A stretch of DNA of 62,858 nucleotides, filler included, from Chrysochromulina tobinii (lineage: Eukaryota): the NCBI GenBank assembly GCA_001275005.1. It is 7 parts of 7 records of this genome, joined end to end, with 100 filler letters (N's around TTAATTAATTAA, not from the genome) between each part and the next. Parts side by side here need not be neighbours in the genome. Positions count along the whole stretch, not along the records: positions 1 to 10,035 come from JWZX01000711.1; 6 more parts are not named here. One strand, written 5' to 3'. A program made the translations under genes and the position numbers. The notes under the pieces are model-generated. The model saw nothing but the letters and a program-made list of their open reading frames with translations. It was not told the DNA's origin and made no database searches. Position 1 is the stretch's first letter, and every line of letters begins with the position of its first letter. Of this stretch, positions 1 to 62,858 are shown in pieces.

Positions 1-1119
1 GGCGGTGATGGTGGGGGCGGGACAGAGGCGGCGAAGGTGTGGGAGAAGGTTGGGGTGGCGCGAAGGCGAAGGCGGAGGGGGTGTGGGTGGTGGCGGGATG
101 ATGAAGGAGAGCTTGGCGGAGGAGGTGAGGGTGGCTGTGAGGTGAAGGTAGTGTTGGCGATGGAGTGGTGAAGGTAGTGTTGGCGATGGAGGCGGAGGCG
201 ATGGAGGATGTGGGGATGGCAAGGGTGGCGGTGAGAGTGGTGGAGGCGTGGGAGGAGGCGATGGTGTGGGCGGTGGCTGTGTGGTTTGTGTTGAGGGTCG
301 GTCAGAGGCAATCAGAGGTGATGTGTGGTTTGTGTTGCTGCGTGCCATCAGGGAGGCAAGATGAGGGGCTTTCGGAAAGGGCAGTTCAAATGGGCATTTT
401 TCACCATATGCCGCGCCTCGCGGCGCGGCTGCACCATCTGCTGGATCGACCGACGAGATGTGCGACATCGCGGACTCGATCGACAAGTGACCCACATCGG
501 ACGGAGTTGCTGCGCCTCGCAGCGCGGCTGGCTCGTCCGATGGGGCTGCACCATATGCCGCGCCTCGCGGCGCGGCCGCACCATCTGCTGGATCGACCGA
601 CGAGATGTGCGACATCGCGGACTCGATCGACAAGTGACCCCCATCGGACGGAGTTGCTGCGCCTCGCAGCGCGGCGGCTGGCTCGTCCGATGGGGCTGCA
701 CCATATGCCGCGCCTCGCGGCGCGGCTGCACCATCTGCTGGATCGACCGACGAGATGTGCGACATCGCGGACTCGATCGACAAGTGACCCACATCGGACG
801 GAGTTGCTGCGCCTCGCAGCGCGGCTGGCTCGTCCGATGGGGCTGCACCATATGCCGCGCCTCGCGGCGCGGCTGCACCATCTGCTGGATCGACCGGCGA
901 GATGTGCGACATCGCGGACTCGATCGACAAGTGACCCCCATCGGACGGAGTTGCTGCGCCTCGCAGCGCGGCTGGCTCGTCCGATGGGGCTGCACCATCA
1001 ATGGGGGCGTGTAAACTGCTCGAGCTACTGGCCAATTCTGCTCGTTCAGCAGCTCTTCGTGCATTGCGCCTGATTTTGCTCCCTGGGCCACGCCTCCTCT
1101 TGGATATTCCAGAGCTCAT
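1..1119 (-). CDS. Hypothetical protein with basic N-terminus, 4 x ~49-aa tandem repeats and Pro/Ser-rich region; 3'-partial
   Basis: Absent from the ORF track because it has no stop before the window edge. ATG at 1119 gives MSSGISKRRRGPGSKIRRNARR..., then four repeats like APSDEPAALRGAATPSD(G/V)GHLSIESAMSHIS(P/S)VDPADGAAAPRGAAYGA, then PPSP-rich sequence. The frame is open to position 1. Possible intron at ~277-404 (GTGAAA...CTGATTGCCTCTGAC...CACAG). Confidence 0.55.
   Translation of the reverse strand, partial: MSSGISKRRRGPGSKIRRNARRAAERAELASSSSSLHAPIDGAAPSDEPAALRGAATPSDGGHLSIESAMSHISPVDPADGAAAPRGAAYGAAPSDEPAALRGAATPSDVGHLSIESAMSHISSVDPADGAAAPRGAAYGAAPSDEPAAALRGAATPSDGGHLSIESAMSHISSVDPADGAAAPRGAAYGAAPSDEPAALRGAATPSDVGHLSIESAMSHISSVDPADGAAAPRGAAYGEKCPFELPFPKAPHLASLMARSNTNHTSPLIASDRPSTQTTQPPPTPSPPPTPPPLSPPPLPSPHPPSPPPPSPTLPSPLHRQHYLHLTATLTSSAKLSFIIPPPPTPPPPSPSRHPNLLPHLRRLCPAPTITA
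402..998. repeat. 147-bp tandem repeat, 4 copies (one 150 bp)
   Basis: Units starting CACCATATGCCGCG at 402, 549, 699 and 846, with a partial unit at 993. Copies are near-identical; the only indel is 3 nt. Confidence 0.95.
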
Positions 1120-1372
1120 GCTCAAACCAAGCGATGAAGCCGAAAAAGAGCCCACGGCGTCAACGGGCGGCAAATGCGCAACTCAAACTTACGGGTGCCA
1201 ACGCGGCGCGCGTGTACCCGGAATCCTTTTTATCGCAACTGTTCCGTGCTACAGGCATCCCTCCCCATCCCGTTTTTATTACGTCCGAAATCGGATTCAC
1301 AGGAAAGGGCTGTCTGCGGCGCGCAACCGCACGCACGCGTCGTGGTGCATTCATCTGTTTGCCCATTCTGCA

Positions 1373-1750
1373 ATGGGCGCCGGCGCTCCCGAAATCGAGA
1401 CACCCGAAAAGCCTGGCCTCGCCGGTGTTCGCCGAGCGTCGGCGGCGACCGCCGCGCAGCAAGAGCAGCTCCTGCGTTTCCTGGACCCCTCGCTGCAGTT
1501 TGCCCAGCACGCCATGCTAGAAGAGAGGGTCAGGGCGCCGCCCCCACAACTTCCTACAGGCACCTGCCGCAGCTGCAAGAAGGCATGCGGGGCGCCGCTG
1601 ATGCGGCCGCCAGGCTGCCTGGACGCGCGCCACCCAGCCGTATTCTGCGGCGAGTGCTTGCGTGCCGGCGCACTCAAGATTGGCCGAACGGAGGAGGATG
1701 CCGCCCTGCTCGGGCCGCTCTGGTGCTCCAAGTGCAACCGCGGAGAGTGA
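1373..1750 (+). CDS. Small Cys-rich zinc-finger-like protein (125 aa)
   Basis: ATG 1373 within ORF 1001..1750. C-terminal CRSC...C....H...FCGEC...WCSKC pattern resembles RING/PHD-like zinc fingers. Confidence 0.5.
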   Translation: MGAGAPEIETPEKPGLAGVRRASAATAAQQEQLLRFLDPSLQFAQHAMLEERVRAPPPQLPTGTCRSCKKACGAPLMRPPGCLDARHPAVFCGECLRAGALKIGRTEEDAALLGPLWCSKCNRGE

Positions 1751-2339
1751 TCCAGCAACTCCCTCTCCCCCACCCACTGGGTACCGCGCACGGCCACCAT
1801 GCCTTTCTGCACTCGCGCGGTTCCGCGCATGCGCGCCTCCAGCCAAACTCTATGAACAAAACGACTCGCTCGTTTGAGCGTCGTATATGGGTCCCATATG
1901 TCTATCTGTCTGTGTCCATAATATATGAAGGGCCGCCGCCATGCGTGCTACACTCTTTTCAATACTCAATCTACTCAATCTGCTCATTATATTTGAGTAT
2001 TTAGCGCTCGTGGTCGAGGCTCGTCGGTCCGACACTGCATCTTGCTCGCCCCTCGCCGGTCCCCGGTTCGTACGATCACAACATGGAGAAGAACCGGCCG
2101 TGACACGTGATGAACCGCGCCGTCCCGATCCGGTACGTTTGGTACGTGTACACTTCGGCGCGCGCTCAGCTGCAGAGCGCGCGCCCCGCGAGTGCGGAGC
2201 AGAGCCACTCCGCTTTACGGCTTTAGTAATATAGTAAAAACAAGACGTGACCTGACATGGTCCGTCCAAACCGGGCCACCCAACAGACACGATGCACCCG
2301 AGCCCGACCACAGAGCCCAAGACTAGAAAACCCAACACT

Positions 2340-3118
2340 CTACTCCTCCTCCTCACGGCACCGCTTGCGAGCGCCACGCTCGCAAGCGGCCGCCTCGGCC
2401 GCGGACCTGGCCGCAGCCGTCTGAGCGGAGAAGGCGACTGCGAAAGGCAGAAACAAGGAGGGGTACACATGGGCGCAGTCAAGCAAAGGTATGGGAAAGG
2501 ATGGCGTGCAATAACGCGCACCGTAGTTGCCCAAAAGGCCTAGTGACTCAAGGTGCGCCCAAAGAGGGGAGGCAGCGTCTGCTTGAAAAGGGACCATCTG
2601 CGGCATCAATGGCGGGTCGGGACGCGCTGGCCTGCCAATATACCGAGAATGACGCAAGTGTCAGTAACAGGTGAGAAGGGATGGGGCACTCACAGTAAGG
2701 TGGGCAATCAAGAGGCATGGGCGCACGTCGGCAGCCCGCGTACGAGCGGCAGGTACATCACTACGGCCCGGCGCAGAACCCTGCCATGCTCTCGAATGCC
2801 TTCGCCCGGGTCCACGCACACCGTCGCCACCGAGGTCAAGACCCTGATGGTCGACTCTGGTGTAGGCTCGTGCACCACCTGCAAAGACGTGAAAGGGGTG
2901 AGGCAGAGTGCGTTTGCGCGACAGGAGACAAGGAAAAGGGTACCGCGAGGCTGTGAGGTGATCACCGAGACCAAAATCTCGTCCGTGAGCACGACGACCG
3001 ACAAGACGTCGCCGGGACGGCTGCCGGGCGGGTTCCGAAGAGGTGCAAGATGTTGGAAGACGTCAGCCGAAATGACGAGAAAAGGCCCCGTGACGCTCTG
3101 CAGGCACTCGGCCGACAT
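2340..3118 (-). pseudogene. Degraded spliced gene of unknown function
   Basis: Three short GT..AG introns with pyrimidine tracts (2879-2943, 2632-2693, 2438-2521). Last exon reads ...AAACERGARKRCREEEE*. Exon phases do not fully join, and the most protein-like frame has a TGA at 2708-2710. Confidence 0.3.
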
Positions 3119-4009
3119 TCTCCCGCTCGCTCTCTCCGCAAAGGTTTTCACACCACGCGTGTTTGGTCTTTCTCCTTGCAGTCTGCTACTGTCGCTACTG
3201 GCGCCATCAATAGTCTTCGTCATCCAGGGTTGATTAGAGATGGTTGATCTTTCCTGTCGACGCACATATGCTCACCTTCCTCCTCCTGGCTGACAGTGCA
3301 GCAGCATTCAATACAGCTGCACGCACACAGTTTTCGATCACTACAGCTGGACGTGCACTGCCATCTCCGTCGATCGCGATGGCAGCGTCCGACGCGGACG
3401 GTGAGGGTGAGGCCTGAGGGTGTTTAGTCGTGTTGGCTACGACATGTCGTGCAAATTCATGCAAGTTTTCGGAACATGAGATCATCATCGAGCTGCAGAC
3501 TGTCGGTCGCCCAAGGTTCAAGTTATGATACCAATTTCGTCGGATTTCCTCGTCGCTGTAGGGTCGTTCGCCGCCACGGCCGCCAGCACGCGCGCCTCAT
3601 CCAAGCGCCGCTTGGACATCGCGCGCTCGAGCCAACGCGGTCTTTGGCGGCCACTCGCCCTCGATGACGTGCGTTGATAGCCATGCCGCTCGACGAGGAG
3701 TTTTGCAAGTGACGAAGACTTCCAGCTTGCCGCCATCCGTGCGAAGGGCAAAGAGCAACACGGATGACTCGTCGTTGCCAAAGCGACGCAGTGCTGCACG
3801 CTGCGCTTCCGACCACGGCGCGAGAATCAGCTGCCACGTCCTGCTGAAGGCGGACGACGCGCCACGAGGCTCTGCAGCGTCGCCCATTGCCCAGGCGACG
3901 TGAGACAGAGGTGTGATACAGAAGTGCGTCAGAAGTCCGTGGGGAAAACCGACGAAAAAAAGGACCCTCCGTCTTTATAGTAAGGATTTGGAAGCCCCCT
4001 TATTTTTCT

Positions 4010-5305
4010 ATGGACAGACTTGGGCGCGACAGACTGCTCAGCTATGATCCCGGCGGAGGGCACACGGACCAGCTTCGCGACCTCTCGCTCGCGCTTGCGA
4101 CGGCCGAACTGCTCAATCGCACGCTCATCCTGCCGCGCCTCGTGTGGCACCGCGACAGCAACGTGTACACCTCCGAGAAGCAGCGCCTTCAACTCATCCG
4201 CACGCGCCCGGCGCTCTCGGCGCTCGTACAGGCGCACACATCCGTGCCGCTGCTGGACAACGTCACCCTGCTGCTGCGCGCGCACACGCTGCCGCAGTGC
4301 GCCGACGACCGCGCCGCGGCTGACGGCTGCGTGCTGATGGTCGAGCCGCCCGATATCTACACGTCGGTGAGCAAAATGCTGCGCCGCCTCGCCACGCTGG
4401 GCCACGCGCGCTGGCTGCACTTCTCCTCCATGCTCGACGTGCTCTCCGCGCGCAAGCAGGGCCGCTACCCGCTCGCCACGTGGGAGAGTCGCATGGTGCC
4501 AGCGCCGTGCAGCCTGCGCTACCAGCCGAATGTGCTCGCGGCCGCGCGCGCGGCGCTCCGCCGCGTCTTGCCGCGGCCGCACGCGGACGCTGGCGCGCCG
4601 GGCAGCGGGCTGGGCCGCGGCCACTACCTCGCCGCGCACGTGCGCGCGCTGCGCCGCGACAAGTTCAAGTCAGAGTGTGCGGAGGAGTGGCTGCCGCGCC
4701 TCGTCAACTTTACTGCGGCGCACTTGGGTTCGCACTTGGGTCCCCAGCCAAGTGAGCCGCTGTCGCCGACGAGTCCGGTGGCGATGCCGCCGCCAGCCGC
4801 GACGCTCTACGTTGCGACGGACGATCTCGACAGGGTGCTGCCGCGCGCGGCCGCCGCGCTTGCGCCTTGGCGCGTCGCCGTCGTCTCCGCGCGCGATGCC
4901 GAGCGAGAGGGCGACAGCTTCGAGCAACGGCTGGGGCTTGATTCCGAAGGCGCGCTGATGGCGCTCGACGTGGCGGCGGTGCTCGGCGCACATGCCTTCT
5001 CGCCCGCGCCGCGCTCCGGCTTGTCCGTGCACTATACCGCCATGCGCCGCTGCAACGCGGGCGCGCTCTGCGATCCTGCATACGCCGCATGCGTGCCCTA
5101 TGCCTCGTCCGGGTGTGGCGGCGCTTTCCCGCGCACGATCCTCGACGACCCGCCGCGCTGCTCGCACAACAGGGCACGGGGCCGCTATGCGGGCGAGCCC
5201 CTCTGCATGGACGCGCAGGGCGTCGAGCGGCCGTACTTTTGCCCGCCAGGGTCGGTGCCGCCGCCCGGGCCGCGAACGTGCGCTGCCGCCGTGTCGCGTC
5301 GCTAG
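4010..5305 (+). CDS. O-fucosyltransferase-like glycosyltransferase (O-FucT/POFUT, GT-B fold)
   Basis: Motifs GGGHTDQL...ALATAELLNRTLILP, YLAAHVR and LYVATDD match the POFUT/O-FucT pattern. No N-terminal membrane anchor is visible. Confidence 0.7.
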   Translation: MDRLGRDRLLSYDPGGGHTDQLRDLSLALATAELLNRTLILPRLVWHRDSNVYTSEKQRLQLIRTRPALSALVQAHTSVPLLDNVTLLLRAHTLPQCADDRAAADGCVLMVEPPDIYTSVSKMLRRLATLGHARWLHFSSMLDVLSARKQGRYPLATWESRMVPAPCSLRYQPNVLAAARAALRRVLPRPHADAGAPGSGLGRGHYLAAHVRALRRDKFKSECAEEWLPRLVNFTAAHLGSHLGPQPSEPLSPTSPVAMPPPAATLYVATDDLDRVLPRAAAALAPWRVAVVSARDAEREGDSFEQRLGLDSEGALMALDVAAVLGAHAFSPAPRSGLSVHYTAMRRCNAGALCDPAYAACVPYASSGCGGAFPRTILDDPPRCSHNRARGRYAGEPLCMDAQGVERPYFCPPGSVPPPGPRTCAAAVSRR

Positions 5306-5491
5306 CTGACATTTACCAGTAGTCATATTTAGATCGTACCGCAACGCGCGCGCAACTTGTACTGCCGACGTACAACATTTCGAGATCACAGATCAGTCTC
5401 GCGCGCGGGCGTGGGCCGGCGCGCCTCTCCGTACCGGCAACCGGGCGTCCTCCAAGTCCAACGTCCAACGTCCATACCATCACACTCGCAC

Positions 5492-7292
5492 TCATTCACT
5501 CTCGCTGTGCCACCAAGCGACGTGCTGCATACGAGCGTCGGGATGCGCCTGTCCACCTTGCCCCGGCTCCGTAGTTGGCTCCGTCGTCGGATACTCCACC
5601 AAGAGCAGAGGTAGCCCGCCGGCCGTCAAGGCTGCTGATGGCGGCGGCTGAGTGGCGCCGCTGATGGCGCTGATGGCGGCGAGCGCCGCGCCGACGAGCT
5701 CGGCGGGTAGAGTTTGCTCTCTCCACGCGTCCGAATGGGCCTCGAAGGGAGAAGTACAACGGAGAACGAGCGCTGGCGTGGATGATGGTGGCGTGGGAAG
5801 TGACGTTGGCAGCGGCGTCGGCAGCGGCGTCGGCAGCGGCGGCGTGGTGAGCGGTCTCGGCAGCGGTGGGCAGAGGGAAGGCAACGGCGTGCTGTCCCAT
5901 GCGCCGAGATTACCACCGAGATTTTCACCGAGATTGGAAGGCAACGGCGTGCTGTCCGATGCGCCGAGATGCTCACCGAGATTCCCACCGAGATTGAGCG
6001 GCGCGAGGGAGTGCAACGGCATGTCCACCGCGCCCGGCGGCCGAATTCCCCACAGGTTCACTAGCAGCGTGCGCCGTGGCGCGGCCTCTGTGGGGACACT
6101 CGCAAGCGGCGCGGGCGGCGAGTGCAAGACGCAATGCAGCAGGTCGCCAGAGAAGAAGAAGACTGAGCCCGGCGTAGGAAAGGCAAGCGCCACAGCTGTG
6201 GGAAGCTTTGGCGAGGGCGGCTGGCCAACAGGGCACCTGATGAGGGAGGCCATCAGCGTGGCCATGAGTGGCCATCAGTCAGTGGTACCATCAGTGGTCA
6301 TCAGTGGTCATCAGTCAGTGGTACTATCAGTGGTCATCAGTGGTCATCAGTGGTCATCAGTGGTCATCAGTGGTCATCAGTGGTCATGAGCGGAACCTTT
6401 GCATAAAGACCGCCGTAGGGCCGCCTGTAGTTGAGAGGTAGGTAACGGTGGAGAGGAGCGGATGGAGAGGCACGGCCTCGCCGTCGCGGGCGGCATCTCC
6501 AGCGAGCTCGCCCGCATCTCCAGCGAGCTCGCCCGCATCTCCAGCGAGCTCGCCCGCATCTCCAGCGGCCAGCTCGCCGTCATCTCGGCGAGATCTCGGC
6601 GAGATGGCGAGCACCTTGTCGGTGTGATGCTCCTTGGGCGCGTCCTCCGGCCATTGTTCTTGCAGCCACCACTCGACACCCGTGACGGCGGCGCCATGCA
6701 TCGACGGGCGGGCCGATGCGGCGGCGCGCGCCACCGCCATCACCGCGGCTTCGATTACATGCCGCGGCGCATGCAAGGCGGTCGGCGATGCCGGCCACGA
6801 ACCTGCGGCCAGCGGCAGCCAGTGCGTGCTGCACAGCGCCGTTGGGTCATCGGGCGGTGCCAGCCCGGTATCGAGATAGTGCGATGCAGCGCGCTGGGTC
6901 TCGCTCAGCAGCGGCTCGACGAGCACCGCATGCGTGAGGGTTGCGAAAGGCTCCGCCGCCGCCGCCGTGCGAGCGGCGGGCTCGACAACGAGCGCGTCCG
7001 CCTCGCTCGGCGCGTTTGTGCTGGGCTGCGCGTCGGCGAGCACGGTCGCGGGGGTGAGCGACGCCCTGCGCGCTGCGTGTACGTGGATGGAGTCAGGCAC
7101 CGCCATCTGAAGCGGCGGCACCGGCACTGTCAGCTCTGGCTTCGTGCCAGTGCCTGTGAGCGCCGCCCCGCGCTTCACGCCCAGCTCAAGATGAAGAGCG
7201 TCCAGCTCCGCCTCAATAGACGGATCGACGGCCCGCGCAGGCGAAGCCTTGGCCGACCACGAAAAGCTCGCATCGATTGGTGGCAGCGACAT
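5492..7292 (-). CDS. 2OG-Fe(II) oxygenase-like protein, 2 exons
   Basis: Intron 6237-6396 (GTTCCG...CCCTCATCAG) joins ...AVFMQR|CPVGQP... in frame. Motifs GVEWW, HHTDK (HxD), HPLLSTVTYL..GGPT, FSGDLLHCV (distal His) and RRTLLVNLW. Alternative ATG at 7313. Confidence 0.7.
6251..6388. repeat. Intronic 10-mer tandem repeat (CATCAGTGGT / ACCACTGATG)
   Basis: Visible array filling most of intron 6237-6396. Confidence 0.9.
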
Positions 7293-7767
7293 GTGGGTCA
7301 GATGTGCATTCATGTGAATTGAGAAAGGGTCAGTTGAATCGACACACAAGGTACCGACCAGCCACTACCACACGAAACGTGAATGTGAATGCGAATTGCA
7401 TTCATTATGAATACACACAACACGCAACACACCAATACGCACAAACCAAACTCAAATGCGTGAAGGGCAACACCTCGAATTCATTCACAACACACCAACA
7501 CGTACAACGCAATCTCAAAAACGTGGATTCACACCAACACGTAACAGCAACGCAGGACTCTCGAAATGAGACACATGCGGGCGGTGAGTCGAGAAACAGC
7601 CAAAATAGGAGAGTGTGCGGCGAGACCCATGTGTATTCAAAAAGCCCTTCGTCGCTCACAGCGCAGCACACTATGTTTCTCGTTCACGTACTGTTCAGTA
7701 CTTTTATTTGCCGTCTTGAGCAACGCTCTCTCACTCTCTTTCTCCAGTCTGCCTGGAGGCCGCATTT

Positions 7768-7846
7768 GCTTGCCTTCCTTTCTCGGAGACGGCACCTGCC
7801 AAATTGAGTTTGTGCACTGAGTGCCGTCTCGTCATGACGTACAAGC
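7768..7846 (-). promoter_or_regulatory. SECIS element (type II-like) in the 3'UTR of the rhodanese selenoprotein
   Basis: Minus strand reads GCTTGT-acgtc-ATGAC-GAGACGGCAC-tcagTGCaCAAActcaaTTTGGCAg-GTGCCGTCTC-CGAG-aaaggaag-GCAAGC. It has helix I, an AUGA/GA non-Watson-Crick core, a perfect 10-bp helix II and an apical mini-stem. AATAAA lies downstream at 7703-7708. Confidence 0.75.
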
Positions 7847-7997
7847 TTGGCCATCATCTCTCAAATGCCGTGCTCATCGAGGCCGCGCGCCACGCTAGCG
7901 CTCGGCGTTTCTTGAGCTCAAAGTGCGAATCTCTCCTCTCAGACGCTCAGCGCCGTCCTCCCGCTTCCGCTTACGTCGCTGTCTTCTTATGTCAGGG

Positions 7998-8525
7998 TCA
8001 GGCGCTTGCCTTCTGCTTCGCCCGACCGGTGAGAGCCGTCCATTGCGCCGGCTGATTCGGGCCGCCGCCGTTGAGTACGTTGGTGTAGCCTAGGCCCCGA
8101 AGCAGCGCGTGGGCGGTCGCAGCGCGCCCACCCCCTGAACGTCAGTGGATGATGATCGGCGTCGTCAACTCTTTGGGGAGCTGGCTGGTTGGCATCGACA
8201 TCTTGCCACCGGTCGGGTCGGCGTTGAGGTCCCAATGCACGGCCCCTTGAGCGGCCGGCACCTCGGCGATCTCAGCCATGGAGCGAAGGTCGATCACCAG
8301 GGCGCCGCTTGACTTGGCCGTTGTGATCTCATCCGGAGAGGCGAGTGCGGCAAAGCGCACCGGCGTGCTGTGGAGCAGAGAGCGGTGGAGCAAAGTGCAG
8401 GACGTATGGTGTGCGAATGCTGCAGGCGACAGGACCTGCGGGGCAGCCACGGGCGACCTGGCAAGAACCGTCCGCACCGCTGCTCGCGACGCGCGCCGCA
8501 GCAGCGCCAGCCGAAGCGCCGACAT
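7998..8525 (-). CDS. Selenocysteine-containing single-domain rhodanese-fold protein (175 aa, Sec128) with Arg/Ala-rich mitochondrial-type presequence
   Basis: Translation: ALVIDLRS..E...GAVHW...LPKELTTPIIIH-[TGA 8142-8144]-RSGGGRAATAHALLRGLGYTNVLNGGGPNQPAQW...*. The TGA sits at the active-site Cys position, the rhodanese C-terminal motif GY.NV.N.GG continues in frame, and a SECIS-like element follows. Confidence 0.85.
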
Positions 8526-10035
8526 AGAGCTCCGAATGTGCGTCGTCGCGAGAACCTCGTGAAGGTCGCCCCACTTGTTTTGAAGATCTGCTTTGTGGGT
8601 TATTTCGTGGGTTCACAGACAAGTTTACAGGAACTTCTCTCTAGGATTTGCTGACCTATTTTCCTGTAATTTCACCATTGAATTTTCCTGTGGAAAGCCC
8701 AGCGAGACTCTACAAGAGTCTCTCTGCGGAACGCAGGCATGAGCACCCTCAAAAAGCTCTCCGGCTGCGTCGGCGCAAAGGTGGGCTGCTGTTGCCCCCA
8801 CGTTAGCGCGTCGGGCCAGCGTCGCGTGGGATCGATCCAGTAGACTCCCGTGGTCCGTCTCACCCTCGCACCTGTGCATGTGCATGTGCATGTGCGCCTC
8901 TGCACGTACGCTGCGGATTCGTCGTATGAGCTTTCAGACGCTCTACTGCGTGGGTGCGATGTGGGAGGGTGAGGCGACGCCCACCTTTTGACCCATACGA
9001 CTTCGTGTCGAATCGGTGGGAGGTGATGGCGCCCAGGGAGAGCTCAGACCATGGCGTTCTGGCAGATCGAGATCATCACCGACGTTGGGATCTCCATGAA
9101 CACGGTCACCGACTCGGTCAAGCTGCTGCGCATCGTGAATGCTGACTTCCCGGTCGCGCGGCGCTTCAACGACGACCAGCATCCGAGAAGCTGCTCTCGA
9201 TGATCGAGCACGGGTCCAAGCTGTTTGCGCTGGAGGCTAAGAAAGAGCTCGATTCCATCGAAGGTGTGCCAGGCACGCCAGGCGTGCGGCACGCCAGGCG
9301 TGCGGCAGTTCCAGCTCACCGCACCAATCGGCCAGAGACTTCAACGGCATCATTGTCTGGAAGCGTGTTTGCAGGTCGAACGATGACCCATCGAGTGGCA
9401 TAGAGGGCAGTGAGATCAACAAGCCCCCGCCGCCGTGTAAAGACGCGGCTGAACAGGCGATGGCTCACTGGTGCTGAACAGGCGATGGCTCACTGGTGCT
9501 CCATGGCTCTCCATATGAGTCAGTCATCTGAAGGGGCCTCGCTTCAACAGGTGCTAGCAAAATTTGTGTGGGACTCCCTAGGGGTCACTTTCAAGTTTCA
9601 ACAGAAACCTTGGGGCAAGAACGCATGCTTCCAATTTGCCAGATTCGTCGAGGTTCGGTGGCTTTGTCGTGCAAGCAAGAGTGATTGCCAGGGCAACCCG
9701 GGTTCCCAATGGGGTTCCGGGCCGGCCTTGCCAGCACTCGCCCATTGCGTGCGCCATGAGGCTCACAAGACGCAAACATGCCTTCAGGTAGTTCCACCAT
9801 TCAGGTAGTTCCACCCTCTCGATCGGCACGATTGACGGCAAGAAGCCATGGCACGTGACCGACGGGCTGACGACGAGCGCCAATGGGCGGGTCTGCCCCC
9901 CCTTCATTGTGCACGCGCAGCCGCAGTTAAAGCCGAAGCGCCCGGGGGAGACTGCACAGCGGATGAAGAGAATGGCCACAAGGGGCAGGGCGAGGGCGGT
10001 GAGGAGGGGGGCGGGGAGGGGAGCGGCTCATGGGG

Positions 10036-10135
10036 NNNNNNNNNNNNNNNNNNNNNNNNNNNNNNNNNNNNNNNNNNNNTTAATTAATTAANNNNNNNNN
10101 NNNNNNNNNNNNNNNNNNNNNNNNNNNNNNNNNNN
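10036..10135. other. Artificial contig-joining spacer
   Basis: 44 N + TTAATTAATTAA (stops in all six frames) + 44 N. Confidence 0.98.
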
Positions 10136-12162
10136 GAGTCCTCTCGACTAAAGCAGACAAGCAGGAGTTTGCCAACTCGGCCGCACGCTTCGTCACCATG
10201 GTGATCTGCATTGCCGTTGTGGGCGCCTGGTCCGCGGCTGCAATCGCGGGCGTGGGGATGCGGCTCGCGCACACGATCGAGACGCTGTGCTTCGTGTTAA
10301 TCGTCGCGGTCCTTCTCATCATCGGCAACACCATTGGCTTTGGCGCCCTTGCAAACTCGATGAATGATTCGCCCATGATGAGTCTGGTGCGCTCGGCGGC
10401 GAGTTCTAACCTGGCGCGCGCGCTCACTCTCTACTTCTTGCTCCCGTTTGCAATCTGCTACCTGGCGCTCTCGTCTCTCAACCAGTTGGTGCGCCAGGCG
10501 ACCTACGTCGTTTGCCCGTGCGTCGCCACCAAGCGCCGCAAGCTCCTCGACGAGCAGGAGCGCACCCTTACCCATAAAGGGGTAATGCGCGTCAAGTGGC
10601 TCACGCCGATCGCCAACTCGCACGTGGCGATGGTGGTGGACTGGGAGTGGGCCCCTGTGCTTCTCCTCGTCGGGTACATTGGGCTCACCATCTGGGCCCT
10701 CCAGCTCGGCACGACCCTCACCTACATGGGCCTCGCGGTCCTCATTGAGTGGCTGATCACGTTGCACTGGGTGCTGGTGACATTCCTCTTCTTCATTATT
10801 GGCATCATCATGTTTCTTGTCCCTGTGATTCCCGGGCTCGCCGTCTATCTGAGCGCGGGGGTCATCTTGGGGCCAACGTGCGCCGACACCTTCGGCGGCT
10901 TCATCCCCGCCTCAATCTACGGTGCGTTCATGGCCTGGATCATGAAGTTCTTCGCGCACATCCTCCAGCAAAAGTGGCTGGGCGAGAGCCTCGGAAGTAG
11001 GCTGTGGGTGCGACAGGCAGTCGGCATCAACGCGCCGCTGATGAAGGCGGTGCGCTACCTGCTTGAGCAGCCTGGGCTCAGTTTGGGCAAGGTGATGATC
11101 CTGTGCGGTGGGCCAGACTGGCCCACGTCCGTCCTCTGCGGCATCCTCCGCGTTCCTCTCTTCCAGATGTTGCTCGGCCTCGTACCGATCTGCACGCTCA
11201 CGTTCCCAACGACCCTCGCCGGCGCCTTCCAGCTCAAAATCGACGATGGCGCGGCGTGGGCCTCGGCGGCGACGGTATTCCTCATCGTCTCCACGCTCCT
11301 TCAGCTCGTCTTCGGCTGCGTCGCCCTCTACCAGATCGAGAAGGTTCGCCGCGAGAAAGCGGACGAGCTTGCCAAGTACCCAGATGACGTGGAGGTGCTT
11401 AAGCTCGACAAGGCCGCCGCCGCGGCTTCGGTGCGCTACGCGGCGGTCACGCGGCTGGCGATCATGCCGCGCCTGGCCAAATTTTGGCTCTTCTCGAGCG
11501 TCGGCACCCTCGCCATCTCAAGCTATTTCCTCTTCTTCGTGCCCTCGTACCTGTTTGAGCCGTTCGCAATGACCGACATCATCTCCGCAGTGTTCTGCTG
11601 GACCTGCGAAGCCGCCATCATCAAGATGCCTTTGGGCTGGATCGGCCTCGTCGCGCTCATCTACGGCAGCTTCGCCCTCTGGTTGTTTGAGAAGTGGGCC
11701 AACAAGCAAGTCAAGAACCAACCGGCCGACGATGTGAAGGCACACGACGAGCTCACCGGTGCCGGCCACGTGGCCAGATCGATGGGGGATGAGAGCAATG
11801 GGTTCGACGTCACCGACGAGGAAAGCAAGGAGTGGGTCGAGCTCGCCCAGCCCTCCGACGTTGATGTGAGCGTCGAGGCCAGCGCAGCGGCTGCCAAGGC
11901 TGCGAAGGCGAAGGCGGCGGAGGCGAGGCAGGGGACGAGCTCGATGAGGGAGGCGGCGACTGAGGCAGAGGCGAGGGCGACGTTGAAGGCGGCGGCGAAG
12001 GCGGCAAGAGTACTCGGGACTCCAAGCGAGTGCCACTCGGGAGGGGGGCTTTACGAACTGTGCGCTACCGACTCTCCGGTCGTTGCAGAGGACATGTCGG
12101 ATGCCGAGGCGGCCTGGGTGGGTAAACAGGCGCTCAAACGACTACAGTTCCGCAATGAATGA
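10136..12162 (+). CDS. Multi-pass membrane protein with VTT/DedA (SNARE-associated Golgi)-like domain; 5'-partial
   Basis: Long ORF with many hydrophobic helices. IIMFLVPVIPGLAVYLSAGVILG and ILCGGPDWPTSVLCGIL resemble VTT re-entrant motifs. Frame is open to the contig edge. Confidence 0.65.
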
Positions 12163-12856
12163 TATCATTTAGAGAGGCCTCTTGCCATGCGACATGTGGG
12201 TCGTCGCAGGGGCAACGGGCAGTGCGTGAGGGAGTGCGTCACTGCGTCTCAAGTATTGAGTGGAGTGGTGTCGATCGATGCCAAATTCACGTGCCAATTC
12301 GAATATCGGTTTCAGCGCGGTTTTCGTTGCTGGCCCGCCTTACACCCACCCACCCCACAGACGCCAGAGCGGAGTGCGCACAGAGAGTGCGAACCTTATC
12401 TAATAACAAAATACTTCTGACGTGAAATTTGGGGGACGGCCACCCTGTGCACGCTCAAATGGCACTAATGGTCCGTAGATTGAAATCTCTAAGGAAACCT
12501 TATAAAAGTACAAGTTCAAAAACACCGGGGGAGCCGCGCTCCCTTAAGTTCCTCAGCGAGCATGCGGGGTACATGTACGTCAAGGGAAATCAAGATACAT
12601 GCAAGATGCATATGAAATACATGCGGGATACGTATCTGTCGAGATGGCAATTTAACGTGAACGTGAACGGATACGTATCTCTGGATCCTAGGAGGGAGAA
12701 TCCATCTAGAATCCATCGTGGGAGCTCTGGAAGCTGACGATTTCTTTGACGAGACTTGACTGAACAACTTTCTTTGCGAAGCCCGCACAACCTTCTCCGA
12801 TGATCGATCAGCGTCGGTGTCGTCGGAGGAGTCATCTCATCGAACAGCCGACGCAC

Positions 12857-13666
12857 ATGCTCACCATCTCGACCGCCTCGCTTGCGCTCCGCTGCCAGGC
12901 GCCCATGATGCAGCTGACATCGACGCGCGGCGGCACCAAGACGTCCTACACCGGTGGCGTCGTCCCCACGCGCACTCCGGTGGCCACCGACTCCGCCATC
13001 CTCGTGCAGGGCGGTTCGCTGCGCACGTGGTCGTACCGCTCGCCGTCCGTGGAGCAGGTGCAGGTGGTGCTGAGCACCGAGGGCCGTCCGCTCGACGCCG
13101 ACATCGAGCTCTGGCACGGCCCCGACAACACGCCGTGCAAGATGCGCGTGTACGTGGAGAACGGCCAGCTGCGCCCGTTCTCAGCCGTGATCGAGACGCC
13201 GCGTGGCCCGAACACCGTCGCGATCCGCAACATCGGCCAGATCGAGTTCCCGATCGCGGCGAACGTGATCGCCGACCAGGTCGACAGCCCATCGCCCGAC
13301 TGCCTCGCCGCGTCCACCACGATCCAGGGCGGTGCGCTGCGCACGTATCCCTTCGACCCGACCGTCGACAGCGTCCAGGTGCTGCTCAAGACCGACGGAC
13401 GCCCGCTCAACGCGCGCATCGAGCTCCTCCAAGGCCCGAACAACAACAAGCAGGTCATCGAGCTCTACACCGAAGACGGCCTCGATCGGCCTTTTTTCTG
13501 CGTCCTCGAGACGCCGGGCTCGGGCAACGTCGTGCGCATCGTCAACACCGCGCCGATCGAGTTCCCGATGACCGCTGCGGTGGTGCCGCACTCCATCAAC
13601 GAGGCGATGAGCTCAGGGGCCGTGCTCGGCGGCGACGTCGTCATCGGGGGCGACGTGGGCTTCTAA
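12857..13666 (+). CDS. Conserved hypothetical algal protein with two internal ~110-aa repeats; probably plastid-targeted
   Basis: Strong GC3 codon bias. Duplicated domain QGG(S/A)LRT(W/Y)...VQV.L.T(E/D)GRPL.A.IEL..GP.N...ETP...N.V.I.N...IEFP. N-terminus resembles a presequence. Confidence 0.85.
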   Translation: MLTISTASLALRCQAPMMQLTSTRGGTKTSYTGGVVPTRTPVATDSAILVQGGSLRTWSYRSPSVEQVQVVLSTEGRPLDADIELWHGPDNTPCKMRVYVENGQLRPFSAVIETPRGPNTVAIRNIGQIEFPIAANVIADQVDSPSPDCLAASTTIQGGALRTYPFDPTVDSVQVLLKTDGRPLNARIELLQGPNNNKQVIELYTEDGLDRPFFCVLETPGSGNVVRIVNTAPIEFPMTAAVVPHSINEAMSSGAVLGGDVVIGGDVGF

Positions 13667-14364
13667 GCAGAGTCAGAGCGGGGCATAGGCGGGATGCATA
13701 CGTTTGGGGCAGTCAAGAGCATGGTGAGCGCTGATCAGGAGGAGGTGGTCTGGACAGAGCGCTTGCAAGATCGTCTTTTCTACAGCGCAACGTTCGACCG
13801 CAAGGTTGATGTTGGACAGCTTAGGTGTAGAGCTCAACGCATGCTTTCGTATGTCTCTGGCACGTACTGGCACGAGGGTCCTTGTGCACGGTCCACATGC
13901 TGTGTACCGCCCCGGCGGTTCCCGCGGGTCGGCGCGGGTGCCCGCAGGCCGTACTGGTGGTCGCGTGACTTTGCGGCCGCAGCCGCGAGCTGAGCCGTGC
14001 TGGCGTTCGAGTGAGCCAGTGGAGGTGTTTCGCGAAGACAACACAAGACACAATAGAGAATAGTCAATACATGTTGCATATTATAAATGACACTCGCGTC
14101 CCCGTCCGCATTATTTTACGTTCTTCGTACCGTCGGATTCGCGCCGCGTTCGTATTGGGGTATGCCTCCGCGCGCGTTTCGACTTTTCACGTGGTCTCGT
14201 GTATGGCTCTGCCTCTGACAGACTACGAGCCCGAGGTTTGTTTGAAAGCTTCGCGACCAGCTCAGCGCGGGGAGCCGCGCCGCTAACGGCGCCTGGCTGC
14301 TGGCAGCTCGCGCTCGCCGTGTCGTCAACGCAGTCGCACCGTCACGTCGAGCTCGAAGAGCTCA

Positions 14365-15717
14365 TCATCCCTCGCTGCTCAGGCTCGCCATCCGACCACC
14401 TCGGCTGACCTTCTCATCGGCCAGGCGCTTCACACCCTTGCGTATGGCGCCGAGCTCCTTCAGCCGACCGGAGCGGTACTCAGGCTCGGCCCAGCGTAGC
14501 CTTGCATACTTGAGCTCGATGAAGGCCTTCAGTCGCGCCTCCTCCTCCGCGGTGGGTACCGTGCTGGGCGATTCGATGCGCGGCTCGGCATAGCCCTTGG
14601 GGAGCCGGGCGAGATCGCGAGCTCGCGCGATCTCATTCCCGAGCTCCAAAAAGGCGCGAAGGACGGTTGGATCCCAACGGTCGAAGACGACCGAGCGCAC
14701 GCGCGAGACCGACACGCCGAGCGAGCGGTGGCATGCCGCGCAGTGCTTACACACGAGCACACCCTGGTTCACCACGGCCCAGGCGCTATTGCGCGTCTCG
14801 AGTTCCACAGCGCAGTCGGCGCAGCGGCGGTTGCACGGGCGGTCGAGGAAGGCTTCGAGGGCTGCTGCGAGCTCCGCCGCCTCCGTCGGATCCTTGGACA
14901 TCACGCGGATCTGGTCGAGCGCCGCGAGCGCCTCGCTGGCCTTTGCCATCTCCGCCGCATTCGTTTGCTCCGTGGCCACACGCTCGCCGTACGCGTCTGA
15001 CACGTACTTGCGCACTTGGTCGATGCGCTCAGCAACGTACCCAGCGGCACCTCCGAAGGCGCCGCCCACGATGATGCCCGGCACGCCCGCCGGCGCCATC
15101 AGCAGCGAACCAAACAGAGCGCCACGCTCGAATAGGGAGAGCTCCCCGCCCTCATCCACCACGTCACCGCCGCTGCCGCCGACCTCCTCAGCTGCGCGCA
15201 GGCGCTGCGCGTAGGCCTCGGCGAGGGCGCGCTGCTCGGCGCGTTTCTCAGCCAGGGTCTCCTTGGCCGTCTCCACGTACGAGGACAGCCGCTCCTGCAG
15301 TCCGTCGAGCAGCGTTGGCGGTGGCTGAGAGCGTCGTTTGGCTTTGCGCTTGGACTTCTTCTTGCTGCCAGAGGAGACTGAATGGCCATCTGCTCGGCTC
15401 CTGCTACTGCTGCTGCTGCTGCTGCCGCTGCTGCTGCTGCTGCTGCTGGGGATTGTGGCCTTAGTCACCTCATCCTGTGCTGTGGCAGCGGCAGCGGTCC
15501 CATTGTTGGTGCCATAAATCTCCTCTTCCTCATCATCGCCCTCCTCCTCAGCCGCCGGCGGAGGTGACGGCCGCACCGCGCGCCGTGATCCCGCCGGCGT
15601 GTCGCTCGTCGGGCGCTTTCGGGGCTGCGACGGCGCGCTGCTGCTGCCAGGAGCCGGCGAGGCCGCCACGACAAACGTCAAGACGGCCCACAGGAAGAAG
15701 ACGAGCATGGCCCTCAT
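14365..15717 (-). CDS. ArfGAP-domain protein with N-terminal signal peptide and Gly-rich transmembrane segment
   Basis: CADC-x20-CKHCAACHRSLGVSVSRVRSV..D.W...GN...FIELKY is the ArfGAP zinc finger and Arg finger. Likely start MRAMLVFFLWAVLTFVVAA at 15717; the upstream part of the 723-aa ORF is the antisense of the next gene. Confidence 0.8.
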   Translation of the reverse strand: MRAMLVFFLWAVLTFVVAASPAPGSSSAPSQPRKRPTSDTPAGSRRAVRPSPPPAAEEEGDDEEEEIYGTNNGTAAAATAQDEVTKATIPSSSSSSSGSSSSSSSRSRADGHSVSSGSKKKSKRKAKRRSQPPPTLLDGLQERLSSYVETAKETLAEKRAEQRALAEAYAQRLRAAEEVGGSGGDVVDEGGELSLFERGALFGSLLMAPAGVPGIIVGGAFGGAAGYVAERIDQVRKYVSDAYGERVATEQTNAAEMAKASEALAALDQIRVMSKDPTEAAELAAALEAFLDRPCNRRCADCAVELETRNSAWAVVNQGVLVCKHCAACHRSLGVSVSRVRSVVFDRWDPTVLRAFLELGNEIARARDLARLPKGYAEPRIESPSTVPTAEEEARLKAFIELKYARLRWAEPEYRSGRLKELGAIRKGVKRLADEKVSRGGRMASLSSEG

Positions 15718-15862
15718 GCCACGAAAGGAGCTCACGGAGATCGCAACCTGATCCGAAACCGTGCGCGCACTTCGCGCTCCCTCTCGGCACACGTGCTCAG
15801 CATAACGCATCACAACCTTGCGGCGCCGGCAGGGTTCCGAGATCCTCCGACCTTGGCGAGAG

Positions 15863-16576
15863 ATGGCCGTCCACGCAATCACATGCCTGCTCCTCGTCTT
15901 GCCGCTTGCCGGCTCGCTTCTGCTGCAGCCGCGCTGTCCGATTCGGCACGCATGCCGCCATGCGGCCGCGTCTGCGTTGGTGATGGTCGCGAGCTCGCAA
16001 ACAGCTACGGAAGCGATCTCTGAGCCGGATGACGATATGGATGCCTTGATCAAGCGGGAGGTACTTGCCGCCTTTGCGGGCCTCGAGGAGTCGTTTGCGG
16101 CCGGCGACGACGATAAGGCGCTCGAGCTCATCCAGACGCAGGGCAAGACCGTGCTCGCCAGCGTGCTCTCGCGCCTCGAGGATGAGGGGCAACTGCTGTC
16201 GGCGAAGCTCTCGGCGAGGCTTGAGCAGCTCGCGGACGAGCAGACGGCCGAGATGCTGAAGAAGTACGAGGATCGGCTGAGCAGCTTGCAGGTTGCGAAC
16301 GAGCAGGCGCGCACCGAACTGCGCAACGAGCTCCAAAACCTGCAGACCCTCTCCAAGGAGTATGACGAGCTCATGGCCAACAAAGCCGGGAGCTTCTCGC
16401 GTAAAACCTTCGTGGGTGGCGCAGCCTTCCTCGTAGGGCTGAGCGGCGTGGGCGCCGCCCTGAACGAGGGGCTCAAAATGGCCCTCGGCGCGGGCGGCGA
16501 CGTGCCCACCCTCGCCGCTAACGGCGTGCTCGGCATCGCTGGCGTGCTCTACTATCTCAAAACCAAAGGGAGCTGA
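15863..16576 (+). CDS. Coiled-coil protein with bipartite plastid-type presequence and two C-terminal hydrophobic helices
   Basis: MAVHAITCLLLVLPLAGSLLLQPR... gives a signal peptide plus transit-like segment, followed by a heptad-rich core and Gly-rich hydrophobic C-terminus. Confidence 0.75.
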   Translation: MAVHAITCLLLVLPLAGSLLLQPRCPIRHACRHAAASALVMVASSQTATEAISEPDDDMDALIKREVLAAFAGLEESFAAGDDDKALELIQTQGKTVLASVLSRLEDEGQLLSAKLSARLEQLADEQTAEMLKKYEDRLSSLQVANEQARTELRNELQNLQTLSKEYDELMANKAGSFSRKTFVGGAAFLVGLSGVGAALNEGLKMALGAGGDVPTLAANGVLGIAGVLYYLKTKGS

Positions 16577-17169
16577 GCGCAACCCGCTCCAGACGGCCGA
16601 CGTAGCTGGAGCTAGCGGCGGCGGCAGCTGAGCGGACAGGCATCGTGTCACGTGGCTACCACCACCTCCTCCTAATCGCTGTCAGACTTGTACCGGCTGC
16701 GCTCTCTCGACGGCTTGATGCACTTGGGGCACTCTCACGTTTGAGACGTGAGCCCTCCGCGCTCCGGTACCTGGGTTGAACGGTTGATTGGTGACCGAGC
16801 ACCTCTGTCCTCTCGCTGTGCCCTGTGGTAGAAGCAAGGCAATTCGGAAACGACGTGTGGCCCGAAAGCCTTCAAAAAAGCGCTGTGTAGGTCCCTTAAG
16901 TTCACAGCAATGCGATGGTTTACTGGTAACTGGAGCACCTGGATCGTCATCGTGGGGGCCACGACCCAACTCCTAAGTGGAAAAATCGGGACACATGCGT
17001 TCTGGCGATTCTCTGATGAAAAGGCAATTCCCTGGGGTCCGACAATTGGCAGGATAGCTCGTACGTTACTCTCATCCTCTGATGAGGCGCGCAATTTCTG
17101 GAAGCCCCGCGTTGACGTCCGGCCAATTCGGCTCTCGGCGCCCGACGTCCTCCCTCAAACAAGCGCGCC

Positions 17170-17527
17170 ATGCCCGCCTCGGGCTCGAGCTCGGCGCGCG
17201 GCGCCTCGCCGTCGGAGCGTGCCGCCTTCCACGCCATCAAGTCCCGTGCGATGGAGTCGCGCAAGTCAGCCACACCAGGGCCTGGCTCGTACAACGTCTT
17301 CACGCCCAGGAATGGTGCCGCTGCTAGCTCAGCCTTCAAGAGCAAAAGCGCGCGTGGCGAGGTCGACGCTGCTACAGGTGATCCCGGCGCATACGATCCG
17401 TTCGCGACGCAGGATCTGGCGGCGCTTTCCGCTCGCTCTTTTGGTCGCTCGAATCGCGCTGGTTCCGGCGGCTTCGGCGGCGCGTCGGCACGCGAGATGA
17501 AGCTTGACATCATGGGCGAGGACACGC
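17170..17527 (+). CDS. SHIPPO-1/STPG (ODF3-like) repeat protein, flagellar; 3'-partial
   Basis: TPGPGSYN and GDPGAYDP motifs. Truncated by the spacer. Confidence 0.7.
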
Positions 17528-17627
17528 NNNNNNNNNNNNNNNNNNNNNNNNNNNNNNNNNNNNNNNNNNNNTTAATTAATTAANNNNNNNNNNNNNNNNN
17601 NNNNNNNNNNNNNNNNNNNNNNNNNNN
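17528..17627. other. Artificial contig-joining spacer
   Basis: 44 N + TTAATTAATTAA + 44 N. Confidence 0.98.
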
Positions 17628-18211
17628 TGCGCGCGAGCACCTCCTCGAACGCACGCTGCTTCGTCGCCTCCTCGGCGGCCGACGACGACGGGTAGCAGAG
17701 CCACTCGCACCACGCACCGAAGAGCTGGCGCTCGAGACGGTGCTGTGGCATGATCACGGCGAGCGGCTCGCCGAGCGGCCCGAACGCGGCCTCGAGCTTT
17801 TCGAGGATGACGTCCGACTCTGTCGATCTCCGCCGCGGGCAGCATGCCCGAGGGCACTATGCGCTTGTACCAGTCCTCCTTCTGGCCGAAACAGAACATG
17901 GTCACCTTGGCGATCCGGTATGGCACGCGCTTCTCCTCGAGCCACAGCCACACCTTTTGGCAGTATGGGCACCACGCGTGGTTGTCTCTGTACAGAGTGA
18001 CGCGCACCGACGCCTCGGGCTGCCCAAAGGTGCGCACGAGCGCTTGTGAGTGTGTCGGGCCAGTCGCCTGGTCGGGTGGCACGTACGACGCAGCTAATGG
18101 CGCGAGCTCCGACCAGCTCAGCGCTGCGCGCTTGGCGAGGTTCGCGGCTTTCGGCTGGGCAGCGTTTAAATGGCCGTGCTTAAGAGGAAAGGCCACGAGA
18201 TGAACTCGCAC
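17628..18211 (-). pseudogene. Glutathione S-transferase (WCPYC, cyanobacterial/algal type), frameshifted; 3'-partial
   Basis: [28 protein letters not shown]...[12 protein letters not shown], then a frame change at ~17822 into [17 protein letters not shown]...[13 protein letters not shown]. No in-frame ATG is seen. Could be an assembly error. Confidence 0.65.
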
Positions 18212-18465
18212 GGATTAGCAGCATTCATCGCGAGGCAAGGGCTGCCATCCCCTTTTCTCGGAAATGTCACGGGCGCCGTCATGGGCGCGACGTACGTACC
18301 CAGCGGGACCACGACATCCGGAGGCCCGCCGTCACAATTCGCCACTTGGGCTTTCGATTTGTTGGGTTTTGGCACACTGTAAATTGCGAACAGGGCGAGA
18401 GACTTTTCTTCCGAAGCGAAGCAGCTTTCTTGGAGCAACACTAGCGCATCGTCGCCCCTTCTTCG

Positions 18466-21400
18466 ATGATGTCGGGCACCTTCCTGCTCGTCGTCGCCGC
18501 CGAGAGCGTAACCTCTGCACCCTTTGTTGGGGCAAACGTGCTGCGGGCGAGTCATCAGCTCTTCAACGGCGGCGCCTCGCCTCCCCCCCATTCACTCTGC
18601 ATGAACACGGGCGTGGACGCCTCGAACATCTATTGCGACAGCCCCGGCTCCGAGTTGCCGATGTGCGCATACGGCGCCGACTGCGCCCCGCGCATGCCGC
18701 GCTCGCCCCCGCAGCCACTGGTCTCCAGCCCACCGCGCCCCATCGCGTCAACACCTCCGACACCCGCGGCACCCCCTGCCCTTTGCATCGACCCTGTCAC
18801 TCGCATCGGAATGCCAGCTGATGCCTCGGATGGCTGCTGCGACGATGGCGGCCCGGGCGCCGAGTGCCCGGATGGCCAGTACGACACCGACTGCGCCGAC
18901 TGTGGCATGCGCCGACCGCTGCCACTGCCGACCGCTAGTTCACCCCCCGGCAAGGGCATCTGCTTGGAGACGTGCTTCTGCGCCGATTGCGCCAACTGCG
19001 GATCGCACACCGCCGTGCAATCGGCGCTGCCGCCTGTGGCTCTATCGCCTCCATCGCCTCCAAGGGTGCCGCCTACTTCTGGCAGCATCTCGACCGGCAC
19101 GCCCTCGCCGCCCTCGCCAAAGTCAACGGCCCCTCAGCCGCTGGCGCCACCGTCCGCACCCTCGCACCCCCCCTCGTCGCCCCCGCCAAGTTCGCTGCCG
19201 CCGCCCCAAGGCGCCACCTTACACTCGCATGCCAACTCTACAGCCACGGGATGGAAGGCCACCGCTCTCCAAGGCGAGATGGGTCGATTCGCTTGCCTGC
19301 TCTCGATGGTCTTCTTTGCGATGGCTGGCCTCGTCGCACGATCGGTGGGGCTGTTTAGAGCTCTGCGTTCGAGCACGAAGCGAGACGGGACGCAAGGAGC
19401 ACGTGGGAGTCGGCGAGGAAGGTTGCAGCCGGGATGTGCTCAATGGAGAGTCTGGCTGGCTATCCTCCTCAGCTTCCACAGGATGGCGAGCGTTGAATGC
19501 CAAAGCCCCAGCATGCCAGCGATCCCACGTCTAAGTGCCAGCATGAGCTCCACCTATAGTCTCTACCCCTTTCCCTACGCCTCGCTCTGCATCAATGACC
19601 AGACCTCAGATTTTTGCCACACCGATTCACAGGCCAATCCGGGTGAGGCCAATCCGTGGTTGTCCATTCAGATCTCAGGCCAACAAGCTGTGCGGCTTGT
19701 GTGGATCATGAATCGCGTTGACTGCTGTGCAGATCGCCTGTCGCCCTTCCAAATATGGGTCGGTGCGTCGCCAGGAGACTACAACTCAGCTACGTCGCAA
19801 GCGTGTGTCGTGGGTAATCAGATGGTCCCAGCCACGGCCGGACCGTTCACATTCGACTGCCAGAGGGATCTCAGTGGAACCTATGTGACCATCGTGCTGC
19901 CCGGGACTAATCGCATCCTCAACCTTGCCGAAGTGCGCATCTTTTCTTCTCCCAGCCCGCCAGCGATCCCACGTCTAAGTGCCAGCATGAGCTCCACAAC
20001 ATCTGAGTGGCCCCATCTCAGCCCTGCCCAGATCGTCTCGTTCTGCATCAGTGACCAGACCTCAGATCAATTTGATCATTGCCACTCCAACACTGAGGCC
20101 AATCCGTGGTTGTCCATTCAGATCTCAGGCCAACAAGCTGTGCGGCTTGTGTGGATCATGAATCGCGTTGACTGCTGTGCAGATCGCCTGTCGCCCTTCC
20201 AAATATGGGTCGGTGCGTCGCCAGGAGACTACAACTCAGCTACGTCGCAAGCGTGCGTCGTGGGTAATCAGATGGTCCCAGCCACGGCCGGTCCGTTCAC
20301 ATTCGACTGCCAGAGGGATCTCAATGGAACCTATGTGACCATCGTGCTGCCCGGGACTAATCGCATCCTCAACCTTGCCGAAGTGCGCATCTTTTCTTCT
20401 CCGCCGCCACCGCCGCCGCTGCCGCCGCGCTTGCCGCCGCCGCCCTCGCCGCCGCCCTCGCCGCCGCCGTATCCGCCGGGGACCGCGGCGGTGAGCACAG
20501 CCGCCGGCCTGACCAGCGCACTCGCCAACACCGCCGTCGGCCGCATCGTCCTTGCCTCCGGCACCTACTACCTCACCGCCGAGCTCAGCGTCACCAGGAG
20601 CGTCGTCCTCGAGGCGGCGGTGGCAGGCTCGGTCGTGCTGCACGCACAAGCGAGCTCCTCGAGTCCGCGTCGTGTGCTGAACATCAACCCGGGCTCGTCG
20701 GGCGTCGTGCAAGTGATCGGGCTCAGCATCACGGGAGGCTACACCTACTTTGGGGGTGGCGGTGTCTACGTTGTTGGAGGCACAGTCTCAATCATCAACT
20801 GCCAAGTGTTTTCAAACCAAGCTATATATCAATCTGGGATCTCTACGGACTATGGAGGCGGCGGTGGTGTATTCGTCTTTGGAGGCACAGTCTCTATAGT
20901 GAGCTCCCAGATCTACTCCAACACAGCTCTTGGCTCTGGATGGCCATATCATGGCAACATAGGAGGCGGCGGTGTCTTTGTCTCGGGAGGCACAGTGGCC
21001 ATCTCATCGTGCACCATCAGTGGGAACACAGCCAATGGGGGCGGCGGTGTCTATGTCGCGGGAACACACCCCGTACACACCCCGTCGGCACCGTCAGTCA
21101 CGATAACGTCTTCCTCGATCCACGGGAACACAGTTTCCGGAAATGATGGCGGCGGTGTCTTTGTCGCGGGTGGCACAGTGGCCATCTCATGGTGCACCAT
21201 CAGTGGGAACACAGCTGGCGCGGGGCTCAATGTCTATATCTATGGAGGCACTGTCTGCTCCTGGCCAACGACCCTCACTGATGGCGTCTATGGCACAATC
21301 TCAACTTGCCCGGCACCTCCTCCCTCGCTCCCGCCGCCGCCATCGGCCTCGCCGCCGCCGGCGCTTGCCGCCGCCGCCCCTCGCCGCCGCCCTCGCCGCC

Positions 21401-22309
21401 CTCGCCGCCGCGCTTGCCGCCATCTCCCTCGCCGCCGCCGTATCCGCCGGGGACCGCGGCGGTGAGCACCGCCGCCGGCCTGACCAGTGCACTCGCCAAC
21501 ACCGCGGTCGCCCGCATCGTCCTTGCCTCCGGCACCTACTACCTCACCGCCGAGCTCAGCATCACCAGGAGCGTCATCCTTGAGGCGGCGGTGGCAGGCT
21601 CGGTCGTGCTGGATGCACAAGCGAGCTCCTCGAGTCCGCGCCGTGTGCTGTTCATCAACCCGGGCTCGTCGGGCGTCGTGCAACTGATTGGGCTCAACAT
21701 CACCAGGGGGTACGTAGTGGGTTATGGTTCTGACGGATCGCCGCAAAGGGGTGGTGGTGTCAATGTCTATTCTGGCACAGTGACCATCTCATCATGCACC
21801 ATAAGTGGGAACTCAGCTGACCATGGCGGCGGTATCTATGTCTTTGTGACCACAGTGACCTTGTCATCGTGCACCATCAGTGGGAACACAGCGATGGGAT
21901 GGGAGTATGGGTCGGGTGGCGGTGTCGCTGTTGTGGGAGGCACAGTGACCATCTCATCGTGCACCATCAGCGGGAACACAGCTAGATATGGAGGTGGTGT
22001 CGCAGTCTATGGAGGCACAGTGACCATCTCATCGTGCACCATCAGTGGGAACACAGTTGTCACGGGGGCACTGTTCGTTATGGGTCCACGCCCGGGAGCT
22101 GCGGGGCCCGATGTCTTCGTCGATGTAGGCACTGTCTGCTCCTGGGCAACGACCCTCACCGGCGTCTATGGCACAGTCTCAACTTGCCCGGCACCCCCTC
22201 CCTCGCCCCCTCTGCCGCCCCCACCTCGCGCGCCACCACCTCCCCCCTCGCCTCCTCCTCCTTCGCCGCCTCCGTCGCCTCCCTCTCCGTCGCCTCCCCC
22301 TCCGTCGCC
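18466..22309 (+). CDS. Modular surface/secreted protein: degenerate Cys-rich repeats, 2 F-type lectin domains, 2 parallel beta-helix modules and Pro-rich linkers; frameshift ~21345-21380; 3'-partial
   Basis: Lectin motif CH...NPWL...MNRVDCCADRL occurs twice. Beta-helix rungs read GGGV.V.GGTV.ISSCTISGNTA. ORFs 18466..21465 and 21306..22361 join across single-base insertions in a CCG-rich tract. True start is uncertain (possibly ~19279). Confidence 0.75.
19507..20400 (+). repeat. Recent tandem duplication (~445-450 bp) of the F-type lectin module
   Basis: Copies 19507-19950 and 19951-20400 are near-identical from GAGGCCAATCCGTGG to CATCTTTTCTTCT and diverge only in the N-terminal loop region. 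Confidence 0.9.
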
Positions 22310-22409
22310 NNNNNNNNNNNNNNNNNNNNNNNNNNNNNNNNNNNNNNNNNNNNTTAATTAATTAANNNNNNNNNNNNNNNNNNNNNNNNNNNNNNNNNNN
22401 NNNNNNNNN
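22310..22409. other. Artificial contig-joining spacer
   Basis: 44 N + TTAATTAATTAA + 44 N. Confidence 0.98.
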
Positions 22410-25400
22410 CCGTATTCTCGGTGTATCCGATGATGCAATATTGGGAGGAACACACCGACCCACCGCAGTTGGAGCACGACGGTGGCGGGGGCGACGGTGG
22501 CGAGGGCGGCGGTGGCGGCGGCGCTGCCCCGCACCACGTGCGCATCATTGAGATGAGCGGCGCTGGCGTGCTCGGCAGGCCGCCGCCGAGCCGCACGGCA
22601 TCCAGCTGCGCCGGGCTGAGGGCGACGTCCCACACCAGCAGGTCCTTCATCTGGCCCGCGAACGTTCCCTCGACTTCCTCACCGGCCCAGTTGCTCTTGC
22701 CCACGTACATGTTGGAGCGGCTCACCGGCAGCGGGAAGCGCATCGACGACGTCGCCCCGACACTCACACCGTTCCAGTAGATCTGGGCGGGCCCGTAGGT
22801 GTCGGTGAGGCTCGCGCGCGACTGCACGACCGCGACGTGAGTCCACACGTTTGCGGGGAATGATGGCGCCGAGCTTGCAAAGAGTGTGGAGTCAGAACTC
22901 CCATGTAGCACATAGTACAGCATTGGTTCCCAGAAATTCAGTACGACGCTGTCTGCAGCTTGGCCGTTGCCGAAATCGATGATGCGATCCCCTCCGGAGC
23001 CTGTCCGCGTGCGGTAGACCCACGCGCTGAGCGTGAAGCCGAGCCCCCCGCCCACGAGTCCGGTGCGCGACGTGGCTGTCAAGTAGGAGGTCGCCGCCCC
23101 GGTGAAGGTGTACGCGCCGTCGACGGCGCACAGCGGCGGCGGCGGAGGCGGCGAAGGTGGCGGAGAGGCCACGGCACAGATCGTAAAGCCCGCTCCCGTG
23201 ACCGAGCTATCGCTGGACCAGGTCACCATTGTTCCGGCGACCACTTGCACATTCATCGGCCCGGTGGAGCCGGAGTACGCGGCGTTCCCAATCCTGACGA
23301 AATCGTAGCCGGACTCGGTGTTAAACTCGGTGGCGGTGATGGTCATCGACACTTGAGCCTGCATCGTGCAAGACTCGCCGTCGCCATAGTTTCCGCTGCC
23401 ATCGGTGATGCACAAGCCGTCGGACGAGACCGAACAATACAACGAGCCCGAAACAATCGTCCAGCGCAATTGCGCCGGGCAAGTGGAGACTGAGCCAGAG
23501 ACGCCTGTGAGGGTTGTTGGCCAGGAGCAGACGGTGGCTCCCCCCCAGGTCAAGACATAGACATTGGGCCCATATCCTGTGTTCCCGCTCATGGTGCACG
23601 ATGAGATGGCCACTGTGGCTCCAAAGACATAGACGCCGCCGCCTTCGCTATTAGCTGTGTTGCCAGTGATGGTGCACGATGAGAAGGCCACTGTGCCCTC
23701 CCTGAGATAGACACCGCCGCCATCGCTACCTGTGTTGCCAGTGATGGTGCACGATGAGAAGGTCACCGTGCCGTACCAGACACAGACACCCCCGCCCCGC
23801 CGATCTGCTCCGTTTGCAATGCCACCAGCTGTGTTCCCACTGATGGTGCATGACGACATGGTCACCGTGCCTCCATAGACATGGACACCGCCGCCATCCT
23901 CATCCGCGTAGCCTCCTGTGATGCTGAGCCCGATCAGTTGCACGACGTCCGATGATCCCAAGTTGATCCTCAGCACACGACGCCGACTGGAGGAGCTCGC
24001 TTGTGCGTCGAGCACGACCGTGGCTCCCGGCGCTGCCTCGATGACGACGCTCCTGGAGATGCTGAGCGTGGCACTGAGGTAATAGGTGCCGGAGGCTAGG
24101 ACAATTTGGCCAACCATGATGTTGGCAAGTGCACTGGTCATGCCGGCGACGGTGCTCACCTGGGTTTGCGAGCAAGTTGAGACTGAGCCAGAGACGTCTG
24201 TGAGGGTTGTTGGCCAGGAGCAGACGGTGGCTCCATTGGCTTTGACATTGGGCCCATCGGTAGCTGAGTTGGAGAAGATCTGCGAGTTGATGATTGAGAC
24301 TCTTCCGAAAAACACTGTAACACCGCCACCGCCGCCTCCGCCAGCAGTGTTCCCATAGATCGAGTTCCCATATATCGAGGAAGACATAATCGTGACGGTG
24401 CCTTGATAGCCCATGACACCGCCCCCCCCCACCCTCGCTGTGTTTCCATAGATGCTGGACGATTCTATCGTGACTGTGCCACTGTCGACACGAACACCGC
24501 CGCCCCATGTCGCTGTGTTCCCACTGATGGTGCACGATGAGATGGCCACTGTGCCACCCTCGACAAAGACACCGCCGCCTCCAGAAAAGGACATAGCTGT
24601 GTTGCCAGTGATGGTGCACGATGAGAAGGTCACCGTGCCACCCTGGACATAGACACCGCCGCCTCGAACAAAACGTATGGGATGTTCGCCAGCTGTGTTC
24701 CCACTGATGGTGCACGATGAGATGGCCACTGTGCCACCCTGGACATAGACACCACCGCCGTTTTCAGTGGAGATGGTGTAGCCTCCCGTGATGCCGAGCC
24801 CGATCAGTTGCACGACGCCCAAAGAGCCCGGATTGATGTTCAGCACACGGCGCGGACTCAAGGAGCTCGCTTGTGCGTTCAGGGTGACCGTGGCTCCCGC
24901 TGCCGCCTCAAGGATGACGCTCCTGGTGATGCTGAGCTCGGCGATGAGGTTGTAGGTGCCGGGGGCAAGGACGATGTGGCCGACGGCGGTGTTGGCGAGT
25001 GCACTGGTCAGGTCGGCGCTGGTGCTCACCACCGAGGTGCCTGGTGCATACGGCGGCCGCGGCGGCGGCGAAGGCGGCGGCGGGGGCGACGGCGGCGACG
25101 GCGGCAGCAGCAGCGGACGCGACGGTGGCGGCGTCGATGGTGGCGAAAGCGGCGGCGGCGAAAGTGGAGGCAGCGATGGCGGCGAAGGCGGCGGTGAGGG
25201 CGGTGAGGGCGGAAGTGTTGGCGACGGAGGCGGGGGGGCTGGGCAAGTTGAGACTGTGCCATAGACGCCGGTGAGGGTCGTTGGCCAGGAGCAGACGTCA
25301 CCTCCAACAACATAGACATTAGGCCCCGATGTCGCTATGTTTCCACTGATGGTGCACGATGAGATGGCCACTGTGGCGAACCCGAAATAGACGCCGCCAG

Positions 25401-26384
25401 CAATTACAGCTGTGTTGTCAGTGATGGTACACAATGACAAGGTCACCGTGCCACCGATCATCAAACCGCCGGCCAAAGATGCAGTGTTCCCATTGATGGT
25501 GCACGATGAGATGACCACCACTGTGATTGTGCTGGAATGGACGGCGACACCGCCGCCGTAGCCAGCTGAGTTCCCGTAGATCGAGGACGACATGATCGTG
25601 ACTGTGCCTTGATTGACCTCAACACCGCCGCCGGAACTAGATCCAGATGCAGCTGTGTTCCCACTGATGGTGCACGATGAGATGACCACTGTGGCATAGC
25701 CATGCCCGCTATACCCAACCATGACACCGCCACCGCTGCCACTTGAAGCTGTGTTCCCACTGATGGTGCACGATGAGATGGCCACTGTGCCGGAGTAGAC
25801 GGCGACACCACCAGCCGAATAGCCAGCTGTGTTGCCAGTGATGGTGCACGATGAGAAGGTCACCATGCCACCGTTGACGTAGGCACCGCCCCCCCCCAAT
25901 CCATTATACATCCCATTAAATGTGGCTGTATTGCCAGTGATGGTGCACGATGAGAAGGTCACCGTGCCACCGTTGATGTGGACACCTCCGCCAATCCCAT
26001 ATGTAGCTGTGTTGGAATACACTTGGCAATTGACTATTGAGACATTGCCTGAGGAGACGAAGACACCGCCACCGCCAATCCCATTGGCAGCTGTGTAGCC
26101 TCCCGTGATGCTGAGCCCGATCACTTGCACGACGCCCGACGAGCCCGGGTTGATGTTCAGCACACGGCGCGGACTTGAGTAGCTCGCTTGTGCATTCAGC
26201 ACTACTGAGCCTGCCACCGCCGCCTTGAGGACGACGCTCCTGGTGATGCTGAGCTCGGCGATGAGGTTGTAGGTGCCGGGGGCAAGGACGATGTGGCCGA
26301 CGGCGGTGTTGGCGAGTGCACTGGTCAGGTCGGCGCTGGTGCTCACCACCGAGGTGCCTGGTGCATACGGCGGCCGCGGCGGCG
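22410..26384 (-). CDS. Modular surface protein: 3 parallel beta-helix modules, CUB-like domain, LamG/ConA-like domain and Pro-rich linkers; partial at both ends
   Basis: One open frame spans the whole contig. Repeated (V)ST.A.LTSALAN...IVLA.GTY.L modules; CUB-like CITDGSGNYGDGESC...FNTESGYDFVRIG; LamG-like FTLSAWV...RIIDFGNG...WTHVAVV...IYWNG...FAGQMKDLLVWDVALS. Confidence 0.85.
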
Positions 26385-26484
26385 NNNNNNNNNNNNNNNN
26401 NNNNNNNNNNNNNNNNNNNNNNNNNNNNTTAATTAATTAANNNNNNNNNNNNNNNNNNNNNNNNNNNNNNNNNNNNNNNNNNNN
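26385..26484. other. Artificial contig-joining spacer
   Basis: 44 N + TTAATTAATTAA + 44 N. Confidence 0.98.
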
Positions 26485-28026
26485 TGGGGGGAGGGGTGGG
26501 GGGTGGGGTTTTGTCAACCGTCATCATATCTCTGCCGTCACACATAGACAATGCCCAAGACCTCAAAACCACACCACACTCGACAGGGACACTCGATGTG
26601 ACCGACCATCAGCTCAACACCCCGCTCAACCCGCCGCTTTTGCCGCTGGATTGGGGTTGGCCAGAGTTTCGCGAATCAAGGTCGCGAATTTGCCAGAGGC
26701 GCCGCAGTTATGATGATTGATGTCAGAGTTGTTGTTCTTTTATCTTGATTAAGACCTCCTGGTGGCGGTGGGCGGTTAGCCGTTGCCGTTAGGCGCGTGG
26801 CGTAACCTGCCCGGCCGCGCGCCCCGTCTGGCCGTTGACGAAACACCGGTTTCGTCAACCGTTGACGAAGCGCGTGGCGGGGCCCAACCGCATGCGACCC
26901 CGGGCAGCGGGGCAGTGTCATAGGCAGGACCTATAGTCCCCTAATAGTCCCCGTGCCCGGACCCTCGGTACACTGAGCATGGGTACCGACTACACAGGCT
27001 TCTGACTGACACAGGTGCGGCGAAGGGTGAGGGCCACGGAAAGAAGGGCGGAGAGGACCGCTGATCCGCCAATTGTGATCCGCACCATTGGAATCGGTGT
27101 GGAAGTCTCTAAGAGGGAACCGACTGGGTTTCGTCTCGACTCGATTCCTTTCGGACCCTCCGACTGGATTTCGTCAATCACGGTTCATCACAAACTTGGA
27201 ACAAACTAGGAACAAACGCCGTGATGAGCGCACCGAATGCAGTGGATTTGGATCATCGTCTCTCGCCCTCTATGCCCTTCATAACTGCGTTAAGTATGTA
27301 ACTTAGATTTCCGCAGTATTTTTTGAAATTTGCCACTCACTGCTCCACTTCATGTGCCTCCCAGGCACACGCAGTGAACATCAGAACATCCTGAACATGT
27401 ACCGGATAAGCATGGAAAGGTGCATATGGGCCCCCGGTCACTAACTCACAATGTGGACTCAGGCACGACCTAGGCACGACGGTACCTTGAGTACTGACCT
27501 CAAACTGTCTCGCCATCTTCGGCCCTTGTAGCCCCCCACAGCCCCGCCGCGCTGCGCGCCGCGTGCCGCGTGCCGTGCTGTCGCTCATTGGGTCCCACCC
27601 TCGTCCCCAGCCCCGCCGCGCCCGCGGATTCCGAAGTTGCGAAGAGTAGGGCGGTGTGAAATCTTTCGCCACGGAAATTTGCCATTGCGGGAGCGAAGAG
27701 TCAAGTGAGGAAAAAAAACTGGTAAGCACTAGAGCATACGTTCAGCCTGTCTCGAGTCCATACTGTCATCATTTCATGTGTGGTTATAATCCTGGGGCTT
27801 ATCTGAAAAAACTTGTTCTGCCGCTGTGCCGCTCCCACCGGTGCGGTGCGGGACCCACCGACCCGGGGGCGGCGAGCGGGCGACCCGCGGTACACGCGTT
27901 CCGTTTCCCGACCGACGGGCGGACCGGACCGGTCGCGGCGGGTCGAGTATTTTTTGAGAGGTGCACTCTTATACGGTTCGACGCGCGCGCACGCACTACG
28001 AATTTCTCCACAAGGCGCGGCTAGTC

Positions 28027-28932
28027 CTAAGTCTCGACCAGCGCCGTGGCGTGCACCACGCTGATGCCTTTCCAAAAGCCCGAGGACGTGCGCTGCGCCG
28101 GGCGGCCCATGCGCGCATTCCACTCGCGCAGCCGGTCGGCGATGTCGTCGTCGGCCACGCTCACGCCATCAGCGCTTCGGGCCATGTCAGCGTACCGGTA
28201 GCGCGGGTAGAAGCGCCGAAAGGCGGCGACGACCTCGCGCTCATGGCAACGGCCTCCCAACTCGAGTCGCTCGCTCGAGAAAAGGAGGAAGTCGTCGTAC
28301 AAGGTGGCGCGCAGGTCGCGCTCGGCGCGCGTGGGCAGTGGCTGCCGGATCACCTCGACCGTGCCGCCGCCAAGGCACGAGATGATCCCGATCGAGATGA
28401 CGAAACTCGGGTCCTCGAGCGTCACGAGCAGCAGCCGGCTGAGAATGAGCCCTGCGGCCAGGAATGGCAGCAGCACAAGCAGGCGCACGAGCGGCGGCGC
28501 CGTGGCGGCGAGCTTCTCCTTGCGGTCCTTGAGCCACTGGGCGTCGGGCGTGACCAGCTCTCCCACGACGGCCTCGAGCGCATGGCCTGGTCGGATGCCC
28601 TCGTCCGACACTAAGCCGGAAGGCGCGAGGATGAAGTCGGGGCCCAGCGCGAGTGCGACGCCCAGGAAGAGTGTTGCGAGGAGGTCGCCTTCGCTACAGG
28701 GTGCAAATATGGTCGAGGCAATGTCGGGCCAAGGGGTCACGGTCGCTGCCGTATAACTCGCCGGCTGCTCAATTTCGTAAGGATAGCGCGTTGGCGCGGG
28801 CGTGAACTCGTTGCCGCCAATTTTGACGATGATGGGATCCGGGAAGAGATCAACGACCATGCATGGCCATGTGCGCCGTGCTGTTCGACTCGCCGTTGCG
28901 CCGCTTGCACGCAGTGCGGGCAGCGAAAGCAT
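28027..28932 (-). CDS. Hypothetical membrane protein, probably plastid-targeted
   Basis: Likely start MLSLPALRASGATASRTARR at 28932, about three hydrophobic segments, and coding-like codon usage. Confidence 0.65.
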   Translation of the reverse strand: MLSLPALRASGATASRTARRTWPCMVVDLFPDPIIVKIGGNEFTPAPTRYPYEIEQPASYTAATVTPWPDIASTIFAPCSEGDLLATLFLGVALALGPDFILAPSGLVSDEGIRPGHALEAVVGELVTPDAQWLKDRKEKLAATAPPLVRLLVLLPFLAAGLILSRLLLVTLEDPSFVISIGIISCLGGGTVEVIRQPLPTRAERDLRATLYDDFLLFSSERLELGGRCHEREVVAAFRRFYPRYRYADMARSADGVSVADDDIADRLREWNARMGRPAQRTSSGFWKGISVVHATALVET

Positions 28933-29153
28933 AGGCGGTGGCACGGCGATCGATCCTACTATGCACGGGTGTTTCGCGGAGCGTCGGGCAAGCAACGAAT
29001 TCCGCAAACCCCAAACTTTAATGCATCGAGTCGCGCCGAAGCAAGCGCATGGAGTGGGCCGCTCAGGCCACGACACATACTGTAGGATTTCATGTTCTTT
29101 CACGACCTCGTTCACGACGGACGGCGACGGGGCTCTCGATCGCGTCCTTCCGA

Positions 29154-30932
29154 ATGTCGTCGACACGGGACGCGCCGACCGACGATAAAGTCACGACCGC
29201 AAACCGACCGAGCTTCCGGAAGCTCGCGGACACCCAATCCGATTTCATACAACCGTCGCTCGCTTGCATCAAGCCGGTGCAGGTCGCAAATGTCGAGAAA
29301 CCAAATCATCGCGTCCTTCTGTTGGAAGACTCGCATGATGACGAGGCGACCATGAAGGCCAAGGCTCCCATCGCAAGGATTACCCTCAATGACTGCTTGG
29401 CCTGCGCGGGCTGCATCACTTCCGCCGAAAGCATGCTGATCACCCAGCAGAGCATCGAAGAGTTCGAGAGCATGCTGCGCGCGTCTGGTTCCAAGTACGA
29501 CCTCGTGATCGTGTCCGTCTCCGCGGCAGCGCGTGCGGCGATCGCGGAGCATTCCGGGCTGAGTCTTCGAGAGACGCACAGCCGTATGGCCGGATTCCTC
29601 AAGGGTCTTGGCGTCCATACAATGCTCGACTGCGGCACGGCCTCCAACCTTGGGTTGGTCGAGCAGGCGGCTGAGTTTGTGGCTCGCTACCGTGCGCACG
29701 CGGCCGCCAGCTCTCCGGCAACCGGTGGGTCGCCTATGCAATTGGTGCCGCCGCCGCCGCCGCCGCCGTCAACGGCGTTGGGTCGAGGCGCCTTGGCAGC
29801 ACCAACGGCCTTGCCAGTGCGCTCCGAGGCCACCTCCGAGGCCACCTCCGGGGCCGCCTCCCCAACCGCCTCCCCGGCCGCCTTGTCTGCTGCCTCGACG
29901 AGCCAACTGCCGCTGCCCTTGATCACCTCCTCCTGCCCGGGATGGGTCTGCTACGCCGAGAAGCTCTGCGGCGAGCTCGTGCTCTCCCACATGAGCTCCG
30001 TCAAATCGGCTCAGCAGATCGCCGGCACACTCATCAAGTACGTGCATGCGGCGGGCTGTGGAGTCCCTCCGGAGCGCGTGTGCCACGTGTCCGTGATGCC
30101 CTGCTTCGACAAGAAGCTCGAGGCGTCGCGCGACGAGTTCTTCAATGCGGCCGCGGGCGAGCATGGCTGCCGCGACGTGGACTGCGTACTTTCATCCGCA
30201 GAGCTGCTTGAGATGGTGACGAAGCGCGGGCTGCCCGGCCTCGCCCATGCGCCCGCCGTGCTGCCCGACGTGACGCCGCCCTTTGCGTCGCTCGTACGCT
30301 CGCCGGACGCTTCGGACCGGCTGGGGGGGGGCGGGCTGGGGGGGGACGGGCTGGGGGTGGACGGGCCTATAGACGGGCTGGGGGGGCTCTCTCTCACTTA
30401 CGCGGCGCCCGGTGCTTCGGGTGGCCATGCTGACTACGTATTCCGCGCCGCCGCGTTCGAGCTGTTTGGGATCAGAGTGCCTGAGGACACGCCCCTGCCG
30501 TGGGTGCAGGGGCGTAACGCCGATCTCCTCGAGCTCAGCCTCAAACTCGAAGGGAAGCCGGTGCTCCACTTTTGCCGCGCGTACGGCTTCCGCAACATCC
30601 AGAACCTCGTGCGCCGACTCAAGAACGGCAAGTGCACCTACCACTTCGTCGAGCTGATGGCGTGCCCTGGCGGCTGCGCCAACGGCGGCGGCCAGCCCAA
30701 ACCGCCGCCGGCCGACGTCGCGGCGCGGACTGCCAATGTCGAAGCACGATACATCGAGGCCAGCAGCGCACGCCGCCGTCAGCCGCTCGACGACCCGAGC
30801 GTGGCTGCCCTGTACGCAGACGGCAGTTTCTTGCAAGGCGGGCCGCTCGGCCCTAATGCGCAGCGCGCGCTGCACACGAGCTTCAAGGCTGTTGTGACAG
30901 ACGAGGCCAGTTCACTCACCATGCAGTGGTGA
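29154..30932 (+). CDS. NAR1: Cytosolic Fe-S cluster assembly factor Nar1/NARFL/CIAO3 (Fe-only hydrogenase-like)
   Basis: DFIQPSLACIKP, ITLNDCLACAGCITSAESML, ITSSCPGWVCYAEK, VMPCFDKKLEASR, AYGFRNIQNLV, FVELMACPGGCANGGGQ and a C-terminal Trp. Confidence 0.93.
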   Translation: MSSTRDAPTDDKVTTANRPSFRKLADTQSDFIQPSLACIKPVQVANVEKPNHRVLLLEDSHDDEATMKAKAPIARITLNDCLACAGCITSAESMLITQQSIEEFESMLRASGSKYDLVIVSVSAAARAAIAEHSGLSLRETHSRMAGFLKGLGVHTMLDCGTASNLGLVEQAAEFVARYRAHAAASSPATGGSPMQLVPPPPPPPSTALGRGALAAPTALPVRSEATSEATSGAASPTASPAALSAASTSQLPLPLITSSCPGWVCYAEKLCGELVLSHMSSVKSAQQIAGTLIKYVHAAGCGVPPERVCHVSVMPCFDKKLEASRDEFFNAAAGEHGCRDVDCVLSSAELLEMVTKRGLPGLAHAPAVLPDVTPPFASLVRSPDASDRLGGGGLGGDGLGVDGPIDGLGGLSLTYAAPGASGGHADYVFRAAAFELFGIRVPEDTPLPWVQGRNADLLELSLKLEGKPVLHFCRAYGFRNIQNLVRRLKNGKCTYHFVELMACPGGCANGGGQPKPPPADVAARTANVEARYIEASSARRRQPLDDPSVAALYADGSFLQGGPLGPNAQRALHTSFKAVVTDEASSLTMQW

Positions 30933-31013
30933 CCGCAGCAGTAGTTGCAATCAGGGGTTTCCTTTCTCACTCCGGTTGTCTGGTTCGATCTCGAAAACTC
31001 GAAATCATCTCGA

Positions 31014-32765
31014 ATGCGCGACATTCCACCGAAGACATGTGACGAAACGCAAGAATCTTTTCCTAGCGTTCATGGGGTCGGTGTGCGGCACGGCCCTCTC
31101 CCACCCTGGGTGCGGCTCGGCACTCTCCACAGCCCCTTACCCCTCATCCCTTACACCCCTTAGATGGGGCAAACGTGGGGTAAGTGCGGCTCGCTCCCTC
31201 CTTGGCAAAGGTCTCCGTATCATCTAGACTCATCCTTCTCTGGGCGTACGTTCTTCGACGCCTGGACGTTCGGTGAGGTTGATTACGCTGGCGGATCCAG
31301 TGAATATCTGAACCGCTCGGCTGCATTCGAGCACAACGTTGTGGAGGCGCATGATACACACGCAGTGCTGAGAGTCGGACGGCGCGGGCGAAAGGCGTTC
31401 ACTCGTCAGACTGTGCGGGTCACCACCAACAAATCATGGATGTATGGTCTCTTTGCAATGCAATTCAGCCACACGCCCTTTGGCTGCGGCGTGTGGCCTG
31501 CCTTCTGGACGAATGCAAAGTCCGGACACTGGCCCGACGGCGGCGAGGTGGACATGCTCGAGTATCCGAACAACAATGTTGCCGCCGCGATCAGCTTCCA
31601 CACGAGCAAGGCACGCTGCAAGCTCGACGCCGACGTCGTGGAGGAGTGCAGCTTGGGGAATCACCAGCTTATGACAGGCTATCGTAGCATTGGCCTCGAC
31701 TGCGAGACCGACTACCTGGCGGGCAAGATGGGATGTGGACCGGTGTCGCCGAGGGCTTTCCGGTCCGGCGTCGAGTGGGCCGACTCTCCCGGAGTGATTG
31801 CGATGGAATGGACGCCAGAGCACATCAAAGTCTTCTATTTCCCACAGGACGAGATCCCACGAGATCTGAGTGCGGAGGCTCCCGATCCGGACTCGTGGGA
31901 CGACTACATCACTGGGTACTTCCCCTTCGGCGCGTCCGAGCGGGCCAACCCCGGCTCGTGCCCCGACTACACCCGGCTGCTCGAGCCGCAGACGCTCGTC
32001 CTCAACATCGCCCTGTGCGGAGAATGGGCGGGAGGTGACTTTAACGGCCAGTGCCTCGCCGACATCACACCTCGCGTCAAGGCCGCCGATGGATCCAATT
32101 GCACTGTGGTGAAAGGCGGCTTCTTGGAGCCCCAGTTCGCGAAGGACTGCTGCATGAACTTTGTGTACGACCGCGACGGGACCTACAACGCCGACCAGCT
32201 GCTGAAGAATGCATTCTTCAACATCACCTCGGTCAAAGTCTACCAGCGCCCAAGCGTGCCTTTCCCCCCAGAACCGCCACCTTCGGCGCCACCTCCTTCG
32301 CCGCCCTCGCCGCCCCCGCCTGTGCCGCCGCCACCAACCCCGCCGCCGCCAACCCCGCCGCCGCCAACCCCGCCGCCGCCAACCCCGCCGCCGCCAACTC
32401 CGCCGCCGCCAGCACCACCGCCTCCCGTCCCACTACCACCCACGGTCGCCGCCGTCGCACTACCCGAGGCCGTTGCCCCGACCGCCGCCATAGCCGCCGT
32501 CGCGCTCGGCCTCGCCGCGCCGCAGCCCGCCGCCACGAGTGAGGCGACCTCGGTGCTCGCTCCAACTTCGACGACACGTGGCATGACACGTGGCATGGAC
32601 CCTCGTGGCGTGCCCCTTCTGGCGGCGGGCGCCGTGGTGAGCGCCGTGGCGGCCGCCTCTGCCCTCGTGGCCCGCCGGATGCGCGGTGCCCGGCACGAGG
32701 CGCTACTCGAAGACCTCCTCGGCAGCTCGCGCGCGGACTCGGACTACGCCGCATATGGCCAATGA
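31014..32765 (+). CDS. GH16 endo-beta-1,3(4)-glucanase-like protein with Pro-rich stalk and C-terminal transmembrane helix
   Basis: GCGVWPAFW..WPDGGEVDMLEY carries the ExDxxE catalytic motif; LNIALCGEWAG is also present. Probable first exon 31014-31076 and intron 31077-31163 (GTCGGT...CCCTTAG) join in frame to 31164. Confidence 0.88.
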
Positions 32766-33323
32766 GCGCGCGGTGGGTATCAGCGAGGCGGGAGCTGCTG
32801 CGTGTGCTGCGGTCGTCCGTACGCACACGGACGACGCTAGCGGTGGGCCGGCCGAACTATGGTGCTCACGGGGAGCCGCATGCACTCGACGCGTGCACTC
32901 GACGCGTGCACAAGGACAACGAGGAGGTTGCGCGGGACAAGCACAAGGAATGACCATGGCCTTCGTCGTCGTCATGGCCTTCGTCGTCGTCGTCGTCCAT
33001 GGCTGTGGCCATGTCACGTCGCCACGAGATCTTGGGACTCCGGTATTCCGGAGCAGCCAGCAGGTGAGCTGAACAAGGAATAAGGCCAGATAGAACCTGC
33101 GACGACGCGTGTTGGCAAGTGTGCATGCGGCATGACCATGCAGTGTGGTGCAGCTGAGCGTGCTGCGCGCACATCTACGCACTACGGAGGCGGGCCGTGG
33201 CCCAGGCTTAAGGTTAATTAAGGTGAATCGGATCCGGGCACCTATACGAGGTACAGCTCGTGTACGTGGAGCGACGTCGGACGATGGAATACGTAACGTG
33301 GTCGAATTTAATTTTAGTAAAGA

Positions 33324-35093
33324 TCAGCGCCCCAATAGGTTCGAAGGGCCTCCTGGCATGCGGCTCGGCCCAAGTCTATCCCGAAGGCCACGCGCCGCAC
33401 GTCGCCACCTCGCGAGCGTCACGAGCATCCACGCCCTCGTCTCGCGCGGGTCGAAGCACAGGACGAGAAGCACTACCTGCGCGGCCATGATGCCAAAGAA
33501 GACGCGGCCGAGTGCGGCCAGGTGCGGCGGGTCGCCCAGCGCCATGCGGCACCATACCATGCCGAGGCCCTTCCCCACCGTCTTTTGAAGGATCTCTTGC
33601 TGGGCGAGCATTGAACGCCGTGAGAGGAGCGGGTGGCCCGGGCGCGCGAAGCGGAGCGGGTGTGAATTGCCGATGGCGGCGCCGAGGTACATCGCGGGGT
33701 AGAAGAGCATGGAGGCGCCTAGCGTGAGCAGCTCGGCGGGGCGCATCATCTCCTTAAAGTCCTCGTGAGAGAATCCGGAAGCCACTGCCAGGGGCACCCC
33801 AGCCGCGCCGCCGAGCAGTGTGTACTTGGTGGCGATCATGAGGGCAGCCGAGGCGAGGCCCGCGGCCTCTGCAATGAGAAGTAGCCGGTGCGTGCCCACG
33901 TGTGGCGCGCAGTACACCCGGTAGAGCACCAGCGAGAAGACGGTAGAGAGAGCGCACGCGCCCGCGATGACGCCGGAGACGCCGGGGGAGTAGAAGAACT
34001 GGCGATCGTACACGACGACCATCGCCGACTCGAAGCCGAACTTGAGGAAGCAGCGGCTGACGCCGAAGAGGAGCATCGAAATCTGCACGATCGCCGACGC
34101 GAACAAGCTTGGAGGCGCCGACGAAGAGGCCGCCATGCCAGCGCCGGCGTCGGGGGAGGCGGAGACGGCGGCGGCCGTGATGGCTTCATTCACAGCTTCA
34201 CTCGCTGAGGGCACCGCGCCCACTTCGGCGCCTCGAGTGTTCGCGATGTCCATCGTCGTCGGGTCGGCGGCCATAGCGCTGCCCTTGCTGCCCGCCACGC
34301 TCGCGCGCACGAGGGGCGTCGACTCGTCCACCAGGCGTGGCGCAGCAGCCGCGAGCGGCGAGTCAAGGGGTGTCGAGTCAAGGGGTGTGGCGACGAGGGC
34401 AGCGAGGAAGAGGATGGAGAGGGCACTCATGAGAATGGGCGGGATGAAGCGCGCGTAGGTTGGGAGCATGACGGCGAGGCTGCCAGCGACGATCGGCCCG
34501 CTTGCCATCCCGAGCGTGTTGAACAGCTCCAGCATCAAGAAGTGATGCTCCCGTTGCTGTGGGTCGGCCTCAAGGCCAGCTCGCCGCTTGGCCGCGAAAC
34601 CGGCGCCAAAGCCGAGGGCCATGAAGGCGCGCGCGCCGAGAAGCACGTCGAGCGACCAGTGATGCAGCTCGGCGAGCAAGAAGACGCCATTGCCGAGCAG
34701 TAGCAGCGCCGCGCAGAGGAAGAAGGGCGCCTTGCCATCAATGAGCGGCTCGGGCCAAAAGTAGAAGCCGATCACCGAGACGAGCATGCCGATGGAGGTG
34801 GCGCCGATGACGGAGCCCGAGCCCATGAGTGGATCGAGATGACCGCGCGATTCCGCCGACGAGAGCGCCATAGGTACCACAGCGGTGATCCCTAGGTTGA
34901 TCAGAAAGTTAGTGCCCGCGCCAGCGAGCAGGTCGAACGCGGAGTACCGCTTCCGAGGCACGAAGGCGACCGTCGGATCGAACTTGAGCGCGTCGGCCCC
35001 CTCCCGTCCTGCTGTCGACGCGCGCGGCAGCGCGCAACCGAGCAGGTCGATGAGCACGCAGTCGATCAGCGCGTCAGCAGCGCTGGCCGCCAT
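33324..35093 (-). CDS. MFS-like transporter
   Basis: About 12 hydrophobic helices in two bundles separated by a low-complexity loop. LLGARAFMALG and LGMASGPIVAG resemble MFS motifs. Confidence 0.7.
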   Translation of the reverse strand: MAASAADALIDCVLIDLLGCALPRASTAGREGADALKFDPTVAFVPRKRYSAFDLLAGAGTNFLINLGITAVVPMALSSAESRGHLDPLMGSGSVIGATSIGMLVSVIGFYFWPEPLIDGKAPFFLCAALLLLGNGVFLLAELHHWSLDVLLGARAFMALGFGAGFAAKRRAGLEADPQQREHHFLMLELFNTLGMASGPIVAGSLAVMLPTYARFIPPILMSALSILFLAALVATPLDSTPLDSPLAAAAPRLVDESTPLVRASVAGSKGSAMAADPTTMDIANTRGAEVGAVPSASEAVNEAITAAAVSASPDAGAGMAASSSAPPSLFASAIVQISMLLFGVSRCFLKFGFESAMVVVYDRQFFYSPGVSGVIAGACALSTVFSLVLYRVYCAPHVGTHRLLLIAEAAGLASAALMIATKYTLLGGAAGVPLAVASGFSHEDFKEMMRPAELLTLGASMLFYPAMYLGAAIGNSHPLRFARPGHPLLSRRSMLAQQEILQKTVGKGLGMVWCRMALGDPPHLAALGRVFFGIMAAQVVLLVLCFDPRETRAWMLVTLARWRRAARGLRDRLGPSRMPGGPSNLLGR

Positions 35094-35310
35094 TAGAAGT
35101 CAATCCACAAGGACCCTTCGGCGCGCTGCGGAATTCCGCAGGCCGAAAACTTGGGTCAAAATCCCCTGAGGACGCACGGGATTTCGGGACGTGTGGTCCA
35201 GAATATCGCGTGAATGGGGGGAGTTTGCAGAACGCCGCATTCCGTGACTCGTCTGGAGTCAACGGCCCGCGCAGCTGCTGACGCACATCTGCTCGGCTCT
35301 CCAGCCTCCC

Positions 35311-36012
35311 ATGGCGGCCGACGCTCTCTCGGCCCCACCGCCTCCGCCGCCTGCTCCAGCCGCGTCGTCTACGTCGGGCGCCCTTGACGCCGAGGGCGAG
35401 AATGCTCTCAAGATCATCCTGCTCGGCGACTCAGCAGTCGGCAAGTCGAAGCTGGTGGAGCGCTTCCTGATGCAGGACTACCAGCCGCGGATGCTCTCGA
35501 CGTACGCGCTCACGCTCTTCCGATACAATGCGGAGATCGATGGCCAAAAGGTCGCCATCGACTTTTGGGACACCGCCGGCCAGGAGCGCTTCAACTCGAT
35601 GCACCCCGCGTACTACCACCAGGCGCACGCGTGCATCCTATGCTTCGACGTGACGCGCAAGCAGACATACAAGAACTTGCCCACATGGGTCAAGGAGCTG
35701 CGCGACTACCGCTCCAAGATCCCGACGATCTGCATCGCCAACAAGGTCGACGTCGACGCCAAGGTAATGAGCAAGGACTTTGCCTTTCCGAAGAAGCATA
35801 ACATGAAGCTTTACTTTTGCTCGGCGGCGGACGGCACGAACGTGGTGAGCGCGTTCGAGGACGCGATCCAGTCGGCGCACGAATACAAAAACTCGGGCGA
35901 GGTCGACGACGTCGACCTGCTCCTCTCGCTCGTCAATGGGACCGCGAGCATGCGCGTGAGCAAGGAGGAAGGCGGTGGCGAGGGCGCGACGGCGGCGGTG
36001 CCGGCCAGTTAG
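35311..36012 (+). CDS. RABL2: Rab-like GTPase RABL2 (ciliary/IFT)
   Basis: GDSAVGKSKLVERFL, LSTYALTLF, DFWDTAGQERF.SMHPAYY and ANKVD. No C-terminal prenylation Cys. Confidence 0.93.
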   Translation: MAADALSAPPPPPPAPAASSTSGALDAEGENALKIILLGDSAVGKSKLVERFLMQDYQPRMLSTYALTLFRYNAEIDGQKVAIDFWDTAGQERFNSMHPAYYHQAHACILCFDVTRKQTYKNLPTWVKELRDYRSKIPTICIANKVDVDAKVMSKDFAFPKKHNMKLYFCSAADGTNVVSAFEDAIQSAHEYKNSGEVDDVDLLLSLVNGTASMRVSKEEGGGEGATAAVPAS

Positions 36013-36691
36013 ATAGCGGCGAAGCGACGGCGGCAAGGTAAGAGGGATGTGCCCTGGCGGCGCTGGCAGTACACGCGCACACGCTCCTTCCGAGAGGGGT
36101 GCGAATGAGGAGCGTGACTCAGCCAGTACACAATCTCTGACCGCGAGAGCCGTGCTGGTGCATCGCGCCGGGTCCCGGAGTCTGAAGTTATAACTATCGG
36201 TTATTCTCAAGATCTGCTGATCATTCTCTGATCAATGTGGACCAACTTGTCCAGTCAGATCATGAAAAATAGGTGTTTATGCATGTTGGCCGGAATATTT
36301 ACATCATCATTATGTCATATTGCATTATGTTTCAGAGCGACGAAGAACAAGAAGGGTCAAGGGAGCGGGGGAGGTTGCAATTCTCTCTGCTCGGTCTCGC
36401 GTCTCGCAAACACAGGCCCGTGACTTTAATTAAATATCCGTGTACTCGAACTCGTACAGTCGCAGGTGTCGTACTGACGGTTAAATGCTTTCAACAAAGC
36501 TTGTGATTGCGGTTCATCAAAGACACACATTTTGCTTTACTGGCCGCTCTCCGCCCGCATGTGCTACAACTGTTTTGCTTGGGGTGCTACAGGTGTGAAT
36601 ATCAGAAGAGATGTGTGATCCCGCACCAAACGCTCAAACCTCACGCCCCAATCGAAGGACGGTCCTCTTTGACCTGGCGCGCGCTTTGCCG

Positions 36692-37819
36692 ATGACGGAC
36701 TTGCTGACGCAGCTGGTCGACGCGCCGGGGCGTCTCCAGCGGTACATGGACGGCTGCGCGTGCGGTCGGGCTGACAAGGCCGCCGTCCTTGCCATCAAGA
36801 AAGAGCTCGAGGAAAAGGACAGCGCCATCGAGCGGCTCGAGGAGGAGATCCGGCGCAGGGATAGGGAGAAGGACAACCTGATCCACATGCAAAAGGACCT
36901 GCAGGCGCAGATCCAGGAGATCCGTCGCGTGCTCGAATCGCAGGCCAGCGAGGTCGCGAAGAACGGGTCCTATAAAGGCGGCAGCGAGGGTGGCAGCAAG
37001 GGCGGCAGCATGGATCTTGACGAGGAACGTGTGGGTCTTAACGAGGTAAGTGCGGCGATCCTCATGCAGAAGCGCGTCCGCGGCATAAGCAGTCGCAAGC
37101 TGGCGGAGAAGGAAAAGAAGAAGGAAGAGGCTTCTCAAAAATTGCAGAAGATTGCGCGCGGCAGATCGACGCGCAAGATGATGGCGCAGAAGAAAGCGGA
37201 CGGCTCCATCATGGAGTTGCCCGGTGCGAAGCGCGTGTATGGCGCCGCCGCTGTGCCGCCGCAGCCGCAGCGGCCGGTCGCCGCTGGTAGCGTCGTCGCG
37301 AGCGCGTCCAAGCCGGCCCCTTCGTTCGCGCCTGCGCAGCAATTCCTTCGAGGAAGTTATGACGAGCCCGGGCGCGGGGCCAACGGCTACGGAATCGCGT
37401 CGGGGAGCGGGCTTGACGCCGGCGAGGACGAGTCCGTTGATTCGGACTACGACAACGACGAGGACGCGTTCTATGATCTCGGAATCGAGCTCCTCTCGGG
37501 CCGCCTCAAGGTCGCGAAGGTGTACGGTCAGGAAGAGCCCCCGGCGGCGGAGGATGAGCTCGAGTGGGAGACTCGCTACTTTGTGCTGTACGACTCGCGC
37601 AAAATGGTCCACTTTGACGGCATGCAAAACGGCGAGCCTGTGGGCGACCGGGGCCTGATCGACCTCGAAACTATTCAGTCGGTCGAGAAGGTTCTGGGCG
37701 TCCCGACCTTTGTGATGAAGGGGTACAAGAAGGTGTACCTCTTCAAGCTCGAGCCGCACGACGAGGTCATGATGCGTACGTGGATTGGCGCCATCTCCGT
37801 CGAGCTCTCATCTCAGTGA
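36692..37819 (+). CDS. Coiled-coil + 2 IQ motifs + C-terminal PH domain protein
   Basis: AAILMQKRVRGISSRK and SQKLQKIARGRSTRK are IQ motifs. WETRYFVL...RGLIDLETI...TWIGAI is PH-like. Alternative ATG at 36611. Confidence 0.8.
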   Translation: MTDLLTQLVDAPGRLQRYMDGCACGRADKAAVLAIKKELEEKDSAIERLEEEIRRRDREKDNLIHMQKDLQAQIQEIRRVLESQASEVAKNGSYKGGSEGGSKGGSMDLDEERVGLNEVSAAILMQKRVRGISSRKLAEKEKKKEEASQKLQKIARGRSTRKMMAQKKADGSIMELPGAKRVYGAAAVPPQPQRPVAAGSVVASASKPAPSFAPAQQFLRGSYDEPGRGANGYGIASGSGLDAGEDESVDSDYDNDEDAFYDLGIELLSGRLKVAKVYGQEEPPAAEDELEWETRYFVLYDSRKMVHFDGMQNGEPVGDRGLIDLETIQSVEKVLGVPTFVMKGYKKVYLFKLEPHDEVMMRTWIGAISVELSSQ

Positions 37820-38311
37820 GCGTCGTCGTGAGCGATGGGCCGACACGCGGCACTAGCGGAGGCGCCCAGGGCTCAGCGGGGTCCCATGTCAGCAAATTGT
37901 CGGCGGCATGTTTCACCACCGGTCATCCGCGGTGGTCCCTCTTCATTCTATTACTCTGTTACGCGCGTGTGACATGCGACATGCATCATGCGTGGTTCTT
38001 CATGTGTTGCACCCTGTGTATGTTGTGAAGATGCGTATTCACACCGCGAGTCGGCGGCCGTGTTAACAGCCAATTCACAGTGAATTCACAGAGAGCCTCG
38101 CCTGAGTTATGGCATATCCCGTATGCGGTATGGGCCGATTTAGAGCCAGTCTATCAGTATCACAGCCAATGGTTGTAATTCGACACTCAAAGACACTGTT
38201 CCGGAAGAAAACGCCGGTACATACGGATGCAGTTCATTCACACAGTGCCGTAGAACGGCTGTCGCGTATGTCGTGTTAACGTTCACACGAACGACGAAAC
38301 CGCAGAGGCGA

Positions 38312-40349
38312 ATGGGTATGCTCGGCGGCCGAGGCCTCGCGGCGCTCGTGTGCCTCGGTGTCGTCTACGCGATCTTGACGCTGAATTTGAGCTCTTACAC
38401 CGACCCGAGACACCACAATAGCTTGGCTCCTGCGCGAACTCGCTTCCTCTCGACGCAGCCGCAGCAATCGACTCCAACACCCATTCAGTCGTCGTCGACC
38501 TCAGCTCCTCCGCCACCTTTTGCATCACCACCTCTCCCTGACGCTGCCATGCTCATTGCCGCCAACCAGCAGCGCGTTCTCTCTGAGTCGTCGTCCTCAC
38601 ACTCAAATGCCACCTCGCACTCGCAAAAGAGCACCAGGCGGCACCAGAGCAGGCATCATAGTGCCGAGCTCGCCGGCGGGGTGCTGCACGCCACTCTCTC
38701 GCTTCGCACCGGGATCGCGGGCACCATTTCGGATCGTTTCGTCTGTGCCGCGCTCGACTGGTGGCCCGCCGACAAGTGCGACTACGGCCGGTGCCCGTGG
38801 ACCTCAGCGTCGATGCTCTCCGTAGACTTGGATGATCCTCTCCTGGTTGGCGCAGCGCAGCGCCTCTCACCATTCTTGCTGCGGCTTGGTGGGTCGCTCT
38901 CGGACTTTGTGACGCTCGAGGAGGCGGACGGCTGCGTCCCATCGGACCCTTCCGATCCCGAGTACCTCGCCTCCGATGGCGCTCGGGATGGCGCGCGCTC
39001 GTGTCGGCCGGCGGGTTGCTCGGGCTTCGTGCGCGACGAGCGGCTTCGCGTGGGCTTCCGCGACGGCTGCCTCTCCCGAGCGCGGTGGGACGCCCTCGTG
39101 AGCTTCTGCAAGCGCGTGGGCTGCGAGATTGTCCTCTCAATCAATGCGCTCCGCGGCCGTCGGCGCGCGGCGTGCTCCTATGCCACCGGCGCCGACGTGC
39201 CGTGTCGCATCCTCCGACCGACGCCGCCGTGCTGCACCAACTACACGGGCGGCTGGGATGGGTCGAATGCCGAGCGCTTCTTGCGGGCGGCGGCCGCACG
39301 CGGCGACCCGATCGCGGCGCTCGCGTATGGCAATGAGCTCGGCGGCCATTTGGCCATCAGCGCCAGACTCCCGGCTGCCGCGTATGCTGAAGGTCTCTCC
39401 CAACTCGAGGCGATCGTTGAGTCGGCCTGGCGTGGCGCAACGCGGCCGGCGCCGCTGCTGCTCGGCCCGAATGCACAGCTCGATGAGGGCTGGCTGGCTG
39501 ACCTGCTCCGTGCGGCTCCGTCGCTGCGCGTCCTCACGTACCACCTGTACCCCTTGGGTGCCTAGGCTCGATCTCCTCTTCTGATTGCATGCTGATTGCA
39601 TGCTGATTGCATGCTGATTGCATACTGATTGCATGCTGATTGCATGCTGATTGCATGCTGATTGCATGCTGATTGCATGCTGATTGCATGTCGATTGCAT
39701 GTCGATTGCATGTCGATTGCATGTCGATTGCATGTCGATTGCATGTCGATTGCATGCCGATTGCATGCCGATTGCATGCCGATTGCATGCCGATTGCATG
39801 CCTCATCAGGTGCCGGCTCGATCTCGCCCAACGAGCTCGTCTCGAAGCTGCTCCGTCCCGACTTCCTCAACAAGCTGCACGCCGTCGCGGCCAATGCGCG
39901 CCGGCTGGCTGACGCGCCGCCGCGGCCACAAGCGTCGTCGGCGGCGCCATCACCGCCACAAGCGCAGCAGGAGCCGCCGCAGGAGCCGCAGCAGGAGCCG
40001 CAGCAGGAGCCGCAGCAGGAGCCGCAGCAGGAGCCGCAGCAGGAGCCGCAGCAGGAGCCGCCGCGGGAGCCGCAGCAGGAGCCGCCGCGGGAGCCGCCGC
40101 GGGAGCAACCCAAGCAGCGCCGACCCGAGCTCTGGGTGACCGAGATGGGTGGCGCGTACAATAGCGGCTGCCCGGGTGTGACGGACGCGTTCCCTTCCAT
40201 CTTCTGGTTTGCGGATGCACTCGCAGCACTCGCGCTGCATGGCACGCAAGTCGTGTGCCGTCAGACGCTCGTCGGCGGCAGCTACGGACTCGTCGCTCTC
40301 GGCACAGCGCGAGTGACCAACAAGAGCGGCACGAATGGCAGCAGCAGCA

Positions 40350-40397
<48 letters not shown>

Positions 40398-40981
40398 GCG
40401 GCAGTAGCAGCAGGCGCGGCCTCCGGCCCGACTTTTGGGTGGCGCTGCTGTGGCGACGGCTGGTCGGCCTTCGAGTGCTGCGCGCCGACGTGCACGCCCA
40501 CGAAGCCGCGCCATACGAGAACAGCAACTCAGTGCCACCGCTTCTTCCCCTCCGAGTCTACGCCTTCTGCTCCCGGCAAAAGACGCCCAGCGGAGGCGTC
40601 GTCCTGAGCGGAGGCGTCATCCTGCTGCTCATCAACCTGGGAACGCACGCAGCCGAAGCCGACGTCTCCACCCTTCTCACGCGCGCCACCAACGGCTCCG
40701 TAGCTGCCCAGGACGACGCCACTTTGGGCTTCGATGGCGGCGCGCGCGCACTGGCGCCGAAGACGCCCAGGACGACGCCGCGTCACGAGTGGCATCTGAA
40801 TGCTAGCTCCTTCTACGCCACCGAGGCCGTGCTCAATGGCATGCCGCTTCACAGCACGGACAGTGAAGTGCCCGAGCTCCCTCCGCCCCTTGTCATCGAC
40901 GAAGGTACCGTCGTGCACGTCAGCCCGCATTCAGCCAGCTTCGTCGAGTTCTTGAGCGCTCATTGGCCCGAGTGTCAGTGA
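38312..40981 (+). CDS. Heparanase-like GH79 beta-glucuronidase with type II membrane anchor, 2 exons
   Basis: FVCAALDWWP..KCDYG.CPW, LRLGGSLSD, GNEL (acid/base), LWVTEMGGAYNSG (nucleophile), CRQTLVGGSYGL and PDFWVALLWRRLVG. Intron 39558-39809 joins YHLYPLG|AGSISP. Confidence 0.92.
39581..39800. repeat. Intronic 11-mer tandem array, 20 copies (CTGATTGCATG x10, TCGATTGCATG x6, CCGATTGCATG x4)
   Basis: Counted directly; one CTG-type unit carries a substitution. Variants occur in contiguous blocks. Confidence 0.95.
39967..40103 (+). repeat. Coding 12-bp repeat (QEPQ/EPPR) insert in heparanase
   Basis: CAGGAGCCGCAG-type units in frame within exon 2. Confidence 0.85.
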
Positions 40982-41336
40982 ACGGCGAGCCCCGAAAAGT
41001 CACCGCAGTTGTATCCTCTTCCACACCGACCTGCTACAGAGGTACAGAGCGATAAAAGACCCTCAATACGATCAGAGACAGAGCGTAGGAGAGACTCAGT
41101 AGTTATTTCTAGCCGTCCGACGTATAGAATGCATTCTTAGAATCACGAGGACGCCCCGTAGCCCCGCTCGAGCTCGACTAGTTCTCGTACGTCGGTACCC
41201 ATGGAAGTAGCCCTCCCTCCGTCCTCGCCCGCCCGGCCCCCGCCGCTACCGACCGCGGAATTAACCTCCGTCGATACCCTGCGACACAGATGTAACGCTG
41301 TAGTACGGACACCACACGCTGGCTTCTCGGACTCGG

Positions 41337-43229
41337 TTAGTAGTCTGGCACGACACCGTCAGCGAGCGGAGTACGCCAAGGTCGGCGGCTGAGGAGCTCG
41401 TTGACAACAAAGTCTTCGCATTGGCGGGGTGAGAGCGGAGCACTTTGGCCTTCGCCGTCAGCTACAGCCTGCAGAGGCTCTTCGAGAGGCTCTTCTGAGA
41501 GCCTCGGCACGGTCGGTACGAGTATCGCGTGTGGATGCGCTCGCACGAAGAATGGCATCGCAAAGCGGCCGAGCTGCTTCGGTGCGGGCACACGGTGCAG
41601 CGCCGCGCGGATGCGGCCAGCAGTGAGGAACGCAAGCTGCTCCCCCGCAAAGATCGAGAGCTCGTCCGTCTGCAACTCCACCTCCGCGCGCCTCCACTGC
41701 TGGTGGTCTACATCATAGACCTGTAGGCCGGCGGACGCATCCGTTTGAGAGCCGTCCAGGCTGATCGGGGCCGGCGAGAGCGTCAACAGGCCAAGGTCTG
41801 CATGAAGGGTGCAGCCCTTGCCGCCCTTGTGAGACGGGACGTATCTCATCAGCCGTAGCACCGAGGGGCCGCCGAGAGGCCTAAACTCCGTGCTGTCCTC
41901 ATGATCGTCGTGGTTGACAGCATCGACCACGTCGGTGAGTGACGTCCACGCATCCTGCCGCAGGCCACAGGCCACACAAAGGGCTCGCAGGCAGATGGTC
42001 GCAGCGCGGCGCATCTCATGGAGCGCGATCCCAAACTCTTCGGGCACACCTGTGGGGAGAGGAGAGGGCGCGCCGTGGTGAGCACTTGCATGCACATGGA
42101 GCGCGATCCCAAACTCTTCGGGCACACCGGCAGGAAGCACAGTTGAACTGGGGCGGCCATCCTCATCGTCGTCGCCGTCGCCGTGTTCATCGGCGTCGCC
42201 GTCGCCGTCGGCGTTGCCGGCCCTCTCGGCCGCGCTCTTGCCGTGCTGCGCCCGGCGTAGCTGCAGCCATTCTCGTCCGATGTCGTCCCCAAACCCAGCG
42301 TAGCGACGACTGGTTGCCAAGCTGCCACGTGCGGCGCCCGCGATCCTGCAGTGCATCCTCGCCCGGTACGCGTCATTCGCTTGCTCAAAGTAGCCCGCCG
42401 CCATCACGCGGAGGCAGGCGCGTGTTGCTTCCGTGAGCCGAGCACTCCCGCGCACTCGTGCCACGCCGTGGGTGCGTAACCGTTCCAGCAGCTGAAGCGC
42501 TGCGCCCGAGGCACCACCGATCCCAATTTGGTCGAGGCCTTCCACTTCCGACGCGAGCGCCGCGAGCTCGATGGATTCCAGAGGCGGCGCCGGGACGTAC
42601 GCCGCTGCCGACCCTCGAAGGGAGGATGAGCGGACGATCACCTCGCACTGCACAGTTGGCGTCGACACAGGCGAAGCCGCGGACTCGGACTCTGAGATCG
42701 TCCGAGATCGCGGGAGGAGCCCATGGAGCAGCAGCAGGGGCAGGGGTGGGAAGGAGGCGTCGCCACACCGCGTGACTGCCACGACCTCCTCCTCAAGCGA
42801 CAGGTCCAGTGCGGAGCTGATGTGATCCGAGAGCTCATCAGCTTCTGTCGAAGTCTTCAAAGGCAACTCCACTGCGAGCGTCACTGATCGCTCGTGCAAA
42901 TGGAATTGGAACATGTGAGCGACTGACGAACTCGCAGAGCAGCGAGCATCCAAGGGAGGTTGCAGCTGTGAGCGTTCCGACGCCGTATTTGATATGCTGA
43001 GCTGCCTCTTGGCTTCGATGATTTCTGCATGCACGCGAAGCAGTCCGAGGCGGCCCTTGGCAACCATCTCGAGGTGCTGAGTCGTTGCCTCGTCATTGGC
43101 ACTACAGTCGTCTTCGTCCTGTGCACCATCGGCCTCTGTAGTGCGCGCATCTATGCTCGCTGTCGTTGCAGCTGGATACTCGGCATCGATGCATTCATCG
43201 GGATCCATTCGTACTTCATCGGGATCCAT
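41337..43229 (-). CDS. 2OG-Fe(II) dioxygenase (isopenicillin N synthase/DIOX-like) with N-terminal extension
   Basis: SVLRLMRY...CTLHADLGLLTL (HxD), GLQVYD, IFAGEQL, AALHRV and RFAMPFFVR. Likely start MDPDEVR at 43229. Confidence 0.85.
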   Translation of the reverse strand: MDPDEVRMDPDECIDAEYPAATTASIDARTTEADGAQDEDDCSANDEATTQHLEMVAKGRLGLLRVHAEIIEAKRQLSISNTASERSQLQPPLDARCSASSSVAHMFQFHLHERSVTLAVELPLKTSTEADELSDHISSALDLSLEEEVVAVTRCGDASFPPLPLLLLHGLLPRSRTISESESAASPVSTPTVQCEVIVRSSSLRGSAAAYVPAPPLESIELAALASEVEGLDQIGIGGASGAALQLLERLRTHGVARVRGSARLTEATRACLRVMAAGYFEQANDAYRARMHCRIAGAARGSLATSRRYAGFGDDIGREWLQLRRAQHGKSAAERAGNADGDGDADEHGDGDDDEDGRPSSTVLPAGVPEEFGIALHVHASAHHGAPSPLPTGVPEEFGIALHEMRRAATICLRALCVACGLRQDAWTSLTDVVDAVNHDDHEDSTEFRPLGGPSVLRLMRYVPSHKGGKGCTLHADLGLLTLSPAPISLDGSQTDASAGLQVYDVDHQQWRRAEVELQTDELSIFAGEQLAFLTAGRIRAALHRVPAPKQLGRFAMPFFVRAHPHAILVPTVPRLSEEPLEEPLQAVADGEGQSAPLSPRQCEDFVVNELLSRRPWRTPLADGVVPDY

Positions 43230-43679
43230 TCGTACGAACGAAAAGGAGAGACGGCTGGGCCTTTGCTCGGTGTGAACGCGAACGGGTGATGTTAGAAACG
43301 TCAAGTCAAGTCACATGTACTGTACATGTTAGTCCAGTCAAGTCACATGTACCCGTCCCGGGAGCGCCCTCACGAAACTCAACATCAACCCGACAAGATC
43401 CGATACCGGTAAGACACCGAGGGGAGCCGGTACACACGAAGACACGATACCGGAAAAAAGACACACCGGGGGGATCCGGGACACACAGTAAAAGGCGTGT
43501 GTGGGAGGCCTGGCTCAATAATAGCCCCTCTTATAAGCGCGCGCCCCGCGTCAGGGAAACGGTATCGGTACCGGTAAAGTTGCCCGTTCTGTCTTCTGAC
43601 CTTGTTTTTTGCGCGGTGATTGTGAAACGGCCGTGTGTGTGTGCAAGCTCGTGTTGCCTCCGGCCACGGACGGCGCTCG

Positions 43680-46469
43680 ATGGTCTTGCTGCCGCTGTCG
43701 CCTAGTCAGCCGCTTGCGAGCCATGCCATCCGTGATCGGCCTGTGATGCCCACGAGTCTACCTGCTGCTGCCCCGGCGGCCCATGCAGTGCGGGACCGAC
43801 CTGTGATGCCCACAAGCCTATCCGTCGATGCTCCGGTTCCCCCTGCAAGGCAAGATCGGCCTGTGATGCCCACGATCCCCACAACTCCTCCCACATTGAA
43901 ACGAAAATCATCTTTCATGGCGCGCAGCATCAGCACCAGCAGCAGCCCCGACAGCAGCATCCCCAGCCCCACCCGCCGCAGCATCTTCAGCAACTCCTTG
44001 TCTACCTCGTGGTCACGTTTCAAGATGAAGGGAGCCGGTGGGGCTATTGCACTCCTCGAAGCAGACCTAGACAGAACGGAGCAGATCATAAAACACGAGG
44101 AAAAGCTGAAGAAGGCCATGGGCCTAATCCGCAAGCTGTGGAGGCGCGCACGGCCAGGCGGTTGGAATCCACGGGCCAGACGCAATCTAGTGTCGTGGGA
44201 CTATGTGCTCAGTCCGAGCATCCTACAGCGACTCCGAGAGATGGAACATGAAAGGATCGAAGAAAGCTACAAGGCGAGCCGATGCAAGTTTGCGATGCTG
44301 GTCACTAAGCAGATCTTCGATGACGTCCTCAAGGAGCGCAAGCGCATACACGATCTAACCATGGCGGCGCTGAAGAAACGAGCCGACGAAGAAGAGGCCC
44401 GTCGGTTGGCCAGGATGCGAGCTCAAGCCGAGCGGGATGCCAGGGAGCGCGCTGAGTGTGAGCGTCAGGAGGCCGAGCGACTGAGGCGCGAGGCTGAGGA
44501 GCGGGCACGGCGCGAATGGATGGAGGAGGAGGCGATCCGAATGCTCGATCAGCAATTCACCGCAGAGGAACTCGCCATCGCGATGGGCCGCCGTCGCAAG
44601 GCAGCCGCCGACCTGGTACCCGGTCTCAAGCAGCACCTCTCTTGGTACTCAGCCAAGGCGTTGACACAGTACTCTCCGAACTCGATCCCATGGCAAGCGT
44701 TCCAGTCGACACCGATTGATTTCGGACGGCATGGGACGATTCCGATCGGCGCCGAGAGCCGGACGGCTCGGCGTGAGCCGGACGAGAGCCGTAAGGCACG
44801 TGCTGAAGCAGCGGTCGCCGCCTCGTTTGTGGACTCGGGCGTCGTGCGGCCCAAGACGCCGGTGCTGCGGCCGCCGACGTTCTTGAGGTATTCACCACGA
44901 AGCCCAGTCCCCATCAGGTTCGTGCCGCCGCCACCGCGGACATCGCTCGCCAGCCTGCGCAGCTCGCAGTCCCTCACGGTCCTGCCACCCAAGCGCACCA
45001 TCGCGAGCCGCGACTCGGCTCGCACGCCAAATAGCCAGCCTGCCGGCAGACGTGGCAGCAGCAGCACCGCACATCTGATGCCAGGGCATGGCGCCCGTTT
45101 GGGCAGTACGCCAGTCAAAGGCATGGTGCCCTTCAGCACTCCGGGCGTACTGGCTCCCGTCGAGAGTCATCCAGAACTGCTCCCGTCGGCCTCCAAGGGG
45201 CAGGAGGTCTGCACGAGCATTGCCTACCTGGGCATCACCATGGCTGGAGGATCGCCGCAGCTCCTCCCGATTGTCGACTCTGACGACCTCGTGGTGGTGC
45301 TCGAGATGGCGGGGCTGAAGCTCAAGAACTGGGGAGAAGAGAACGTCCTGCGCCTCTTTGCGGAACTCGAGACGCTCAAGGCGGCGCTTTGCTCGTACAA
45401 CGAGGCCGCCGCGCGCGAGGCACTCAACCGCCACCCTGCACCCACAAGCCACGTGGAGGACGATGGCGGTGTGCGCGACGCTGCCGATGAGGGTGAAAAG
45501 ATGATATTTATAGACAACCTGACGACTTTCTCGCCCCACCTGCTGCTCAAGCGGCGAATGCTGCGCGTCCACGTGCTGAGCGACGACGGGCAGCTTGAGC
45601 TCGTGAGGCTCGTGACGGGTACAGGCCCGTGGAAGCGCGACTCGTACGAACGACTGAGCGCGCGCCTGACGGATCGGGACTGGCCGAGCCGCATTGCGGT
45701 GGCCCTCGTCATGGAGGCGCTCGGGGTGGAGGAGGACCAGATCAAGCTGCTCGAGGCGCAGCCAAAGGTGCACGAGCGTCGCATCCAGCAGCCTGCGGCG
45801 TACCCAGGCCTGCGATGCGAGAGGACTCTTTTCGTGTCGAGGTTGCACGTGATCGGCCTGTCGCCCTTTGGGATGGGCGATTGGGTCTGGAGGCCCTTCC
45901 GCTACCAGGGGCCTCCCCTGCCCGCAACCAGCTTGAGCCGACCGAGCTCTCGCTCGGCTTTGGTTTCGATGAAGGTCCCTGCTGGAGTTGCAGCGCCTCT
46001 GCTGCCACGGCCTCCTTCCACCTCGTCCTCCTTGCTTCCGTCCCTCTTATCCATCCAACCATCTGCTGCTACCGATGACGACCAGCCGCGCCCAGTCACA
46101 GCGACAACTATTAGCACTCCCTCTCGTGGTAGCACTCCGAGACTCCAAACACCACTCCAACAACACGTTCGACAACTCCGAGCAGATAGAGCACTCCGAG
46201 CACTCCGGGACCCCGAGGGCCACGTGATCGGAGTCGATTTATCGGGTGTGAGCGGCAGCGACCAGAGAGCCAGTCAGTCAGTTCCCAATCAGTCAGTGCC
46301 GAATCCCCCAGTACATTCTCCTACGCTGCCGTCGCCCACTCCCTGGGATGTCGAGAGTGGTACGCAGGTGGCAGAGCTCGACCCGACTCCATTGCCGGAG
46401 GTCGACAGCGTGTTGTGGGAGGGCGCCGGCGCTCAGGGTTGGCGCGTAACTCCTCTGAAGTACAAGTAG
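43680..46469 (+). CDS. Hypothetical ~930-aa protein (low-complexity regions, charged coiled coil, globular C-terminal part)
   Basis: Long uninterrupted ORF with three N-terminal DRPVMPT repeats and an E/R-rich helix. Confidence 0.7.
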   Translation: MVLLPLSPSQPLASHAIRDRPVMPTSLPAAAPAAHAVRDRPVMPTSLSVDAPVPPARQDRPVMPTIPTTPPTLKRKSSFMARSISTSSSPDSSIPSPTRRSIFSNSLSTSWSRFKMKGAGGAIALLEADLDRTEQIIKHEEKLKKAMGLIRKLWRRARPGGWNPRARRNLVSWDYVLSPSILQRLREMEHERIEESYKASRCKFAMLVTKQIFDDVLKERKRIHDLTMAALKKRADEEEARRLARMRAQAERDARERAECERQEAERLRREAEERARREWMEEEAIRMLDQQFTAEELAIAMGRRRKAAADLVPGLKQHLSWYSAKALTQYSPNSIPWQAFQSTPIDFGRHGTIPIGAESRTARREPDESRKARAEAAVAASFVDSGVVRPKTPVLRPPTFLRYSPRSPVPIRFVPPPPRTSLASLRSSQSLTVLPPKRTIASRDSARTPNSQPAGRRGSSSTAHLMPGHGARLGSTPVKGMVPFSTPGVLAPVESHPELLPSASKGQEVCTSIAYLGITMAGGSPQLLPIVDSDDLVVVLEMAGLKLKNWGEENVLRLFAELETLKAALCSYNEAAAREALNRHPAPTSHVEDDGGVRDAADEGEKMIFIDNLTTFSPHLLLKRRMLRVHVLSDDGQLELVRLVTGTGPWKRDSYERLSARLTDRDWPSRIAVALVMEALGVEEDQIKLLEAQPKVHERRIQQPAAYPGLRCERTLFVSRLHVIGLSPFGMGDWVWRPFRYQGPPLPATSLSRPSSRSALVSMKVPAGVAAPLLPRPPSTSSSLLPSLLSIQPSAATDDDQPRPVTATTISTPSRGSTPRLQTPLQQHVRQLRADRALRALRDPEGHVIGVDLSGVSGSDQRASQSVPNQSVPNPPVHSPTLPSPTPWDVESGTQVAELDPTPLPEVDSVLWEGAGAQGWRVTPLKYK

Positions 46470-46676
46470 TAGAGTGTCGAGTTCAGTTCGGCGTAACAGT
46501 TAGCGAAGAGTTCCGTATAGTTGTATTTCGAGTATTTAGTACTAGTTAGTGCACTTCTAGGTTTCATCATTATAAATTCTGGCTCGGTGTAGGTCCTATC
46601 CGGATACCATCATGCATACTGCGTGTAGTCTACGATAAGTCTACGAATTTAGCGGGCACACTCACGGAGGCACTCG

Positions 46677-48158
46677 CTACACGACAGATTCACCCACTTC
46701 AATCCAGGTCGAAAAGTCGTCGTCGTCGCTCGCCTCCGCCTCAGGCGCCGCATCGCAGAGTATGCCATCGTGCCCATTGCCTTCGAACCAGTTGCCACGC
46801 AGTTCAGGCGTGGCACACGGCGACAGGCGCACCGCGGCCAGCCGATTGTGCACCAGCTCGCACCGGCTGACCCGCCCTCCGGCGTGATCGCAGATTCGGA
46901 GGCCTGTCGATCGAGAGCCATGGATGCGACAGCGCATGAGGGTGGGCGCAGCGGCGCTCCCACTCACGCGCACCGTCCCGTGCACCTCGCAGTGCGTCAT
47001 CGACTGCTGACCGCTGGTGCAATACACCGCGACGGCCTGCTGCTGGTTGCGCATAGCAAAGCTCATGTTGTGCACCGTGGCTCTACGACCCGCCGAGGCC
47101 GCAGCGAGGTACGCGCCGTCGCGCAGCTTGGCCCGGCCCACCGTGAAGCCGCCGAGCACGAGCGCCGGTTCCCAGCCCTGTGAGATCACGCGTACCGCAC
47201 CCGCAGTGCCCAGCCCGATGAGCTGCAGGTCGGCGGTGATGCGCACCGACTCCATGTACACGCCGGGCCGCACGAGCACGAGGCCGTGCCCGGCAGAGAT
47301 GGCACTGTTGATCGTGGGCGCATCGTCCGGCACCATCGTGACGTCTGGCGCGCCCATCTCGCGCTCTGCCGGCAGCGCTCCAAGCCACTTGAGGGCGCGG
47401 TACTTGGACGAAACCTTGCTCCATCCGGAGAGCCACATGCAAACGCCGGAGAGGCGCGCGATTCGCACGATCAGCTCGTCGGGCAGCACAGGCCAATGTG
47501 GGGAGGAGCTCTCGGTCGGAGGCGCGATCGGAAGTGCAGCGCTGGGTGCATTCTCAGACGTGGGAGGCGCGATCGGAAGTGCAGCGCTGGATGCATTCTC
47601 AAACTCCGTCCGCACGCCTTCATTGGAGGCGTCGGTCTGCATCTTCACCCCCACATCACAGGCAAGCTTAAACAGCCGCGACCGATCTTCGGAGGTCAGG
47701 ACGTTCGGTTGCCACAGCACTGCCATTTGCAGTGGCTCCGGTAGCGGTTTAGCCCGGATTTGGCGCACGTTTATCGTCAGTGCTTGGGCTTTCGTGAATC
47801 GGAATCGCTCGACTTGTGGCACTGCGTTATAGACGATCATGGACCAGATTTCGGCAGGGATTGCTGGTGCCACTCGGCCACGCAAGAGCAACAGGAAGAA
47901 CACGAATGATTGTGCGTCTCGCTCCATGAATTTAATGATCCTCGACCCTCCGGCGCGTTCGTCAATGCTAGCCCACATGCCTCGCATGAGCCACAGGTCG
48001 TCTTGCGCATCAACAAAGTTTTCTTGCAACCGCTCAAAAGTGCGCACGCGCACGTGCTTCGCTGAGACGCGCTGCTGCTGCACAATTGCAACGAACGCCG
48101 CGAGCGTCTCCGTCCATTCGGCGTAGGCGGGCAACAGAAGCGTCGTGGAAGTCTGCAT
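46677..48158 (-). CDS. F-box protein with right-handed beta-helix domain (FBXO10/11-like architecture)
   Basis: F-box-like WPVLPDELIVRIARL...SKVSSKYRAL, then VPDDAPTINSAI...VRPGVYMES and beta-helix rungs (CRIHGS, CELVHN, GNWFEGN). Confidence 0.75.
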   Translation of the reverse strand: MQTSTTLLLPAYAEWTETLAAFVAIVQQQRVSAKHVRVRTFERLQENFVDAQDDLWLMRGMWASIDERAGGSRIIKFMERDAQSFVFFLLLLRGRVAPAIPAEIWSMIVYNAVPQVERFRFTKAQALTINVRQIRAKPLPEPLQMAVLWQPNVLTSEDRSRLFKLACDVGVKMQTDASNEGVRTEFENASSAALPIAPPTSENAPSAALPIAPPTESSSPHWPVLPDELIVRIARLSGVCMWLSGWSKVSSKYRALKWLGALPAEREMGAPDVTMVPDDAPTINSAISAGHGLVLVRPGVYMESVRITADLQLIGLGTAGAVRVISQGWEPALVLGGFTVGRAKLRDGAYLAAASAGRRATVHNMSFAMRNQQQAVAVYCTSGQQSMTHCEVHGTVRVSGSAAAPTLMRCRIHGSRSTGLRICDHAGGRVSRCELVHNRLAAVRLSPCATPELRGNWFEGNGHDGILCDAAPEAEASDDDDFSTWIEVGESVV

Positions 48159-48408
48159 TTCTTTGCCGGAGTGCTGCTGAGAACTAAGGTACAGTACCTA
48201 GGCCGTGAAGTCTCGCGAAGTTCCAGCACTGTTGTCTTTGGTGCGGGGCGATAGACCCCGCCCCTCCCTTCTCGCCCAGCCGCTGCTTTTTATGTTATTT
48301 AATCCCCCCTATAAACACGTGTCGTCACATGTACACACCCACACCACAAATTCCTACTCCCTGCACACTCACCTCCCGCGTCGTCGTTGCCTACTCCCTG
48401 CCACTCGC

Positions 48409-48508
48409 NNNNNNNNNNNNNNNNNNNNNNNNNNNNNNNNNNNNNNNNNNNNTTAATTAATTAANNNNNNNNNNNNNNNNNNNNNNNNNNNNNNNNNNNN
48501 NNNNNNNN
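48409..48508. other. Artificial contig-joining spacer
   Basis: 44 N + TTAATTAATTAA + 44 N. Confidence 0.98.
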
Positions 48509-51456
48509 GCCATCGCCGCCGCCACCGCCGTCACCTCCACCCTCGCCTCCGCCACCCTCACCCCCACCTTTGCCGCCACCTCCTTCCCCTCCACCCTCTC
48601 CGCCCCCTCCCTCTCCGCCTCCATCGCCGCCCCCACCCTCGCCACCTCCCTCGCCTCCCCCTTCGCCGCCGCCGCCTTCGCCCCCTCCCTCACCACCCCC
48701 CTCGCCTCCGCCGCCATCACCTCCGCCACCCTCACCGCCGCCATCTCCACCACCCTCACCACCCCCCTCGCCACCGCCCTTGCCGCCGCCGCCATCGCCG
48801 CCGCCGCCATCGCCACCTCCCAACGCGCCGCCGCCCTACCCACCCTACTCCGCCCTTTTGGGCCTCATCCGCAGCCGCGCACTGCTCGTCCAGGGACTTA
48901 CCCTCGACGGCGACGTGTCCACCTTTGACGCCGGCCGTTTCCGGGTCCGTCTCTGCTCCCTCTTCACGCCACCCTGCAGCGCCAACGACGTCACTGGACT
49001 CACCGCGAGCGCGGGGTCGACTGTCCTCGAATTCACAATCCAGTACCGTTCAGTCCAGTCCCAGCGCACCTCGGGCCCGACGACACGCCACATGCGCGCC
49101 CGGCTGGCCGACACTTCCGCGCTCAGCGCAGCGCTCGCGCCCGAGTTCATCCTCAGCCCGCAAAACGCCGACCTGATGCGGCTCACCGAGCTGACGGAGC
49201 ACTTCTCAAACTCGCAGTTGATCGCACAGCTTCAGAGCATTAAGACGATCACTGGTGCCGGCTGGATCTTTTATCTCTGTGGCCTCTGGGGGCTGACGGC
49301 CTTCTGGTCGATCACCGCGCGTGGGCGCGCCTGCCGCGCACGCTCGCATAGCTCGTGGATCGAACGTTTCGTGCCTACGACCGAGACGGTGCAAGTGCTT
49401 GTGCTCAGCTCCTTCTTCCAGCTCATCCTGTGCCTCCTGTGTCACTGGGCGCTGCCCTTCATGCCCGAGGCGGAGTACACGATGCTCACGTGGTATCTGG
49501 GCATCGTGATCGGGGTCTTGGGCGCATGCTTCCAAAGTGGCTTCAACCGTTGGGTACGAGGCGAGTCGCTCTCCCTGCGCGCGGCGCTCGCCGTCGACAA
49601 GATCAACAAGAAGCCCGGAGAGAGCGACGGATGGTGTGATGAGGAGCGTGAGTATCGGTGCGTCTATGAGGCGGGCTCGGACCGAGCGCTCGGCCAACTC
49701 GCCACTCATGACTGGGAACAGAGCCACATGGAGATGGAGAGGCGTTATGGTCTCGTCGACCTCTCGGACAACGTCTTTGACGACGCGCCGCCGGAAAGGG
49801 ATGCGGGCATCCTCGCCGCATACCTGAACTCGAAGCTGAACGACCTCTTCACGAGCAAAAAGGAGGAGGAGCGACGTCGGTTGGAGGCTCGGAGCAAGCT
49901 GGCGCCCGAGATGCACGTGTGCGCGGTCGAGGTGCCCGTCGGGCTGCCCAGGACGACGCTGCGCGACGCGCTGCTCCAGTGGCGGCTCCGGCACACGGCC
50001 CACCCAACGGAGATGCTCGCGCTCGACTGGGCCCTCGGGCAGCTCGAGCCGAGCGGCTTCGAGCTGACCGCGGTCAAGGTGCCTGAGCAGGCTCGGCTGC
50101 TCGTCTACGATGCACTCATACAGTACACGCAGCAGCACGCCGAGCTGCAGCTCGATGCGGCGCACGCGGCGCGGGTGGCGGCGTCGCTCCAGCAGCTCTC
50201 GCCCCGATTCGAGGGCATCGAGGTCGGATTGCCCGATGACGGCGAGGAGACCCGCAAGGTGCGCAAGCTCGTGCAGAGCGCGCTGCAGGAACGGCTGACG
50301 CAAAAGGCGACGGGCAAGCATGCGCGTGACATCTCGCCCGAGGAAGGGCTCATGCTCCAGCATTGCATGCACTCGCTCGGCGACACGTTCAATCTGCTCG
50401 CAATCTCGCACACGCCGAGCTCCAATCTCGTGGACCACGAGGAGCAGCTGGGCCATCTCAAGGGCGAGATTGAGAAGCGGGCGGACGCAGCGCGAGACCA
50501 GAGCCTTGACTACTTGTACGAGGACGAGATCTATTGCCCGGTACCCCTCGTGAGCATGACCAAGCCGCCTGATGCTGTCGAGATGCTCGGGCGCGCCGCC
50601 GCGGGCAGAGGCCCGAGAGTGCGTCGGTCGAGGGAACATACCTCGTCGACCGGTAAGTCCATGAACGAGCGCGTAAGCAGCCGGTCCCTGGCAACGAGCG
50701 TCGTGGCGAGCCGTCTCCGACCGTCGACGCTAGCCCCATTAGCAGAGGAGTCCCCTGAAAGCGACGAGGGCGCGTCCACCCCGAGCGCCCATTCGTCGGT
50801 GCACGCCTTCCTTGGCTCTCTGCCCGCACACAGCGTTCTCGACGATGCGCTCACTCAGCCGTCGCTCACTCGGCCGTCGGCCGGAACCTTAGAGGACAAC
50901 GAAGCGATCAAAGGGGCTTTCGACGAGCTTGGCAAGTCGCCGCTGCCCGAGGTGCAGTTCCTGCCCTCAGACAGACGCCGCTCTCGCCGAGACTTGCCGA
51001 CGCCGCCGCTCTCGAAACGGGGCTCACCGCCGCTCTCACCGCCGCTCTCACCGCCGCTCTCACCGCCGCCGCTCTCGCCGCCGCTTGCCCGCGCGTTGCT
51101 AGGCAACCCGCACTATCGAAAGATAGGCTCGTCGACGCTACGGCGAGCTGATGCGGCGGAGGACCTCGAAAAGGGCGGCGAGACGAGCGAGAGCAGCAGC
51201 CTCTCCGAGAGTGGACTCAATGGAAAGTCCTCGCGCAACCTTCAACGACAGGCGACGGCGGGTACGCTCACGGCGCGTGAAGTGATGCGCGCGTGGTGGC
51301 GCTCCCAAAAAAAGGAAGCCGAACGGTACCACGACAAGATGCCGTGCTGGAAGCAGTACTCGGTCCTCTTCTTTGGGAGCATTCTCGTGGGAGCTTGCAC
51401 CATCGCCGTCATCACCCTGTTCTCCATCATCTCGCCCATCAACCAGTACTTCACGG
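48509..51456 (+). CDS. Membrane protein with extracellular SP3-4 (extensin-like) stalk; partial at both ends
   Basis: Open frame across the contig. PPPS repeats at 48510-48820, three TM helices around 49250-49540, and a further TM helix at the 3' end. Confidence 0.75.
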
Positions 51457-51556
51457 NNNNNNNNNNNNNNNNNNNNNNNNNNNNNNNNNNNNNNNNNNNN
51501 TTAATTAATTAANNNNNNNNNNNNNNNNNNNNNNNNNNNNNNNNNNNNNNNNNNNN
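51457..51556. other. Artificial contig-joining spacer
   Basis: 44 N + TTAATTAATTAA + 44 N. Confidence 0.98.
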
Positions 51557-51831
51557 CATCGATCGGTAACTGGCTCCCCGGCACGTTCATCATGGCGCTC
51601 GGCCTCTCCACCATCTATGGCAGCATGTTCAAGAAAGTCGACCGCTACCTCAATCTCAACCACTTATCGAATTGCTCAACCGTTTCGCACCCAAAGGCGG
51701 ACCTAGAGAGCGGCGCGAAGCCGAAGGTGGTGAAGATCATCAGCGCAACTCCCACGCAACTCGTCGCTACGAGCGATATCCCAGCAAAATCGCGCACCAT
51801 TCGGGCCGACAGTGCAACTGCAGACGACTGA
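51557..51831 (+). CDS. 3' end of a probable membrane protein; 5'-partial
   Basis: Frame is open from the contig edge: SIGNWLPGTFIMALGLSTIYGSMFKK...ATADD*. Confidence 0.45.
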
Positions 51832-52454
51832 TCTGGATGATGGATCTGTGTTTAAATCCAGCACAGAGCCACAGACTCAATACCAGAGCTCCTTCCTTCT
51901 GGGGCGGAAATGCGGGAAGCAAACAAGAGTAGCGCATGATGGATTGCGCCGAAGAAGGGGGTTTTGCTTTGTCTCCAGCACATGTCGGATCGCCAGCGGA
52001 TCGCGGTGATAGAGAGATAGACACAGGGGGACGGCGGACTCGGCGGCTCCGGCAGCATGGGGTTAGACGATCGGAGCGAGGTGAATGTGGAGGAGCAGCA
52101 GGAGAGGATGCGGGAAATCGGATCAAAGCATACCATCAGGGGGTGCAGGCGACCACTGGTCACACAGGGTCGCGAGATAGTCCGATAGTGGGGAAGGGAG
52201 CATGAAGGGAGCAAGAGGGATTTGGGTGAAGGTAATGGGCCTTAGATAATAAGCGCGGGTGCTGACGTGTATGTCAAGAATCCCGAGTGGACCCGAGGTG
52301 TACTCCGAGGCGTACCCCCCCATTATTGTTCGCGCAAAGAAGGCCCCATTGGCGAAGGACTCGACACTCGAGGCACGCCTCTTCACAGCCCGCCCACTTT
52401 TGCCAACACCGACTCGCGCGCCGACATCGCGCTGCGCGCGCGCGCGCATCCGTC

Positions 52455-53771
52455 ATGGCACACGATGCAAAGAGTGCGCGCGCCGCATCCGCCAGACCCG
52501 TCCTGCTGCACCGGCAGACCCGTCCTGCTGCACCGGCAGACCCGTCCTGCTGCACCGCCAGGCAGGCGTGCGCACGCTTCCTCACGTGCTCTCTCGCTTC
52601 GCTCTCTCTTGCGTGCGCAGCCAAGGCGATCCTGAGCTTCCTGGAGGCCAAGGCTGCTGACTTCCCTCACGTCGCGGGCGAGCTGGTGCAAATGTCCGAA
52701 CTGTACACGCGCAAGCTCTGGCATCAGATCACGCTCCTGCTACTGGCCGTCTCCGAGATGGACGGCGTCGGGTCGCTGCTGCAGCCACTGTATGAGACCT
52801 TTGTGAGCGACTTCAAGCACCGGCTCAACAAGCTGGCACTCGCACGGCTGCAGGTGGCCGTGACGAAGCAGATGGGCTCGCTCTCACAGCAGACCTTCTT
52901 TTGCACCTCGTGCGCCGAGGAGGCTAAAAAGGAGGACAAGCAAGCGCACAGCTACCTGCTGTGCGAGCTCGCGCGCATGCTGCTGGAGGGCTCCGAGGTG
53001 GCTGGGGCCAAGGAGCGCCTTGACCAGGCGGCCGAGTACCTCGAGGGCGCGGCGGGCGTCGAGGCGATGGTGCAGGCCTCGTATTACCGCGCGTGGGCGA
53101 GCTACTACAAGATCAAGGGCCCCGCGGCCGAGTTTTACCAAAAGGCGCTGCTGCTGCTCGCGTACGCGCCGCTCGAGCAGATGACGCAGGACGAGAAGCT
53201 GACGATCTCCTTCGACCTGGGAATCGCGGCGCTCGTGGGCGAGGGGCTGTACAACTTCGGCGAGCTGCTCGAGCATCCGGTGGTCGCTACGCTCGAACAG
53301 ACGCAGTTCGCTTGGCTCGCTGATCTACTACGCGCCTTCAATGCGGGCGACATTGCACAGTACGAGGCACTCGTGATGGCCCACCGCGCGAGCCTCGAGG
53401 ACCAGCCGGCGCTTCTCGCGAATACGACGTTCCTGAAGGAGAAGATCACCCTCATGTTCCTCACGCAGATGCTCTTTGCGCGCATCGGCCCGTCGGGCGA
53501 GCGCACAGTCCCTTTTCAGGCCATCGCTGAGGGCGCGCGCCTGCAGGTGAGCGAGGTGGAGCTGCTCGTGATGCGCGCGCTCTCGCTGGGGCTGATCAGG
53601 GGCACGCTCGACGAGGTGGACCAGACGCTACGTGTCCACTGGGTGCAGCCGCGCGTCCTCGCCAAGGAGCAGATCGGGCTCATGTCCGAGCGGCTGAAAA
53701 CATGGACCGAGACTGTGCAGAAGACCCTCGTGTTCCTTGAGAACGAGACGCCCGAGTTTGCCACGAGCTGA
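52455..53771 (+). CDS. RPN9: 26S proteasome lid subunit RPN9/PSMD13, 2 exons
   Basis: LYTRKLWHQIT, AALVGEGLYNFGELLEHP and PCI-domain VELLVMRALSLGLIRG.LDEVD...WVQPRVL. Exon 1 is 52455-52473; the in-frame 147-nt intron 52474-52620 (GTGCGC...GCGCAG) contains a 22-mer x3. Confidence 0.93.
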   Translation: MAHDAKSARAASARPVLLHRQTRPAAPADPSCCTARQACARFLTCSLASLSLACAAKAILSFLEAKAADFPHVAGELVQMSELYTRKLWHQITLLLLAVSEMDGVGSLLQPLYETFVSDFKHRLNKLALARLQVAVTKQMGSLSQQTFFCTSCAEEAKKEDKQAHSYLLCELARMLLEGSEVAGAKERLDQAAEYLEGAAGVEAMVQASYYRAWASYYKIKGPAAEFYQKALLLLAYAPLEQMTQDEKLTISFDLGIAALVGEGLYNFGELLEHPVVATLEQTQFAWLADLLRAFNAGDIAQYEALVMAHRASLEDQPALLANTTFLKEKITLMFLTQMLFARIGPSGERTVPFQAIAEGARLQVSEVELLVMRALSLGLIRGTLDEVDQTLRVHWVQPRVLAKEQIGLMSERLKTWTETVQKTLVFLENETPEFATS

Positions 53772-54278
53772 GCAGCGGCCGCGACGCGCGCGGGGGCGCG
53801 GATGGAGTGGCGGCGACCTGCTCTGAGATGTGTGGGCTGTGGCCGCGGTCCGGTGGCCGGGCGGCTCCGTCTGCGTCGTCTCTGCTCCTTGCGCGGCACG
53901 TCGTGCGGCTCATGTGGTCACTGTCAGTTGCGAGTTGGATTTCGCGTTTTGGTAACAATTGTTTGGTAACACGCGAGTGTCATCCGATGAAGGTCTTGCG
54001 TTTCCGATTTCTATTTCTCAGTCTCCGGGAGACGCCTCGATCCGCTCGCCCGCCCAGCGCCGAGATCTCAATAGTATCTCAGTATATTACGGCAAGAGCT
54101 TAGTGCATGGGTCAAATGAGTTACGGCAAAAGTCCAAATGCATTAATCGGATCCATTCCACGAGACGTCAAGAAATCAGCGTCTCCTCCCGGCTCCAAAG
54201 GAGGATCAAGGAGGGCGGATCTAGGGGAGAGTTTTGCAGAACGCCGCGCCCCTCATACGAGGGCCCTCGTGACGACGC

Positions 54279-56255
54279 ATGGAAGCCGAGCCCATCAGCC
54301 CAAACTCGCAGGCGCTCTCCCATGCGGTGCAGTCCAAGCTGCATCGATGGTGCAGCCTTGGCGAGGCGCCCGAATATTATGACCTTTGCAACCGGTGAGC
54401 AGCCACCACTGGGTGCAGGCTTTGCGCGCGCGCGCTTGGTGCGTGCCTTGGGCCTCACCGCGCGCTGATTTCACGCGTGTTTGCGCAGCGGGCCGCACAA
54501 GCCCACCGTCTCGCACCCTCTCAACCGCTTTGGCGGCAACATGGGCCCGTACGTGGACGCGATGCTGCCTCTTAGGTCGGTCGAGTACATCAACGCGTCG
54601 CCCCATCGACAACCTGGGCGAGGGCGCACCCCTGGTTCGTGGCCACCATGTGCCCCAAGCGCGAGACGTTTGCGCACTTTTGGTCCATGGTGTGGGAGAT
54701 GGGCTCGCGCGTGATCATCAACCTGACGCACGAGCGCGACCGCGTAGGCTCCGGACCGAGCGACAAGCGCGAGCGGTACTGGCCGCCGTTTAATGACGTG
54801 GACGAGCGCGAGCTCGCGCACTGGCCCATACTGCCGCGCACCCTCTTCACCGAGTCGTGCGAGCAGGTGCCCGCGCTCCTGCGCTACGCAATCGAGCTCT
54901 CAGGACCGGTGCCACGCGACGGCGGCCCGCGGCCCACACGCGTGGTCGCACTGTACTGGTATTCTCGCTGGATCGACTTCCCGTCATCGACCTCGATCGG
55001 CTCGCGCCCGTTTTATGAGAACGCGTGGGCCGTGCTGCACATTGCGATGCACGTGAACTCAGAGTTGGTGCGTCGCCTCGTCCCACCCGTCCCCCTCCCC
55101 CCCCTTGCCCCGCCCCCCAACATCCCCTCGCCCCTCGCGCCCCCCACCTCGGCAGCATGAACTCGGCCAGAAGCATTGGGCAGTGTGCCACTGCTCGGCG
55201 GGGGTAGGACGCACGGGCACGTTCATTGCGCTGACGCGGCTGCTGCGCCTGCTTCCGACGGTGGCCGACGAGCCTTCGCTGGACAAGGCGATCACTGCTA
55301 CGATCGAGGCGATGCGCGACAGGTACTCTTTCTCAGGATGGACCTCTGATTGTCTCCCTCATCAGATACTCTTTCTCAGGATGGCCCTCTGATGACCCCC
55401 TCTGATCAGCCCCTCTGATGACCCTTCTGATGACCCCCTCTGATTGTCTCCCTCATCAGGCGTCTGTGGATGGTCAAGACGGACATCGAGTACGCGACCC
55501 TCTATGCGGCGGTGCTTCTGCGCCTGCGCAACCCGGATCCGGACGAATTCGCGCTCACGTGGCCCCTCAAAGACGGTGCGAGGACCGTCACCTTCGATCG
55601 CGACCGCTTTTCCCCCCGAGCGGGGCTGTTCAACCCAACCCCGAAGCTCGAGCTCGATGCAGCCATGGAGGATCAGGAGAGCACGGACCCTTCGGTCATG
55701 GCGACGCTCGCGGCTGTGGAAGCAGCAGCCAAAGAGAGAGCGTCGCCCGCGCACCGCCAAGTGGGCGCCGTAGCGGGCGAGCCAACTGCCGTCCGCAAGG
55801 TGACGTCCTCCAAAGACGCCCACCACGGCGCCCGACCCGTGCCTTTGCATCAAGTGCTCACCACGGCGCCTCTCCCTTCTTCACAGGTGCCTTCACAGGT
55901 GCCGTCCTCGACGACGGCCAAAGACGGCAGCAGTGGCGTCAATGCCGGAGGTAGACAGTCCGGCGGAGGTGGCATTGAGCTTCCGGCGCATGGGGCATCG
56001 CTGCACGTGCGCACGCCAGAGGAGGAGGACGAGAACGCCATCGGAGGAGACGCGGCCGCGGCTCGGGGTCCCCTCGTACCACCCAGCGGTCTGCACTCTG
56101 CGCTGCGCACCTCGCATGCCGGCGCTCGCGGCCCTGCCTTCATGCCGAGCCTCGAGGACTACGTCCCAGAGGACTGGGTGGACAACTCGGCCGACTGCGC
56201 GAAATACATCGGCGTTGACGTGTCCTCGAGCGCGAATGCACCAAAGCCGAGCTGA
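54279..56255 (+). CDS. Classical protein tyrosine phosphatase, 4 exons, with two apparent +1 frameshifts in C-runs
   Basis: LNRF, EYINAS, FVATMCP...FWSMVWE..SRVIINLT, RYWP, WIDF and HCSAGVGRTG. Introns at 54395-54488, 55068-55155 and 55323-55459. Extra C at 54601-54604 and 54629-54632. Confidence 0.85.
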
Positions 56256-56750
56256 CGGCACATGGGCGCCGAAAGCGCGCGCGGTCGTCAAGGCGTCACT
56301 ATCCCGGTCTGAGCCGACGAGATCGAGCAAATTCATCCCCTATATGATCTCAACGCACAAGGGGGGGGATCTACAACGCATCTACAACGCATAGGGGGTA
56401 AGCCCTCTGTGACTTGGACACTCAAGTCACCGAGGGTTTACTCGGTATCCCCCCGGCTCTCGCGCGGCTGTGTGCGACTGTGCGTACGGGGGGTGGGTGG
56501 ATGGCGCACATGGCGGTTGCCGAGGCGGAGAAGCAACTCAGAACAGTACACACGGCACGGTACGGTAGTTACAAGTACAACTCGTGTCAACGCGTGTCAC
56601 AACGTGTCAACACGTCAACCCGTGCCTTCGATCCTTTTTTGTCCCGTCGGCGACCGCGCCGAGGGGGGGGCGATCAACGAGAACGACGCATCGCATCGGG
56701 CCTTCGGCAGACCGCCCGCTCGGGTTTCTCTAAATTCGGCCTCGGGAAAA

Positions 56751-57625
56751 ATGTCGCCAGCCAAGCCACAGACCGATCGCTATCGCATAGCCACAGGGCG
56801 CCTCGCCGAGCTCGCAGCGGTTACGTCGCCGCCTTCATCGTGCGAGCTGCACCATGGAGACACGCTCGATGCCACGCTGCGCCGGCAGTGCCTCGACCTT
56901 GCGCGGCGCAACCTTCAGGGTTTTGCAATTTGGGACGGAGCCGGAAAGCGAGAGGAGCTTTGCCATGAGGACACGCGGGTGGTCGCGCTCCGGCAAGGGG
57001 GCGGTCTACTCGGTTATGCTACGTACCGCCTTACCAAGGAGGAGGGTGTCGACGTCGCCTACCTTTACGAATTGCACCTCGAGGAGCGCGCAAGAGGCCT
57101 TCGGTATGCGCTCACTCAAACTCCGCACTCGCGCACAATCGCGCAAGCTCCTTGGGCACGCCCAGCCATCCCCGCACGCCACAATGTATGCTCACCTGCC
57201 GCGAGAGAGGCGTCCAAACCTACAGATTAGGCTCGGCGCTCGTCGAAGAGGTCGAGCAACGTGGGCGCCAGGGGGGGGCCGCTGGCTTAATGCTAACCGT
57301 CCACCTGGCCAACGAGTCGGCGCGACGCTTCTACACAGACAAACTACACTTCGAGGTCTCACCAATCTCACCTGCGAGCTGCGCCCCGCCTGTGCTCGCG
57401 GCCGGCTGCGACTACGAGGTGCTGCAGCGGCTGTGGGACCTGGCCGCCCGCTCCCGGCTACAAAAGCGCGGCGCGGAGGCCCGCCGGGAGCTGTACACGC
57501 GAGAGATCGAGCAAGGCCGGCTGAAGGTGAGCCTCGTCATGAAGCGAGGCGGGGCGACGGGCGAGGCGGCCGGCGAGTCCGTCGGCGCTGCCGAAAGTTG
57601 GCAGCGCAAAAAGAGTAGGAGATGA
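56751..57625 (+). CDS. NAA40: N-alpha-acetyltransferase 40 (NatD)-like GNAT, 2 exons
   Basis: W....KREEL, LLGYATYRL..EEG.DVAYLYELHLE, ARGLR|LGSAL, LMLTVHLANESARRFY and FEVSPISP. Intron 57104-57225 (GTATGC...TACAG). Confidence 0.8.
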
Positions 57626-57756
57626 TGAACCGTGCGCGGCGACGACCGCGAACAGCGGGCCAGCGCGTTACTTAACGAGTTACAGTGTTCCCATTAAGAT
57701 ATATAGTCTTTAACTACTCGAATTACCTCGCGGCACGCGGGGCCTGAGTGTTCAGT

Positions 57757-60108
57757 TCAGTACCCCGGAAGTTCCTTGCGAAGATAATTTATCGTCTTCT
57801 GCAGCTTGGCCACCTCCTGTGCGTGCGCGGTCGCAATCTTGGAATTCTTGATGCGCTCTGCCTTCATCTGGTCGACCCAGGTGTTGGTGATCGATTCGTG
57901 CTGCTTCTCAAAGTCTTTGAGCTGCTGCAGCGCAGCCGTCTCTCTCCTCAACAACTCCTGCTCGCGTGCCTCCATCTGGCCGACCTCTCGCTGCAAGTCG
58001 CGCAGTCTGTCCGCCGCCGCGACCAATGCTGCCTGGAGTCCCCCCTTGGCCTTCTCTGACGCCTCGAGCTTAGCCTCGAGATCGCACGTGTCGAGATGCT
58101 GCTGCTGCCGCTCGAGCGAATGCGCCTGTGCCTCCGCGCGCTTGGCCGCCGCGAGCTCATCTAGTTGCTGCTGCATCGCCGCCTCGCGCGCACTCGCGGC
58201 AGCGCGTTGCTCCTCAAGCGCCTCGACGAATTCAGATTGCGCGATCTCGGCTGATCTCCCCTTGGCTGCGAGCGCGGACTTAAGCTCAGAGACCCATTCT
58301 TCAGCCTGCTCCTTTTGGCGCGCGAGGCTCGCGTTCAAGTCGCTCGCCCTCTCGGCCCCCAGCTCGCGCGCCTGCGCCAGATCTCGCTTGAGCTCCGCGA
58401 TCTCGACTTCCAGAGCGGAGCGAGATTGCGAGAGCGCCGCGTGGGCCTCAGCCGTCTGACCCTCGAGCGCCTCACGCATCGTTCGCTTGAGCTCGTGCTC
58501 CCGCGCCTCCGCCTGCGTGCGCTGCTGCTCGAGCGACTTGACGAATTCGGCCGCCTGCTCCGACGCGAGATGACGCTGAGCTGCGAGCTCCCTCTGCATC
58601 TCGTCCGCGCGCGCCTCAGCCTCGCGACGCTGGTGCGCCATCGACTGCTCCAGCTCTACTTCCCGCTCCCTCGCGGCAAGGCGCAGCCTCTCTATGGTTT
58701 GGAGGTACTGCGCCTCCATGGCCTCGCTTGACGCCTTCTGCTGGGCAAGGCGAGCTTTCACAGCCGCGGCCTCGAGCTTCTCTCCCGCGAGCTTCTCTGT
58801 CATCGAGAGCTCGAGCTCGCGCGAGATGACCTCGAGCTCGCGCGAGATGACCTCGAGCTCGCGCGAGATGACCTCGGCGCTCTCCTGGGCGCAGCGCAGC
58901 TGCTCGCACTCGGCCACCTTGGCGTTGAGCCGCTCGAGTACTGCGCCGTGCGAGCTCGTCGCCTCGGCGACCATCCGCTTGAGCGTCTCTATCTCGCCTG
59001 TGAGCTGCTGGTTGCGCTGCTGCTCGGCCTGAGCAGCACCCTCAAGCATCCGAAGCTCACGCTGCAAGCTCGCGAGATTCTCGTCGCGCTCGATCAGCTC
59101 GCGACTCTGGCGCTCGCACTTGGCTGCCAGCTCACGCTCCGAGCGCTCGAAGGACTCGAGCCGCATGCGCAGCCGGCTGATGGGGTCGTCATCATCCCTA
59201 ATTTGGGTGTCCTGTCCACAGTCGCGCGGCTCGCTTATCTCGGATCCAAGCTCGCGCTCCACCACGCCCCTCGAAAGCGCGCGCATGCCATCGTCAAATT
59301 TGCGGCAGCGTGCCGCCTCCTTGCGGACTTGCTCGCGCGCGGTGACGAGCTCCGCTTCGAGGCTGGCACGCTCGTCATTCTGGCTGCGCAGCTGCGCGTC
59401 GCGCTGCGCTAGCCACTCCTCTTGCTGAAGCAGCAAGGTTCGCAGCTCGGCCAAGCGCTCGCGATCAACGCTCGTCTGGTGCTGCGCCTCGAGCAGCGAG
59501 GCGTGCATCGACTTGATGTCGGCCGTGACCAGCGAGCGCAGTCCGTAAGCCTCCACGCGGAGCGGGCGCAGCGCTTGCGTTGCGGCGGTTTCGAGCTGCG
59601 CCAGCACGCGCGCAAGGTTGCTGACATGGTGGTAAGCGCCACGTAGCACGATTTTAGCCTCAATGCGCTCCTCTGTATTCAGGTTTCGGACCGCGGCCAC
59701 CACATGCGAGTCCACATCGGCCGTCGCACGCAACACCTCCCCGCGCACACGTGAGGCTTGCCGTAGCGCCTCCATGAACGTAGATTCAGCAGCATTCGAG
59801 TGCGCGCTCAGCTCGCCCAGGCGACTTTGGCGGCCTGGCTCGTCCAGCGCCCGGGGATGGCTTTGGCGATCGGTCAAGGGCTCTTTTGACTGCAATTGCT
59901 GGTAGAGGTCTTTGGTACGTGGCGATGGCTGCACGTGATGCTGAATCGATGTTCTCGGCGGCGACGGAGTTTGCTGCCACGGTGTTCTCGGCGGCGAAGG
60001 AGTTCGCTCCCACGGCGTTCTCAGCGGCGGCGGAGTGTCCTCCCAGCGAACTCCTTGTGAGCCCCTTGGAGCGGACTGCGCACGGAGGGACCACAACTCC
60101 GTCGACAT
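57757..60108 (-). CDS. Long coiled-coil protein
   Basis: Heptad-rich E/Q/R/A sequence. First in-frame ATG at 60108 (the track start is TTG). TP(S/P)P.RT x3 and EVISREL x3 repeats. Confidence 0.8.
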   Translation of the reverse strand: MSTELWSLRAQSAPRGSQGVRWEDTPPPLRTPWERTPSPPRTPWQQTPSPPRTSIQHHVQPSPRTKDLYQQLQSKEPLTDRQSHPRALDEPGRQSRLGELSAHSNAAESTFMEALRQASRVRGEVLRATADVDSHVVAAVRNLNTEERIEAKIVLRGAYHHVSNLARVLAQLETAATQALRPLRVEAYGLRSLVTADIKSMHASLLEAQHQTSVDRERLAELRTLLLQQEEWLAQRDAQLRSQNDERASLEAELVTAREQVRKEAARCRKFDDGMRALSRGVVERELGSEISEPRDCGQDTQIRDDDDPISRLRMRLESFERSERELAAKCERQSRELIERDENLASLQRELRMLEGAAQAEQQRNQQLTGEIETLKRMVAEATSSHGAVLERLNAKVAECEQLRCAQESAEVISRELEVISRELEVISRELELSMTEKLAGEKLEAAAVKARLAQQKASSEAMEAQYLQTIERLRLAAREREVELEQSMAHQRREAEARADEMQRELAAQRHLASEQAAEFVKSLEQQRTQAEAREHELKRTMREALEGQTAEAHAALSQSRSALEVEIAELKRDLAQARELGAERASDLNASLARQKEQAEEWVSELKSALAAKGRSAEIAQSEFVEALEEQRAAASAREAAMQQQLDELAAAKRAEAQAHSLERQQQHLDTCDLEAKLEASEKAKGGLQAALVAAADRLRDLQREVGQMEAREQELLRRETAALQQLKDFEKQHESITNTWVDQMKAERIKNSKIATAHAQEVAKLQKTINYLRKELPGY

Positions 60109-60598
60109 CGGTTCCGCCTTGGCCTTCCGTCCAGGCGCACGCGCGGTTTCATCATCGGCGTTCAAGGGGGAAAACCGCCACGACTCACAGCATCATCTCG
60201 GGGCCAGAATCTTCTATGCAGATCTCATATCCACACTCGGGTGACCACAGTCCGGTCCGGTCTTTGCACATGGTGTCACACGCGCGGCGCACACACGCCC
60301 CGTGCCGTGTGTGCGATCGATGGGTAGTACAAACAGAGGTACAAACAGGAGTGCCAGTCCGCGCCGCTTCCGCCGCCCGAGCCGTCTCTCCTCTCCCCAG
60401 GCGCCGTGGATGGCGCCGGCCCGCGTCCAGTCGCGGGCCCGTTGCCGTCGAAGTCACGATTCATGCCCCTGGCGCCGTCGCGCCGTCGAAGCCCATGTCC
60501 TCAAACTCGAACGGCTGCTGCTGCTGCTTTTTTTGGTTGGTTGGTTGTCCTTCGCCCACGTCTCCCCGCTGCCGCGCCCCTTGCCGGAGATGAAGAAG

Positions 60599-62579
60599 TC
60601 AGCGAGCCTGGCGCCCGTATGCACCGCCGTACGCTTGCGGCGGCGGCGGCTGGTAGTACGGGTTGTTGACGTGAGGGGGAGGCGGGTGGTGGCCGCCGGC
60701 CGGCGGGCCGCCGTGGTGCGAGCCGTCGAAAAAGGAGCCGCCGCCCGCGCCATCGGGGCGATGGCGATTGGGCGGTCGATAGCCCGGCGGCGCGTGGTAC
60801 GGATTCCCACCGCCACCTCCCGGCACCTGGTAGGCCCCGCCGGGGTCTGCGCGCGACGAGGGCCCCCAGGTGGGAGGGCGGTGGGCCGAGGAGCGTTCGT
60901 ACGGCGGTGGGGCGTTCGGCGGAGGGTAGCCGCCCCCTCCGCCGTGCTGCTGTTGCGCAGGGTGGTGGTACGGATTTGGTGGCGCGTGCCCATTGCCACC
61001 GTATCCAGGCAAAGGGCGCTGGTCCGGTGGCGGCATGCCGCCGTGGGCGCCAGCGCCGTACGGGGCGCTGGGGTCGTGCTTCTTGTCATGGTGGCCGTGC
61101 GGTTCCGCGGTGGATGCGACTGGCGCTGGCGCCGGCGCTGGTGGCTGCTGCTGCGCCTGCTGCGCATTCGCCTGCCGCCGCTTCTTGGCGGTGAACTCGT
61201 GCGAGGGCGGATACTTGGGCAGCTCCGCTGGCAACGCTGGCATTGGATCGGTCCAAAAGTATTCGTGATTGAGCGCCTCATCGGCCGAGATGCGCTTCTC
61301 CGGGTCGAGGGTCAGTAGCTTGCGCAGGAGGTCCTTCGCCGTCGGGTCGAGCGTCGAAAACTTCTCGTCGAAACGGTTCGAGTACCTGCGCGGCACCTGC
61401 GACAGGATGAGGTCGTAGTACTTGAGCGCCTTGCAGCGGGGCCACTCAGCCTCGTCCGGAGTGCCGAGCAGTTTGAAGATGAGGTCGATCTGCTCAAACT
61501 CGTTCTTGCCCGGCAGGATGGGCTTGCGCAAGAGCAGCTCGGCGAAGATGCATCCGGCCGACCACATGTCGATCGCCGGCCCGTACATGCTCGCGCCCAG
61601 GAGGAGCTCCGGCGGGCGGTACCAAAGCGTGATCACGCGATTCGTGTACTCATGCTGCTTCTCCGAGTCGTACGCCCGCGCGAGGCCAAAGTCGGCCAGC
61701 TTGAGCTGCCCATCGTGGCTAATGAGCAGGTTGGAGCCTTTGATGTCGCGATGCAGCACCTTCTGAGCGTGGCAGTATGCCAGGCCCTCGAGGAGCTGCT
61801 TCATGTAACACTTAATCTGCGGGACGATGAACTTTTGTCCCGCATCGGTCAGACCCGTTAGGTCATGGTCGCAAAACTCCATCACCATGTAGATGGAGCC
61901 TTTGCCTTGATTGTACTCGGCGCCTGGCGAGCGGAGGGGCACACAGGCACCCAGGTGGGGCGGCTGCACGCGCGCACACATCCACGGCGGCACGGGGCGC
62001 GGACGGGAGCCCCGCGGGCGCGACGGCCGCGCGTACCCTTCGACGTGACAATCTCCTTGAGCCGCACCACATTCTTGTGGTTCAGCACCTTGAGAATCTT
62101 GATCTCGCGAATGGCGGTAATCGGAAACTGAGCAAAGCACGCGCGACGGGCGGCTAAGGCGGTCACCCCTCTGGTGACACTCCTTCCAGGGCGGGCGCAT
62201 CGGCGGGCATCGTCTGCAGCAGCGGCCGGGGCTCCATCCCCGGCGTGGGCGAGGCGCGCGAGCGCGTGCGGCTGCGCGCGCGCGAGCCGCTGGCTCACCC
62301 CCTCCTTCTCATTGTCCATTCGGACACGCTTGAGAGCCACCACCTCCCCAGTCTCCTTGTTGCGTGCCTTGTACACTTGCCTGGGGCATCGGGCGGGGGG
62401 CAAGCATCCGTTGAGGACATGCATCCCGCGGAAGCTCGCGCGCGCGTCCTCAGCGCGCTACACCACGCCAGCACTCACCCGTAAGTCCCCTCGCCAACTT
62501 GACTCTCGGCAGAGAACTCGAAGATGTCGACAGACCTCGAGCCCCTCTGCCGCTTTTGTCCCGCCGACATTCCGTCCAT
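60599..62579 (-). CDS. CDK9: Cyclin-dependent kinase C / CDK9 family (PITAIRE), 4 exons, Pro/Gly/His-rich tail
   Basis: VGEGTYG|QVYKA...VALKRV..EKEG|FPITAIREIKIL...SK|G...HRDIKGSNLL, LADFGLAR and YTNRVITLWYRPPELLLG. Introns 62381-62478, 62128-62298 and 61924-62036 are all GT..AG and in phase. Confidence 0.93.
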
Positions 62580-62858
62580 CCCACCGCTCCACCGTTCAAC
62601 CTCAGGCACCGAGACCTGAGGCCCTTGCAGGAGGCGCCCACCACCGACCACCTGCAAGGTCTCGAGAACGAGACTTGACCGAACTGTGAACCGCTATCGA
62701 TAGTTTTGCCGATGCACCGTCGCGGGGTGGTCTGTAACGGTAGTGACGATTTTTGGGGATTGCTCAGATGGTGCCGTACAGTCGAAATTTTTGGCATTGG
62801 CCGGGAGGGGGGAGGGGGGGGGGGGGGGGCTCGACTCTTTGTGTTTTTTGTATCTTTT

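Follow-up and report, generated by a model that had tools for sequence, protein, structure and literature searches.

The window, by which we mean the whole stretch of 62,858 nucleotides (filler included) of Chrysochromulina tobinii DNA that was analyzed, carries on its minus strand a reading frame (8525-7998) that translates into 175 residues with a TGA as codon 128 (8144-8142), followed by 47 further codons and a terminal TGA. If TGA128 encodes selenocysteine (Sec), translation and RNA contigs together define an intronless coding sequence for 175 aa (7998..8525, minus strand). The preliminary description, which gave no strand, had reported the interrupted frame and its 47-codon continuation, and both are present at these positions. 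The mechanical ORF list ends the same ORF at 8142 with 127 aa, and the nearest named protein, a C. tobinii model that is 100% identical over the matched part, ends with PIIIH before the TGA. Past the terminal TGA, the minus strand (7971-8000) contains an in-frame CCC TGA and then six codons to a TAA, and read-through of the terminal TGA would append a short tail with two further Sec residues. This tail looks neutral because it is not kept in the orthologous locus L004 (see below) and because a change at 7985 in runs X16 and X17 introduces an earlier stop into it.

The read-through protein matches the Pfam Rhodanese family at 27 bits (cut-off, 22.2) over residues 65 to 152, a region spanning the TGA, and the truncated 127-aa form gives no Pfam match. 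Hence, the rhodanese score needs the read-through. The Pfam match (PF00581), a structure model, and fold matches delimit a single rhodanese domain with a C-terminal GGGP...QW motif typical of the subfamily (8001..8354, minus strand). An AlphaFold model based on a 28-row alignment reached a pLDDT of 89.6, and its best structural match was GlpE (Z 10.5, rmsd 2.9, 98 aligned), followed by a persulfide dioxygenase-rhodanese fusion (Z 10.1, rmsd 2.8, 100 aligned), TSTD1 (Z 9.8, rmsd 2.9, 97 aligned), LmACR2 (Z 8.2), and Cdc25B and Cdc25A (Z 7.5 and 7.4, respectively); Foldseek matches concur with the rhodanese ranking. The mature domain contains no second Cys. The frame, the orthologues, and the close loci place the TGA (8142..8144, minus strand; predicted Sec128) at the position of the catalytic Cys, as had been proposed: this column holds Cys in 250 domain rows with a C-X4-R loop, one of which is L004 with its TGA read as C, and comparison of homologues at residue 128 thus yields TGA in the orthologous loci L004 and L005 and Cys in the C-X4-R rows.

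Does the transcript retain the TGA? We compared five RNA runs (X1, X2, X6, X7, and X12), which have year and habitat in common and may stem from a single campaign. In 5/5 of them, contigs bridge 8142-8144 with the TGA unspliced and with neither another letter nor a gap. The X12 library contains spliced RNA, because a GT-AG intron of the neighboring minus-strand gene (skip 6234-6395) is removed there. The three positions are covered in 8/8 runs examined, none of which has a different letter, and the TGA is unchanged in X15, X16, and X17 (kind unrecorded). We therefore reject a sequencing error at the TGA and, for C. tobinii, its removal by splicing. The preliminary description had named TGC or TGT in raw reads and a spliced-out TGA as outcomes that speak against recoding; the former appears in none of the eight runs and the latter in no RNA contig. 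The approximate transcript extent is 7644..8559 (minus strand, inferred from the ORF), with contigs of the five runs ending at 7644-7701 and at 8536-8559, although contig ends are a weak hint of transcript ends. The RNA runs give no cover at 8664-10050, an absence that by itself is no evidence.

Two minus-strand ORFs (5492-7349) are joined across an intron (6235-6394) that is spliced in X12; neither piece has a Pfam match, and the intron region, where contig depth is very high, contains a repeat present in many copies. On the plus strand, a 431-aa ORF (4010-5305) gives a sub-threshold match to O-fucosyltransferase (E 1.2e-4). A CA-rich dispersed repeat that is matched by many unrelated contigs (7350-7650) adjoins the 3' end of the transcript, and the gene at L004 is also trailed by a similar CA-rich tract. 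Six paired runs of 44 N with 12 bases in between (10036-10135 and five more) are scaffold or masking artefacts. No tRNA was found in the window.

A 134-aa Emiliania-like orthologue, 52% identical to the window protein over 105 residues, is encoded at two further loci (L004 and L005) and has a TGA at the codon corresponding to TGA128. Of the 34 residues aligned past this TGA, 22 are identical, including 9 specified by different codons, and the coding frame scores 106 in the comparison, whereas the two alternative frames reach 40 and 51. A single-sequence model of the L004 protein had a pLDDT of 58 and was left out of the structural analysis. The L004 sequence matches two Emiliania huxleyi gene models (P0058 and P0185), which omit the active-site loop and, as judged by eye, run through the 3'UTR hairpin. 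At L004 131-660, the two E. huxleyi RefSeq/GenBank models (EMIHUDRAFT_254706 and EMIHUDRAFT_216676) appear to leave out both the loop with the TGA and the true stop through predicted introns and, again by eye, appear to terminate within the 3'UTR. The expectation that standard gene callers would mishandle the gene was therefore well founded, as the C. tobinii model stops short at PIIIH and the E. huxleyi models lack the loop. Our analysis corrects three public gene models, one of C. tobinii and two of E. huxleyi.

A SECIS-like element lies at 7782..7835 on the minus strand, where a pattern search and a pair count delineate an AUGAC core, an 11-bp helix II, a CAG bulge, an apical mini-stem, and a CGA core. 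The hairpin (7835-7782) is located 307 nt past TGA128, in good agreement with the roughly 300 nt given in the preliminary description, and 162 nt past the terminal stop. No mismatch interrupts the 11-bp helix of this hairpin (z about -2.7). Under a strict pattern, no other match occurs on either strand of the window, and 0/20 Markov simulations of the window gave a match; with a looser pattern, a second window match appears at 6583, within a repeat, and simulated 3'UTRs match in 10/5000 and 13/5000 cases. The L004 hairpin (581-629, 45 nt past the stop) has the same core, 10/11 pairs, the CAG bulge, and the mini-stem, and the two 3'UTRs share no alignment elsewhere. When pairs were counted outward from the core by script (MAFFT misregistered the two hairpins), 4 of the 11 helix pairs differed on both sides between window and L004, 1 differed on one side, 1 was broken, and 5 were the same, a covariation that comprises two independent sequences. 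Both orthologues thus have a SECIS core (AUGAN...NGA) closing a helix II of 11 to 12 bp. The L004 hairpin is not stabler than its shuffles (z +1.2), and Rfam detected no SECIS family at 6500-9500 with E-values up to 10.

The accessible parts of the SECISearch literature state that the search patterns require an unpaired AA or CC 10 to 13 nt from the core (PMC1802603 and PMC2375036). Neither hairpin has this feature, and CAG is found there instead; an AAA in the window hairpin starts 19 nt after the core. The missing AA/CC lowers the case for a canonical SECIS, not the case for an element that works like one, and the CAG common to the two sequences suggests a non-canonical apical motif. Because both the TGA and the hairpin are conserved in the orthologue, we consider it highly probable that TGA128 is recoded as Sec. 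Alternatively, the UGA could be a true stop in a nonsense allele or pseudogene, could be spliced out, or could be read as Cys or Trp without Sec, and the non-canonical apical motif as well as the absence of the loop from the E. huxleyi gene models would fit such a scenario. However, the stop position is common to lineages that are only ~45-56% identical, protein-level conservation continues past the TGA and is accompanied by a covarying SECIS core, and the RNA contigs are unspliced at the TGA. Moreover, TGA is the terminal stop in both the window gene and L004, which argues against a genome-wide reassignment. We regard a UGA without Sec as very unlikely, and the situation in which all orthologues have Cys and lack a conserved SECIS, raised in the preliminary description, is not what we found: a distant orthologue has both the TGA and a covarying hairpin.

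How widespread is the interruption? Among the matches listed, 49 of 50 truncated relatives end one residue before the catalytic site. They represent 7 clusters or groups, two of which were sampled at 15/39 and 15/20 members, and the identity of the stop codon is taken from the two lineages represented by DNA. The shared stop position spans lineages of ~45-56% identity, and the lineage of P0006 is 90% identical to the window protein; the comparison of stop codon, loop, and SECIS leaves out P0006, P0116, P0133, and P0053. In a 37-row tree, five TGA/truncated representatives, three of which are rows without the C-terminal half, fall on one side of a branch with support of 86/88. A 78-row tree places the TGA/truncated rows at an open fork. 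A single Cys-to-Sec change is compatible with the 37-row grouping, which neither shows nor rejects it. The trees contain no Cdc25 or ACR2 sequence. On a different branch, P0053, a 106-aa rhodanese from an ENA contig, has W in the catalytic column (HWNKGGR) and possibly represents a second, independent TGA/Sec lineage, the protein having been conceptually translated under a code in which TGA stands for W. A prokaryotic genome scan with one narrow pattern returned 8 matches with no relative among them, and 6 short matches (23 to 30 residues) from a viral scan were dismissed as chance; L007, the one that was translated, is not a rhodanese.

The N-terminus of the window protein resembles a targeting sequence. 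Residues 1 to 57 include 8 Arg, 11 Ala, and 7 Ser and not a single Asp or Glu, which confirms the Arg/Ala/Ser-rich, acid-free character noted earlier; residues 8 to 18 are amphipathic (hydrophobic moment, 0.90), and three relatives have N-termini similar to this region. On the basis of this composition, the hydrophobic moment, and the relatives, residues 1 to ~57 form a predicted mitochondrial presequence (8355..8525, minus strand), and the protein is probably imported into mitochondria. Cleavage near residue 57 upon import is likely. Plastid targeting was rejected because a strong hydrophobic signal stretch is absent, which is a weak test.

The active-site loop sets the window protein apart. 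Its sequence is U-R-S-G-G-G-R (U-X5-R; 8124..8144, minus strand) in the context H-U-R-S-G-G-G-R-A, and profile alignment and codons show that it is one Gly longer than the loop of its relatives. Our profile alignment comprised 152 proteins with 277 domain rows, 273 of which span the loop; the spacer has four residues in 271 of these domains and six in one, and only the window protein has five. The preliminary description had fitted the protein to the C.SG.R pattern with its X4 spacer, and in this respect it needs correction. The orthologue at L004/L005 does have a U-X4-R loop (U-R-S-G-G-R). The U-X5-R loop occurs in 4/4 close loci, the window and the metagenome loci L001-L003, which are 98-99% identical and in which TGA, loop, and hairpin are unaltered, with indels in both flanks. 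The extra Gly is encoded within a G-rich codon run, GGG GGT GGG.

Loop length is relevant to function: C-X4-R/T loops are linked to sulfur transfer and C-X5-R loops to phosphatase activity or arsenate reduction, according to the available portion of PMC10135228. Could the extra Gly then form a Cdc25/ACR2-like oxyanion cradle (H-U-X5-R), making the selenoprotein an arsenate reductase or phosphatase? The accessible text of PMC6272796 reports that loops of seven residues accommodate phosphate or arsenate substrates and, citing the work second-hand, that lengthening RhdA by one residue shifted its selectivity to phosphate compounds. The U-X5-R loop is unique among the 273 aligned domains and present in all four close loci, and residues 118 to 142 match PTP-SAK (E 5.7e-4) and Y_phosphatase (E 0.0097), matches that are absent from the X4 orthologue. 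However, both scores are below the cut-offs, and the fold is closer to sulfurtransferases than to Cdc25 or LmACR2 (Z 7.4-8.2). In protein tyrosine phosphatases (PTPs), a Ser or Thr follows the loop Arg; in the window protein it is Ala. The close relatives all have X4 loops, which suggests that the remainder of the protein was shaped by a function other than oxyanion chemistry, and the insertion may be young, because it is found in nearly identical loci. Taken together, an oxyanion-handling enzyme appears unlikely.

The same insertion could also have weakened or disabled an enzyme that still receives Sec, leaving the gene to drift in this species complex. Slippage in the G-rich run could produce it, no other aligned relative tolerates an X5 loop, and one X15 contig is altered in the apical part of the hairpin by a substitution and a 5-nt deletion, with core and helix kept. 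Yet the gene is transcribed, and TGA, downstream frame, core, and helix II are invariant in the four loci and in the runs, while the flanks have accumulated indels. We consider a decaying gene to be quite improbable.

Our preferred reading, to which we give somewhat better than even credence, is that the locus is an intronless, transcribed haptophyte gene for a mitochondrial Sec-sulfurtransferase with a single rhodanese domain. The 3'UTR hairpin would recruit SBP2/eEFSec and Sec would be inserted at UGA128, steps of which we are fairly certain from comparison of the two genes. The presequence would guide the protein into mitochondria and be cut near residue 57, as suggested by the composition and moment of residues 1 to 57 and by the similar N-termini of three relatives. 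With thiosulfate or glutathione persulfide as the donor, Sec128 may then attack the sulfane sulfur to form an enzyme selenenyl-sulfide, the sulfur of which would be passed on to sulfite, thioredoxin, or a thiol, a reaction for which TSTD1-type enzymes use Cys; this transfer would feed the clearance of sulfide and persulfide. The additional Gly would be a tolerated lineage-specific insertion.

We propose sulfur-transfer chemistry because of the fold, the X4 loop of the orthologue, and the fusions of relatives to sulfur-related domains. A metallo-beta-lactamase domain, which we take to be persulfide-dioxygenase-like, is fused to the rhodanese domain in 4 of the 17 Cys relatives scanned (P0027, P0078, P0100, and P0083), and P0027 and P0078 also carry sulphur-transport and DUF6691 domains. 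Against a sulfurtransferase, the window protein lacks the X4 loop that marks these enzymes, the one-residue elongation of RhdA altered its selectivity, and the sulfur fusions sit in Cys relatives on other branches; further relatives carry fusions to domains with no evident link to sulfur (IPP-2 and PhyH). Might the Sec-rhodanese serve instead for selenium carriage or thiol-peroxide redox chemistry? Most selenoproteins are oxidoreductases. In addition, some rhodanese loops of six residues are active on selenium compounds (accessible text of PMC6272796), and a response to selenium or a requirement for it is documented for E. huxleyi and several species of Chrysochromulina (accessible text of PMC6254913). 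However, the mature domain has no second Cys to resolve a selenenic acid, and no fusion or neighbor points to selenium metabolism, and a role of this kind seems unlikely.

Sec at a rhodanese active site is not new to algae. The available text of Jiang et al. 2020 (PMC7539508) lists Rhod (rhodanese) among 42 algal selenoprotein families, places it in a Rhod-MSRA gene cluster of Mamiellales, and puts the number of E. huxleyi selenoprotein genes at 96, among which the orthologue from this alga may already be tabulated; in this text, 'Chrysochromulina' does not appear, and loop length, targeting, or SECIS details of Rhod are not given. Like the window protein, in which Sec is predicted at the rhodanese active site, algal Rhod is a eukaryotic rhodanese-domain selenoprotein recognized from TGA and SECIS and proposed to be a sulfur transferase. 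Hence, as far as this source goes, the class is already known in algae and the window gene is not a new class. Of the preliminary description, the Sec inference stands, and its question of whether such proteins had been described in algae is answered by the listed Rhod family.

TSTD1, GlpE, PspE, and yeast Rdl1/Rdl2 share with the window protein a single rhodanese domain of the same fold and a nucleophile positioned where the strand preceding the loop ends, but they have Cys and a six-residue loop, as against the seven-residue loop and predicted Sec of the window protein, and the identity to single-domain sulfurtransferases is 15-27% in structural alignments. Cdc25 and ACR2 combine the rhodanese fold with an H-C-X5-R loop, against H-U-X5-R here, but their fold scores are lower (Z 7.4-8.3, versus 9.8-10.5 for sulfurtransferases). 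Because the sequence relatives of the window protein are X4 rhodaneses, its long loop looks independently gained. Five prokaryotic Sec-rhodanese forms are tabulated in the accessible part of PMC13188914, with Sec in the PF00581 domain; forms 2 and 4 have a UxxG motif, which U-R-S-G in the window protein fits, and neither orthologue matches NF041203 or NF045694 (forms 3 and 5) at E 0.1. Unlike these prokaryotic forms, the window gene has a eukaryotic 3'UTR SECIS-like hairpin and a predicted presequence. Sec-rhodaneses have also been found in marine metagenomes (PMC2398784). SelTryp is different, with Cys in its rhodanese domains and Sec at the C-terminus (accessible text of PMC1557815). Selenoproteins of E. 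huxleyi were shown by 75Se labeling, and selenium use is described for Chrysochromulina species (accessible text of PMC6254913). Our literature searches turned up no experimental work on a eukaryotic Sec-rhodanese, no paper on an E. huxleyi selenoprotein sulfurtransferase, and none joining selenocysteine and CX5R, which does not prove their absence from print.

In summary, the window gene and its orthologue likely define a haptophyte branch of Sec-rhodaneses, which goes beyond plain family membership in its unique seven-residue loop and in its conserved non-canonical SECIS bulge. A bolder proposal, that loop elongation turned a mitochondrial Sec-sulfurtransferase into a Sec phosphatase or arsenate reductase and that SECIS elements with a CAG bulge have been missed, leaving haptophyte selenoproteomes undercounted, is improbable as a whole; if true, nature would have repeated the engineered RhdA switch on the rhodanese/Cdc25 fold. 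The conserved CAG bulge is a hint that SECIS searches demanding AA or CC may miss algal selenoproteins, and the orthologous pair with U-X4-R and U-X5-R loops provides a natural test of how loop length selects between sulfur and phosphate with selenium as the nucleophile.
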